A stretch of 64,000 nt of DNA from Octopus vulgaris (taxonomy: Eukaryota). Position 1 is the first letter of the stretch. Each line of letters starts with the position of its first letter. The notes beneath the pieces were generated by a model, which saw only the letters and a list, made by a program, of their open reading frames with translations, did not search any database and was not told the DNA's origin. The stretch covers positions 186,001-250,000 of the forward strand of contig OX597843.1 of the NCBI GenBank assembly GCA_951406725.2, in the 5' to 3' direction. Of the stretch, positions 1 through 64,000 are shown piece by piece. The position numbers and the translations under genes were made by a program.

Positions 1-1197
1 TTTACGAAAAGAAAGAAAAAAAAAACAACAAAAAAAACAAATACAAAAGCCTTGGATTTACAGGGTTGGCTGATCCATGATCCAATGCATTCCAGATGTG
101 GCCATCCCATCTTATAAAATATTGTTTGTCTCAATTTGTAAGGTCGTATTCAGGCTCAAGCTTTCTGGTTTCCTGCTATTTTTCAAATATATTTAAATGT
201 TCGATACTACACAGGAAGTGGAATTATTACATTGTCTAGAAAAGAAAAGCAAACAGAAATCCTGCAGGTTTTGGATGAATAGAGCTATGTCCAAATCTTT
301 CCAACCATGACGATCACATCTTTCTTAGGCCGAGTTTATTTTGGGCTGCATAATCCAATATATCCTTCTTCAGAAAGATGGTAGGTATAATCAACACCAT
401 TAGAATTCAGAATCAGGGATGTAACTAAAAACCAAAAAAGTGTTTGGTCAGTTGCTCTATCGATTTTGTCACTTCATTGCCACTGTTTTTGTGAAGCACT
501 CTACTGATTTACTGATTCTACCACTTAGCTAGCCATCAGCAATTTGTTGAGCACGTTGAGTGTATGGATGTGTTGGTTGTATCTTTCCTTAAAGGTATCT
601 GTTATAAGTCCCATTGAAATTTCCCTCACTATTACCTGTAGGTGTTATACTGTTTTTTTATCACTGTTACTCCACTGTCATTGTTTTGTCAGGCATTCTA
701 CTGAATATGCCACTCCACCATACTTAAATAATAATAATAATAATAAGAAGAATTTTTAACATAAGTGGGCATGGCCATGGATGTTACAAGAGAGGAGTGT
801 ATTAGTCAATTGTATCCATCCCAAGTATATAACTGGTACTTCATGTCATTGACCTTGCTTCCTCTCTTTGTTGGGATTTTCATTTATCTTTTGTTATTTT
901 TTTTTCAAACCAGGGACAATGCTTTTTGACACCAACAGATAATAATAATAACAATTATAGTAATAATAATTCTTTCTAATTTTGGAACAGGGCTAGCACT
1001 TGTTAGGGGGTGGGGGGCAAGTTGATTACATTGAGACCAGCACACGACTGACACTTTCCTATACCAGCTGCACGTTGATGAAACGCAAAGTAAACCTTGG
1101 CAAAGTTTGAACTCAGAATGTATAGAGCCAGAGGAACTGCTGCTAAGCATTTTGTCCAATGTGCTAATAATTCCGCCAATTCACCATCTTAATAATG

Positions 1198-1228
<31 letters not shown>

Positions 1229-1243
1229 TAATAAATAATAATG

Positions 1244-1299
<56 letters not shown>

Positions 1300-1759
1300 T
1301 GTAATTTTGTGAGGGATAATCTGATTAAATCAACTCCATAATAATAATAATAATAAGAAGAAGAATAACAATAACAACAACAATACTACTATTAGTGGTA
1401 GTACCAGTAGTATTGATATTTGACCTCAAATTTTAGGGGTAATTTTGGGGCCAATATTTGTTTGGCATTATATTTCATTGTCTCTCTGGAAGAATAAAAA
1501 GGTGAAGTTGACCCCAACAGAATTTGACCATAGAACTTAAAAGAGCGAAAAAAAAACAAAAAAAAACAGAAGGGAGCTGAATATTGGCTGATATTTATAA
1601 CTCGACACTCCACTGACTGACTCCTGCCAAGTGGCTGCCCCTTGGTGAAACTAATATCGATGTGGGTGAGCCTGGATTTGCGGCAGGCTTCGATTCGTTT
1701 TTCAGTTTGGTTTTTTTTCTTAAATTAAAATTACTTTTGGTTTATTTTTGGGGTTTTCG

Positions 1760-2134
1760 TTAAGACTGTGCGTGGACGCTATGTGATTGTCTTCGTATTG
1801 AGGTTGTAGACGTTAGCGGTAGCGTCGAGGACGATCGACAAGGGCACATAACTTTGTGCAAGGCGTCCCTAAAGTCGGACAGTCCCCAGGCGTAGAGTCC
1901 GGGATTCCACACGGAGTTGGCATGTGACAAGATGACAGCGAAATTCATGAGTATCGGTGGGATGACACAGTCTTTGCAAAATAACATGATGGCGTTGATT
2001 GTATAGAGCGGGAACCAGGAGACCAAAAACAGGAGTACAATGATTAGCACGCTTTTTGCTGTCTGTGCATCCCGCTTGGCGCTCTCTTTTGTTTGGACTC
2101 CCATAGTGCTTTGCTGCTGTTTCGCTGACTGTAA
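1760..2134 (-). CDS. AdoR: 3'-terminal coding exon (end of ICL3, TM6, ECL3, TM7, helix 8, C-tail) of a class A GPCR, adenosine receptor-like
   Basis: Translation LQSAKQQQSTMGVQ...AKSVLIIVLLFLVSWFPLYTINAIMLFCKDC...ILSHANSVWNPGLYAWGLSDFRDALHKV. It has the TM6 xWxP motif, an ECL3 CxxC and SHANSxxNPxxYA, typical of adenosine receptors. A polypyrimidine acceptor cttttcttttctatttcag ends at 2135 (phase 0); the stop is at 1760-1762. Confidence 0.88.
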   Translation of the reverse strand, partial: LQSAKQQQSTMGVQTKESAKRDAQTAKSVLIIVLLFLVSWFPLYTINAIMLFCKDCVIPPILMNFAVILSHANSVWNPGLYAWGLSDFRDALHKVMCPCRSSSTLPLTSTTSIRRQSHSVHAQS

Positions 2135-2351
2135 CTGAAATAGAAAAGAAAAGAATACATAAATATCATCATCATCATTATCATCATCATTTAGCGTCCG
2201 TTTTCCATGCTAGCATGGGTTGGACGGTTTGACCGGGGTCTGGGAAGCCAGAAGGCTGCACCAGGCTCCAGTCTTATCTGGCAGTGTTTCTACAGCTGTT
2301 CCGTGAGTGTATTGGGTGCTTTTTACCTCACTACCTCCTCCTCCTCCTCCT

Positions 2352-2640
2352 CATCATCATCATTTAGCGTCTGTTTTCCATGCTAGCATGGGTTGGACGG
2401 TTTGACTGAGGTCTGGGAAGCCTGAAGGCTGCACCAGGCCCAGTCTGATCTGGCAATGATTCTACAGCTGGATGCCCTTCCTAACGCCAACCACTCTGTG
2501 AGTGTAGTGGGTGCTTTTTAAGTGCCACCGGCACAGGTGCTAGACGAGGCTGGCAAACGGCCACACTCGGATGGTTCGCTTACGTGCCCCCGGCAATTGT
2601 ATCACAGCTACAATTTCCATTGATGTTGATCGATTTCGAT
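2352..2640 (-). mobile_element. 5'-truncated RTE LINE 3'-UTR copy with (GAT)n tail. Representative of about 18 copies, e.g. 2170-2325, 9530-9760, 26540-26855, 27044-27350, 32127-32478, 33240-33815, 38735-38912, 42680-43215, 44665-45028, 52390-52575, 60270-60610
   Basis: Shared motif gtgccggtggcacgtaaaaagcaccc...ttaggaagggcatccagctgtagaaac...acccatgctagcatggaaaacggacg-(gat)n. It is contiguous with an RTE ORF end at 54886-55740. Confidence 0.8.
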
Positions 2641-2775
2641 ATATACATCAAATAAAAAGAAAGAAAAAGAAAGAAAAAAGACAAGAAAAAACAAATACAA
2701 AAGCCTTGGATTTACAGAGTTGGTTGATCCATGATCCAATGCATTCCAGATGTGGCCATCCTATCTTATAAAATC

Positions 2776-2880
2776 CTAGCAGTATTGCCCGGCTGTTGCT
2801 CGGGTTTGTTTCGACCTTTTAGAATTGGAATTTTTGGAAAGTAAAAATTTAGCATTATGTAGCTTATTATTCTCTTTAAG
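2776..2880 (-). mobile_element. Helitron-type 3' terminus (hairpin + CTAG); left end only defined
   Basis: The minus strand reads cccgagc-aaca-gccggg (hairpin, 2788-2804), then caatactg and CTAG (2776-2779). A similar plus-strand terminus ends at 20960. Confidence 0.55.
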
Positions 2881-3285
2881 CGGAAGAGGAAAGAGAGAGG
2901 GAGCATGATAAAGGGCTGGAGAGCCAGGGACGGAGAGACAGAAAGAAAGAAGGGAGAGAGAGAGGGTGGGTGGGATAGAGGAAGGATGAAACAGAGAGGG
3001 AGTATGAGAGGGAGAGGAAGTATGAGAGGGAGAGGAAGTATGAGAGGGAGAGGAAGTATGAGAGAGAGAGAGGAAGGAGAGAGGAGTGAATGATAAGGGG
3101 AGAGAAAGTGATGGAGAGAAAAAGGGAAAAGGAGAAACATAGAGAGAGAAAGAGACACACCACACACACACACACACACACACAAAGAAACACTGAGAGA
3201 AATTGAGAGGGGAAGACATGGATAGAGAAAGAGGAGAATACAGGGAGAGAAAGAGAAAGACACAGCCTGACAGAGAGGGTGGGAC

Positions 3286-3349
<64 letters not shown>

Positions 3350-3474
3350 CAGGAAACATGTAATTACATAAATTTAATGAAATGTAAATAAATAAGAATT
3401 TTATCGGAAATGCAATTTCACACAATTTTGTTCTGACAATTTTGTTTCTTCCATCTTGCTGTTTCACATTGTCA

Positions 3475-3550
<76 letters not shown>

Positions 3551-3595
3551 GTTTGAATATGTATGTATGTATGTTTGTATAAATATATATATATG

Positions 3596-3632
<37 letters not shown>

Positions 3633-3709
3633 GTGTATATATATATATAATTTTGTTTCTTTCATCTTGTTGTTTCACATTGTCAATGTGTATATATATA
3701 TGTATGTAA

Positions 3710-3749
<40 letters not shown>

Positions 3750-3774
3750 ATATGTATGTGTATGTAATATATAT

Positions 3775-3818
<44 letters not shown>

Positions 3819-4686
3819 GTATATATATGTTTGAATATGTATGTATGTATGTTTGTATAAATATATATATGCACACATACACATACATATGCATGTATGT
3901 GAGTGTATACATTTGTTGCAGTGTATATAATTATAAGTATATGTGTATACATTTCTATATTATCTAGATAGATATTTCTATTCACACACATACGTATCTA
4001 TCTACCCATGTTTATGTCTGTGTGTGTGTATGAATCCATCTATCTAAGTGCATATATACATGCATTATACACACACATGCACATATGTTAGAATTAAATC
4101 GATATAATGGTGGTGCCCCAGCATTGCCGCGGCCTTCGGGCTGAAATTTTTTAAGGATTTATATATATATGAATTTATGTATATACATTTATGTGCATGC
4201 ATAGATACAGATGCATATGCTCAGACACATACACACATCTATATATATAAATATACATGCATACATATATACCTACACAGAAATATCTACATACATACAG
4301 AGGAAAACCATTTGCTAGCATCAACACCAATCTCACAGTTTCCTGGGTGGTCTTAGTCACAGTAGACACCCAGAAAAAATATATACTCGCTTGCATGAAT
4401 ATGAATGCATATATATATATATATATATTATATACATAGCTTTACATGTTTGTTTATACTAACACACACGCACACACAAATATCCAAGAGCAGAATGAAA
4501 TAGGAAATTCAGTTAAAATAATTTTTATTTTAGCATCATAAATTATATAACCATTACATGTGTTTCACTAATGTATGTTGTGTAGTAATTGTTATGTAGA
4601 TGATTGCATAATCACATTATAATGCCTGATCTTCAGGAGAAAATAGCGAGTTAAACCATTGTTGGCTACCAATCTCAGTTGGTGAG

Positions 4687-4722
<36 letters not shown>

Positions 4723-4737
4723 ATGCCATGTTGAATC

Positions 4738-4919
4738 GTTAGCCCCTACACGCAATTTTTTTCTCTCCTTGTTTCTTTTCTGTGTATCTTTCTGTCGAAG
4801 AGCGTAGGCTTGAAACGTAAAAGACTTGTTTTATTTCTATTCCTGAGCGCCATACTAATACATTATTTGTTTGTACTCCACCTGCCTTCGTCTTTTGTTT
4901 ATTTTCATAAACCTTCCCG

Positions 4920-4925
<6 letters not shown>
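4738..4925 (+). mobile_element. Penelope-like pLTR-derived short element with variant minimal hammerhead. Other copies at 12782-12960, 12992-13103, 21575-21745 and a fragment at 36800-36880
   Basis: Near-identical dispersed copies containing tcttt-ctgtcgaa-gagc gtag gctc-gaaacgt-a-aaaga and ending in (TA)n. Confidence 0.6.
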
Positions 4926-4962
<37 letters not shown>

Positions 4963-4984
4963 GTGACAATTAGTTGGTTGTCAT

Positions 4985-5045
4985 GATAAAACTCAGAGTT
5001 TCAGATACCAGAGATGAAGTCCGGTCCGGCATCTCATCAATTATT
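4985..5045 (-). ncRNA. Degenerate type I hammerhead ribozyme (Penelope-type), paralog of 45581-45641
   Basis: Minus strand: aataa-ttgatga-gatgcc...ggtatc-t-gaaactctgagt-t-ttatc. The core has C3>U. Confidence 0.5.
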
Positions 5046-5775
5046 GGTCTCAAGTATTTGTCTTATGAAGAAAGGCTGAAGACGCTCAACCTTTATTCTC
5101 TAGAAAAACGCCGCCGCCGTGGTGATCTCATTCTCGCTCACAACATCATAAGCGGAAAGTGTAACCTCTCGAAAGAGCTGTTCTTCACTCCTGCTCCAGA
5201 GCATGGGCTGCGGGGTCACTCCGTAAAGCTCTATCTACGACGATTTCATCTCAATCGAAGGAGAGGGGCTTTCTCCGTCCGGGTTGCGGATCCGTGGAAT
5301 AAGCTGCCAGACGAGATAGTGAAGATGCCGACGACCGCTCGGTTCAAAGTCTCTCTTGACCAGAAATGGCCTGAACTCTTTGCATGAACACCTTCCCCAT
5401 ACTTAACTCCCTGTCCCCCTACATGGCCTCACAACATTATAAGCGGAAAGTGTAACCTCTCGAAAGAGCTGTTCTTCACTCCTGCTCCAGAGTGTGAGCT
5501 GCAGGGTCACTCCAAAAAGCTCTATCTATGACGATTTCATCTCAATCGAAGGTGAGGGGCTTTCTCTGTCCGGGTTGCGGATCCGTGGAATAAGCTGCCG
5601 GACAAGATGGTGAAGATGCTGACGACCGCTCGGTTCAAAGTCTCCCTTGACCACAAATGGCCTGAACTCTTTGTATGAACGCCAACCTTGTACATAACTC
5701 CCTGTCCCCCTACATGGCCTTGCTTTTGCTTTTTGAGCCAATAAAAATTGAATTGAATTGAATTGAAATTGAATT
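5046..5775 (+). mobile_element. CR1-group LINE 3' end, two tandem 5'-truncated copies (about 5046-5428 and 5428-5775) with (AATTG)n tail
   Basis: ORF 4974-5387 LSYEERLKTLNLYSLEKRRRRGDLI...LRGHS.KL...FSVRVADPWNKLP matches the CR1-type ORF2 C-terminus. Confidence 0.85.
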
Positions 5776-5891
5776 AAGACAAAATGCTATAAAAAGACCC
5801 TTAAATAAACTCTGAGTTACGTCTTATATTTATAGATAAATTCCTCTATTTTACATAATATCGAGGTCTCATTCATTCTTTTGTTGTCATA

Positions 5892-6135
5892 TTGAAGGAG
5901 AAAAAACTGTCAAGGTGTCAGTCATTCTCCAACAGGTTTATGGCCCAGCCTGTCGCATTTGAGACATCTGACATTCTTGGACTCTGGACAATATATCCCT
6001 GCTCATTGATATTGGGGTGGAAATTGCAGTCCATAAGTGCAAGCGCCTTGGAGTCAGAATGGCTGTCCCAGCACATCTCCCTCGCTATCCTCTGGGGCAA
6101 CGCCTTTTCCATTTTGTCTGCTGGGGCCATGAGAA
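5892..6135 (+). mobile_element. Degraded 3' end of a CRE-like (restriction-like endonuclease) non-LTR retrotransposon
   Basis: PVAFETSDILG...WLSQHISLAILWGNAFSIL resembles the CRE-clade C-terminal PxAxETxG...QRLSxAIxRGNAxxI motif. Confidence 0.55.
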
Positions 6136-6147
6136 ACGTTTCTATAT

Positions 6148-6512
6148 TGTTAGTTAGTTAGTTAGTTAGTTAATTTTTTGGCTCAAAAAGCAAAAAGCAA
6201 GGCCATGTAGGGGGACATGGAGTTATGTACAGGGTGGTGTTCATGCAAAGAGTTCAGGCCATTTCTGGTCAAGGGAGACTTTGAACCGAGCGGTCGTCGG
6301 CATCTTCACCATCTCGTCCGGCAGCTTATTCCACGGATCCGCAACTCGGACGGAGAAAGCCCCTCTCCTTCGATTGAGATGAAATCGTCGCAGATAGAGC
6401 TTTTCGGAGTGACCCCGCAGCCGACGTTCTGGAGCAGGAGTGAAGAACAACTCTTTCGAGAGGTTACACTTTCCGCTTATGACGTTGTGAGCAAGAATGA
6501 GATCACCATGGC
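6148..6512 (-). mobile_element. CR1-group LINE 3' end with (TAAC)n tail
   Basis: Reverse complement of 5046-5745; ORF 6241-6450 LRGHSEKLYLRRFHLNRRRGAFSVRV. Confidence 0.85.
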
Positions 6513-6763
6513 GTCGTCAAGATTCTCTGCATCCTACAGTTTTGGTTACAAAGACAAGTTACAGTTCTTCTTGAGGTACACAAAAAAATATACAAGGCTC
6601 AACACGTCTACAGTCGCGTATATTTTCAACATGCAGAGATAGAAAAAGCAAGAAGACGAGATTGTGTGGGTATGTGTATGTGCATGTGTGTGTGTGTGTG
6701 TGTGTGCATGTGTGTGTTTGTGTACGTGTGTGTTATTCACAAATCGGGGGTTAGGGGAAAAGT

Positions 6764-6798
<35 letters not shown>

Positions 6799-7684
6799 GT
6801 GTCCATGCTTGTGTGTGGGTGCAGTGTAGTGTGAATGTGTGTGTGTGTGTACGTGTGTGTTATTCATAAATCGGGGATTGGAGGGAAAAGTGAAAGAGAG
6901 AGAGAGAGAGAAGGGTGCATGCATGTGTATGGGTGGAGTGTAGTATGAATGTGCAGTTATGTGTGTGTGTGTGTGTGTGTGTATGTGTGTGTGTGTGTGT
7001 GTGTGTTTGTACATGTGTGTTATTCACATATTGAGGTGGGACAGAAAAAGTGAGAGAGAGAGAGAGAGAGAGAAAAGGGTGTGCATGTGTGTATGTGTAG
7101 AGTGTAGCGAGAATGTGTGGATGTACGTGTGTGTGTATGTGAATGTGTGTTTGTGAATGTGCGTGCATGTGAATGTATGTGCATGTGAATGTGTGTGTGT
7201 GTGTGTGTGTGTACAAATCTGTATGCGTGTGAATATGTGTGTGAGAAGCTGTGTGAGAAACTGTGTGCATTTGAAAGTGTGTGTGTGTGTGTGAAAATAT
7301 GTGGTTGAGTGTGTGAATCTATGTGCATGTGTGAGTGTGAAAATGTGTGTGTGTGTGAATTTGTGTACCTGTGAATGTGTGTGTGTGTGAAAATGTGTGC
7401 GTGTGTGTAAATCTGTGTGGATATGAATGTGTGTGCGAAAATGTGTATGTTTATGAAATTGTGCACGTGTGAATCTGTGTGTGTGTGTGTGAGTGAATGT
7501 GTGTGTGAAAATGTTTGTGCATGTGAATGTGTGTGTGTGTTTGTGTACGTGTGTGTGTGAATGTGTGGATGTGTTGAGAGAGAAAAAAGAATAAAGTTTA
7601 AACAAAACTAAAAAAGATAGCATATATGTGTATTTGTATGTTTGTGTGCATGTGTATACGTGTGTATGTACATATATGTGTGTA

Positions 7685-7728
<44 letters not shown>

Positions 7729-9243
7729 TGTTTATGAGCATGCATACATATGTGTGTTTTTATGTATATGTGGTTGTGTATACATGTGTATGTACAGGTG
7801 TGTGTGTGTGTGTGTGTGTACATAGGGTGTGATGGGTGAAGAGAAGTTTGTCTCTGAAGAAGGGTCAATTGTTCCAAAAGGGTATGTACTGGGGTAGAAG
7901 TGGTAGGCAAGAAAAAAACCTTATCAATATTATACACATGGACTGAACTGGCATTCCTGACCCTACTCCCCCACGGGCGTGCACACACACACACACATAT
8001 AATATACTTATATATACATATATATATACATATACATATATATATAATATACATACACACACACACACATATATATATATAAATATACAGATGTGTATGT
8101 AAATGTATTTTCATGTATATGTATATATATATATATATATGACAATATATACACACAGTTCTACATATAGTGAGTTTGTGTGTATAGACATATCAATACT
8201 TGCCTCTACATACACATATACACATATTATCATATTGTATTTATTCATGTATACATATATATATATATATATGTATGTATGTGTGTGTGTGTATTATATA
8301 TATATATATATAGATATATATGTATGTATATATATATGTATGTATATGTATGTATATATGTATGTGTATATATATATATATATGTTTGTATGTGTGTATA
8401 TATATATATATGTGTTTTGTGTGTGTCAATGTATATACATATGTGTGTGCATGTGTATATATATGCATGTATGTGTGTATATATGTGTGTGTGTGTGTGT
8501 TTATGTATATACACATATATATATATGTGTGTATGTGAATATATATATATATATACATTTTCATGTATATATATATACTTATATATAAACACATACTTGT
8601 GTACATGTATATATATGTATACATACATACATATATACATATGTATGTGTCTTTGTGTGTGTGTGTGTATACATGCAAATATGTGTGTATGTGCACATTG
8701 TATACATATACCAAAGTATATATATACATATATATATCCCTATATGTATGTATGCATGTATGTATGCTTTTATTCTTTTACTTATTTCAGTCACTTGAGT
8801 ATGGCCATGCTGGAGCACTGCCTGTGTATAAATATCTGATACAGTCAAACCAATCGATTTCTCATTACTCGCTAAGAAGGAAACAATTTCCAGATGATCT
8901 TCCCTTAAGTATATGTCACTTTCTCTCTTCCTCTCTCTCTCTCTCTCTGCATTTGATATGAATTAAATCCCTCTTGGTGTTAAATGACCTCCTTAATCTA
9001 GATCTTAAGTCAATCATACCGTGTCACACACATGTGTATTTAGACACTTACAGACACATACACACACACACATACTTATAGAGAGATAATGATGCAAAAA
9101 ACATATCAAAATTGCTTGGGTTTGATATACAAAATATGTATACATGTATACATGCAAATAGAGAGAAAAGAAAGATCAAAAATATTCAGACAATGAACAT
9201 ATACATACATACACACATACATATATGTATGTATGTATGTATG

Positions 9244-9305
<62 letters not shown>

Positions 9306-10439
9306 GCACGGACTTTGTCAGTGAACAGGTCGCGGATTTTAGCGACGAAAATATTTTGACAAATTAAACTTAAATGTTGGAGTGAATCGAACGGCTTTTG
9401 TGTGTTTCTTAAATGGCTTATAAACACCTTCCACGCTGCAATTGTGATATATGTATATATATATCATCATCATTTAACGTCTGTATGTATGTATGTATGT
9501 ATGTATGTATGTACGTACATACATACATACATCCAACCGATCGTGGCCGATGCCAGACACCCCTGGCACCTGTGCAGGTGGCACGTAAAAAGCACCCACT
9601 ACACTCTCGGAGTGGTTGGCGTTAGGAAGGGCATCCAGCTGTAGAAACACTGCCAGATCAGACTGGAGCCTGGTGCAGCCCTGGCTTCCCAGACCCCGGC
9701 CGAACCATCCAACCCGTGCTAGCACGGAAAACGGACGTTAAACGATGATGATGATGATGATATATGTATATATAGGTATGTATGTATATGCACACACACA
9801 CATGCATATATATATATATATAATTCAAAATAGGACAAGAATGCAAAACATCTGGACAGCTAGGTGATACAAAAAGGGACAACAAAACATCAAGATAAAC
9901 GATACTAAGAAAACAAGGACGGGTCATTCAAAATTTTCTTTCTTCAGTCAAGCACCAGATTATCCTCACAATTTCGGCTGATATATATATATCATCATCA
10001 TTTAACATATGTATGTATGTATGTACGTACATACATACATACATACGAAACATGACTTGCGAGTCAGTTGGTGACTCTGCCAGAGCTAGTGCCACATAAA
10101 AAGCATCCAGTCCACACTGTAAAGTGGTTGGCATTTGGAAGGGCATCCAGCTGTAAAAATCATACCAAAACTAACCTCACCTGTGCTAGTGCCACATAAA
10201 AAGGACTGAGTCCACTCTGCAGGGTGATCGGTGTTTGGAAGGGCATCCAGCTGTAAGAAAGACTTTCTCAAACAGATATATATATATATAGGTATATATA
10301 TAGGTATATATTTTCACACAGATATATGTATATAGGTATATATTTTCACACACACACACACACACACACATATATGTACATACACAGGCACACAGATATA
10401 TATATATAAGTGTGTGTGTACAAACACATACATACATAC

Positions 10440-10480
<41 letters not shown>

Positions 10481-10715
10481 GGAACCAATTTTTTTTATAA
10501 GCATGTTATATGTATGTATATTATGTGTGTTTGTATATATGTATGTATGCATTTATATATAAAGATCTTTCATAAATAAGATAAGCTTCTGCAGGGGTTG
10601 TCTTCTACCTGGCTGGCTCCTGTCAACTGTCCAACCCATGCACGTACAGAAAATGGATGTTAAAGGATGATGATGATGGTGGGGACATCTAACACATATT
10701 CAGTCACTCCTATAC

Positions 10716-10807
10716 CTGAATATTTTTACTCATCGTCTGAGAGGACAATTTTCTCCTGGGACTTTTTCCACAGCAAACGGTCTTCTTATGCCCGAGTGCC
10801 CTCGAAT
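10716..10807 (-). CDS. Candidate internal exon (92 nt), possibly ICL3 of the GPCR
   Basis: Non-repetitive island bounded by tttaacag| and cag|gtatag. Only one frame is open (SRALGHKKTVCCGKSPRRKLSSQTMSKNIQ) and it ends in phase 0, compatible with the 2134 acceptor. No homology evidence. Confidence 0.35.
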
Positions 10808-11061
10808 CTGTTAAATATAACTTTATACACACACACATACATATGTGTATGTGTGTGTGTGTATATAATATGATGGGCTTCTTTCAGTTTCCATCCCCCA
10901 AATCCACTCAGAAGGCTTTGGTCGGCTCGAGGCTATAGTAGAAGACACTTGCCGAAGATGCCACGCAGTGGGACTGAACCCAGAACCATGTGGCTGGTGG
11001 TTGGTAATCAAGCTTCTTACCACACAGTCATGCTTGTGTCTATACAAACATATACATGTGT

Positions 11062-11108
<47 letters not shown>

Positions 11109-11559
11109 GTTTCATGTTCTCACACACACACACACATCCCACATGCTCAAAATAAGAAGTTACTGCCTATATCTCGATGATCTTTAATGATAATAAATTT
11201 ATTTGGGTACACGCGGAACGCCTACACTACACACACACCCTCCTGTTGATCTTTCCATAGTCTTCCATAATCTTCAGTCAAATCTGGGGTAGTTGGACAA
11301 TCCGTAAGCTTCACATTTCATGACTCACAGTATACACTCTCTGAAATCAAATTGCATTCAGTATAGCAAAAAGAAGACAGACCATCCCAAATTCTTACTT
11401 CGTCCTACACGTATGCATTTTCACTTAAATCCATTTTGAACAAGACATTCTTTATTCAGCCCTTTCGCATTCACAATATTCTGTCAAAACTAGTGTTTGT
11501 TTGTACTGGGGTATCTAAGGCTCCGTGGTTACAGTAAGAGGAAAGGGTATTTCATCATT

Positions 11560-11940
11560 CGAGGCGCAATGGCCCAGTGGTTAGAGCAGCGGACTCGCGG
11601 TCGTAGGATCGCAGTTTCGATTCCCAGACCGGGTGTTGTGAGTGTTTATTGAGCGAAAACACCTAAAAGCTCCACGAGGCTCCGGCAGGGGATGGTTGTG
11701 ATCCCTGCTCTACTCTTTCACCACAACTTTCTCTCACTCTTTCTTCTTGTTTCTGTTGTACCTGTATTTCAAAGGGCCGGCCTTGTCACTCTCTGTGTCA
11801 TGCTGAATATCCCCGAGAACTACGTTAAGGGGACACATGTCTGTGGAGTGCTCAGCCACTTACACGTTAATTTCACGAGCAGGCTGTTCCGTTGATCGGA
11901 TCAACCGGAACCCTCGTCGTCGTAACCGACGGAGTGCTTC
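11560..11940 (+). mobile_element. tRNA(Arg)-like SINE (octopus OR-type), full length; minus copies at about 19915-20220 and 44313-44660
   Basis: Head ggcgcaatggcccagtggttagagcagcggactcgcggtcgtaggatcgcagtttcgattccc has A/B boxes and a TCG anticodon-like loop; repeated within the window. Confidence 0.8.
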
Positions 11941-12039
11941 CATCCATTTCATCATTATTTCATCCTCCTCCTTTACATTCCGATCCTCTCCTACTAACAA
12001 CATTACCTCATTGTCTTACTATACTATACTAATTGTTTT

Positions 12040-12603
12040 GTTTGTTCCTTCTCGAGCCATGCCTGGCTCAAAAGGGCCGGCCTCCCGGTTTCTTGGCTTA
12101 AAGGTTCCCCACCTGGACGGGACGCCGGTCCGTCGCAGGTGAGCTGCAAGATGCAGGAGGAAAGAGTGAGAGAAAGTTGTGGCGAAAGAGTCAGCAGAAG
12201 TGTTGCCATTACCTTCTGCCGGAGTCGCATATCGCCCAGTCTGAGATTCGAACCCGCGAATCCGCTGCTCTAACCACTAGGCCATGTGCCTCCACAAAAA
12301 TAAATGTTCCTTCTTGAGCCATGCCAGGCTCATAAGGGCCGGCCTCCCGGTTTCTTGGTGTATAGGTTCCCCACCTGGATGGGACGTCAGTCCGTCACAG
12401 GTGAGCTGCAACATTCAGAAGGAAAGAGTGAGAGAAAGTTGTGGCGAAAGAGTCAGCAGAAGTTTCACCATTACCTTCTGCTGGAGCCGCGTGGAGCTTA
12501 GGTGTTTTCACTCATAAACACACACACCATCCGGTCTGAGATTCAAACCCGCGATCCCTCGACCGCGAGTCCACTGCTCTAACTACTAGGCCATGTGCCT
12601 CCA
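12040..12603 (-). mobile_element. Two tandem tRNA(Arg)-like SINEs with an alternative 3' half
   Basis: Same head as 11560 (reverse complement of ggcacatggcctagtggttagagcagcggac), but a different tail containing gaaaccgggaggccggccc...gagccaggcatggctc. Confidence 0.75.
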
Positions 12604-12959
12604 CATACTATACTAATGCTTATTTATGATTACAGGTAAGTTCACCACCATCAATTCATTGTCAAGAAAGTTCATTTTGAGGGAAGTTTACCAAGAAAAT
12701 ATATCCATATTAGTTAAAATCTTGTTGAGATCCCCTTCGGTCATGACTGACCGTGGGATTGCACGCCATGATAGATCGTTAGCCACTACACACATTTTTT
12801 TCTCTCCTTGTTTCTCTCCTTGTTTTTTCTGTGTCCCTTTCTGTAGAAGAGCGTAGGATCGAAACGTAAAAGACTTTTTCTATTCCTGAGCATTATACTA
12901 ATACATCTGTTTGTTTTGTACACCATCTGTCTCCGTCTTTTGTTTTTCGTAAACTCTCC

Positions 12960-12992
<33 letters not shown>

Positions 12993-13103
12993 GCCACTAC
13001 ACACATTTTTTTCTCTCCTTGTTTCTTTTCTGTATCCCTTTCTGTAGAAGAGCGTAGGCACGAAACGTAAAAGACTTTTTCTATTCCTGAGCATTATACT
13101 AAT

Positions 13104-13538
13104 TAGATGATGATGTTAATAAAAATTATTAAGATGATGATGTCAATGATGATGATGATAGTGATGATAATGTTGATGATGTTAATGATGATAGTAAAGA
13201 TGATGATAATGATGATGATGGTAATGGTGACATCGATGATAAAGACAGTGATTGATAGTGGTAGTGATGACGATGATGATGATGATGATGATGGTGAAAG
13301 CTTAAAGGACGATGACGTTGCCGAAGAGGAAGAGGTAGAGAGGAAGAAGTGAAGAAAAAGAAGAAGAGGAGGCCAAGAGGAGGAGGTTACTGGTGGCAGG
13401 CTGGGGTGTGGGGTGGGGGACAAACAACACTGGAAGAGATAACATGTAGTGAGTGGGTGTGTGTGTGTGGGAGGGTATGACATATGGGGAAATCGTTAAA
13501 CCTTGGGAACCACCCTCACTGCAAACTCCCCCACCACT

Positions 13539-13569
<31 letters not shown>

Positions 13570-14105
13570 CGAACACCATTGCTACAGTCATCACAACATC
13601 ACTGCCATCACCACCACCACCACTAGCACCAACACCACCACCACCACCACCACTAACATCGCCACCACAAATCACCACCACCACTATCACCACTACAAAT
13701 ACCACAACCACCACTATCACCTACACCACCACCTTCACTATTACCACCTTAATCACCATCACCACCACCACCACCACTACTACCATCATCACCATCATCA
13801 TCACCAGCACCACCATCACCATCACCACCAGCACCACCATCATCTCCACCATCACCACTATCACCATCACCACCACCATCATCACCACCACCACCATCAT
13901 TACCATCATCACCAGCACCACCATCACCATCACCAGCACCACCATCACCATCATCACCACCATCAACACTACCACCATCATCACCACCACCATCACCACT
14001 ACCACCATCACACCACCATCATCACCATCACCACTATCACCACCATCACCACCACTACCACCACCACCACTATCACCACCACCACCACCACCACCACCGC
14101 CACCC
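13104..14105. repeat. Compound (GAT)n and (CAC/CAT)n low-complexity tract
   Basis: Direct inspection; explains the poly-His/Thr/Met ORFs. Confidence 0.9.
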
Positions 14106-14442
14106 ATCTATTGCCGCCATCTGTAGAATATGGCGGCATTCTTTTACAAAAGCAATCCCTTCTGTATTCAGGAGAGGCGGAGGGGGGGGCAGGAGGGAAG
14201 GAAGGGGGGTGCCATAGACAAACCCCGACTCACAGAAGCGACTCTGTCCAGGCGAGATTTACAACTCTGTATTTTACGCCGAAATAACAAAATAGAACAA
14301 AAAAAAGAAGAAAGAAAAAAGAAAGAAAGAAGGAAGGGAAACAGTTTAACATCATCCAACAAAGCTCATACGAAGGCATGTACATGTATATATATGTGTG
14401 TGTGTGTGTGTATATATGTGTGTGTGTGTATATGTATATATA

Positions 14443-14473
<31 letters not shown>

Positions 14474-15070
14474 GTGTATGTGTGTTTGTGTATATATATA
14501 TATATGTGTATGTGTGTTTGTGTATATATATATGTGTGTGTGTTTGTGTATATATATATGTGTATGTGTGTTTGTGTATATATGTGTGTGTATGTGTGTT
14601 TGTGTATATATATGTGTATGTGTGTTTGTGTATATATATAAGTGTGTGTGTGTATATATATATGTTTATGTGTGTTTGTGTATATATATATGTGTATGTG
14701 TGTTTGTGTATATATATATATATGTGTGTGTGTGTATATATATATATATATACTTAGATATTTCTCTGTATGTGTATATGAATATGTATACACACACACA
14801 CACATACACATATATTTATATGTATACACATGTATGCCTATGTATGCATATGTATATATATATGTGTATATATATATATATATGTGTACGTATATATATA
14901 AATGTATGTATATGTGTATGCATGTATATATATATGTATGTATGTATGTATATTGTGTGTGTGTATATATATATGTATGTATGCGTTTATATATAAAGAT
15001 CTTTCATAAATAAGATAAGCTTCTGCAGGCTTCCGTCTCCAATATAACATGCTTATAAAAAAAATTGGTT

Positions 15071-15109
<39 letters not shown>

Positions 15110-15136
15110 ATATGTATGTGTTTGTACACACACACT

Positions 15137-15173
<37 letters not shown>

Positions 15174-15306
15174 ATATGTATGTATATATGTATGTGTTTG
15201 TACACACACACTTATATATATATATATCTGTGTGCCTGTGTATGTACATATATATGTGTGTGTGTGAACATATATACCTATATATATATATAAATATATA
15301 TATATG

Positions 15307-15380
<74 letters not shown>

Positions 15381-15388
15381 TATGTATG

Positions 15389-15429
<41 letters not shown>

Positions 15430-15749
15430 GTATATATATATATATATAGGCTTGAGCGTATGCATCAGATGAAACTGCAGTTTCTCAATTTAGAAAAGAA
15501 AACAGTGTTTTGACAACTTCAACGAGTGTCAGAGAGAAAATGAAGGAGAACTTAAGGAAGGTGAGGAGGGAGAAGAGGCGGTGGAGCAACAACAAACACA
15601 CACACACTCACACACGCGTGCGTGCGTGCGTTCTGGCACACATGTATGAAAGCCGACAGCAACAACAACCACAACAATAAGTACTACAGCATAAAGATCT
15701 TCTTACTGTAAGACATAAAAAATATGAAACTACTCCACATGTACGTTTT

Positions 15750-16140
15750 ATATCTTTTACTTGTTTCAGTCATTTGATTGCGGCCATGCTGGAGCACCGC
15801 CTTTATTCGAGCAAATTGGCCCCGGAACTTAGTCATTGTAAGCCCAGTACTTATTCTATCGGTCTCTTTTTGCCGAACTGCTAAGTGACGGGGACATAAA
15901 CACACCAGCATCGGTTGTCAAGCAATGCTAGGGGGACAAACACAGACACGCATATATATATATATATACATATATACGACGGGCTTCTTTCAGTTTCCGT
16001 CTACCAAATCCACTCACAAGGCATTGGTCGGCCCGGGGCTATAGCAGAAGACACTTGCCCAAGATGCCACGCAGTGGGACTGAACCCGGAACCATGTGGT
16101 TGGGTAGCAAGCTACTTACCACGCAGCCACTCCTGCACCT
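15750..16140 (-). mobile_element. Abundant tRNA-derived SINE, family A (head + internal (TA/TG)n + tail). About 20 copies, e.g. 16436-16735, 20965-21375, 27410-28140, 37550-38150, 38970-39495, 45757-46530, 47518-48465, 50549-50950, 57010-57640, 58305-59222, 61843-62413, 63107-63255
   Basis: Consensus ggcgcaggagtggctgtgtggtaag (A box)...gggttcagtccc (B box)...accttgggcaagtg...ggaaactgaaagaagcccgtcg-(TA)n-...ccagcatggccgcagtcaaatgactgaaacaagtaaaagag. Confidence 0.88.
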
Positions 16141-16738
16141 CCTGTCTAAGTCATCATCATTGTCGTCGTCGTCGTTGTCATCAGCTTTCCATGCTGGCAT
16201 GGGTTGGACGGTTTGACATAGAGCTGGCTCGCAGAGAGCTGTCCTGATTCCAGCTATCTGTTGTGGCATGGCTTCTACAATTCGATGCCCTTGCTAATGC
16301 CAACCCCTTAACAGAATGTGCTGGGTGCCCTTTACATGTCACCAACATGGGCATGACAATGACACGGGTGCCAACACCTGAAAGGCCACACCTGTATGTG
16401 TGGAAGAGAACGATTTTACTTAGCCTGATATTCCTTGTGAGTGGATTTGGTAGACGGAAACTGAAAGAAGCCCATCGTATATATGTATATATATATATAT
16501 ATGTGTATGTGTGTGTGTGTGTGTTTGTGTGTCTGTGTTTGTACCCCCCTAGCATTGCTTGACAACCGATGCTGGTGTGTTTACGTCCCCGTCACTTAGC
16601 GGTTTGGCAAAAAGAGACCGATAGAATAAGTACTGGGCTTACAAAAAAGAATAAGTCCCGGGGTCGAGTTGCTCGACTAAAAAAGGCGGTGCTCCAGCAT
16701 GGCCGCAGTCAAATGACTGAAACAAGTAAAAGAGTATA

Positions 16739-16773
<35 letters not shown>

Positions 16774-17189
16774 TATACACACACTATACACACACACACT
16801 ATATATAGTACATACAAATAGATAAATAAATATGTGTTTGTGTGTATTTTTATACGTTGGGTCAGCGCATAATTAACCACTGTCTTTTCATTTATTAATA
16901 GTAATTAATTAAATTATGAAACGTTCATTAATTATGCACCAACCCAATGTGTGTATGTATGTGTATGTGTGTGTGTTTGTGTGTTTATATCCTTTTATTC
17001 TTTTACTTGTTTCAATCAGTTGACTACAGCCATGCTGGTGCATTGCTCTAAAGGGACTTTTTAGTCGAAGACTTACTCTTTGTAAACCTAGTACTTATTA
17101 TATCAGTCTCTTTTGCTAAACTGCTAAGTTACAGGAACATCAGTTATCAAGTGATGGTGGGGGACAAACAAAGATACACACCCACACAT

Positions 17190-17254
<65 letters not shown>

Positions 17255-17463
17255 AAGACACACACACACACAAAATGGAACAAGAACATAAAACATTCAG
17301 ACAGTTAGGTGATACAAAAAAGGGATGACAAAACATCCAGATAGACGATACAAAGAAAACAAGGATGGGTCATTCGAAGTTTTCTTTCCTCAGTCAAGTT
17401 CCAGATTATCTTCGCAGTTTTGGCTGATTGATAGATAGATAGGTAGGTAGGTAGATAGATAGG

Positions 17464-17521
<58 letters not shown>

Positions 17522-17739
17522 TAGGTAGATAGAGAGAGAGAGAGATAGGTAGATAGATAGATAGATAGATAAGTAGATAGATAAATAGGTAGGTAGGTAG
17601 GTAGGTAGGTAGGTAGGTAGGTAGATAGATAGATAGAGAAAGAGATAGACAGATAGATAAGTAGATAGATAGATAGATAGATAGAGAAAGAGATAGACAG
17701 ATTGATAGAGATAGATAGATAGATAGATAGATAGATAAG

Positions 17740-17770
<31 letters not shown>

Positions 17771-18217
17771 ATAGACAGAGATAGTTGGATGGATGGATAG
17801 ATAGATAGACACTGATAGATAGATAGATAGATATACATACATACACTTATATATATATGTACATGTATGTATGTGTGTATGTGTGAATATAGTGGTCATG
17901 CTGTAAGGTGTGTGGTTCGACTTGCATTGTTGTCGATATTGAGGTTACAAGGAAGATGAGCCTCTCAAATTTGTATGCATATGTATATATGTGTATGCAT
18001 GTGTGTGTGTGTACATGTTATCCCCCCCCCACACACACAGCAACACTAAGCTGGGGGAAGCTGGGAGAATCCCCTCTTAGTCTTAATATAGACATTGCTA
18101 TTTGCTGGCAGCTTGACATATGGAATGGTGCGCAACACCAGACACTGTGAGGGGAATATAGACGCCCGTGTATGTATGTGTGTGTGCATGTGTGAGTGTA
18201 TGTGTGGCTACTACATG

Positions 18218-18253
<36 letters not shown>

Positions 18254-19404
18254 TATATGCATAGATATGTATATGTGTATATCATACACATACATATACA
18301 TACATATATATATATATATATATATGATGATGATGATGATATATATATGTATATATATGGACATCTATATGTAAGTATATATTGATATATGTATATTAGC
18401 ATGGATGTATACTTGGATGTATATATATATATACACACATCCATGTATACATCCATATACATACATATATACATAAACATACATACACACACACACATAT
18501 ATATATAGACATTCATGTAAGCATCCATGCATATATACATATATATGTATATACATACAACAATATATACTTACACATGTACATCCATATATGTGTGTGT
18601 GTGTGTGTGTGTGTAATCTACGGATACATATATGTTAATCTATCCATCCATCTAATTATGCATACATTTGTTATTTTCCTATCTATACCCCCATCTAGAT
18701 CTTTATAATATCCATTTATCTTACTATCTCTCTATCTATCTTTTAATCTACCATTCTAACAGTCCATCTCTCTACCTACGTATCTGTCTACCCATCTCTC
18801 AATCTTGAGCAAGAACGAAATCAGCAACAGAGAGTAAGACATCCTACACCTTAAGTGAAGCGTCAGTTTTTTATGTCAATCTGACACACAAAGATGCCTG
18901 CAATGTCTGGCTGAAAAATAACTGCATGTTGTTATGCATCCTGATGCTAAAGGAAAAAAAATACAAAAGCTTTGTCAGAATTAGTCAATAAAAAAATCAT
19001 CTGGAATTTTTCATTCTTCTCATACATATATTTTCTATTCTATTTTATTTTCTTTTAAAGATTTTTTTCACTGTTACGATATAATCAGCTTAATTCCGTC
19101 AGAATATGCCTAAATGCAGATGTATGATTGTAATACCTTTGTTTGAAGTTTACGGTGGTTATGCCAATGTAACTTTTTTATTCTCCATACTTCCTTCACA
19201 TGCTGACGTGCATATTCAATATGTACAAACATACGCATACACATAGTCGGTGCGATACTTGGTCTGACCAGTTTATAAAAAGTATCTGAGAAATTCAGGT
19301 AGCATAAAAATGGCTCAACATAACAGTAACCTTGGTTAGTTTTCTGGGCACACCTATTTTAACTGCCCAGGTTGACCTGGGCAGATGGCAATATTAACAG
19401 TAGG

Positions 19405-19639
19405 AGGCGGCAATCTGGCAGAAACGTTAGCACGCCGGGCGAAATGCGTAGCCATATTTCGTCTGCCGTTACGTTCTGAGTTCAAATTCCGCCGAGGTCG
19501 ACTTTGCCTTTCATCCTTTCGGGGTCGATAAATTAAGTACCAGTTACGCACTGGGGTCGATGTAATCGACTTAATCCGTTTGTTTGTCCTTGTTTGTCCC
19601 CTCTGTGTTTAGCCCCTTGTGGGTAGTAAAGAAATATAT
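19405..19639 (+). mobile_element. tRNA-derived SINE with Meta/MESC-like central domain, full length with 14-bp TSD; older minus copies at about 1010-1190, 32495-32672, 50095-50299, 62470-62582
   Basis: A/B boxes and a gcctttcatcctttcggggtcgataaattaagtacc core. TSD atattaacagtagg at 19391-19404 and 19640-19653. Confidence 0.85.
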
Positions 19640-20596
19640 ATATTAACAGTAGGGCTGTAGACTTGCTATCCTTGAATTCCTGATCCATCGTAGGGAACAG
19701 AGTATAGGTGGATCAGGGATTGGTGGTTAACAAGGAGGAAAGAATGAGATCTGTGATGAGGAGGTGTGAGTTGGGGATAAAAAGATGGTTGGAAATGAGA
19801 TGTATGCTAGGGGATTCAACTGACCTCAACCAACCCTGGTTCTTAACTGCTCTGTGTTAATGATATTGTTTGATCTCAGTGTTTGATACAAAAACATATA
19901 TAAACATAGATAATGAAGCACTCTGTTGGTTGCGATGATGAGGGTCCCATCTGATCAATCAACGGAACAGCTTGCTCGTGAAATTAACGTGCAAGTGGCT
20001 GAGCACTCCACAGACATGTATATCCTTAACGTAGTTCTGAGGGAGATTCAGCATGACACAGAGTGTGACAAGGCTGACCCTTTGAAAATACAGGTACAAC
20101 AGAAATAGGAAAAAAGAGTGAGAGAAAGTTGTGGTGAAAGAGTACAGCAGGGTTCACCCCCCCCCCCTGCCGGACCCTCGTGGAGCTTTAGGTCTGGGAA
20201 TTGAAACCACAATCCTGGAGTCGGTTTGCTCGACTAAAGGCGGTGCTCCAGCATTTATTAATGTGCAAGTGGCTGAGCACTCCACAGACATGTGTACCCT
20301 TAACGTAGTTCTCAGGGAGATTCAGCATGACACAGAGTGTGACAAGGCTGGCCCTTTGAAATACAGGTACTACTCATTTTTGCCAGCTGAGTGGACTGGA
20401 GCAACAGGAAATAGAGTGTCTTGCTCAAGGACACAATGTGCTGCCGTGAATTGAACTCACAACCTTACGATCATGAGCCGGATGACCTAAACCTAAGCCA
20501 CGCGTTTACATACACACATGTAAACATACATAGGAACGCGTTCACACATTCACACGCACACACATTCACACAAACACACACACACACATCTTTTGT

Positions 20597-20635
<39 letters not shown>

Positions 20636-21744
20636 CTCTGATCAAAGTCTTGTGAGTGGATTTTGTACGTGGAAACTGAAAAAAAAGTCTCTCATATATA
20701 CGTGTATATTTGTGTGTGTCCGTGTGTCCTCACCATTGCTTGACAACCGATGTCGCTGTGTTTACACTCCCATAACTTAGCTGTTCGGTAAAGGACACCG
20801 ATAGAATAAGTACTTGGCTTACAAAGAATAAATCCTGTGGTCGATTTGTTTGACCATCGGCCATGCTCCAGCATGACTACAGTCACACCACTGAAATGAG
20901 TAAAACAATAAAAATAACTATGCCATTTTAATCCCAAGCAAGGCCAGGTATCTCTGCTAGTATACTCTTTACTCTTTTACTAGTTTCAGTCATTTGACTG
21001 CGGCCATGCTGGAGCACCGCCTTTAGTCGAGCAACTCGACCCCCGGGACTTATTCTTTGTAAGCCTAGTACTTATTCTATCGGTCTCTTTTGCCGAACTG
21101 CTAAGTGACGGGGACGTAAACACACCAGCATCGGTTGTCAAGCAATGCTAGGGGGACAAACACAGACACACAAACACACACACGCATATATATATATATA
21201 TACATATATATGACGGGCTTCTTTTCAGTTTCCGTCTACCAAATCCACTCACAAGGCTTTGGTTGGCCTGAGGCTATAGTAGAAGACACTTGCCCAAGAT
21301 GCCACGCAGTGGGACTGAACCCAGATCCATGTGGTTGGTAAACAATCTACATACCACACAGCCACTCCTGCGCCTATATATATATATTTTTTTTTCATAG
21401 TGGTCAGACCATATGGGGTCTACATTTAGCATATTAGGAGTCCACCTAGTGGTCACTCCTCTCATATGTGTGTAATACAATTTTCTGAATCTTCAGATTT
21501 TTTCCAATATGCTAGGCCTCTGGTTTAAATTGATATTCATCTAATTAATATCAATTTTTACCCTTATTATTTAAATTGTTTTCTCTCCTTGTTTTTTTTT
21601 CTGTGTATCTTTCTGTCGAAGAGCGTAGGCTCGAAACGTAAAAGACTTGTTTTATTTATATTCCTGAGTGCCATACTAATACATTGTTTGTTTGTACTCC
21701 ACCTGCCTTCGTCTTTTTGTTTATTTTCGTAAACTTTCCCGTTA

Positions 21745-21790
<46 letters not shown>

Positions 21791-22041
21791 TACATATATA
21801 TAGTCTGGGTAGAATAGAAAGATAGGGTATTCCCAATCCAGTACTCAAACCAAGGTTTGCGCTATCAACAATGTTTAGAATCCAGGTTAATACCTTGTGT
21901 ATATATATGTGTGTGTGTCTGTATTTGATGAGAGGAGCCTTTAATGGATTAGTATAGATTGTGACCAGCGTTGTGTAGTAGCAACATTTGATAGCCTGGT
22001 CGGTCACGGTGATAAATATATATATTATATATATGCATACA

Positions 22042-22310
22042 TGATGGCCGTCCACTCGTGACCGAGGAAGACCATTGCCGACCTTCAGGAACATTGTGCG
22101 CTCTAGGACTAACTGACATTTTGCATTTGCGGCTCCGTTGGTGGCTAATGAGCCCTGCTCTTGACAAGAATACACGACTGCAAACATTGCAGACCAAGCT
22201 TTCCCCATTCACTATACGAGCCGTGCGCTTTCACGCAGCTCGCTTAAGTTCTTCATGCTGGATACGTGCTCCCTCAAAAGTGTCGATCCCCTCCTTAACC
22301 TGCTTCCTCC
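22042..22310 (-). mobile_element. RTE/BovB-type LINE extreme 3' end with C-terminal zinc finger
   Basis: GESLVCNVCSRVFLSRAGLISHQRS (CxxC...R.GL.SH), followed by a short 3' UTR. Confidence 0.7.
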
Positions 22311-22369
22311 ATCCAACCTTTTTTTTTATATATATCTATCTTATTTTTAGTATATATTTTCTTCATTTT

Positions 22370-22410
<41 letters not shown>

Positions 22411-22426
22411 TACATACATTTATACA

Positions 22427-22462
<36 letters not shown>

Positions 22463-22804
22463 CAAAATTAGAAAATGGAGAAACATACTTAAATCAATCA
22501 AACATCAACCTTCAGATGATACCCAATCAATACTTTATTACACCATTACATAACAGCAAAGGCATTATACAAAATATATTGTAAATATAATTAGACAAGG
22601 AAATAGAAATATAAAATATAAAATATAATATATAATTATATTTATATAATTATATAATATATGCATACATACATTTATACATATATGTGTATATATATAA
22701 CTTAGAATAACTTAGAAAGGTTTTGGCCAGTATTGGCCCAGGCCATGTCTAACTTAATAGCACCACCTGGTATATATATATATGTATATATGTATGTATA
22801 TATG

Positions 22805-22857
<53 letters not shown>

Positions 22858-22866
22858 GCACAAGCA

Positions 22867-23223
22867 CATGTCACTAAAGTGACTAAGGGCACCAGTCAGC
22901 ACCAGTATTGCTAGAAATGAGAGTGAAAATAACTCATAGCCACAGAAAGCATTTCTCATTATGACTAATCAGCGTGCAATTTCTATGGTAGTCTTATAAA
23001 CTGACCAGGTAAGTGAGTGAGTTTAGCCCTAGGCTGGGTAAGAGCCACTGACAAGCATTAATCAAATGCAAAATCGCTGGTGATCTGGTTACGCCCCAAA
23101 TGTTGGAAACTTGCCTCCCTTGTCATTCATTATGATAAGTGCTTTCTGTGGCTATGAGTTGTTTTGACTCCCATTTCTAGCAGTTCTGGTGCTGACTAGT
23201 GCCATCACCCACTTTAGTGATGT
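22867..23223. mobile_element. Foldback/MITE-like element with imperfect arms of about 95 bp
   Basis: tcactaaagtg...aactcatagccacagaaagca versus tgctttctgtggctatgagtt...cactttagtga. Confidence 0.65.
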
Positions 23224-23269
23224 CTATATTTCTGCCTTTCAGTTGGAAATTGTGAATAAGCCAAATTTA

Positions 23270-23314
<45 letters not shown>

Positions 23315-23596
23315 TGTATATATAAATATGTATATATAAATATGTATATATAAATATGTATATATAAATATGTATATATAAATATGTATATATAAATATG
23401 TATATATAAATATGTATATATAAATATGTATGTATAAATATGTATGTATAAATATGTATATATATATATATGTGTGTGTATATATATATATGTATATATG
23501 TGTATATATATATGTATATATATATATGTGTATATATATGTGTATATATATATATATATATATGTATTTATATGTATATATATATATGTGTATATA

Positions 23597-23627
<31 letters not shown>

Positions 23628-23794
23628 GTATTTATATGTATATATATATATGTATTTATATGTATATATATATATGTATATATATGTATATATATATATA
23701 TATATATATGTATTTATATGTATATATATATATGTATTTATATGTATATATATATATGTATATATACGTATATATATATGTATATATATATATT

Positions 23795-24957
23795 TTTTGG
23801 CATTTTCTTCTTGCTCTTGCTCTCACATGCCTTTCAGACATCAGATGATGGAGTGTTTCTGCACAGTAGAAGTGACGGGAAACTGTTCAATCTCTCGCGT
23901 CTGCGTGCCAAGACCAAAATCAGAAACGTCCTGATAAAAGATGCTATTTGTTGATGATGCCGCTCTGGTATCACACACAGAAGAAGCCCACCAAAGGCTC
24001 ATTAGCTGTTGTGAGCAAGCATGTAATGACTTTGGCTTAGCTATCAGCCTTAACCAACATCATGGGCCAGGCTACATCAGACATCCCAAACATACATATT
24101 GAAGACCACAGATTACAGGAGGTGGAGAAGTTTACCTATCTTGGCTCTACCGTCACCTACAACCTATCCCTTGATGCTGAGCTCAATATACGCATTGGCA
24201 AGGCAGCTGCTGCGATGGCCCAACTCTCCAAACGGGCATGGGACAACAATAAGCTGACCCAAGACCACGAAAGTGAAGATCTACCAGGCATGTGTACTTA
24301 GCACTCTACTGTATGGAAGTGAGACTTGGACGCTATACACACGCCAAGAGCGTCGCCTAAACATCTTTCACCTGCGCTGCCTCCGGAAAATCCTCCGCAT
24401 CATATGGCAGAATCATATCCCCAGCAAAGATGTCCTCAAGCAAGCAGGAATACCAAGCATGCTTGCACTCCTCACACAAAGACGTATGAGATGGCTTGGA
24501 CATGTTAGCCGTATGAAAGATGGCAGAATCCCCAAGGACATACTCTACCGAGAGCTTGCTAGGGGTACTAGGTCTGTGGGTAGACCGTTCTTACGATACA
24601 AGGATGTTTGCAAAAGGGACATGAAGGCCTGCAACATCAATATTAGCAATTGGGAAGCAGTTGCCAGTAACCGTGGAGATTGGCGACATACCGTAAAAGA
24701 GGGAATACAAAGGAGTGACAGAGAGAGAGAGAGGAGAAATGGATAGACAAGGAAGAGACGTCAACAAGAAACTATGACATTACAACCAGCCAGGAAGTCT
24801 TCGCTACATTTGCGGTACCTGCCAGAGGAAGTGTTTGTCCAGGATAGGACTACACAGCCACAGCAGGAAATGTATTAGGACATGAAATGTAAAAGCCGGA
24901 CTAGATTATTTTATGCACAACTCCATTGTCTCCCGAGACAAAAAGGATGCCAACAAT
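23795..24957 (+). pseudogene. 5'-truncated, frameshifted RTE (BovB-like) LINE: RT C-half, C-terminal domain, 3' UTR
   Basis: [77 protein letters not shown], spread across three frames. Confidence 0.9.
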
Positions 24958-25319
24958 ATGTATATATATATATATATTCAAATATTATCATATGTATATA
25001 AATGTAATTATGCGCATACATTTTCTATTTTCTATAGTTTGGCTCTGATTACACAGGCATGCCCACCATCATAGAAAACACACACAGACACACACACACA
25101 CTTTAGTTAATAATAGTACATGTATGTATGTATGCACCTGCTACTGTGTATGCGTATGTTTGAATGGAAGTAGTGTTCCTGAAGTACTTCCCATCCAGGC
25201 ACAAGCACCGGAAGTTATTTGTTATTAACCAACACCAAGTTCACCCACAGCTATGTGTGTGTGTATGTGTGTGTGTGTGTGTGTACTCATAAACACAGAA
25301 ACATAAAAATGCACATTCC

Positions 25320-25960
25320 TGGAAGGACCAACTCAGATGATAATATCGAAGTAGCCAGACGGAATGCAATGCCAGAACTAAGATGGTTTGCCCATTTAAT
25401 AGCAAATGCATGAACAATGCATTTTATCTATTTGCTGAAAATAGCTTTTCAAGTAGGTAGCTTGAAAAAGAAAGAGAAATTAATAAAATCCTACATTGGT
25501 ATGAGTGATGGCAGCTTCAAAAGTTGTTTTCATATAGAAACCTTCAGGAATGGGGAAAAATTATAGTACTGCCTCACTGTCCAGATTGATATGGGAATTG
25601 AAAAACTGATCTGTGAAGCGTTTCTATATTGCCAAGTCAGTCACTGAAAAGTATGTGGTGTAAGCCAATGGTAACTTTGCTTGACAGAAAAATTTCATAT
25701 CATAAAGCACTGAGATACATACCTTAAATACAATTATGTATGTACTTGCTGAAAATAGCTTTTCAAGTAGGTAACTTGAAAAAGAAAGAGAAATTAATAA
25801 AATCCTACATTGGTATGAGTGATGGCAGCTTCAAAAGTTGTTTTCAAAAGTTGTGGTGCAAGCCAATGGTAACTTTGCTTGACAGAAAAATTTCATATCA
25901 TAAAGCACTGAGATACCTTAAATAGAATTATGAAAATAATATCCAGTGGAAATAGATCAT
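25320..25960 (+). pseudogene. Decayed Penelope-like GIY-YIG endonuclease fragment with internal partial duplication
   Basis: ECNARTKMVCPFNSKC...KSYIGMSDGSFK...SLSRLIWELK...LTEKFHII resembles the PLE CNC...CP...C / YIG / LSKYIWELK / CLTEK pattern. 25435-25530 and 25655-25730 are repeated at 25746-25920. Confidence 0.65.
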
Positions 25961-26099
25961 GATTAATCTACGGATGTTATTATTGATGAACATGTGTAAT
26001 TTTATGCCACACATTCCTTTCAGATGCTTAACCAGGGGACCTAACCTAACCAACTAGTTAGAAAGAGACAGACAGATAAATAGATGGATAAATAGATGG

Positions 26100-26204
<105 letters not shown>

Positions 26205-26261
26205 TGATTGATTGATTGATTGGTTGAATGATTGATTGATTGATAGGTTGATAAAGGTATT

Positions 26262-27045
26262 GGCTGCACTGATGTCTTGACGAGGATGAATGTCACCTGC
26301 TAATTTCTTTAGATGCTGGCATGCAACTCAAGGAGGTCAACGACTTCAAGTGCCTTGGGTCTCTCATTGCTGATTGTAAGTCAAACTGTGTTATGCATAA
26401 AGGACTAGCATGGAGGACCTATAAGAAGCTTCAAAACATCTGGCAATCAAGTGTTTGAAGGTTAATAAAACAGGCCCTTGCAGGGTATGCGTAGAGGGAG
26501 TGAGAGGGAGAGAGAGAGAGAGAGAGAGGAAAAGAGATAGAGCTTGCCGGTGGCACATAAAAAGCACCATCCGAACGTGGCCTATGCTGGCTTCTGTGCC
26601 GGTGGCACATTAAAAGCACCAACCGATCGTGGCCGATGCCGGAATCCCCTGGCACCTGTGCAGGTGGCACATAAAAAGCATCCACTACACTCATGGAGTG
26701 GTTGGCGTTAGGAAGGGCATCCAGCTGTAGAAACACTGCCAGATCAGACTGGAGCCTGGTGCAGCCCCTGGCTTCCCAGACCCCGGTCGAACCGTCCAAC
26801 CCGTGCTAGCGCGGAAAACGGACGTTAAACGATGATGATGATGATGATGATGATGGTGCTAAAACCTGAACTATGAATAAGAATCTTCAAGGTGTCCCTG
26901 ATGGTACATGCAGCTGGATTCCCATGAAGGGGGAAAACGTTTCATGATAGGATCACAAAATCTAAAAGGAGGTTTATGGACACATTTCCACCCATTGTTA
27001 CTCAATGCAGGACAGGTTTTGTTGGTCATTGCTATCCTTAATTGC
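26262..27045 (+). pseudogene. Old degraded RTE-type RT fragment interrupted by a younger RTE 3'-UTR copy
   Basis: LKEVNDFKCLGSLIA at about 26325 and a GAKT(W)TMNK...DG motif at about 26855. Confidence 0.5.
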
Positions 27046-29169
27046 ATGGTTGGATGGTTTGAGTGAGGACTGGTGAGCCAGAAGGCTGCACCAGGCTCCA
27101 ATCTTGATCTGGCAAAGTTCCTACAGCTGGATGCCCTTCCTAATGCCAACCACTCTGAGAGTGTAGTGGGTGCTTTTACGTGCAACCGGCACAAGGGCCA
27201 GTCAGGCAATACTGGTAATGACCATGTTCAAAAAGTGTTTTTTATGTGTCACCCGCACAGGAGCCAGTCCAGTGGCACTGGCAAGGACCTCGCTCGAATG
27301 TTTTGTTCATGTGCCACCAGCACAAGTGCCAGTAAGGCGACACTAGTAACGATCAGGCTAACAATATTAGAAACGGCTCTGATGAGTATAGCATTCTTTC
27401 TTTCTTTCTTTCTTTTACTTGTTTCAGTCATTTGACTGTGGCCATGCTGGAGCACTGCCTTTTGTCGAGCAAATCGACTATTCTTTGCAAGCCTAGCACT
27501 TATTTTATTGGTCTATTTTGCCGAACCGCTAAGTTATGGGGGCGTAAACATACCAGCATCTGTTGTCAAGTGATGTTTGGGGGACAAACACAAATACACA
27601 AACACACACACATATAAATACATATACATATATACGACGGGCTTCTTTCAGTTTCCGTCTACCAAATCCTCTCACAAGGCTTTGGTCGGCCCGAAGCTAT
27701 AATAGAAGACACTTGCCCAAGGTGTCACACAGTGGGACTGAACCCGGAACCATGTGGTTGGTAAGCAAGCTACTTACCACACAGCCACTCCTGCACCTAT
27801 ATATATATACGACGGGCTTCTTTCACTTTCCGTCTACCAAATCCACTCACAAGGCTTTGGTCGGCCCGAGGCTATAGTAGAAAACACTCGCCCAAGGTGT
27901 CACGCAGTGGGACTGAATCCGGACCTATGTGGTTGGTAAGCAAGCTACTAACTACACAGCCACTCCTGCGCCTATACGACGGGCTTCTTTCTGTTTCCAT
28001 CTACCAAATCCACTCACGAGGCTTTGGTCGGCCCAAGGCTATAGTAGAAGACACTTGCCCAAGGTGTCACGCAGTGGGACTGAACCCGGAACCATGTGGT
28101 TGGTAAGCAAGCTACTTACCACACAGCCACTCCTACACCTAGTTGGTGAAAAGACAAAATATGAAAAGAAAAGAGAAAGTCTTGCATATTCTAGCAGTTG
28201 CTTGCACAGATGACGAGAGTTCTAATCCAGTCCGGTTCTCTGTAGACATCCAAGAATAAGATGCCTGATGACAATTGCAGACCAAACAGATTGGAACTTT
28301 GTGTAGATGGAAATATTGTGAATATGTATTTTGAAGAGAGGACATGGAGAGATAATGTGGTTTCTAAATAACCCTTAAACAAGGGATGGGCACGTTTGGA
28401 ATGCCTTTGATCATATAGGTCTGCTTAACCAGGGGGGCCTAACCTAACCAAGAACACCAGCAGCAACATGCGCTGAAACACACACACATGCACATACACA
28501 CACACACATACACACACACACATGCACAAACTCACACACACATACACATACATACTCACACACACACACTCTCACACACACATACACTCACACACACACA
28601 CACTCTCACACACACTCACACACACACTCTCACACACACACATACAATCACACACACACTCTCACACACACACACACTCTCACACACATACACTCACACA
28701 CACACACATACACTCACACACACTCACTCACACACACACACACACATGCAGACACATCTCTCATTACTACCACTGCTACCCCCTCCTTTCTTCTTTACAA
28801 GTGATGGAGCGGTGGGAGGCAGGGTGGGAGGAAGGGGTGGTGGATAATGTTGAAAAAGGGGGGAGATGGTGAGTGCAGATGGTGGAGGTGTTGATGGAGG
28901 GGGGTAAGAAAAAGGTAGAGGGTGGAAAGAGAGGTACATGAAGGGAAGAAGAGATGAGAGATAGATGGAGAGAGAAATAGAGAGAGATAGAAAGAGAGGG
29001 AGAGAGAGAGAGAGAACTGGTAGTGGAAAGCAACAGGAGGTGAAGGCAGAGAGGGAAGTTATGTAGTGGGGAGGGTGAGAGTTAATGACAAAAGGAAGTG
29101 GGAGTGGGGAGTGGTGGTGGGAGGTAAGAATAGTGAGAAGACAGAAGGGTGGTAGTGGTGGTGGTGGTG

Positions 29170-29480
29170 GTGGTGGTGGAAAGTAAGACCAAAGAGAAGA
29201 GGGAGTAGGTGGTGACAGTGGGAGGTGAGAGAACAGAGAAGAGAGAGGTGGTGGTGGTGGTGGGAGGTAAGACCAAAGAGAAGAGAGGGTAGGTGGTGAC
29301 AGTGGGAGGTGAGAGAACAGAGAAGAGAGAGGTGGTGGTGATGGTGGGAGGTAAGACCAAAGAGAAGAGAGGGTAGGTGGTGACAGTGGGAGGTGAGAGA
29401 ACAGAGAAGAGAGAGGTGGTGGTGGTGGTGGGAGTTAAGACCAAAGAGAAGAGAGGGTAGGTGGTGACAGAGGGAGGTAA
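29170..29480. repeat. 84-bp tandem minisatellite, about 3.5 copies
   Basis: aagaccaaag recurs at 29185, 29269, 29353 and 29437. Confidence 0.9.
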
Positions 29481-29822
29481 GTGCTGAGAAGGTGGTGAAG
29501 ATGGGGATAGATTAGAATCAAGAGAAGACAGCCAATAAGGTGGTGGTGAGAGATGAGGAGAGATAGAGAGAGAGTGGATGGTGGTGGTGGTGGGAGATAA
29601 TAATCAATGCGGGTGGGGTGGGGTGGAAGTGGGGAATGGAGATTACAGAGAAGAGAGAGTGAGTGAGCGGCGGTGGTGGTGGTGGGAGATAAAAATGGAG
29701 AGAGGACAGCTGATATGGTGGTGGTGATGGTGATGGTGGTGGTGGTGGTGAGAGATGAGGAGAGAGAGTGGATGGTGGTGGCAGTGTTGTTGTTGTTGGT
29801 GTTGTTGGTGTTGTTGTTGGTG

Positions 29823-29854
<32 letters not shown>

Positions 29855-30038
29855 AAGAGACAAGACCTGAGAGGACTGAATTGTGGGTGGTGATGGTGGT
29901 GGTGAGAGATGAGGAGAGAGAGAGAGTGGATGGTGGTGGTGGTGGTGGGAGATAATAATCAAGGTGGGGATGGAAGCGGGGGGGGAATGGAGATTACAGA
30001 GAAGAGAGAGTGAGTGAGCGGTGGTGGTGGTGGCAGTG

Positions 30039-30069
<31 letters not shown>

Positions 30070-30074
30070 CAGTG

Positions 30075-30105
<31 letters not shown>

Positions 30106-30169
30106 CGGTAAGAGACAAGAGCTGAGAGGAGACTGAATTGTGGGTGGTGATGGTGGGAGGTAGAGAGAG

Positions 30170-30201
<32 letters not shown>

Positions 30202-31119
30202 AGATTGAGTGGACGAAGGACAGATGAGAATTCCTCTTGAATTCCTTTCCCACGGCGTGCTGAGAGTCCCCTCCCTCCCTCACTCAGTACTTGTCTATGT
30301 CCTCTCCTTCCCTCTCTCTCTCCTTTTCTTTCTCTTTCTCTTTCTCTTCTCTCTTCATCATTTGAAAGTCTCAGTGCAGTCATCAACACCACCACCACCA
30401 CCACCACCAACAACAACAACATCAATGCTATTACCAGCTTCCCCATCACTATCATTATCATCATCATCGTCATTGTCATCATAAACACAAGCACCAACGC
30501 CGCCGCTGCTGCTGCTGCCACTATTATCAACCCCACTGTCAGCATCTTCATCATACATACACATACATGCACACACATACACACATACACACACACACAC
30601 ACACCTCTTGGCTGCTCTCTTTAGATTGGCAGAGTTGTTTTAGCAACAATTCTTAGTAACACAGCTATGAACTACATTTACCACGACGACAACAACAGCA
30701 ACAACAAACAAACAACAACAACAACAACAATAATAATAATAACAATAATAATTTCTTTCATTTGCCAAAAGGACGAAGGATGAGAAGGACAACACAAAGA
30801 GAAACATAAAGTGTTGGGGGTTTACATTATAATGGAAGGATAAAAAAAAGGGAAACGTTTACTCGGGGTACATTCAAAGGAGGGAAGTCTACATTGTCTA
30901 TGGCTTTAAGGAAAAAAGAAATGGGATACTGATGTGGTCCTGAAACAGGGGGATCATCAAGGATAATCATGGAACCCCCACCATCCGGGATCATTCTATA
31001 ATAATAATAAACATGAGTCTCAATAGGATCTTGCAACATGCTAGTTGTAGGGGCCATTTCTTTCATACCATCTTTCCTACTTAGTTCAGACACATGCACA
31101 ACACTTCAGAACATTTTTA

Positions 31120-31685
31120 CAACACTGACTTAATAATACTATCTCTTACACACATCTACAACATGCCACAACACTTACCTAACAACACTATCTCTTACAC
31201 ATATCTACAACACCCCACAACACTTACCTAACAACACTATCTCTTACACACATCTACAACACCTCACAACACCGACCTAACAACACTATCTCTTACACAC
31301 ATCTACAACACCCCACAACACCGACCTAACAACACTATCTCTTACACACATCTACAACACCCCACAACACTGACCTAACAACACTATCTCTTACACATAT
31401 CTACAACACCCCACAACACTGACCTAACAACACTATCTCTTACACATATCTACAACACCCCACAACACTGACCTAACAACACTATCTCTTACACATATCT
31501 ACAACACCCCACAACACTGACCTAACAACACAATCTCTTACACATATCTACAACACCCCACAACACCGACGTAACAACACTATCTCTTACACATATCTAC
31601 AACACCCCACAACACTCACCTAACAACACCGACCTAATAACATTGTCTCTCACACGCATCCACAATACTCCACAACACTCCACAA
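31120..31685. repeat. 49-bp tandem minisatellite, about 10-11 copies
   Basis: Unit acaacactatctcttacacatatctacaacaccccacaacactgaccta; tctcttac recurs at 31142, 31191 and onward. Confidence 0.92.
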
Positions 31686-31998
31686 CCTCTCGAAAGAGCT
31701 GTTCTTCACTCCTGCTCCAGAACGTCGGCTGCGGGGTCACTCCGAAAAGCTCTATCTGCGACGATTTCATGTCAATCGAAGGAGAGGGGCTTTCTCCGTC
31801 CGGGTTGCGGATCCGTGGAATAAGCTGCCAGACGAGATAGTGAAGATGCCGACGACCGCTCGGTTCAAAGTCTCCCTTGACCACAAGTGGCCTGAACTCT
31901 TTGCATGACCACCCTCCCTGTACATAACTCCATGTCCCCCTACATAGCCTTGCTTTATGCTTTTTGAGCCAAAAAATTAACTTAACTTAACTTAACTT
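31683..31998 (+). mobile_element. CR1-group LINE 3' end with (TTAAC)n tail
   Basis: Near-identical to 5160-5430 and 6177-6470. Confidence 0.85.
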
Positions 31999-34679
31999 CT
32001 CAAGTACTGCATATTGCCTGACAATTCAAGGGTTCTTTTAAACAGGCTGTTTATGCGACACTGGCACCGGCCACAGCGACGACCTCACTTCACTTTTCGA
32101 GTAAAATCATCCTTTCCTCTATAAGCATCATCATCATCATCATTTAGTGTCTGCTTTCCATGCTAGCATGGGTTGGACGGTTCAACGGGGGTCTGGGAAG
32201 CCAGAAGGCTGCACCAGGCCCAGTCTGATATGGCAATGTTTCTACAGCTGGATGCCCTTCCTAACGCCAACCACTCTGTGCGTGTAGTGGGTGCTTTTTA
32301 CGTGCCACCAGCACAGGTGCCAGGCGAGGCTGGCAAGGGCCATGATCGGATGGTGCTTTTTACATGTCACCAGCACGGAGGCCCGTCAGGGCAGCGCTGG
32401 CAACGGCCACGTTCGGATGGTTCGCTTACATGCCACCGGCACTGGTATCACAGCTACAATTTCCATCGATGTTGATTGATCAAGGCCTGAAATTTGAGGA
32501 GAAGAAATAGTCAATTACATCGACCCCAGTACTCAGCTGGTACTTATTTTATTGCTCCCAAAGGGATGAAAGGCAAAGTTGGCCTTGGTGGAAAATTGAA
32601 CTCAGAACGGGAAGACAGACAAAATACTGCCAAGCATTTTGTCCAGCATGCTAACGATTCTCCCAGCTCACCACGTTCGTGTTAAATAAAATAAAAACAG
32701 GAATAACAACTAGGATATACACCACCATACATAAACATAAGCTAGTTTCACTTCAAGAACTGCCTGGAGAAATCAGTTGTATATGCAACTACTATAACAT
32801 CTTACATTAACCAAAAAATGCATTGATTATAATGGGAATGACCACCAACCAATTCAAGTGTTGGTTTTATCAACATAATTATACATTTAGGCCAACGTCA
32901 ACAGAATTAGGCTGAAATCTGACAGCATGTTATTTTTTTAAAATAGCAACATACTATCATAAAATGTCAACTTATACACACTTAAATGCTTTCTATAGTC
33001 TTTGTACCTTGTAAAGCTTATTGATCTTGTAACATCAAAGCAAAACTTTGAAGAGGCTCATGAAATGAATCTCTTCATGCCCTCAGATGAGAAGGAACCT
33101 ACTTAAATCTGTGGTGATGTCCCAATAAGAGTAACACACACACACACACATCTCTTGGCTGCTCTCTTTACAGACAGTTCCTTTTTATTTTTGTTTTCAA
33201 TATTTTAGTTTTCTCTTTCATTTCTTCACTGGCACCTTACCAACGTTGCTTCACTGGCACCTGTGCCGGTGACACGTGTAAAAAGATTCGAGTGAGGTCG
33301 TTGCCAGTGCTGCCTGACTGGCCCCCGCCCCGTGTCGGTGGCACGTAAAAAGCACCCACTACACTCTCGGAGTGGTTGGCGTTAGGAAGGGCATCCAGCT
33401 GTAGAAACACTGCCAGATCAGACTGGAGCCTGGTGCAGCCTTCGGGCTTCCCAGACCTCAGTTGAACCGTCGAACCCATGCTAGCATGGAAAGCGGATAT
33501 TAAACGATGATGATGATGATGATGATGATGATATATATAATTGAACCAAATTTGATGAGTGGCACTTGTGCCAGTGGAGCTCTAGTAGCTCCATCTGAGC
33601 GGGATCACTGCCAGAGCAGCTGTCTACCTTCCTTGCAGGTGGCATGTAAAAGCACCCACTACACTCTCGGAGTGGTTGGCATTAGGAAGGGCATCCAGCT
33701 GTAGAAACTCTGCCAAATCAATATTGGAGCAGCCTGGTGCAGCCATCTGGCTCGCCAGCCCTCAGTCAAAATCATCCAACCCATGCTAGCATGGAAAGCG
33801 GACGTTAAACGATGATTTCCTTTTCTAATAGTATTTCACACCTAATTAGTAAAGGTGACCTCATTTATTAAATAAATTACTAAGTACTTACTCCCAGAGA
33901 GATGTTAATGATATCCCAATGGGGCGAAACATGAATTCCCAGTTGAACTCACATTTGCTTCGTTTCAAATAGTACTTAGTGCTTAATTAACGTTGAAGTT
34001 GGAGTGATGTCTCTCTTCATTAATAAATACACTTAGCCACGACTAACTTGCAGCAGAAACACGCATACAAATACATACACATACTGGACAAATTAGACAA
34101 ATATACAAACACACAATGACACATTTTCACATACATACTCATATATATATACACATACATAGATATTAAACTGGTCAAATTTATATGCTGATGTAGAGGC
34201 ACATTCACACATATAGTATTAGTTAAAATTATATTATAGACACATATATATATATATATATCGAAATGTGGAGTAGATGAAACAAAGGCGACTGAAGAAG
34301 GGGAATTTTCCTTGTTTTATATGTCCTGTATTCTATATTTTCGTTGTTTAAGAAAAATGTCCATTTCCTTGGTTTTGTGTTTATGTTTTCGTTTCTCATT
34401 GTGTTCGATATTATTTTGGTGTCCTGTGCCCATATATGCATGTAGAGGTAGGTACGTACATATATGTATGTATATATGCATGTTTTATTTATTTATTAAT
34501 TTATTATATATATATATGTATACATACACACAGATGCTTAAGTAACCACAAACATGTGGATGTACAATAAACACAAATGTGAGAGCCAAGGAAAAAGCAT
34601 GTCTTGTAATTAAAATATTGCAAAGAATATTTATTTCTAGTTTCATTATAGGATGAAACACGAGATGAATTATTAACTA

Positions 34680-35495
34680 CTAGCACTATGACCTGAGTCA
34701 TAGTGCTAGTGCATGCATATACAGCTGCGTGCGTGCACACATACACACGAGTACTGTCCAAATCTCCGACCAATCACATACAGCTAGCTGGCATTCAATT
34801 GGCGTATCAAGTTTTGGGCATTTTGATTGGGTTTTGGATAGAAAATTCACAAAAAGTCACTTCTATTGATATTTTAATGGCTTTACGGGGTGAGTGGGGA
34901 AATATAAAAATGTGCACGACCACCCTTGGACGGTTTTGAATGACCATAGAAAGTGCGAGCCCTCTAACTGAAAAATTGTGGATTTGTATAAAGGACACGC
35001 ACACAGACATTTTGCCGTTTATATATAGAGAGATTTGCAGGGTAACTGGGGAAATGTAAAGATGTGCACGACCACCCTTGGACTGTTTTGAATGACCATA
35101 GAAAGTGTGAGCCCTCTAACTGAAAAATTGTGGATTTGTATAAAGGACACGCACACAGACATTTTGCCGTTTATATATATAGAGAGATTTGCGGGGTGAC
35201 TGGGGAAATGTAAAGATGTGCACGACCACCCTTGGACAGTTTTGAATGACCATAGAAAGTGTGAGCCCTCTAACTGAAAAATTGTGGATTTGTATAAAGG
35301 ACACACACACAGACAGACATTTTGCCGTTTATATATAGAGAGATTTGTGGGGTGACTGGGGAAATGTAAAGATGTGCACGACCACCCTTGGACAGTTTTG
35401 AATGACCATAGAAAGTGTGAGCCCTCTAACTGAAAAATTGTGGATTTGTATAAAGGACATGCACACAGACATTTTGCCGTTTATATATAGAGAGA
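34680..35495 (-). mobile_element. Non-autonomous Helitron with four tandem copies of its 5'-terminal segment (about 154 bp)
   Basis: Minus strand A|TCTCTCTATATATAAAC...CTAG|T, an AT insertion site. A 14-bp-arm hairpin actagcactatgac/gtcatagtgctagt lies at 34679-34710. Units end at about 35033, 35187, 35343 and 35495. Confidence 0.75.
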
Positions 35496-35663
35496 TTACC
35501 TGAAAAACCATGTTATGATGAAACTCATAGTAATAATATAATGAAAGAATATCAAGCTTATATAGGCACAAGAGTGGCTGTGTGATAAGAAGGTTGCTTC
35601 CCAACCACATGGTTCTGGGTTCAGTCCCATTGTGTGACATCTTGGGCAAGTATATTCTACTAT

Positions 35664-36373
35664 AGCCCTGTCTGCCAGGTTGTGGCCCTAATACCACTCG
35701 GTGTCAGACCAATCTGCCTTGGGTGGCCCTACCAGGAACCGAAGTTCCCGATGGTATAGCTCTGACACTACCCGTTGCCAGCGTCCCCACCACGGTGAGG
35801 AGGAGATGGACTTTGGGGACACAAACAGACACTCCGAGGATTTTCACCAGAGCCTCGTCTGCCGGCTTATGGCCCTAATACCACTCGGTGTCAGACCAAT
35901 CTGCCTTGGGTGGCCCTACCAGGAACCAAAGTTCCCAACGGCATAGCTCTGATACTACCCGTTGCCAGCGTCCCCATCACGGTGAGGAGAGGAGGGACTT
36001 TGGGGACACAAACAGACACTCTGAGGATTTTCACCAGAGCCCCGTCTGCTGGGTTGTGGCCCTAATACCACTCGGTGTCAGACCAATCTGCCTTGGGTGG
36101 CCCTACCAGGAACCAAAGTTCCCAACAGCATAGCTCTGACACTACCCATTGCCAGCGTCCCCACCACAGTTAGGAGAGGAGGGACTTTGGGGACACAAAC
36201 AGACACTCTGAGGATTTTCACCAGAGCCCCGTCTGCTGGGTTGTGGCCCTAATACCACTCGGTGTCAGACCAATCTGCCTTGGGTGGCCCTACCAGGAAC
36301 CGAAGTTCCCGACGGCATAGCTCTGACACTACCCGTTGCCAGCGTCCCCACCACGGTGAGGAGGGGATGGACT
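35664..36373 (-). repeat. 187-bp head-to-tail tandem array (about 3.8 units) encoding a highly structured RNA; candidate HDV-like ribozyme per unit
   Basis: gtgtcagacc recurs at 35701, 35888, 36075 and 36262. Minus-strand stems: gtcccca/tggggac, gtgtcaga/tctgacac, tgcc/ggca and ggaac-TTCG-gttcc. The array is certain; the ribozyme call is inferred. Confidence 0.8.
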
Positions 36374-36584
36374 GTGCATATATATATATATATATATATG
36401 CACAGTAATCGCCATAAATGCCAATATATTTATCTTGCCAAAAAACCCCCAAAAAAATGAAATGGTAACAGAAGAAACATAAAAATTTGCTGTTAGTTCA
36501 TTTCTTGAATGTTTCCTTATATTTGGCATCCAGACAAGACTGGATACCTCTGCTTGTTATCATCATTACATGTGTGTGTGTATG

Positions 36585-36654
<70 letters not shown>

Positions 36655-36877
36655 TATATATATGTGTGTGTGTATGTATATATAATTATGTATGTATATG
36701 AAATGAGAAATCAGGAAAGATTGTAACAATGCGGAAATTTTAAAAAAACCTTTATATTTTGGGCACAAAAATTTCTTTTGTGTGTATATACATATATATG
36801 AGCGCTACTCTAATACATCTGTTTGTTGTCTACACCACCTGTCTTCGTCTTTTCTTTTTTTCGTGAACTCTCCCCCT

Positions 36878-36925
<48 letters not shown>

Positions 36926-36935
36926 ATGCTGATGA

Positions 36936-36977
<42 letters not shown>

Positions 36978-37191
36978 GTATATATCTATACACACATATA
37001 TATATACACATATATATATATATATACACGTATACATATATATATACATATATACACACACACATATATATATATATATAATGATGATGATATATGAATG
37101 TATATTAATATATATTATGTGTGCGTGTGTATGTGTACACATGTCTATACACGTGCACATACATACATAAACACACACACCCACCCACACC

Positions 37192-37247
<56 letters not shown>

Positions 37248-37933
37248 TAAATATATAGCTAGATAAAGTTTCTTTATTAGCCACACAGGGCCGGTGATGG
37301 ATACACACATACACGCAGATTTGCACGTGCATACATGTATGTTGCCAATAATAGCACAAATTTCTACGTTTACTCGTTGCAGTCACTGGTTGCGGCCAAG
37401 CTGGAGCAGTGCATTTGTGAAATTATTAGTTTATTTCACCACACCTTTCTCTTCATTTTTCATTACACACACACATGCTCAAACCCACACACACACATAT
37501 ACACACACACATATACACACACACAGGTGTGCATGCATATACACATACTCTTTACTCTCTTTTACTCGTTTCAGTCATTTGACTGGAGCACCGCCTTTAG
37601 TCGAGCAACTCGACCCCGGGACTCATTCTTTTTGTAAGCCCACCACTTATTCTATCGGTCTCTTTTTGCCGAACCGCTAAGTAACGGGGATGTAAACACA
37701 CCAGCATCGGTTGTCAAGCAATGCTAGGGGGACAAACACAGACACACAAACACATACATATATATACACATATATAGGACGGGCTTCTTTCAGTTTCCGT
37801 CTACCAAATCCACTCACAAGGCATTGGTCGGCACGGGGCTATAGCAGAAGACACTTGCCCAAGATGCCACGCAGTGGGACTGAACCCAGAACCATGTGGT
37901 TGGTAAACAAGCTACTTAACACACAGCCACTCC

Positions 37934-37981
<48 letters not shown>

Positions 37982-38684
37982 TACGACGGGCTTCTTTCAG
38001 TTTCTGTCTACTAAATCCACTCACAAGGCATTGGTCGGCCCGAGGCTATAGCAGAAGACACTTGCCCAAGGTGCCACGCAGTGGGACTGAACCCGGAACC
38101 ATGTGGTTGGTAGGCAAGCTACTTACCACACAGCCACTCCTGCGCCTATAAATATACATATAAATATACTCGTGGATACACGGAGATCTTTAATAATAGA
38201 ACAAATGTTTATTTTTACTTGTTTCAGTCAGTTGTTGCGACCTTGCTGGAGCAATGCATTCATTAGATTATTAGCCTATTTCACCACACCTGCCTCTTCG
38301 TGTTTGGTTTTGGTAAATGAGGAAGTTGGCCAATTCTGCCCTTCTTTGCATTCCTTGCTTTGGTTTGAGATTATTTGGTATCTCAGACAGAATTTTTGTC
38401 TCTGAGTATTTTGAACACATCCACATCTCTGAGGATTTTTGGCAAGATAGCGAAAAACTATGATCCTTTGAACCCTAAACTGCTTAATATTGATTCCCTG
38501 AAATCATCATCATCATCACCATCATCACCATCACCACCACCACCACCATCATCACCATCATCACCATCATCATCACCACCGTCATCATCACCATCATCAC
38601 CATCACCATCATCATCATCATCACCATCACCATCACCACCACCACCACCACCATCATCACCATCATCACCATCATCATCACCAC

Positions 38685-38728
<44 letters not shown>

Positions 38729-39636
38729 CCATCATCATCATCGTTTAACGTCCGCTTTCCATGCTAGCATGGGTTGGACGGTTTGACTGAGGACTGGCGA
38801 ACCAGATGGCTGCACCAGGTTCCAATCTGATCTGATCTGGCAGAGTTTCTACAGCTGGATGCCCTTCCTAATGCCAACCACTCCCTGAGTGTAGTGGGTG
38901 CTTTTTACGTGCGACACAATTTTGTCTCAGCATTTTTTTAAGCTCACCCACATCCATGTCTCTTTGATACTCTTTACTCTTTTACTCTTGTACTTGTTTC
39001 AGTCATTTAACTGCAGCCATGCTGGAGCACCGCCTTTAATCTAGCAACTCGACCCCAGGACTTATTCTTTTGTAAGCCCAGTACTTATTCTATCGGTCTC
39101 TTTTTGCCGAACCACTAAGTAACAGGGACATAAACACACCAGCATCGGTTGTCAAGCAATGCTAGGAGGACAAACACAGACACACAAACACACATACGCA
39201 TATATATATATATATATATATACATATATACGACGGGCTTCTTTCAGTGTCCGTCTACCAAATCCACTCACAAGGCTTTGGTTGGCCCGAGGCTATAGTA
39301 GAAGACACTTGCCCAAGATGCCACGCAGTGGGACTGAACCCGGAACCATGTGGTTGGTAAACAAGCTACTTACCACACAGCCACTCCTATGCCTATATAT
39401 ACATATATACGACGGGCTTCTTTTCAGTTTCCATCTACCAAATCCACTCACAAGGCTTTGGTCAGCCCAAGGCTATAGCAGAAGACACTTGCCCAATTTT
39501 TTTATTAAGGTACTGCAAAACTGTGGTCACTTAAACCCTAAACTGCTCAATATTGATTCCCTGGAATCTTAGACGGAATTTTGTCTCAGCATTTTTTTAA
39601 GCACACCCACATCCATGTTTCACTGATGTTTAAGGA

Positions 39637-39673
<37 letters not shown>

Positions 39674-40930
39674 CAGTTGGTTGCAATGGTCTGATGTTTG
39701 TGTTTTAAAAAATCATGCAGCCATTCCCAGAGGTTTCCCACACAATTTGTGACATATCGTTTGGTAATTAAGCTTATTGAAAGCCTTCACATAGTCAAGC
39801 TATATCACATCCACATTTAAATGGTTGGGCTGATACACGCACACACATCTATGTGTATGTGTGTGTATGTATATACATACATATATACATATATATATAT
39901 AAAAACATATGCAAACATAGATATATATATATCTGCATATATATTTGCTTATATATATATATATATATATCTGTTGGTGCATATATACATAAATGCATAC
40001 AAATATGTGCATGAGTATGTATGCATGCCTACTGCCACTATTTCTCTCTCTATTTCTCTCTATCTCTCTCTATCTATCTATTTATCTATCTACCTATCTA
40101 TCTACCTATATATATATTTATGTATATACCTATATATATATTATATATGTAGAAAAATACAAACTGGGACAAGAACGCAAAACATTTAGAAGACGATACA
40201 AAAAAACACGGACGGGACATTCGAAGCCTCTAATCTTCAGTCAAGAACCGGATCATCCTAGCAATTTCGGCTGATTAATCTTGAGCTTGCTCCGATCCAG
40301 CCAGCCCCGAGGAAAAACTAAGCTACGAACATTAGATTTCTTGGAAAAAGGATCGAATGTATACGAAACAAGGACAGAAAAACAGACGATGCCACACAAA
40401 TATAAATACAAAAAACTATAATAATAATAACAGGACAAAAACAGCGGGTGTCTTATGACTATAGACAGAACAACTTAGTTTAGCTGGCGTATTTGGAAAA
40501 AAATGCCTTTTTCGGCAGACGAAGACAACGATGTTCCTGTGGCGCTGGTTAGAAGCCAATATATTTCTTTATATACAGAAATCTCTATCAATTGATCATA
40601 GATCTGGGTGGAGCAATGGCTATAGAAAGAAGGACCAAAAGGCAACAAACAGACAGACAGACAGACGGAGACACACACAATTCTAGAAGGGCAGAAGGAA
40701 AAGGAAAAACAGAAACAAGAAGCGGGTGAAAATAATAGTGATGCTGATGATGGGGCTTGGAGAAGAGGAGGGAAGTGATGGGAGAGGAGTGATGGAGGGG
40801 TAGATGATGGGAGGTAGGTTGGCTAAGTGAGATTGTGAGAGGAGAGGGAGAGAGAGAGAGAGAGAAAGAGAAAAATAGGGGAGACTCATAATCAACAGGT
40901 TGACATATATATATATATGTATATATATAT

Positions 40931-41186
40931 ATAATAGTTATCGTCATACTAATATGGCATTCTTATAAAAATAAGAATAAAGCTGTCCGCTTATTAGCTC
41001 CATGAGGCCATCGCCTTAAGTTAGCTATTTGATACACAAACTGTATCCATATAACCTTCGAACAAGTTATATACAGTTTGTGTATCAAATAGCTAACTTA
41101 AGGCGATGGCCTCATGGAGCTAATAAGCGGACAGCTTTATTCTTATTTTTATAAGAATGCCATATTAGTATGGCGATAACTATTAT
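40931..41186. repeat. Near-perfect inverted repeat, 116-bp arms, 24-bp spacer
   Basis: 40931-41046 is the reverse complement of 41071-41186 with one mismatch. Confidence 0.95.
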
Positions 41187-41243
41187 TTTCCGGGAACGCT
41201 GCCGTTGTTCTCTTTTAGAGAGACTTAGTAATTTTAATATTTC

Positions 41244-41294
<51 letters not shown>

Positions 41295-41443
41295 TATATA
41301 TATTTATCTATATATGTATATATATATATATATATACATATATACACTCACACACATATATATACACACACACATATATATATCTATATCTATCTATCTA
41401 TATATATATATGCACACACACACACAAAAACACACGCACATGC

Positions 41444-41475
<32 letters not shown>

Positions 41476-43750
41476 TGATAGATAGATTGATAGATAGATA
41501 GAGAGATAGATAGATAGATATATGGACAGATAGGTAGACAGAGGGAGAGAGAGAGAGGCAAAAAGTCAGGGTCAGACAAAAAGAAATAGAAATAACTGTG
41601 TTCACACACACATGTGTATATATATACATATATATATATGAGTGTGTGTGTGTGTATACATATATTTATATATGTATCTATGTATGTATATATGTGTGTA
41701 TATACGTATATACGTGTGCGTTTGTATATGTGTTTGCATATATTCATATGTATGTAGATATATGTGTATATCTATATATATTTAGATATACTTGTATATA
41801 TATATGTATATATGTGTGTGTGTGTGTGTGTGTGTGATATGATTCATAAATAATTAATTAGGTTCTGACTAAAAATACAGTTGACATTTTAATAGGTGTG
41901 AAGAGGTGGACGGAGGAGGGGAGGACAGGATAGCCGGACATACTCACATGCACGCACACACAGGCACACACACACACAAGCACATGCACGTACACATACA
42001 CACACACACATACACATACACACATATATACACACATATACACATATACATATAAAACACATATACATATACACATATACACATATACACATACATATAC
42101 ACATATGCATATAAAACACATATATACACATATATACGCATATACACATATATACACATATATACACACATATACACATATACATATAAAACATATACAC
42201 ATATACACATATACACATACATATACACATACATATACACATACATATACACATATGCATATAAAACACATATATACACATATATACGCATATACACACA
42301 TATACACATACACACACACACACACACACAAGCACATGCACGTGCATGTACACATACACACAGACGCGTGTTCTGTGACATTGACACACTGACATATGTA
42401 TGCACACACACACACACATACAAACTTACACATACATGTATACACACTCACTCTCGCAAACACAAAACATTTATACATACAGAGTCAAGGGAAGTCACTG
42501 TCATAGCCGATGACAGTGCCACCCGATTGGCTCCGGTACCCCATCTGGGTGGGGAATGTTAGCGCCATGAAACTGGGAAACCAGCCATTGAGGCACACGG
42601 CTTAGTGGTTAGGGTGTTGGACTCATGAGTGTAAGATCATGGTTTCAATCCCTGGACCGGTCGACCTGTTGTGTTCTTGTACTTCGACCCTGTGCTTGAG
42701 GAGATCCATTGAGTCAAGTACACCAACATCAAAATCAATGGAAACTGCAGTTGTGACCCCTGAGACGGTGGCACGTAAAAAGCACCATCTGAACCTGGCC
42801 GATGCTAGCGCCACCTTGACTGGCTTCCGTGCCGGTGGCACGTAAAAAGCACTATCCGAATCGTGGCCAATGCCAGCCCCACCTTGACTGGCTTCCGTGC
42901 CGGTGGCACGTAAAAAGCACCATCCGAATCGTGGCCAATGCCAGCGCCACCTTGACTGGCTTCCGTGCCGGTGGCATGTAAAATGCACCAATCCGATTGT
43001 GGCCATTGCCAGCCTCACCTGGCACCTGTGCAGGTGGCACGTAAAAAGCACCAACTACACTCACGGAGTGGTTGGCGTTAGGAAGGGCATCCAGCTGTAG
43101 AAACACTGCCAGATCAGACAAGAGCCTGGTGCACCCTCCTGGCTTCACAGATCCCCGGTCGAACCGTCCAACCCATGCTAGCACGGAAAACGGACGTTAA
43201 ACAATGATGATGATGTTGTTGCTCCATGCCACTCAGCTGGCAAAAATGAGTAGTTCTGCGATGGACCGGCATCCCATCCAGGTAGGGAATAGATGCGCCA
43301 TAAAACCGGGAAACTGGCCCTTATTAGTTAGCAAGACTTTAGAAGGTAACTTTTTTTTAATGTATCCTGCCACTATTCTCTGTCCAAAACAGTCCTTCAT
43401 GATGAGGACGACGACGATGATGATGACGATGACGATGACGATGACGACGATGACGATGACGATGATTGTGATGATGATGATGATGATGATTGTGATGATG
43501 ACGATGATGATGATTGTGATGATGATGATGATGATGATTGTGATGATGACGATGATGATGATTGTGATGATGATGATGATGATGACACCAACTATGAAGA
43601 TGATCACATACACACACACACACACATAGTTATATGTGCGGATATGTATATATCTTCACACACACGCACAGTAAAAATTTTTTCCTGGTCATATTTCCCA
43701 CTTGGGATCAAACCAAACTCCTATCATCGTTTCACTTATCTCACATACAC

Positions 43751-43765
43751 TCACCAGATGGCGCC
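43751..43765 (+). promoter_or_regulatory. CTCF-like motif
   Basis: tcaccagatggcgcc matches CCASYAGRKGGCRS at all but the first position and lies in a non-repetitive island. Confidence 0.35.
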
Positions 43766-45037
43766 ATTAACTTCAACCAGTGCTGTTGCTATGGCCATGA
43801 AGTATTTACACATGTATACACACACACACACACACACATACACACACACACATACACACATACACACACACATATATACACACACACAGTATGTATGTGT
43901 GTGAGTAGGTATGCATTTACCACATGAATGTACATGTGTATGCATGTATGCTTGTATGTAAGTATATATAGCAAGAATATATGTGTGTATACACATACAT
44001 ACATACACATATATGTGTATATATATATATACATACATGTTCACACACACGTACATATATATGTGCACCTTTATGCATATATGCATGTACATATGTGTAT
44101 GAATATATGTGCACATGTACATGTATATATGTGCTTTTGTATGTATATGTGTATTTATGCATCTATGTATGTGTAGATGGTTGGATGTACACATCTGTAT
44201 GTATGTACATACATGTATATATACATATGCATGCTTGTCTGTCTATGTATGAGGGACACTTTTTAGTATATATATATATACACACACATGCATGTATGTA
44301 TGTATATGTGTGACACTCCGTCGGTTACATTAACGAGGATTCCAGTTGCTCCAATCAATGGAACAGCCTGCTCATGAAATTAATGTGCAAGTGGCTGAGC
44401 ACTCCACAGACACGTGTACCCTTAACGTAGCTCTCGGGGAGATTCAGCGTGACACAGAGTGTGACAAAGCTGGCTCTTTGAAATACAGGTACAACAGAAA
44501 CAGGAGGAAAGGGTGAGAGAAAGTTGTGGCGAAAGAGTACAGCAGGGTGCGACACCATCCCCTGCCGGAGCCTCGTGGGTATTTAGGTGTTTTCGCCCGA
44601 TAAACACTCACAACGCCTGGTCTGGGAATCAAAACCGCAATCCTACAACTGCGAGTCCGCTGAGGCAAGTGAAAATCAAAATTGAAATCGATCAACATCA
44701 ATGGAATTTGTAGCTGTGATACCAGTGCCGGTGGCTCGTAAGAGAACCATCCAAACGTGGTCGTAGCCAGCGCTGCACCAACTGGACCCCATGCCGGTGG
44801 CACGTAACAGACACCATCTGATCGTGGCCGTTGCCAGCCTCGCCTGGCCTCCGTGCCAGTGACACGTAAAAAGCACCCACAGAGTGGTTGGCGTTAGAAA
44901 GGGCATCCAGCTGTAGAAACACTGCCAGATCAGACTGGGCCTGGTGCAGCTTTCGGGCTTCCCAGACCCCAGTTGAACCGTCCATCCCATGCTAGCATGG
45001 AAAACGGACGTTAAACGATGATGATGATATATATATA

Positions 45038-45076
<39 letters not shown>

Positions 45077-45174
45077 TTTATTTTATAGAAGGAGCTTCTA
45101 CAGGACTAGAACTGTTTCATTCAGATCTGAATGAAACAGTTCTAGTCCTGTAGAAGCTCCTTCTATAAAATAAA
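45077..45174. repeat. Perfect 98-bp palindrome with no spacer
   Basis: Centred on tcaga|tctga (45125/45126). Confidence 0.95.
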
Positions 45175-45253
45175 TTACTTTACTCTGCTATGTATTGAGT
45201 ACCTTATTTACTGTGGTTTACCCCAACTCAACCCGGGACCTACATACATACAT

Positions 45254-45310
<57 letters not shown>

Positions 45311-45315
45311 AAGTG

Positions 45316-45545
45316 GAGGTTCGTGGCTTAGTGGTTAGGGTGTCAGCATCATGATCGTAAGATTGTGGTTTCAATTCCTGGATCGGGCGACGCGTAGTGT
45401 TCTTCATTTCACTTTGCTCCAGTTCACTCAGTTGGCAAAAATGAGTAATGCTCTGATGGACTGGTGTCCCGTCCGGCTGGGGAAAACATACACCATAGAA
45501 ACCAGGAAACTGGGCCCATGACTCTGGCTAGGCTTTAAAAGGGCA
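45316..45545 (+). mobile_element. tRNA-derived SINE, further family; a related copy at 42590-43350 is split by an RTE 3'-UTR insertion
   Basis: gtggcttagtggttagggtgt...ggtttcaattcctgga head; tail gaaaccaggaaactgggccc is shared with 43220-43350. Confidence 0.65.
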
Positions 45546-45580
45546 CATTTTTTTTTTTCATAACATTTTTCAGATGGCCA

Positions 45581-45641
45581 GATAACTGAAGAGATGGTGT
45601 TGTGGATTTCCACCTCGGCATCCGAAACTCAGAGTTTTATC
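45581..45641 (+). ncRNA. Type I hammerhead ribozyme (Penelope-type, palindromic stem III)
   Basis: Stem I gataa/ttatc, core CTGAAGA, stem II gatg.../...catc, GAAA, stem III actc-a-gagt, predicted GUU cleavage after 45636. Confidence 0.65.
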
Positions 45642-45960
45642 TTGGCTACCGAATAACTGTCACATATTATTCTACAGATAAATTTCCTCTATTTACATAA
45701 TATTGAGGTCTCTTTCTTTCTTTTGTTATCTTACCGTTTTTACCAATATATATATACTCTTTTACTTTCAGTCATTTGACTGTGGCCATACTGGAGCACC
45801 GCCTTTAATCGAGGAACTCGACCCCGGGACTTATTCTTTGTAAGCCCAGTACTTATTCTATCGGTCTCTTTTGCCGAACCGCTAAGTAACGGGGACGTAA
45901 ACACACCAGCACCGGTTGTCAAGCAATGCTAGGGGGACAAACACAGATACACAAACATAT

Positions 45961-45999
<39 letters not shown>

Positions 46000-46527
46000 A
46001 TGGGCTTCTTTCAGTTTCCGTCTACCAAATCCACTCACAAGCCTTTGGTCAGCCCGAAGCTATAGTAGAAGACACTTGCCCAAGATGCCACGCAGTGGGA
46101 CTGAACCTGGAACCATGTGGTTGGTAAACAAGCTACTTACCACACAGCCACTCCTGCGCCTATATATATACATATATACGACAGGCTTCTTTCAGTTTCC
46201 ATCTACCAAATCCACTCACAAGGCTTTGGTCGGCCCGAGGCTATAGTAGAAGACACTTACCCAAGATGCCACGCAGTGGGACTGAACCCGGAACCATGTG
46301 GTTCGTAAACAAGCTACTTACCACACAGCCACTCCTGCACCTATATATATATATATACATATATACGACAGGTTTCTTTTCAGTTTCCATCTACCAAATC
46401 CACTCACAAGGCTTTGGTCGGTCCGAGGCTATAGTAGAAGACACTTACCCAAGATGCCACATAGTGGGACTGAACCCGGAACCATGTGGTTCGTAAACAA
46501 GCTACTTACCACACAGCCACTCCTGCG

Positions 46528-46593
<66 letters not shown>

Positions 46594-46614
46594 TAGATAA
46601 ATGGTACAACAAGG

Positions 46615-46651
<37 letters not shown>

Positions 46652-46984
46652 GCATTTATGTGTGTATACATGTGTATATGTCTTTATGTAATATATGTGT
46701 GTGTTAGTTTTATTTATTTTCTGGCAATTGTACGTCTTGTATGAAATTTGGTAAACAGTATCGTGAAATAGTGAAATAGTTTGCTCTCAGATTAAGACGG
46801 TAGATAAACGGAACGGCACAGATAACGAATTCTAATCTAGACGATAGAGACCAGAGTCGTTGTCTAGAAACATCTTCAGAAACAAGGAATATATTTTACC
46901 GTTTTTGTTTATACACAGCCACACACACACACACACACATGTGCATATATATGTATGTGTATATATGTATATATATATATATAT

Positions 46985-47270
<286 letters not shown>

Positions 47271-47450
47271 GCATGCACATATATGTATATATGTATGTAC
47301 ATGCATACCTACATATACACATGTATGTATATATGTTATAGCATATATATAAACATGTTTATGCATATGAATATATATAGGTATGTGTGTGTGTGTGTGT
47401 GTATATATATATCATCATCGATGATGATGATGATGATGATGATATATATA

Positions 47451-47483
<33 letters not shown>

Positions 47484-47648
47484 GTATGTATTATGTATGT
47501 ATCTATGTATGTATATGCGCAGGGATGACTGTGTCGTAAGTAGCTTGCTTACCAGCCACATGTTTCCGGGTTCAGTCCCACTACGTGACACCTTGAGCAG
47601 TGGATTTGGTAGACGGAAACTGGAAGAAGCCCATCGTATATATGTATG

Positions 47649-47686
<38 letters not shown>

Positions 47687-47751
47687 TATACATATACGTA
47701 TATGTGTGTGTGTATATGTATATATTTACATATATATACATATATATACAT

Positions 47752-47818
<67 letters not shown>

Positions 47819-49026
47819 GTGTTTGTTCCCCCACCACCACCATCGCTTGACAACTGATGTTGGTGGGTTTACATCCCCGTAAACAGTTCAGCAAACTAGA
47901 CTGATGAAATAAACACTAGGCTTACAGAGAATAAGTGCTGGGGTTGATTTCTTCGACGAAAGGCAGGTGCTCCAGCATGGCCAAAGTCAAATGACCAAAA
48001 CAAGTAAAAATATAAAAGAAATAAAAATATATATAGGCACACATACACAAATATTCATACATACATAGGCGCAGGAGTGGCTGTGTGGTAAGTAACTTGC
48101 TAACCAACCACATGGTTCCGGGTTCAGTCCCACTGCGTGGCATCTTGGGCAAGTGTCTTCTGCTATAGCCCCGGGCCGACCAATGCCTTGTAAATGGATT
48201 TGGTAGACGGAAACTGAAAGAAGCCTGTCGTATATATGTATATATATATATGTGCATGTGTGTTTGTGTTTGTCCCCCTAGCATTGCCTGACAACCGATG
48301 CTGGTGTGTTTACGTCCCCGTTACTTAGCGGTTTGGCAAAAGAGACCGATAGAATAAGTACTGGGCTTACAAAGAATAAGTCCAGGATCGATTTGCTCGA
48401 CTAAAGGTGGTGCTCCAGCATGGCCGCAGTCAAATGACTGAAACAAGTAAAAGAGTAAAAGAGAGTATACATACATATGCATACACACATGCACACACAC
48501 ACACAGACACACACATACACGCACATACACACGATATACATTCATGCACACATGAAAATATTAATGGCTGTAAGTTCGTTCAAATGGGAAATTAATTGTA
48601 CTCGTTGTCGTAATGGAAGCTTTACATAATATTTATTACATATTATACATCCCTGTGCTCAGGTGTGTTTTTTATATACATCACATCATGTGTATTTGGC
48701 TGCTATGGATCAGTTTCCCATATACATACATGCACACACAGACACACACATACATACATATGTATGTATATATAAGCACTTATGGTGGAAGCACTTTGTC
48801 GGTTACGACGACGAGGGTTCCGGTTGATCCGAATCAACGGAACAGCCTGCTCGTGAAATTAACATGTAAGTGGCTGAGCACTCCACAGACACATGCCTCC
48901 ATAAGCACTTATATACAAGCACGCAAACACATATATATAGACATGGATAAATTAATAAATATATATGCATATACATGAGTACAAATATATATATACATAT
49001 ACATGTACATACATATCATCAATGTA

Positions 49027-49330
49027 GAGGCGCAATGGCCCAGTGGTTAGGGCAGCGGACTAGCGGTCGTAGGATCGTGGTTTCGATTCCCAGACCGGGC
49101 GTTGTGAGTGTTTAGAGAGCGAAAACACCTAAAAGCTCCATGAGGCTCTGGCAGGGGGTAGTGGTGATCCCTGCTGTACTCTTTCGCCACAACTTTCTCT
49201 CACTCTTTTTTCTGTTGGGCCTGCTCGCTTAGCCAGCGGGGTGGCGTCATTTGAAGGCTAAAACAATGCAAAGTGCATTGTGACCAGCGATGTGTAGCAA
49301 CATCTGATAGCCTGGCCGGTCAGGTAGTCA
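49027..49330 (+). mobile_element. tRNA(Arg)-like SINE with a third 3' half
   Basis: Same head as 11560. The tail gcctgctcgcttagccagcgggg...catctgatagcctgg is also seen as fragments at 21958-22013 and 62822-62860. Confidence 0.75.
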
Positions 49331-49466
49331 CATATTAATATTTAACATCCATGTTCCATGCTAGCATGGGCTGGGCATTTATACTTACATACATACATAT
49401 ATACATACTTACATACATACATACATATATATGTATGTATGTACGTATGTATACACACACACAAAA

Positions 49467-49642
49467 GTTAAGGAATGGAGCAGATAAGATCCCGGTTACA
49501 TATGTTTCATATCTTAATCAAGATACCTTTGACCTGATAAGTAACCTGCAGTATACACATTGCTTTGATACTTACCACTTCCAAGGCCCTTCTCACTATG
49601 AAACATATATAAGCCAGGATCTTATCTGCTCCATTCCTTAAC
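49467..49642. repeat. MITE-like inverted repeat, arms of about 45 bp
   Basis: gttaaggaatggagcagataagatcc...tatgtttcata versus tatgaaacata...ggatcttatctgctccattccttaac. Confidence 0.75.
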
Positions 49643-49846
49643 ACTTGTGTTACTTGAATACCTGGCAACCCTGATCTCCTACTGTGAAATACAAAAGAAA
49701 CTTTTTTCAGCTTATCATACTTTGATATGAAAAAATCCACAACCTTCCGCCTCAATAAACTATTGTTGTTCCTGGTTGTTGCTTTTAATATTTACTACAA
49801 GTTATTTGAAGCTTCCTTCCTTCCTACACATCAATCCTGGGATCTT

Positions 49847-49913
<67 letters not shown>

Positions 49914-49945
49914 AAATAAGAAAATGGAGAAATACATCTAAATCA

Positions 49946-50093
49946 ATTATCAACTACCAGATAATACCCAATCACATAATTTATTAAACCACTACATATA
50001 AACATTAAGGTCAAACATAATAATTTGACCTTAATGTTCATATGTAGTGGTTTAATAAAGTATGTGATTGGGTATTATCTGGTAGTTGATAAT
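49946..50093. repeat. Inverted repeat, 70-bp arms, 8-bp spacer
   Basis: 49946-50015 versus 50024-50093, two mismatches. A related single arm lies at about 22460-22560. Confidence 0.9.
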
Positions 50094-51255
50094 AGTAGAG
50101 GGGACAAACAAGGACAGACAAACGGATTAAGTTGATTACATCGACCCCAGTGCATAACTGGTACTTAATTTATCGACCCCGAAAGGATGAAAGGCAAAGT
50201 TGACCTCGGTGGAATTTGAACTCGGAACGTAACGACAGATGAAATATACGGCTACGCATTTCACCCGGCGTGCTAACGTTTCTGCCAGCTCGCCGCCTTT
50301 GTGTATATACATGTATATATAGTAAAATAAGGATTCAGATTGAATCAGGTATTTGAAAAGATATGCACCAGGTAGGGTTGGATAATCTCTGTGGTTCTGG
50401 CCTATGGTTGGTGAGTATCAAATAAGATATTTTGGTTGTTTACATATATATATGTATTACAACCAGTAATATGCACAAAGAAAATCATGTCTTTCTTTTA
50501 GATCTCACCTTAAAAATACAACAATTGTTTCAATTGCATTAACATAACAGGTGCAGGAGTGGCTGTGTGGGAAGTAGCTTGCTAACCAACCACATGGTTC
50601 CGGGTTCAGTCCCACTGCGTGGCACCTTGGGCAAGTGTCTTCTACTATAGCCTCAGGCCGACCAAAGCCTTGTGAGTGGATTTGGTTGACGGAAACTGAA
50701 AGAAGCCCGTCGTATATATATATGTATGTATGTGTGTGTATATGTTTGTGTGTCTGCGTTTATCCCCCCCCCAACATCGCTTGACAACCGATGCTGGTAT
50801 GTTTACGTCCCCATAACTTAGCGGTTCGGCAAAAGAGACCGATAGAATAAGTACTAGGCTGACAAAGAATAAGTCCTGGGGTCGATTTGCTCGACTAAAG
50901 GCGGTGCTCCAGCATGGCCGCAGTCAAATGACTGAAACAAGTAAAAAGTAAAAAAAAAAGTATATACGTACACACACACACACACGCATAAACACACACA
51001 AACACACACACACACATATACATCATCATCATCTTCATCATCAACGTCTACTTTCCACACTGGCATGGGATTTGTGAGCCAGAGGCTCCAATCTTGATCT
51101 GGCAAAGTTTCTACAGCTGGATGCCCTTCCTAACACCAACCACTCTGAGAGTGTAGTGGGTGCTTTTACATGCACACACACACACACATGCATGCACATA
51201 TAGACTGTATTATTAAAAATTATATATATGATGAATGTGTGTGTGTATATATATA

Positions 51256-52355
51256 TATATCTTATGGGACAACCTGCTGAGAGCCACTGACCAGATCTGT
51301 GGATGGGGCAAAGTCCCCTCTCGACCCAAGGTAACGTGGTGGTGGAACAATGTGGTTGACAGGGCTATTAGACAAAAGAAACAGGCTTGGAAGGACTGGA
51401 AGAACGGAGGTAGCAGGGAACTGTATCAGACTGCCAGAAGGGAAGCTCGGAGACAGGTTTATTTAGCCAGAGGGGAAGCAGATAAGAAAAAATTTGCCAA
51501 TGTTCTGCACCTCGAGGTCCAAAGACTTGAAGTATTTCATGTTGCAAGCCAGTGTGTGGGAGAGAATCGTGATGTTGTAGGAGAGAAATGTGTCCGCATG
51601 GATGATGGTTCACTTGCACTAAACGAGGCTGCAAAGAGAGAGGTTTGGAGATGCAACTATGAAAGGTTGCTCAATAAAGAGAATGAATGGGAGAAAGAGA
51701 GTCTGCCGAATGTCGACCCAAGGGAGGGACAAAATATCCGAATTGACAGTAATTTGGTAGATAAAGCAATTAAGGGTATGAAGACAGGGAAAGCCCCCGG
51801 CCCATCAGGAATTACTGCAGAGATGCTCAAAATATCTGGCAGTGTCGGCTATAGCCTAGTCACCTGTATAGTTAACCAGGTGATACATGAAAGAGTAATA
51901 CCCAATGACTGATGTAGCAGCACCATAGCCAACTGCTACAAAGGTAAAGGTGATGCTTTAGATACAAATAATTACAGAGTGAAATCGAAATTGAATTTGA
52001 AATCGAACCAAATTTGACAACTGGCATCCATGCCAACGTTCCTTCATTGGACACTAAACTCTGCTTGCAAGTGAAATCAAAATTGAACCAAATTTGATGA
52101 CTGGCATTTGTGCCAGTGGAGCGCTAATAGCTCCATCTGAGATCACTGCCAGAGCAGCTGTCTACCTTCCATGCCAGTGGCACGTAAAAGCATCCACTGC
52201 ACTCTCGGAGTGGTTGGCATCAGGAAGGGCATCCAGCTGTAGAAACTCTGCTAGATCATATTGGAGCCTGGTGCAGCCATCTGGTTCACCAGTCCTCAGT
52301 CAAATTGTCCAACCCATGCTAGCATGGAAAGTCGACGTTAAATGATGATGATGAT
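51256..52355 (+). pseudogene. Internally deleted RTE LINE (tether region + RT start fused to 3' UTR and (GAT)n tail)
   Basis: TWWWNNVVDRAIRQKK...MKTGKAPGPSGITAEMLK...IPND*...YKGKGDALDTNNYR, then an abrupt switch to the 3'-UTR repeat. Confidence 0.8.
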
Positions 52356-52356
52356 A

Positions 52357-52392
<36 letters not shown>

Positions 52393-53134
52393 TCATCATC
52401 ATCATTTAGCGTCCGCTTTCCATGCTAGCATGGGTTGGATGGTTCAACTGGGGTCTGTGAAGCCAGAAGGCTGCATCAGGCCCAGTCTGATCTGGCAGTG
52501 TTTCTACGGCTGGATGCCCTTCCTAACGCCAACCACTCCTTGAGTGTTGTGGGTGCTTTTTACGTGCCACCCGCACACACAAATGTATTTATATATGTAC
52601 ATATATATATATATATACAATTTAATAAATAAAACATATGCATACATACATTCATATATGTACATACCTACATCTATATGTATATATACATGCATATATG
52701 AGTACAGGACACCACAAATAAACGTAGAACACAACGAGAAACGAAAACATAAAACCAAACAAGGAAACGGACTTTTTTTAACAACGAAAAAACAGAGTAC
52801 AAGACAAACAATACAAGGAACATTCCCCTTCTGCAGCTGCCCCTGGTCCGACTCAATGCGTTTTTACATATATAAGGGGGTTTCACACGAGTCCCTCCCC
52901 AATGGTGTTAACATTATAAGCCATTTATTTCTTTGCTCAACCATTCTGTGTCTGTACATCCCAGAAGGCTTTGCTTGAGTGTTGAATGTCAAAAGTAAGT
53001 GAAACCTCTGCCAAGTGAAGACAGGAAGCCAAAGATTGGTGGTGTCTAGTGTCCCGGATGTACTATAACACACACACACACACATGCTGTTGTATAAATT
53101 TGTATGCATTCATCTGTCTATATACACACATATT

Positions 53135-53170
<36 letters not shown>

Positions 53171-53520
53171 TATATATAACACATATGGAGTTATAAATAA
53201 ACATATTGTTTGTATACATGTCTATATATATATATACTTATATACATACATACATACATACATACATGTTAAGATATATATATATATTTGTGTATATATA
53301 TATATGTGTTTCCCTCTGTGTGTGTGTGTGTGTATATATATGATATATATATATATATATATATGGATATATATGTGTGTATATATCCATGTGTGTATAT
53401 ATCCATACATATATAAACATATGTATGTATATATATCTATATATATATATACATACTCCTTATCACCGTCTGTTCTGTATAACTTAGGTTTTATATGGAC
53501 ATATATACATATGCATACAC

Positions 53521-53564
<44 letters not shown>

Positions 53565-53733
53565 GTAGACACATACATATACACGTGCATGCTGACAAAC
53601 TCGTGTACATGTGTGTGCTGATCGTTACATCGGATGGTTAAAGCATGATATGGGGGAGACAGAGTCGGGCTGGAGCTGGAAGTAGTTTGGAAATATCAAC
53701 CCCATCAACACATTCATCACTGCCAACTTCACC

Positions 53734-53894
53734 ATGACCACCACCACGACCACCACCACCATCCCAACAACCATCATGATGATCATCATCACTTCCATCA
53801 TCATCATCATCATTATCATCCTCATCATCATCGTTTTTACTAGCATCATTATCGCCACCACCACCACCCCAACAACCATCATCATCATCGTCAG

Positions 53895-53933
<39 letters not shown>

Positions 53934-54292
53934 TTCCATAATCATCATCATCATCATCATTTTTACAAGCATCATTATCGCCACCACCACCACAACCGCC
54001 ACCACCCCAACAACTATCATCATCATCATCATCATCATCATCCTCATCCTCCTTCTCCTCCTCATCATCATTTTTACTAGCATCATTATCGCCACCACCA
54101 CCACCATCACCACCACCCCAACAACCATCAGCATCATCATCATCATCATCATCATCGTTTTTACTACCATCATTGTCGCCAACACTACCACGACCATGAA
54201 CCATCACCACTCCACCACTACACTACCATCACTGTCACTGCCACCACCATGACGGCCAACACCACCACCACCACCACTACCATCACCACCAT
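53734..54292. repeat. (CAT/CAC)n-derived higher-order repeat
   Basis: tttttactagcatcattatcgccaccacc is repeated about 4 times. Confidence 0.85.
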
Positions 54293-54627
54293 CCTTTTAA
54301 TACACGCACACACATACACATACACACTGTAATGGCAACTCGGTCACCTAGAATGAGAGACACAGAGGGATCAAATCCCATGAGGAGCATTGTCTGTCAT
54401 CAACTTCTGAGTGACCAGGGCAATAAGAAAAGTCTCACAGGGTGTATACGTGTGTGTGTTTATGAATGAATGTGTACGTGTGTATGTGAGTATGAATGAA
54501 TGTGTATATATATGAGTGTGTGTGTATGTGTGTGTGTGTGTGTGTGTGTGTACACTTATATGTATATCTGCTCATGAATATGTGCATATATATGTATGTG
54601 TGTATACATATTTGTCTGTGTGTATGG

Positions 54628-54675
<48 letters not shown>

Positions 54676-54750
54676 ATATATATATATATGAACTCTTTTT
54701 ATGTATATGCATGAAGTTAAAAGTACATTTAAATGTATGCACAACCACAT

Positions 54751-54794
<44 letters not shown>

Positions 54795-54885
54795 CATTCA
54801 TTGTATCATAATTGTATCATTGCAGTGTAGGCACTATACAATGCAGATCAATGATAATAATAATAATAATAATATATATATATAT

Positions 54886-55737
54886 ATCATCATCATCATC
54901 ATCATCATTTAGCGTCCGTTTTCCATGCTAGCATGGGTTGGACGGTTCTACTGGGGTCTGTGAAGCCAGAAGGCTTCATCAGGCCCAGTCAAATCTGGCA
55001 GTGTTTCTACGGCTGGATGCCCTTCCTAACGCCAACCACTCCGTGAGTGTAGTGGGTGCTTTTTACGTGCCACCCGCACTGGTGCCAGACAGAGCTGGCA
55101 AACGGCCACGAACGGATGGTGCTTTTTATGTGCCACCGGCACGAGGGCCAGGCGAGGCTGGCAATGGACACGAAACGGGGCGGTGCTGGCAACGGTCGCG
55201 AAACGGAAAGTTCTCTTACATGCCACCGGCACTGGTAACACATCTGCAATTTCCATTGATCGATTTCCATTGATCGATTTCGATTCTGATTCTCACTTGC
55301 CTCAACGGGTCTTCACAAGCAGAGTTTTGACATGCCACCGGCACTGGTAGCACATCCGCAATTTCCATTGATCGATTTCGATTCTGATCCTCACTTGCCT
55401 CAACACGTCTTCACAAGTAGAGTTTTGTGTCCCAAGAAGGGAAGGTATGCATACGTAGGCCGGCTCCATCCCATGTAGAAGGCCATGGGTTATGGACTCA
55501 CTTGTCCTGCCGGGTCTTCTCGCGCACAGCACACTTCCAGAGGTCTCGGTCTCTAGTCATTTCCTCAGTGAGACCTAAAGTTCGAAGGTCGTGCTTCACC
55601 ACCTCGTCCCAGGTTTTCCTGGGTCTGCCTCTTCCACAGGTTCCCTCAACTGCTAGGGTGTGGCACTTTTTCACACAACTATCTTCATCCATTCTCGCCA
55701 CATGACCATACCAGCGCAAACGTCTCTCTTGCACACC

Positions 55738-55740
<3 letters not shown>
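54886..55740 (-). mobile_element. RTE LINE 3' end: ORF C-terminus + full 3' UTR + (GAT)n tail
   Basis: RRLRWYGHVARMDED...EGTCGRGRPRKTWDEVVKHDL...DRDLWK, stop at 55498, continuing into the abundant repeat. Confidence 0.88.
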
Positions 55741-55779
<39 letters not shown>

Positions 55780-56045
55780 TGCACATGTAATATGTACACA
55801 TATATATATATACACATATATACATGCATACATGCATACATATATACACCCATATACACATACACACACACACACACACATATACAGAGGTGTAGGTGTG
55901 GCTGTGTGGTAACAGACTTGGTTCCAAAACACATGGTTCTGGGTTCAGTCCCACTGTGTGGTGACTCCACGCGTGTCTTCTGCTATAGCCTCAGACCAAC
56001 CAAAGCCTTGTCATTAGATTTTGCAGACAGAAACTAAAAGAAATC

Positions 56046-56587
56046 GGTTAATATCTAGATCCGCACCCGGTGGGAAAAATGAGATCCGCACCCGGTGGGA
56101 AAATTGGAAACGAAAATGTGTAACAGTTGTAAGGCATCGTATATTGACGGAATAAGACGGGAAAAAAGCGCGCTGACAAACGGGGGGGGGGGGGGCTCGG
56201 GAAATTCCCAGGATCAACCGTAGAGGCAAAAATGGAAAAAAATATGTGTAACAGGTGTTTAAACGCATTTCACACACATAGCCCAATGTCATAATTCAAA
56301 ACTAACGCAGCGAAAATTTTGAAAAGTTCCCCCAGTTCTGAAAAAAAATCGATAAATTCGACATGGGGTCGCGAATCAGAAACACAATGGTGAAAATTGA
56401 TGGTAAATTTTTCTTTAAATCGTAGGCAATTTTCCGAGCCCCCTCCCCCCCCGTTTGTCAGCGCGCTTTTTTTCGTCATATTCCTTCAATATACGATGTC
56501 TTACAACTGTTACACATTTTCGTTTCCATTTTTCCCACCGGGTGCGGATCTCATTTTTCCCACCGGGTGCGGATCTAGATATTAACC
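56046..56587. mobile_element. 542-bp MITE with TIRs of about 160 bp and an 8-bp TSD, Merlin-like, nested in a family A SINE
   Basis: Termini ggttaatatctagatccgcacc / ggtgcggatctagatattaacc; TSD aagaaatc at 56038-56045 and 56588-56595. Confidence 0.85.
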
Positions 56588-57777
56588 AAGAAATCAATCG
56601 TATATATAGATGTATGTATATATGTAAGTGTATGTGAGTGTCTTTGTCTCTTTTTTTTTCCCTCATCACTGCTTCACAACTGCTGTTCGTTTATTTACAT
56701 CCCCATAATTTACTGGTTTGACAAGAAGAAACTGATAGAATAAGTACCAGGCTTATCAGAGTCAAAAAAAAGCACTAGGCAGTGTATCATATTTCTGTTT
56801 GCTCACTCAGTTGTATCTATCAATTTATCTTTGTGTGTGTGTGTGTGCGTGTATAAACTGTCTTCCGTGATGGGGATACATAAAAAGCACCATTCGAGAG
56901 TGATCGTTACCTGCGTTGCCTAAATGGTACTTGTGCTGGTGGTACGTGAAAAAACATTCGAGCAACGCTGTTTCCAGTGCCGCTGTATGTATGTATGTGT
57001 GTATATATGTTTGTGTGTCTGTGTTTGTACCCCCCATCATTGCTCGACAACTGTTGCTGGTATGTTTACGTCCCCGTAACTTAGCGGTTCGGCAAAAAAG
57101 ACCGATAGAATAAGTACTGGGCTTACAAAGAATAAGTCCTGGGGTCGATTTACTCGACTAAAGGTGATACTCCAGTAAAAGAGTAAAAGAGTATATACTC
57201 TTTACTCTTTTACTCTTTTACTTGTTTCAGTCATTTGACTGCTCCCATGCTGGAGCACCGCCTTTAGTCGAGCAAATCGACCCCAGGACTTATTCTTTGT
57301 AAGCCTAGTACTTATTCTTTTGCCGAACCGCTAAGTTACGGGGACATGAACACACCAGCATCGGTTGTCAAGCGATGTTGGGAGGACAAACACAGACACA
57401 CAAACACACACACAAACACACACACATATATATATATATATACATATATGTATATATATATATATACATACATACATATATACAACAGGCTTCTTTTAGT
57501 TTCCGTCTACCAAATCCACTCACAAGGCTTTGGTCGGCCTGAGGCTATAGTAGAAGACATTTGCCCAAGGTGCCATGCAGTGGGACAGAACCCGGAACCA
57601 TGTGGTTGGTAAGCAAGCTACTTACCACACAGCCACTCCTAACCCATGCTAGCATGGGAAGCGGACGTTAAACGATGATGATGAAGAAAATAGAGAAACA
57701 ATTTAGTTGGTTTATCAGCTTTAGGATATTAGAATGTTGTCTTATTTAATTAACAAAGCTACATATATATATATATT

Positions 57778-57817
<40 letters not shown>

Positions 57818-57899
57818 AACATAAGTGCATACATACACATAGGCAAATATATACATATACATACCTTCATATATATATATATATGCACATATATCCACA

Positions 57900-57957
<58 letters not shown>

Positions 57958-59246
57958 CACATAGACACACACATACACACACACACACACAGCTTTGCTA
58001 CTCTCTGAGGTAACAGGAAATAAATAGATTTAAAAATCTAAAATATTTACATTCCAGCATCTCAATTTCATCCCAGAGCATTGCCAGTTCAAATCCCACT
58101 GTTGCTGCATCAACATTTCATCTTCTCCTCCTGGGGCCAATCAATGAATTAATTATATATTGTTATCTCTGTTGTTGTTTGTTTTTTTTTTTTTCTTAGC
58201 CCCAGATCGGTCGAAAATTTTTGTAGAGCTACAATCAAACACATTCCAACGGTGACCACTCAGTCTATTTATTTACTGGATACACCTATGGTATCCATTG
58301 GGGAAACCATGTGGTAAGAAGCTTGCTTCCGAACCACATGGTTCTGGGTTCAATCCCACTGTGTCACACCCTGGGCAAGTGTTTTCTACTATACCTTTGG
58401 GCTGACCAAACCCTTGTGAGTGGATTTGGTAAACGGAAACTGAAAGAAGCCCAACGTGTGTATGTGTGTCTTTGTATTTGTGTTTGTCCCCCACCACTGC
58501 TTGATAACCGGTGTTGGTATGTTTATGTTTCTGTAACTTTGCCGTTCAATAAAAGAGATTCATAGAATATGTACCAGGCTTAATGAAAAGAAAAAAAGTA
58601 CTGGAGTTGATTCAGTCAATCAAATATTCTTCAAGGCAGTGCCCCAGCATGGCCAAAGTTCAATGACTGAAACAAGTAAAAGATAAAAGATATACTGCGA
58701 TTGATTTGCTCTACTAAAAGACTTCAAGGTGGTGCCCCAGCATGGCCACAGTCCAATGACTGAAACAAGTAAAAGATAAAAGATATATACATATACAAAA
58801 AATATATATATATAGATAGATATATTACGCTTTTTTTTCTTTTACTCTTTTACTTGTTTCAGTCATTTGACTGTGGCCATGCTGGAGCAGCACCTTTAGT
58901 TGAACAAATCGACCCCAGGACTTATTCTTTATAAGCCTAGTACTTATTCTATCAGTCTCTTTTGCCAAACCGCTAAGTTATGGGGACGTAAACACACCAG
59001 CATCGGTTGTCAAGAGATGTTGGGGGGACAAACACAAACACACATATTTATACATATATACAATGGGCTTCTTTCAGTTTCCATATACCAAATCCACTCA
59101 TAAGCCTCAGGTCGGGCTGAGGTTAGAGTAGAAGACACTTGCCCAAGGTGCCACGCAGTGGGACTGAACACGGAACCATGTGGTCGGTAAGCAAGCTACT
59201 TACCACACAGCCAAGCCTGTGCCTCTTCATCATCATCATTCTTTAA

Positions 59247-59463
59247 CCCTTTCGTTACTGTATTTATTTTGAGATGTTCTGTGTTTCATTCATTTAATTT
59301 TAAATATAAGAATGTAGTAAAATAACTTCGTTATCATTCAGCTAGTGTTAGGAAGATAAATTCTGACTAAGGTTTAGTGGAAGATTTTAATTCAAAACTT
59401 ATGAAAATAAGACATTTGTACACAGAGCCAGAGCCGGTTTCAGCCAGGTTGGTATCAAAAGGG
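59247..59463. mobile_element. piggyBac-type MITE
   Basis: TTAA|cccttt...aaaggg|TTAA. Confidence 0.8.
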
Positions 59464-59487
59464 TTAAAAATATCATGGTGACTTTAA

Positions 59488-59709
59488 CCCTTTTGTTACC
59501 ATATTTCTGTTGAGATGTTCTGTGTTTCTTTCAATTAATTTTAAATATAACAAAGAATTTAGTAAAATAACTTAGTTATCATTAAGCTAGTGTTAGGATT
59601 ATAAATTGCGACTAAGGTTTGGTGGAAGATTTTAATTCAAAACTTATGAAAACAAGACATTTGTACTACAGAGCCAGAGCCGTATTCAACCAGGTTGGTA
59701 ATGAAAGGG
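59488..59709. mobile_element. piggyBac-type MITE, second tandem copy
   Basis: TTAA|cccttttgttacca...tggtaatgaaaggg|TTAA; similar internal sequence to the first copy. Confidence 0.8.
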
Positions 59710-59859
59710 TTAACTTCCGTCTTCCTCGAAGGTAAGAGCTGAATGGTTTGACAGGATCTGCTGAACAGTGGAGAGCCCCAATGTCTGTTCTTCCCCACTG
59801 GTTTGCAGAGGGTCAGGCCAAAAGGTATGAAGTCAGACCGACTGCTTATTGAGATCTGT

Positions 59860-60268
59860 AGACATAATCTGCTGGCTTCCACTAACAACAACACTGAACA
59901 CCTTTTTGATCTCCATGTGTCCAACACACATGGACATGCCTACAAAGTCAGAAAACAGCACAGCTCCCATGACTTTCGGAAACATTTTTTGACGCTCAGA
60001 GTTGCTGAAGCCTGGAACAAACTGCCTGCGTCAGTTGTTGACTGCCATGACACTGCATCCTTTAAGGCCCTCATGCTTTCCGAAATCCGCCGAAACTACA
60101 CCTGGTTGTCCCTCTTCTATACTCATACACATGTGTGTATGTCATGACTCATGCACTGTTCTTTTCCTGACGCTTGTACATTACCCTATGTACTATACAT
60201 ACACTTTAGATGAGTTGTAGTGCACCTGAGCACTGTACACAATGTTTTATCATTATTATTATTATTAT
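59860..60268 (+). mobile_element. Second CR1-group LINE family, 3' end with (ATT)n tail; related 3' UTR on the minus strand at 63855-64000
   Basis: THGHAYKV...FRKHFLTLRVAEAWNKLP...SFK; shared gtgcacctgagcact terminal motif. Confidence 0.75.
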
Positions 60269-61192
60269 AAAGAGAACCTTCCGTTTCGCGACCGTTGCCA
60301 GCACTGCCCCGTTTCGTGTCCGTTGCCAGCCTCGCCTGGCCCTTGTGCCGGTGGCACATAAAAAGCACCATCCGTTCGTGGCCGTTTGCCAGCTCTGTCT
60401 GGCACCTGTGCGGGTGGCACGTAAAAAGCACCCACTACACTCTTGGAGTGGTTGGCGTTAGGAAGGGCATCCAGCCGTAGAAACACTGCCAGATCAGACT
60501 GGGCCTGGTGCAGCCTTCTGGCTTCACAGACCCCAGTAGAACCGTCCAACCCATGCTAGCATGGAGAACGGACGCTAAACGACGATGATGATGATGATGA
60601 TGATGATGATTATAGTTCAGACAGCATTTTTATACTTTGGGATTTTGAGCCCCACGCTGTGTATCCAAATGCAACTATTGCACACACACACACACACACA
60701 TACACAAACGCGCGCACACACACACACACTCAAATACATGTTCACTCATATACTCACGTGTACGCATTAAATTTTTCTTTTCTGTTTAATTTGAAAGTGA
60801 AAATTTCACAAATTACAACTGATAGTTTCAGGTTTCCGTTTGCCAAGTACGTGTAGGTGTGTATGAGTGTGTGTAAACAGACTCATGCACACACACACAC
60901 ACACACACACGTGTATACGTACATATACACACATCTATGTATATATACATATAACACAAATATATAATATATATATATATATATACACACACATATGTTC
61001 ATGTGTGTGTGTGTATATATATATACATACACACACACATATATACATACACAAACATACATATATGTATATCTATGTACATATGTACATGTATATATAT
61101 ATACACACACAGACACACATGCACACACAGACACACACACACACGTGTATACTTATATATACACACATCTATGTATATATACATATATATAT

Positions 61193-61227
<35 letters not shown>

Positions 61228-62597
61228 TATGTTCATGTGTGTGTGTATATATATACATACACACACACATCTATACATACACAAACATACATATATGTAT
61301 ATCTATGTACATATGTACATGTATATATATATACACACAGACACACATGCACACACAGACACACACACACGTGTATACTTATATATATACACATCTATGC
61401 ATATATGTATATGTGTGTGTGTGTATATACATACACATATATATGCTTAATCATACTCTGTATACATACACGTATATATATAAAAGCATATACATGCATA
61501 TATACACATATGTATTTGTACGGACTTATACATACCTACATATATGTGTATGTGTGTGTGCATACTCATGTGTGTGTGTGTATTCACGTATGTATGTATA
61601 TATATATGCCAACCAAACAGCCGCCATCTTACTCTCATATGACGTCACTAACAAACTCAGACAGATACGATGAACATTCTGTCTTAGATAGAAATCTTTT
61701 GACATAATACTCCACCCACCTTCACTGTGTGTGCCACAACAGGGTACCATTACTACACCGCGCCGTACTACCTCTTGTACCCCCTTCTCAAATCAATCTT
61801 ATACACACACACACATGCTTATTTCTTAGATATTTATATCTAAGGCGCAGGAGTGGCTGTGTGGTAAGTAGCTTGCTTACCAACCACATGGTTCCGGGTT
61901 CAGTCCCACTGCGTGGCACCTTGGGCAAGTGTCTGCTACTATAGCCTCGGGCCGACCAAAGCCTTGTGAGTGGATTTGGTAGACGGAAACTGAAAGAAGC
62001 CCGTCATATATATGTATACATATATAGGTGCAGGAGTGGCTGTGTGGTAAGTAGCTTGCTTACCAACCACATGGTTCCGGGTTCAGTCCCACTGCATGGC
62101 ACCTTGGGCAAGTGTCTACTACTATAGCCTCGGGCCGACCAAAGCCTTGTGAGTGGATTTGGTAGACAGAAGCTGGAAGAAGCCCGTCGTATATATGTAT
62201 ATATGTATGTGCGTGTATGTTTGTGTTTGTCCCCCTAGCATTGCTTGACAACCGATGCTGGTGTGTTTATGTCCCCGTCACTTTGCGGTTCGGCAAAATA
62301 GAGCGATAGAATAAGTACTGGGCTTACAAAGAATAAGTCCCGGGGTCGAGTTGCTCGATTAAAGGCGGTGCTCCAGCATGGTCGCAGTCAAATGACTGAA
62401 ACAAGTAAAAGAGTATATATTAATTTCAAATTTTGAAGCAAGCCCAGCAGTTTTTGGCGTAGGCTCACCAAAAGGATGAAAGGCAAAGTTGACCTCAGAG
62501 GAATTTGAACTCAGAATGTGAAGACATGAAATTTCGTTAAGCATTCTGCCCGGTGAGCGAAAGATTCAGCCAGCTCACCACTTTATATATATATTTA

Positions 62598-62823
62598 TAC
62601 TATGACCTGGGTCATAGTGCTAGTGCATGCATATACAGCTGCATGCGTGCGCACATACACGCGAGTACTGTCCAAATCTCCGACCAATCACATACAGCTA
62701 GCTGGCATTCAGTTGGCGTATCAAGTTTCGGGCATTTTGATTGGGTTTTGGATAGAAAATTCACAAAAAAGTCACTTCTATAGATCTTTTAATGGCTTTG
62801 CGGGGTGACTGTGGAAATGTAAA
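62598..62823 (-). mobile_element. Second partial copy of the 34680 Helitron (3' part)
   Basis: Matches 34686-34905. Confidence 0.75.
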
Positions 62824-62856
62824 CATCTGATAGCCTGGTCGGTCACGGTGATCACG

Positions 62857-62909
<53 letters not shown>

Positions 62910-63502
62910 AAATAAATGTATGGTGGGCTTCTTTCAGTTTCTGGCTACCCCTGCCGGAGCCTCGTGGAGGTTTAGGTGTTTTCGCTCAATAAACACTCAC
63001 AACGCCGGTCTGGGAATCGAAACAGCGATCCTATGACCGCGAGTCCGCTGCCCTAACCACTGGGCCATTGCGCCTCCAACACATGCATATACATATATAT
63101 GTATATGACGGGCTTCTTTCAGTTTCACTCACAAGGCCTTGGTTAGCCCAAGGCTATAGTAGAAGACACTTGCCCAAGGTGTCACGCAGTGGGACTGAAC
63201 CTGGAACAATGTGGCTGGTAAGCAAGCTATTTACCACACAGCCACTCCTGCGCCTATATATACCAGAGTAAGAACATAAATGCGAAACAAGGTGGTAAAT
63301 TAGTACTCGAATGCGAGAGGTAGAGTAATATGCTTAATTAAAAAGTAGCGCAAATATCACAAAATTCGTTACTCAGAATTTCACGTTCCCATTTGTTGGA
63401 CAATTTTGTTTATATATATAATGGAATAATTATAATGAATATATTATGGAATAATTGTCATTAATATATAATGGAATAATTACAATGAAGTATAGTGTAG
63501 AA

Positions 63503-63786
63503 TATATTGTATAAAGGATTGTGGTAAGGCCAGAACATTACGAAGTAAACTCAAGGCAAATCACAAGAAAACAAATATATGAATTACTGTAGACTTACCT
63601 TGCATTCAATATTTCGGGGTTATGATCCCATTTTCAAGAAATTAATGAATGCTGCTGTTGTGCTTGTGTGCGAGCTTGTGTGAATGCAATGTAAGTCTAC
63701 AGTAATTCTTATATTTGTTTTCTTGTGATTTGCTTTGCATTTACTTTGCATTGTTCTGGCCTTACCCATGATCCGTTATGCAATAT
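63503..63786. repeat. Foldback/MITE-like inverted repeat, imperfect arms of about 105 bp
   Basis: gcaaatcacaagaaaacaaatat...actgtagacttac versus gtaagtctacagt...atatttgttttcttgtgatttgc. Confidence 0.8.
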
Positions 63787-63807
63787 ATATGTATGTATGT
63801 ATGTATG

Positions 63808-63847
<40 letters not shown>

Positions 63848-64000
63848 GTAACAATCATATAATAATGAAATTATTGTATATAGTGCTCAGGTGCACCACA
63901 ACTTGTCAAAAGTGCGTATAAAGCATGTGCCTTAATGTACAAATGTCTGGGAAGTGAGAACGGTGTATGAGTCAGATACATGCTTGCGTGTGATTGGAGG

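Follow-up and report, generated by a model that had tools for sequence, protein, structure and literature searches.

HDV-like ribozymes are known at the 5' ends of RTE elements (PMC6765202), and LINE 5' ends with HDV-like and twister motifs have been noted (PMC7761336). In such ribozymes P1 is usually about 7 bp long and its first base marks the cut (PMC3774820). Bipartite non-autonomous RTE derivatives are already known (PMC5786205); in these and in the R2 SIDEs, a ribozyme-bearing 5' UTR is joined by internal deletion to the 3' end of the LINE, and the copies, which number in the hundreds, carry a microsatellite tail and target-site duplications (TSDs) (PMC5786205, PMC3774820). Tails and TSDs of RTE elements are treated in PMC6007223. 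Animal non-LTR retrozymes consist of 150-300-bp tandem units with one self-cleaving motif each; they are derived from the terminus of an autonomous retroelement, carry hammerhead ribozymes and are linked to Penelope elements (PMC7229834; 10.64898/2026.07.22.740005). They form dispersed arrays with abundant circular RNA and low GC, and according to the preprint 10.64898/2026.07.22.740005 they avoid introns. The CPEB3 ribozyme is a single HDV-like ribozyme that lies in sense orientation in a long intron and is conserved across mammals. No mention of ribozymes was found in the main text of the octopus repeat papers PMC13282606 and PMC9115989. In a search that ran mostly outside Repbase and the subscription literature (e.g. 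Ruminski 2011), no paper describing tandem HDV-like RTE heads was found, and supplements may list the family.

The window analysed here is the whole stretch of 64,000 nt (C30:186001-250000). TRF analysis of the window showed a tandem repeat with an exact period of 187 bp (35664-36373; 3.8 copies, 93% matches, 0 indels). The GC content of the array was 57.5%, compared with 34-37% in the 2-kb flanks. Its longest stop-free frame has 88 codons, and it was not considered to be coding. The period, the copy number, the GC contrast and the lack of a credible ORF agree with the first-pass annotation of this DNA, and the minus-strand motifs quoted there are present, with UUCG loops in units 1 and 4 only. 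Of the 195 candidate minus-strand frames in the window, 127 were searched against Pfam, and the only curated match was the GPCR exon listed in Table 1. The four units, which are complete or truncated copies of a 187-nt element 5' end (the head), shared 137-144 of 151 sites in pairwise comparisons.

Table 1. Features of the tandem array and its surroundings in the window (head positions are counted from G1).
Feature	Position	Strand	Remarks
Last coding exon (TM6-7) of a rhodopsin-family GPCR	1760-2134	-	Pfam 7tm_1, E 7.5e-13
5' half of an unrelated SINE	35559-35667	+	GGGCT microhomology join to unit 4
Tandem array of RTE 5' heads	35664-36376	-	Head positions 8-187, 1-187, 1-187, 1-159
Unit 4 (head 1-159)	35664-35822	-	Putative catalytic C 35674; predicted cut between 35823 and 35822
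Unit 3	35823-36009	-	Putative catalytic C 35861; predicted cut between 36010 and 36009
Unit 2	36010-36196	-	Putative catalytic C 36048; predicted cut between 36197 and 36196
Unit 1 (head 8-187)	36197-36376	-	L3 36359-36353; putative catalytic C 36235
Perfect 36-bp palindrome around (AT)n	36371-36406		At the 5' junction of the array

Both ends of the array differ from the earlier description. Its start had been placed about 10 nt inside the cut site; homology begins at head position 8, and the last 6 bases of the palindrome are also head positions 8-13. Its other end, described as lying just after the putative P2 3' strand, is no natural end; it is the join to the SINE half, which points into the array antisense to the ribozyme and has more than 20 relatives in the window; we take this SINE to be tRNA-like. 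No RTE body, tail or TSD was found at the locus. Because of the SINE join at the 3' side, the palindrome at the 5' side and the absence of body and tail, the copy in the window was considered to be rearranged after insertion and immobile as an RTE derivative.

A genome search (2.8 Gb) with one unit gave 1233 first-look candidates, of which 40 were scored. At most loci the unit was present singly; the copies start with GCGTCCCC and continue into a shared body of about 215 nt and an AGTA-type tail, often with a TSD. Short copies measured 400-500 nt, many of them with TSDs, and longer copies ended in the last codons of a LINE protein. One locus, L088 (C4:96494900-96500700), contained head, body, endonuclease (Pfam Exo_endo_phos), RT (RVT_1) and the same 3' tail; its 5' part is inverted relative to the 3' part, and L112 and L129 are similar. 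Inversions of this type are known from L1, where they arise by twin priming. The endonuclease-bearing copies L107-L116 and L129 had a single head, except for a 57-nt partial duplication in L114. On the basis of L088 and these single-head copies, the unit was identified as the initial 187 nt of a LINE 5' UTR; in this LINE a single frame with endonuclease and RT follows the head, and there is no separate ORF1. The origin from an RTE 5' UTR suggested in the first-pass annotation was thereby borne out. The 400-500-nt copies are internal-deletion derivatives of this LINE, and thus resemble the bipartite RTE derivatives and R2 SIDEs in structure, tail, TSDs and copy number, with at least 428 genomic copies of the head-body join (exact matches). 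From its architecture and motifs the LINE appears to be of RTE type; comparison of its RT with the Atlas returned RVT_1 clusters only. The window also holds a 5'-truncated fragment of a different RTE-like LINE (23800-24960, plus strand), which has a Cys/His motif at its C terminus and differs in its 3' end; the RTE-like fragment at 24258-24746 was rejected as a partner of the array, since its 3' end differs.

In head numbering, the predicted fold of the minus strand consists of P1 (1-8/35-42), P2 (18-21/154-157), P3 (22-24/32-34), L3 (25-31), P1.1 (26-27/43-44) and P4 (49-147), with C149 as the putative catalytic base and A152 following in J4/2. Three sister families (B, C and D) were retrieved by searches with the endonuclease and with diverged heads. 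P1 of the family of the array (A) is GCGUCCCC/GGGGACGC, 8 bp, while those of B (CUACCCU/AGGGUGG) and D (CCUUCCU/GGGAAGG) have 7 bp each; the three sequences are different and each is fully paired. When P1 strands were swapped across families, 4-6 of 7 pairs still formed, so that the swap is a weak control. Conservation dropped to background just upstream of P1 in A, B and D. In family A, 15 of 52 sampled copies began at the first base of P1 and 29 of 52 within 5 nt of it; in family B, 14 of 30 copies began exactly at the first P1 base. HDV-like ribozymes usually have G as the first base; in family B (L199-L222) the predicted first base is C, paired with G, yet copies begin exactly there.

The core positions were likewise found across families. 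L3 had U in 29 of 29 and G in 26 of 29 copies of B, with a CA/UG P1.1 in 27 of 29, and in D U in 19 of 20 and G in 16 of 20, with a single A-U pair in P1.1; P1.1 of family A is C-G/A-U. The textbook HDV-like fold has a P3 of 3 bp. P3 consisted of two C-G pairs and a U-U in A, B and the single C copy, and of three Watson-Crick pairs in D (89-94% paired). J4/2 reads GGCAGA in A, GGCCAA in B and GGCUAA in C and D; the middle bases vary, and C and A are conserved (28/29 and 29/29 in B, 19/20 each in D). P2 has four C-G pairs (4 bp in A), and the base of P4 shows a U-A/C-G swap. In 22 aligned copies 94.5% of cells paired, compared with 30-52% when the strands were slid, and none of 500 shuffles did as well (0/500), which reflects about two family-level swaps and not 22 events. 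Within family A, non-CpG changes in the core (95/2955) were not rarer than elsewhere (172/8911), as would be expected if the copies are dead; covariation within this family alone is uninformative. As side observations, the older sister family D (L251-L270; 901 first-look candidates) combines a textbook core and 3-bp P3 with GGCUAA and one P1.1 pair, and in L115 and L136 (family C) a common upstream sequence from another element replaces the P1 5' strand and P2, a possible 5' switch.

An Rfam search (E ≤ 10) of 33-39 kb and the array gave no ribozyme family, only chance miRNA and CRISPR matches; the HDV-like match sought for the unit was thus not obtained, and no hammerhead was matched in the unit either, its fold being HDV-like. 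The P4 of about 100 nt may defeat the Rfam models, and an Rfam match is not part of the definition of an HDV-like ribozyme. One unit cut at the array phase gave a folding z of -2.1. A hairpin of positions 148-185 that could sequester J4/2 appears in minimum-energy folds and is stronger with C185. The predicted HDV-like fold of the head is well supported by the comparison of families, including the CA/UG P1.1, the U..G L3, the branched P4 and the CNRA motif read earlier on the minus strand. The head is probably an HDV-like 5' ribozyme of the kind seen in R2 and RTE elements, and on this model the family head would quite likely self-cleave. Like those ribozymes, it is predicted to form a nested double pseudoknot exactly at the 5' end, in which P1 sets the cut, with U..G in L3 and C..A in J4/2, and its element 5' ends coincide with the predicted cut. 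The 8-bp P1, the U-U in P3, the 4-bp P2 and the lack of an Rfam match speak against the assignment. The head differs from those ribozymes in the 8-bp P1, the C-G/A-U P1.1, the 2-bp P3 with U-U and the branched P4 of about 100 nt of family A, and in its tandem arrangement here.

Because P1 begins at G1 of each unit, the cuts in the array are predicted at the boundaries given in Table 1; the first-pass annotation had placed them near 35820-35822, 36007-36009 and 36194-36196, an approximate location that held and was refined to single bonds. Unit 1 has no cut site of its own, as the P1 5' strand is missing. In unit 2, P1 is intact with one G-U, and C26A in L3 disrupts the C-G pair of P1.1. In unit 3, G33A leaves a single pair in P3, and C144G lies in the P4 base. 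Unit 4 is the best preserved and has no downstream hairpin able to sequester J4/2; its G154A mismatches the P2 pair adjoining P3. Each of the three junction units (2, 3 and 4) thus has a core lesion, with 0/3 intact. A monomer is set free only by two cuts in succession, and unit 3 takes part in either of the two possible pairs. The array in the window therefore seems to be dead, a relic from which unit-length RNA would seldom be released.

The GPCR exon in Table 1 has a matching TM1-5 exon on the same contig (C30), recognised by motifs at about 282.7-283.3 kb (L239:2737-3306, minus strand). The GT donor and AG acceptor are both in phase 0, the separation is about 94.6 kb, and no other TM1-5-type exon was found between the two exons. 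The array likely lies inside this GPCR intron of about 94.6 kb on the sense strand, and is probably transcribed within it. With the array likely intronic and in sense orientation, unit 4 could nick the pre-mRNA. The putative intron covers nearly the entire window. We take the two-exon GPCR to be adenosine-receptor-like; the frame of its first exon has long Ala/Ser runs upstream of TM1. In its HDV-like fold, orientation and place in a long intron, the array recalls the CPEB3 ribozyme; unlike that single, conserved ribozyme, it is a decayed transposon relic without sign of constraint.

The junction between heads, at which position 187 is joined directly to G1, was then sought in the genome. At equal stringency, 23 exact matches to the head-head join were found, compared with 428 to the head-body join. 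With up to 2 mismatches, there were 35 junction matches at 24 loci on nine contigs; a 25th multi-head locus (L180), with a variant junction, was found by sampling. Occurrence elsewhere only as the single 5' end of ordinary RTE elements had been named beforehand as a result that would refute the proposed ribozyme concatemer and make the array a local slippage duplication. The unit is indeed mostly single, which largely refutes that proposal, but a one-off local slippage does not follow, as 24 loci share the junction. That the array is an assembly artefact or a one-off local slippage is hardly credible: tandems of many repeats are dense in the region, but the units differ at 7-14 of 151 sites by changes both shared and private, and the same junction occurs on nine contigs.

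Of the 25 multi-head loci examined, the body follows the heads in 23 and the tail is retained in 19; two heads are present at most of them, and the longest array has five. None of the 24 junction loci was on C1-C13 (the 13 largest contigs), compared with 24 of 54 sampled head-body loci (P=3e-5), and 21 of 24 were on C23-C34. Nine deletion spacers were distinguished among the 19 typed junction loci, and single copies showed the same range of spacers. With nine deletion types under one junction, descent from a single multi-head master was rejected as a full explanation. T185 was found in 35 of 35 junctions, and C185 in 29 of the 100 listed head-body joins. That each locus had duplicated its own head independently was rejected, C185 being found in 0 of 24 junction loci, unless the RT adds untemplated bases at this point. 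C2T was present in 8 of 10 junction loci on C30 and in 3 of 24 singles. In 7 of 15 two-head loci, both heads had a common private non-CpG change in the middle of the head. Such a pattern, with bases of the donor at the junction and of the recipient elsewhere, is expected of ectopic conversion into resident copies.

Other junctions gave a comparable picture. A junction unconnected with the cut site, in which body position 120 is joined to head position 68, served as a control. It was found at 10 loci, all 10 on C23-C34, with G74A in 9 of 10 and four deletion types among the 7 typed; it is a 240-bp internal duplication (L018, L082, L085, L179 and L227-L232). Duplications of the same LINE family with other breakpoints were also clustered on C27-C30. 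Unrelated tandems with units of 100-500 bp numbered 3 in 243 kb of C1-C13 flanks and 7 in 62 kb of C27+ flanks, the latter partly chosen around tandem loci; a further 6 lay in the window and 17 in the 150 kb that follow it, which were unselected (L236-L250). They are about ninefold denser on small chromosomes than on C1-C13. The array in the window is thus one of many in a duplication-prone region, as unrelated repeats are duplicated there too. The six other tandems in the window have SINE or LINE units of 150-290 bp (5137-5720, 27623-28141, 34882-35497, 37754-38168, 45974-46553 and 61843-62208).

Several further observations were made during this survey. In L234 (C29:27496000-27497900), a 111-bp piece that comprises only the P4 domain (head 36-148) is repeated seven to eight times, with variants alternating. 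L178, L179 and L232 form a local cluster (C27, 6.96-7.45 Mb) in which G1 of the following head is preceded by body position 91 and a short AATGAAG-type insert. Tandems of another SINE, with a fixed period of 183-184 bp, occur at the unlinked loci L008, L021, L076, L102, L202 and L212, including C4 and C15. Long intact frames were present in flanks: L095:341-2114, presumably a Penelope-like RT with a GIY-YIG-like end; L100:1495-3319, which we take to be an intronless choline-dehydrogenase-like gene; and L090:1964-3932, presumably a C2H2 zinc-finger exon.

Multi-head copies might also have been inserted as such, either by TPRT through the junctions of read-through RNA that escaped cleavage or by an RT that switched onto multi-head RNA. 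TSDs often lie beside a 5'-truncated first head and flank whole insertions in L009, L036 and L039; in L038 and L084, TTT or TTTGT separates the TSD from the first head. Terminal heads are enriched in C185 (12 of 21 loci, compared with 29 of 100, P=0.02), and the competing hairpin that C185 strengthens would suit RNA that escapes cleavage. G1 also recurs as a breakpoint in other duplications, both short and long (L114, L159, L178, L179, L202 and L206). These points (breakpoints, TSDs and C185) keep this explanation in play, as a minority possibility of roughly one chance in five. It leaves unexplained the confinement to small chromosomes and distal arms, the C2T specific to C30, the nine spacers under one junction and the same pattern at a junction away from the cut site; in addition, the endonuclease-bearing copies are single-headed apart from the partial duplication in L114.

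The first-pass annotation had proposed an autonomous non-coding concatemer, an HDV-type retrozyme: arrays would be transcribed and cut to 187-nt monomers, a host ligase would circularise these, and the RTE RT would copy the circle into new arrays. The exact position of the junction at the predicted cut site in all 35 matches would suit such a cycle, as would the two or more successive intact heads at three loci (L005, L051 and L078) and the likely sense orientation of the array in a transcribed intron; the preprint 10.64898/2026.07.22.740005 proposes that hammerhead retrozymes came from a retroelement terminal module by local tandem amplification. The proposal did not hold up against the genomic distribution, with the body retained at nearly all loci and no more than five heads, no dispersal to large chromosomes, and no intact junction unit in the window. 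Intact cores were not in excess (16 of 32 downstream array heads, compared with 34 of 58 singles, P=0.51), so that this comparison gave no sign of selection for intact ribozymes in arrays, and sequence differences between units of the same array were about as large as those between unrelated copies (6.6% between heads within arrays, 8.0-8.3% between arrays). We regard a retrozyme of this kind as very improbable. A related reading, in which the multi-head loci are a nascent HDV-type retrozyme and L005, L051 and L078 would release 187-nt RNA that is circularised, reverse-transcribed and recombined into resident copies, is improbable too, by a slightly smaller measure. Logan contigs from 4 of the 24 listed runs (X1, X2, X13 and X9; guessed to be RNA) covered the element of the single-head locus L027 piecewise, with a 111-nt back-joint listed and the 187-to-1 joint absent. 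They count neither way on circular RNA, because contigs cannot show ends, strand or circles. The back-joint of the L234 type was also listed in the contigs of runs X1, X2 and X9.

Taken together, the array is a row of four LINE 5' heads whose tandem arrangement was probably spread and expanded by DNA recombination on small duplication-prone chromosomes, and not by way of circular RNA. The ribozyme would normally trim the element out of read-through host transcripts. The founder junction would have arisen once, probably when the RT, on arriving at the cut 5' end, switched back to an RNA of the same type; ectopic conversion would then have carried the junction into other resident copies, and unequal exchange would have expanded the tandems. 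The divergence between heads of one array is almost that between unrelated heads, so that the events are old, and recombination as the route is read from patterns only. The recurrence of G1 as a breakpoint suggests RT at least for the founders, and counts against recombination. The C185 enrichment in terminal heads is unexpected under random recipients and counts against it as well. The TSDs found next to truncated first heads are compatible with multi-head insertion and with conversion alike.

Compared with the bipartite RTE derivatives and SIDEs, the family stands out in that a few percent of copies have 2-5 heads with one junction, and the copy in the window lacks body and tail. With the retrozymes it shares the unit length, a self-cleaving motif in each unit (here predicted) and the derivation from the terminus of an autonomous retroelement. 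Retrozymes are hammerhead-based and Penelope-linked, whereas the array here is HDV-like and RTE-linked; unlike retrozymes, the tandem heads of this family mostly stay attached to an element body, and they are GC-rich, short and chromosome-restricted. The array should not be filed as a non-LTR retrozyme, two defining features of which, the hammerhead and the detached dispersed arrays, it does not have.

A tandem of ribozyme units alone does not make a retrozyme. The sister families provide natural HDV-like variants in thousands of genomic copies, with the form of 8-bp P1 and U-U in P3 beside the textbook form. Rearrangement junctions appear to move between dispersed retroelement copies only on the small chromosomes, where ectopic conversion would thus be measurable. 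Were the circular-RNA explanation true, retrozymes would no longer be limited to one class of ribozyme and one helper LINE but would include a second of each; were the loci a nascent retrozyme, they would be the RTE/HDV counterpart of the Penelope/hammerhead retrozymes, caught at birth.
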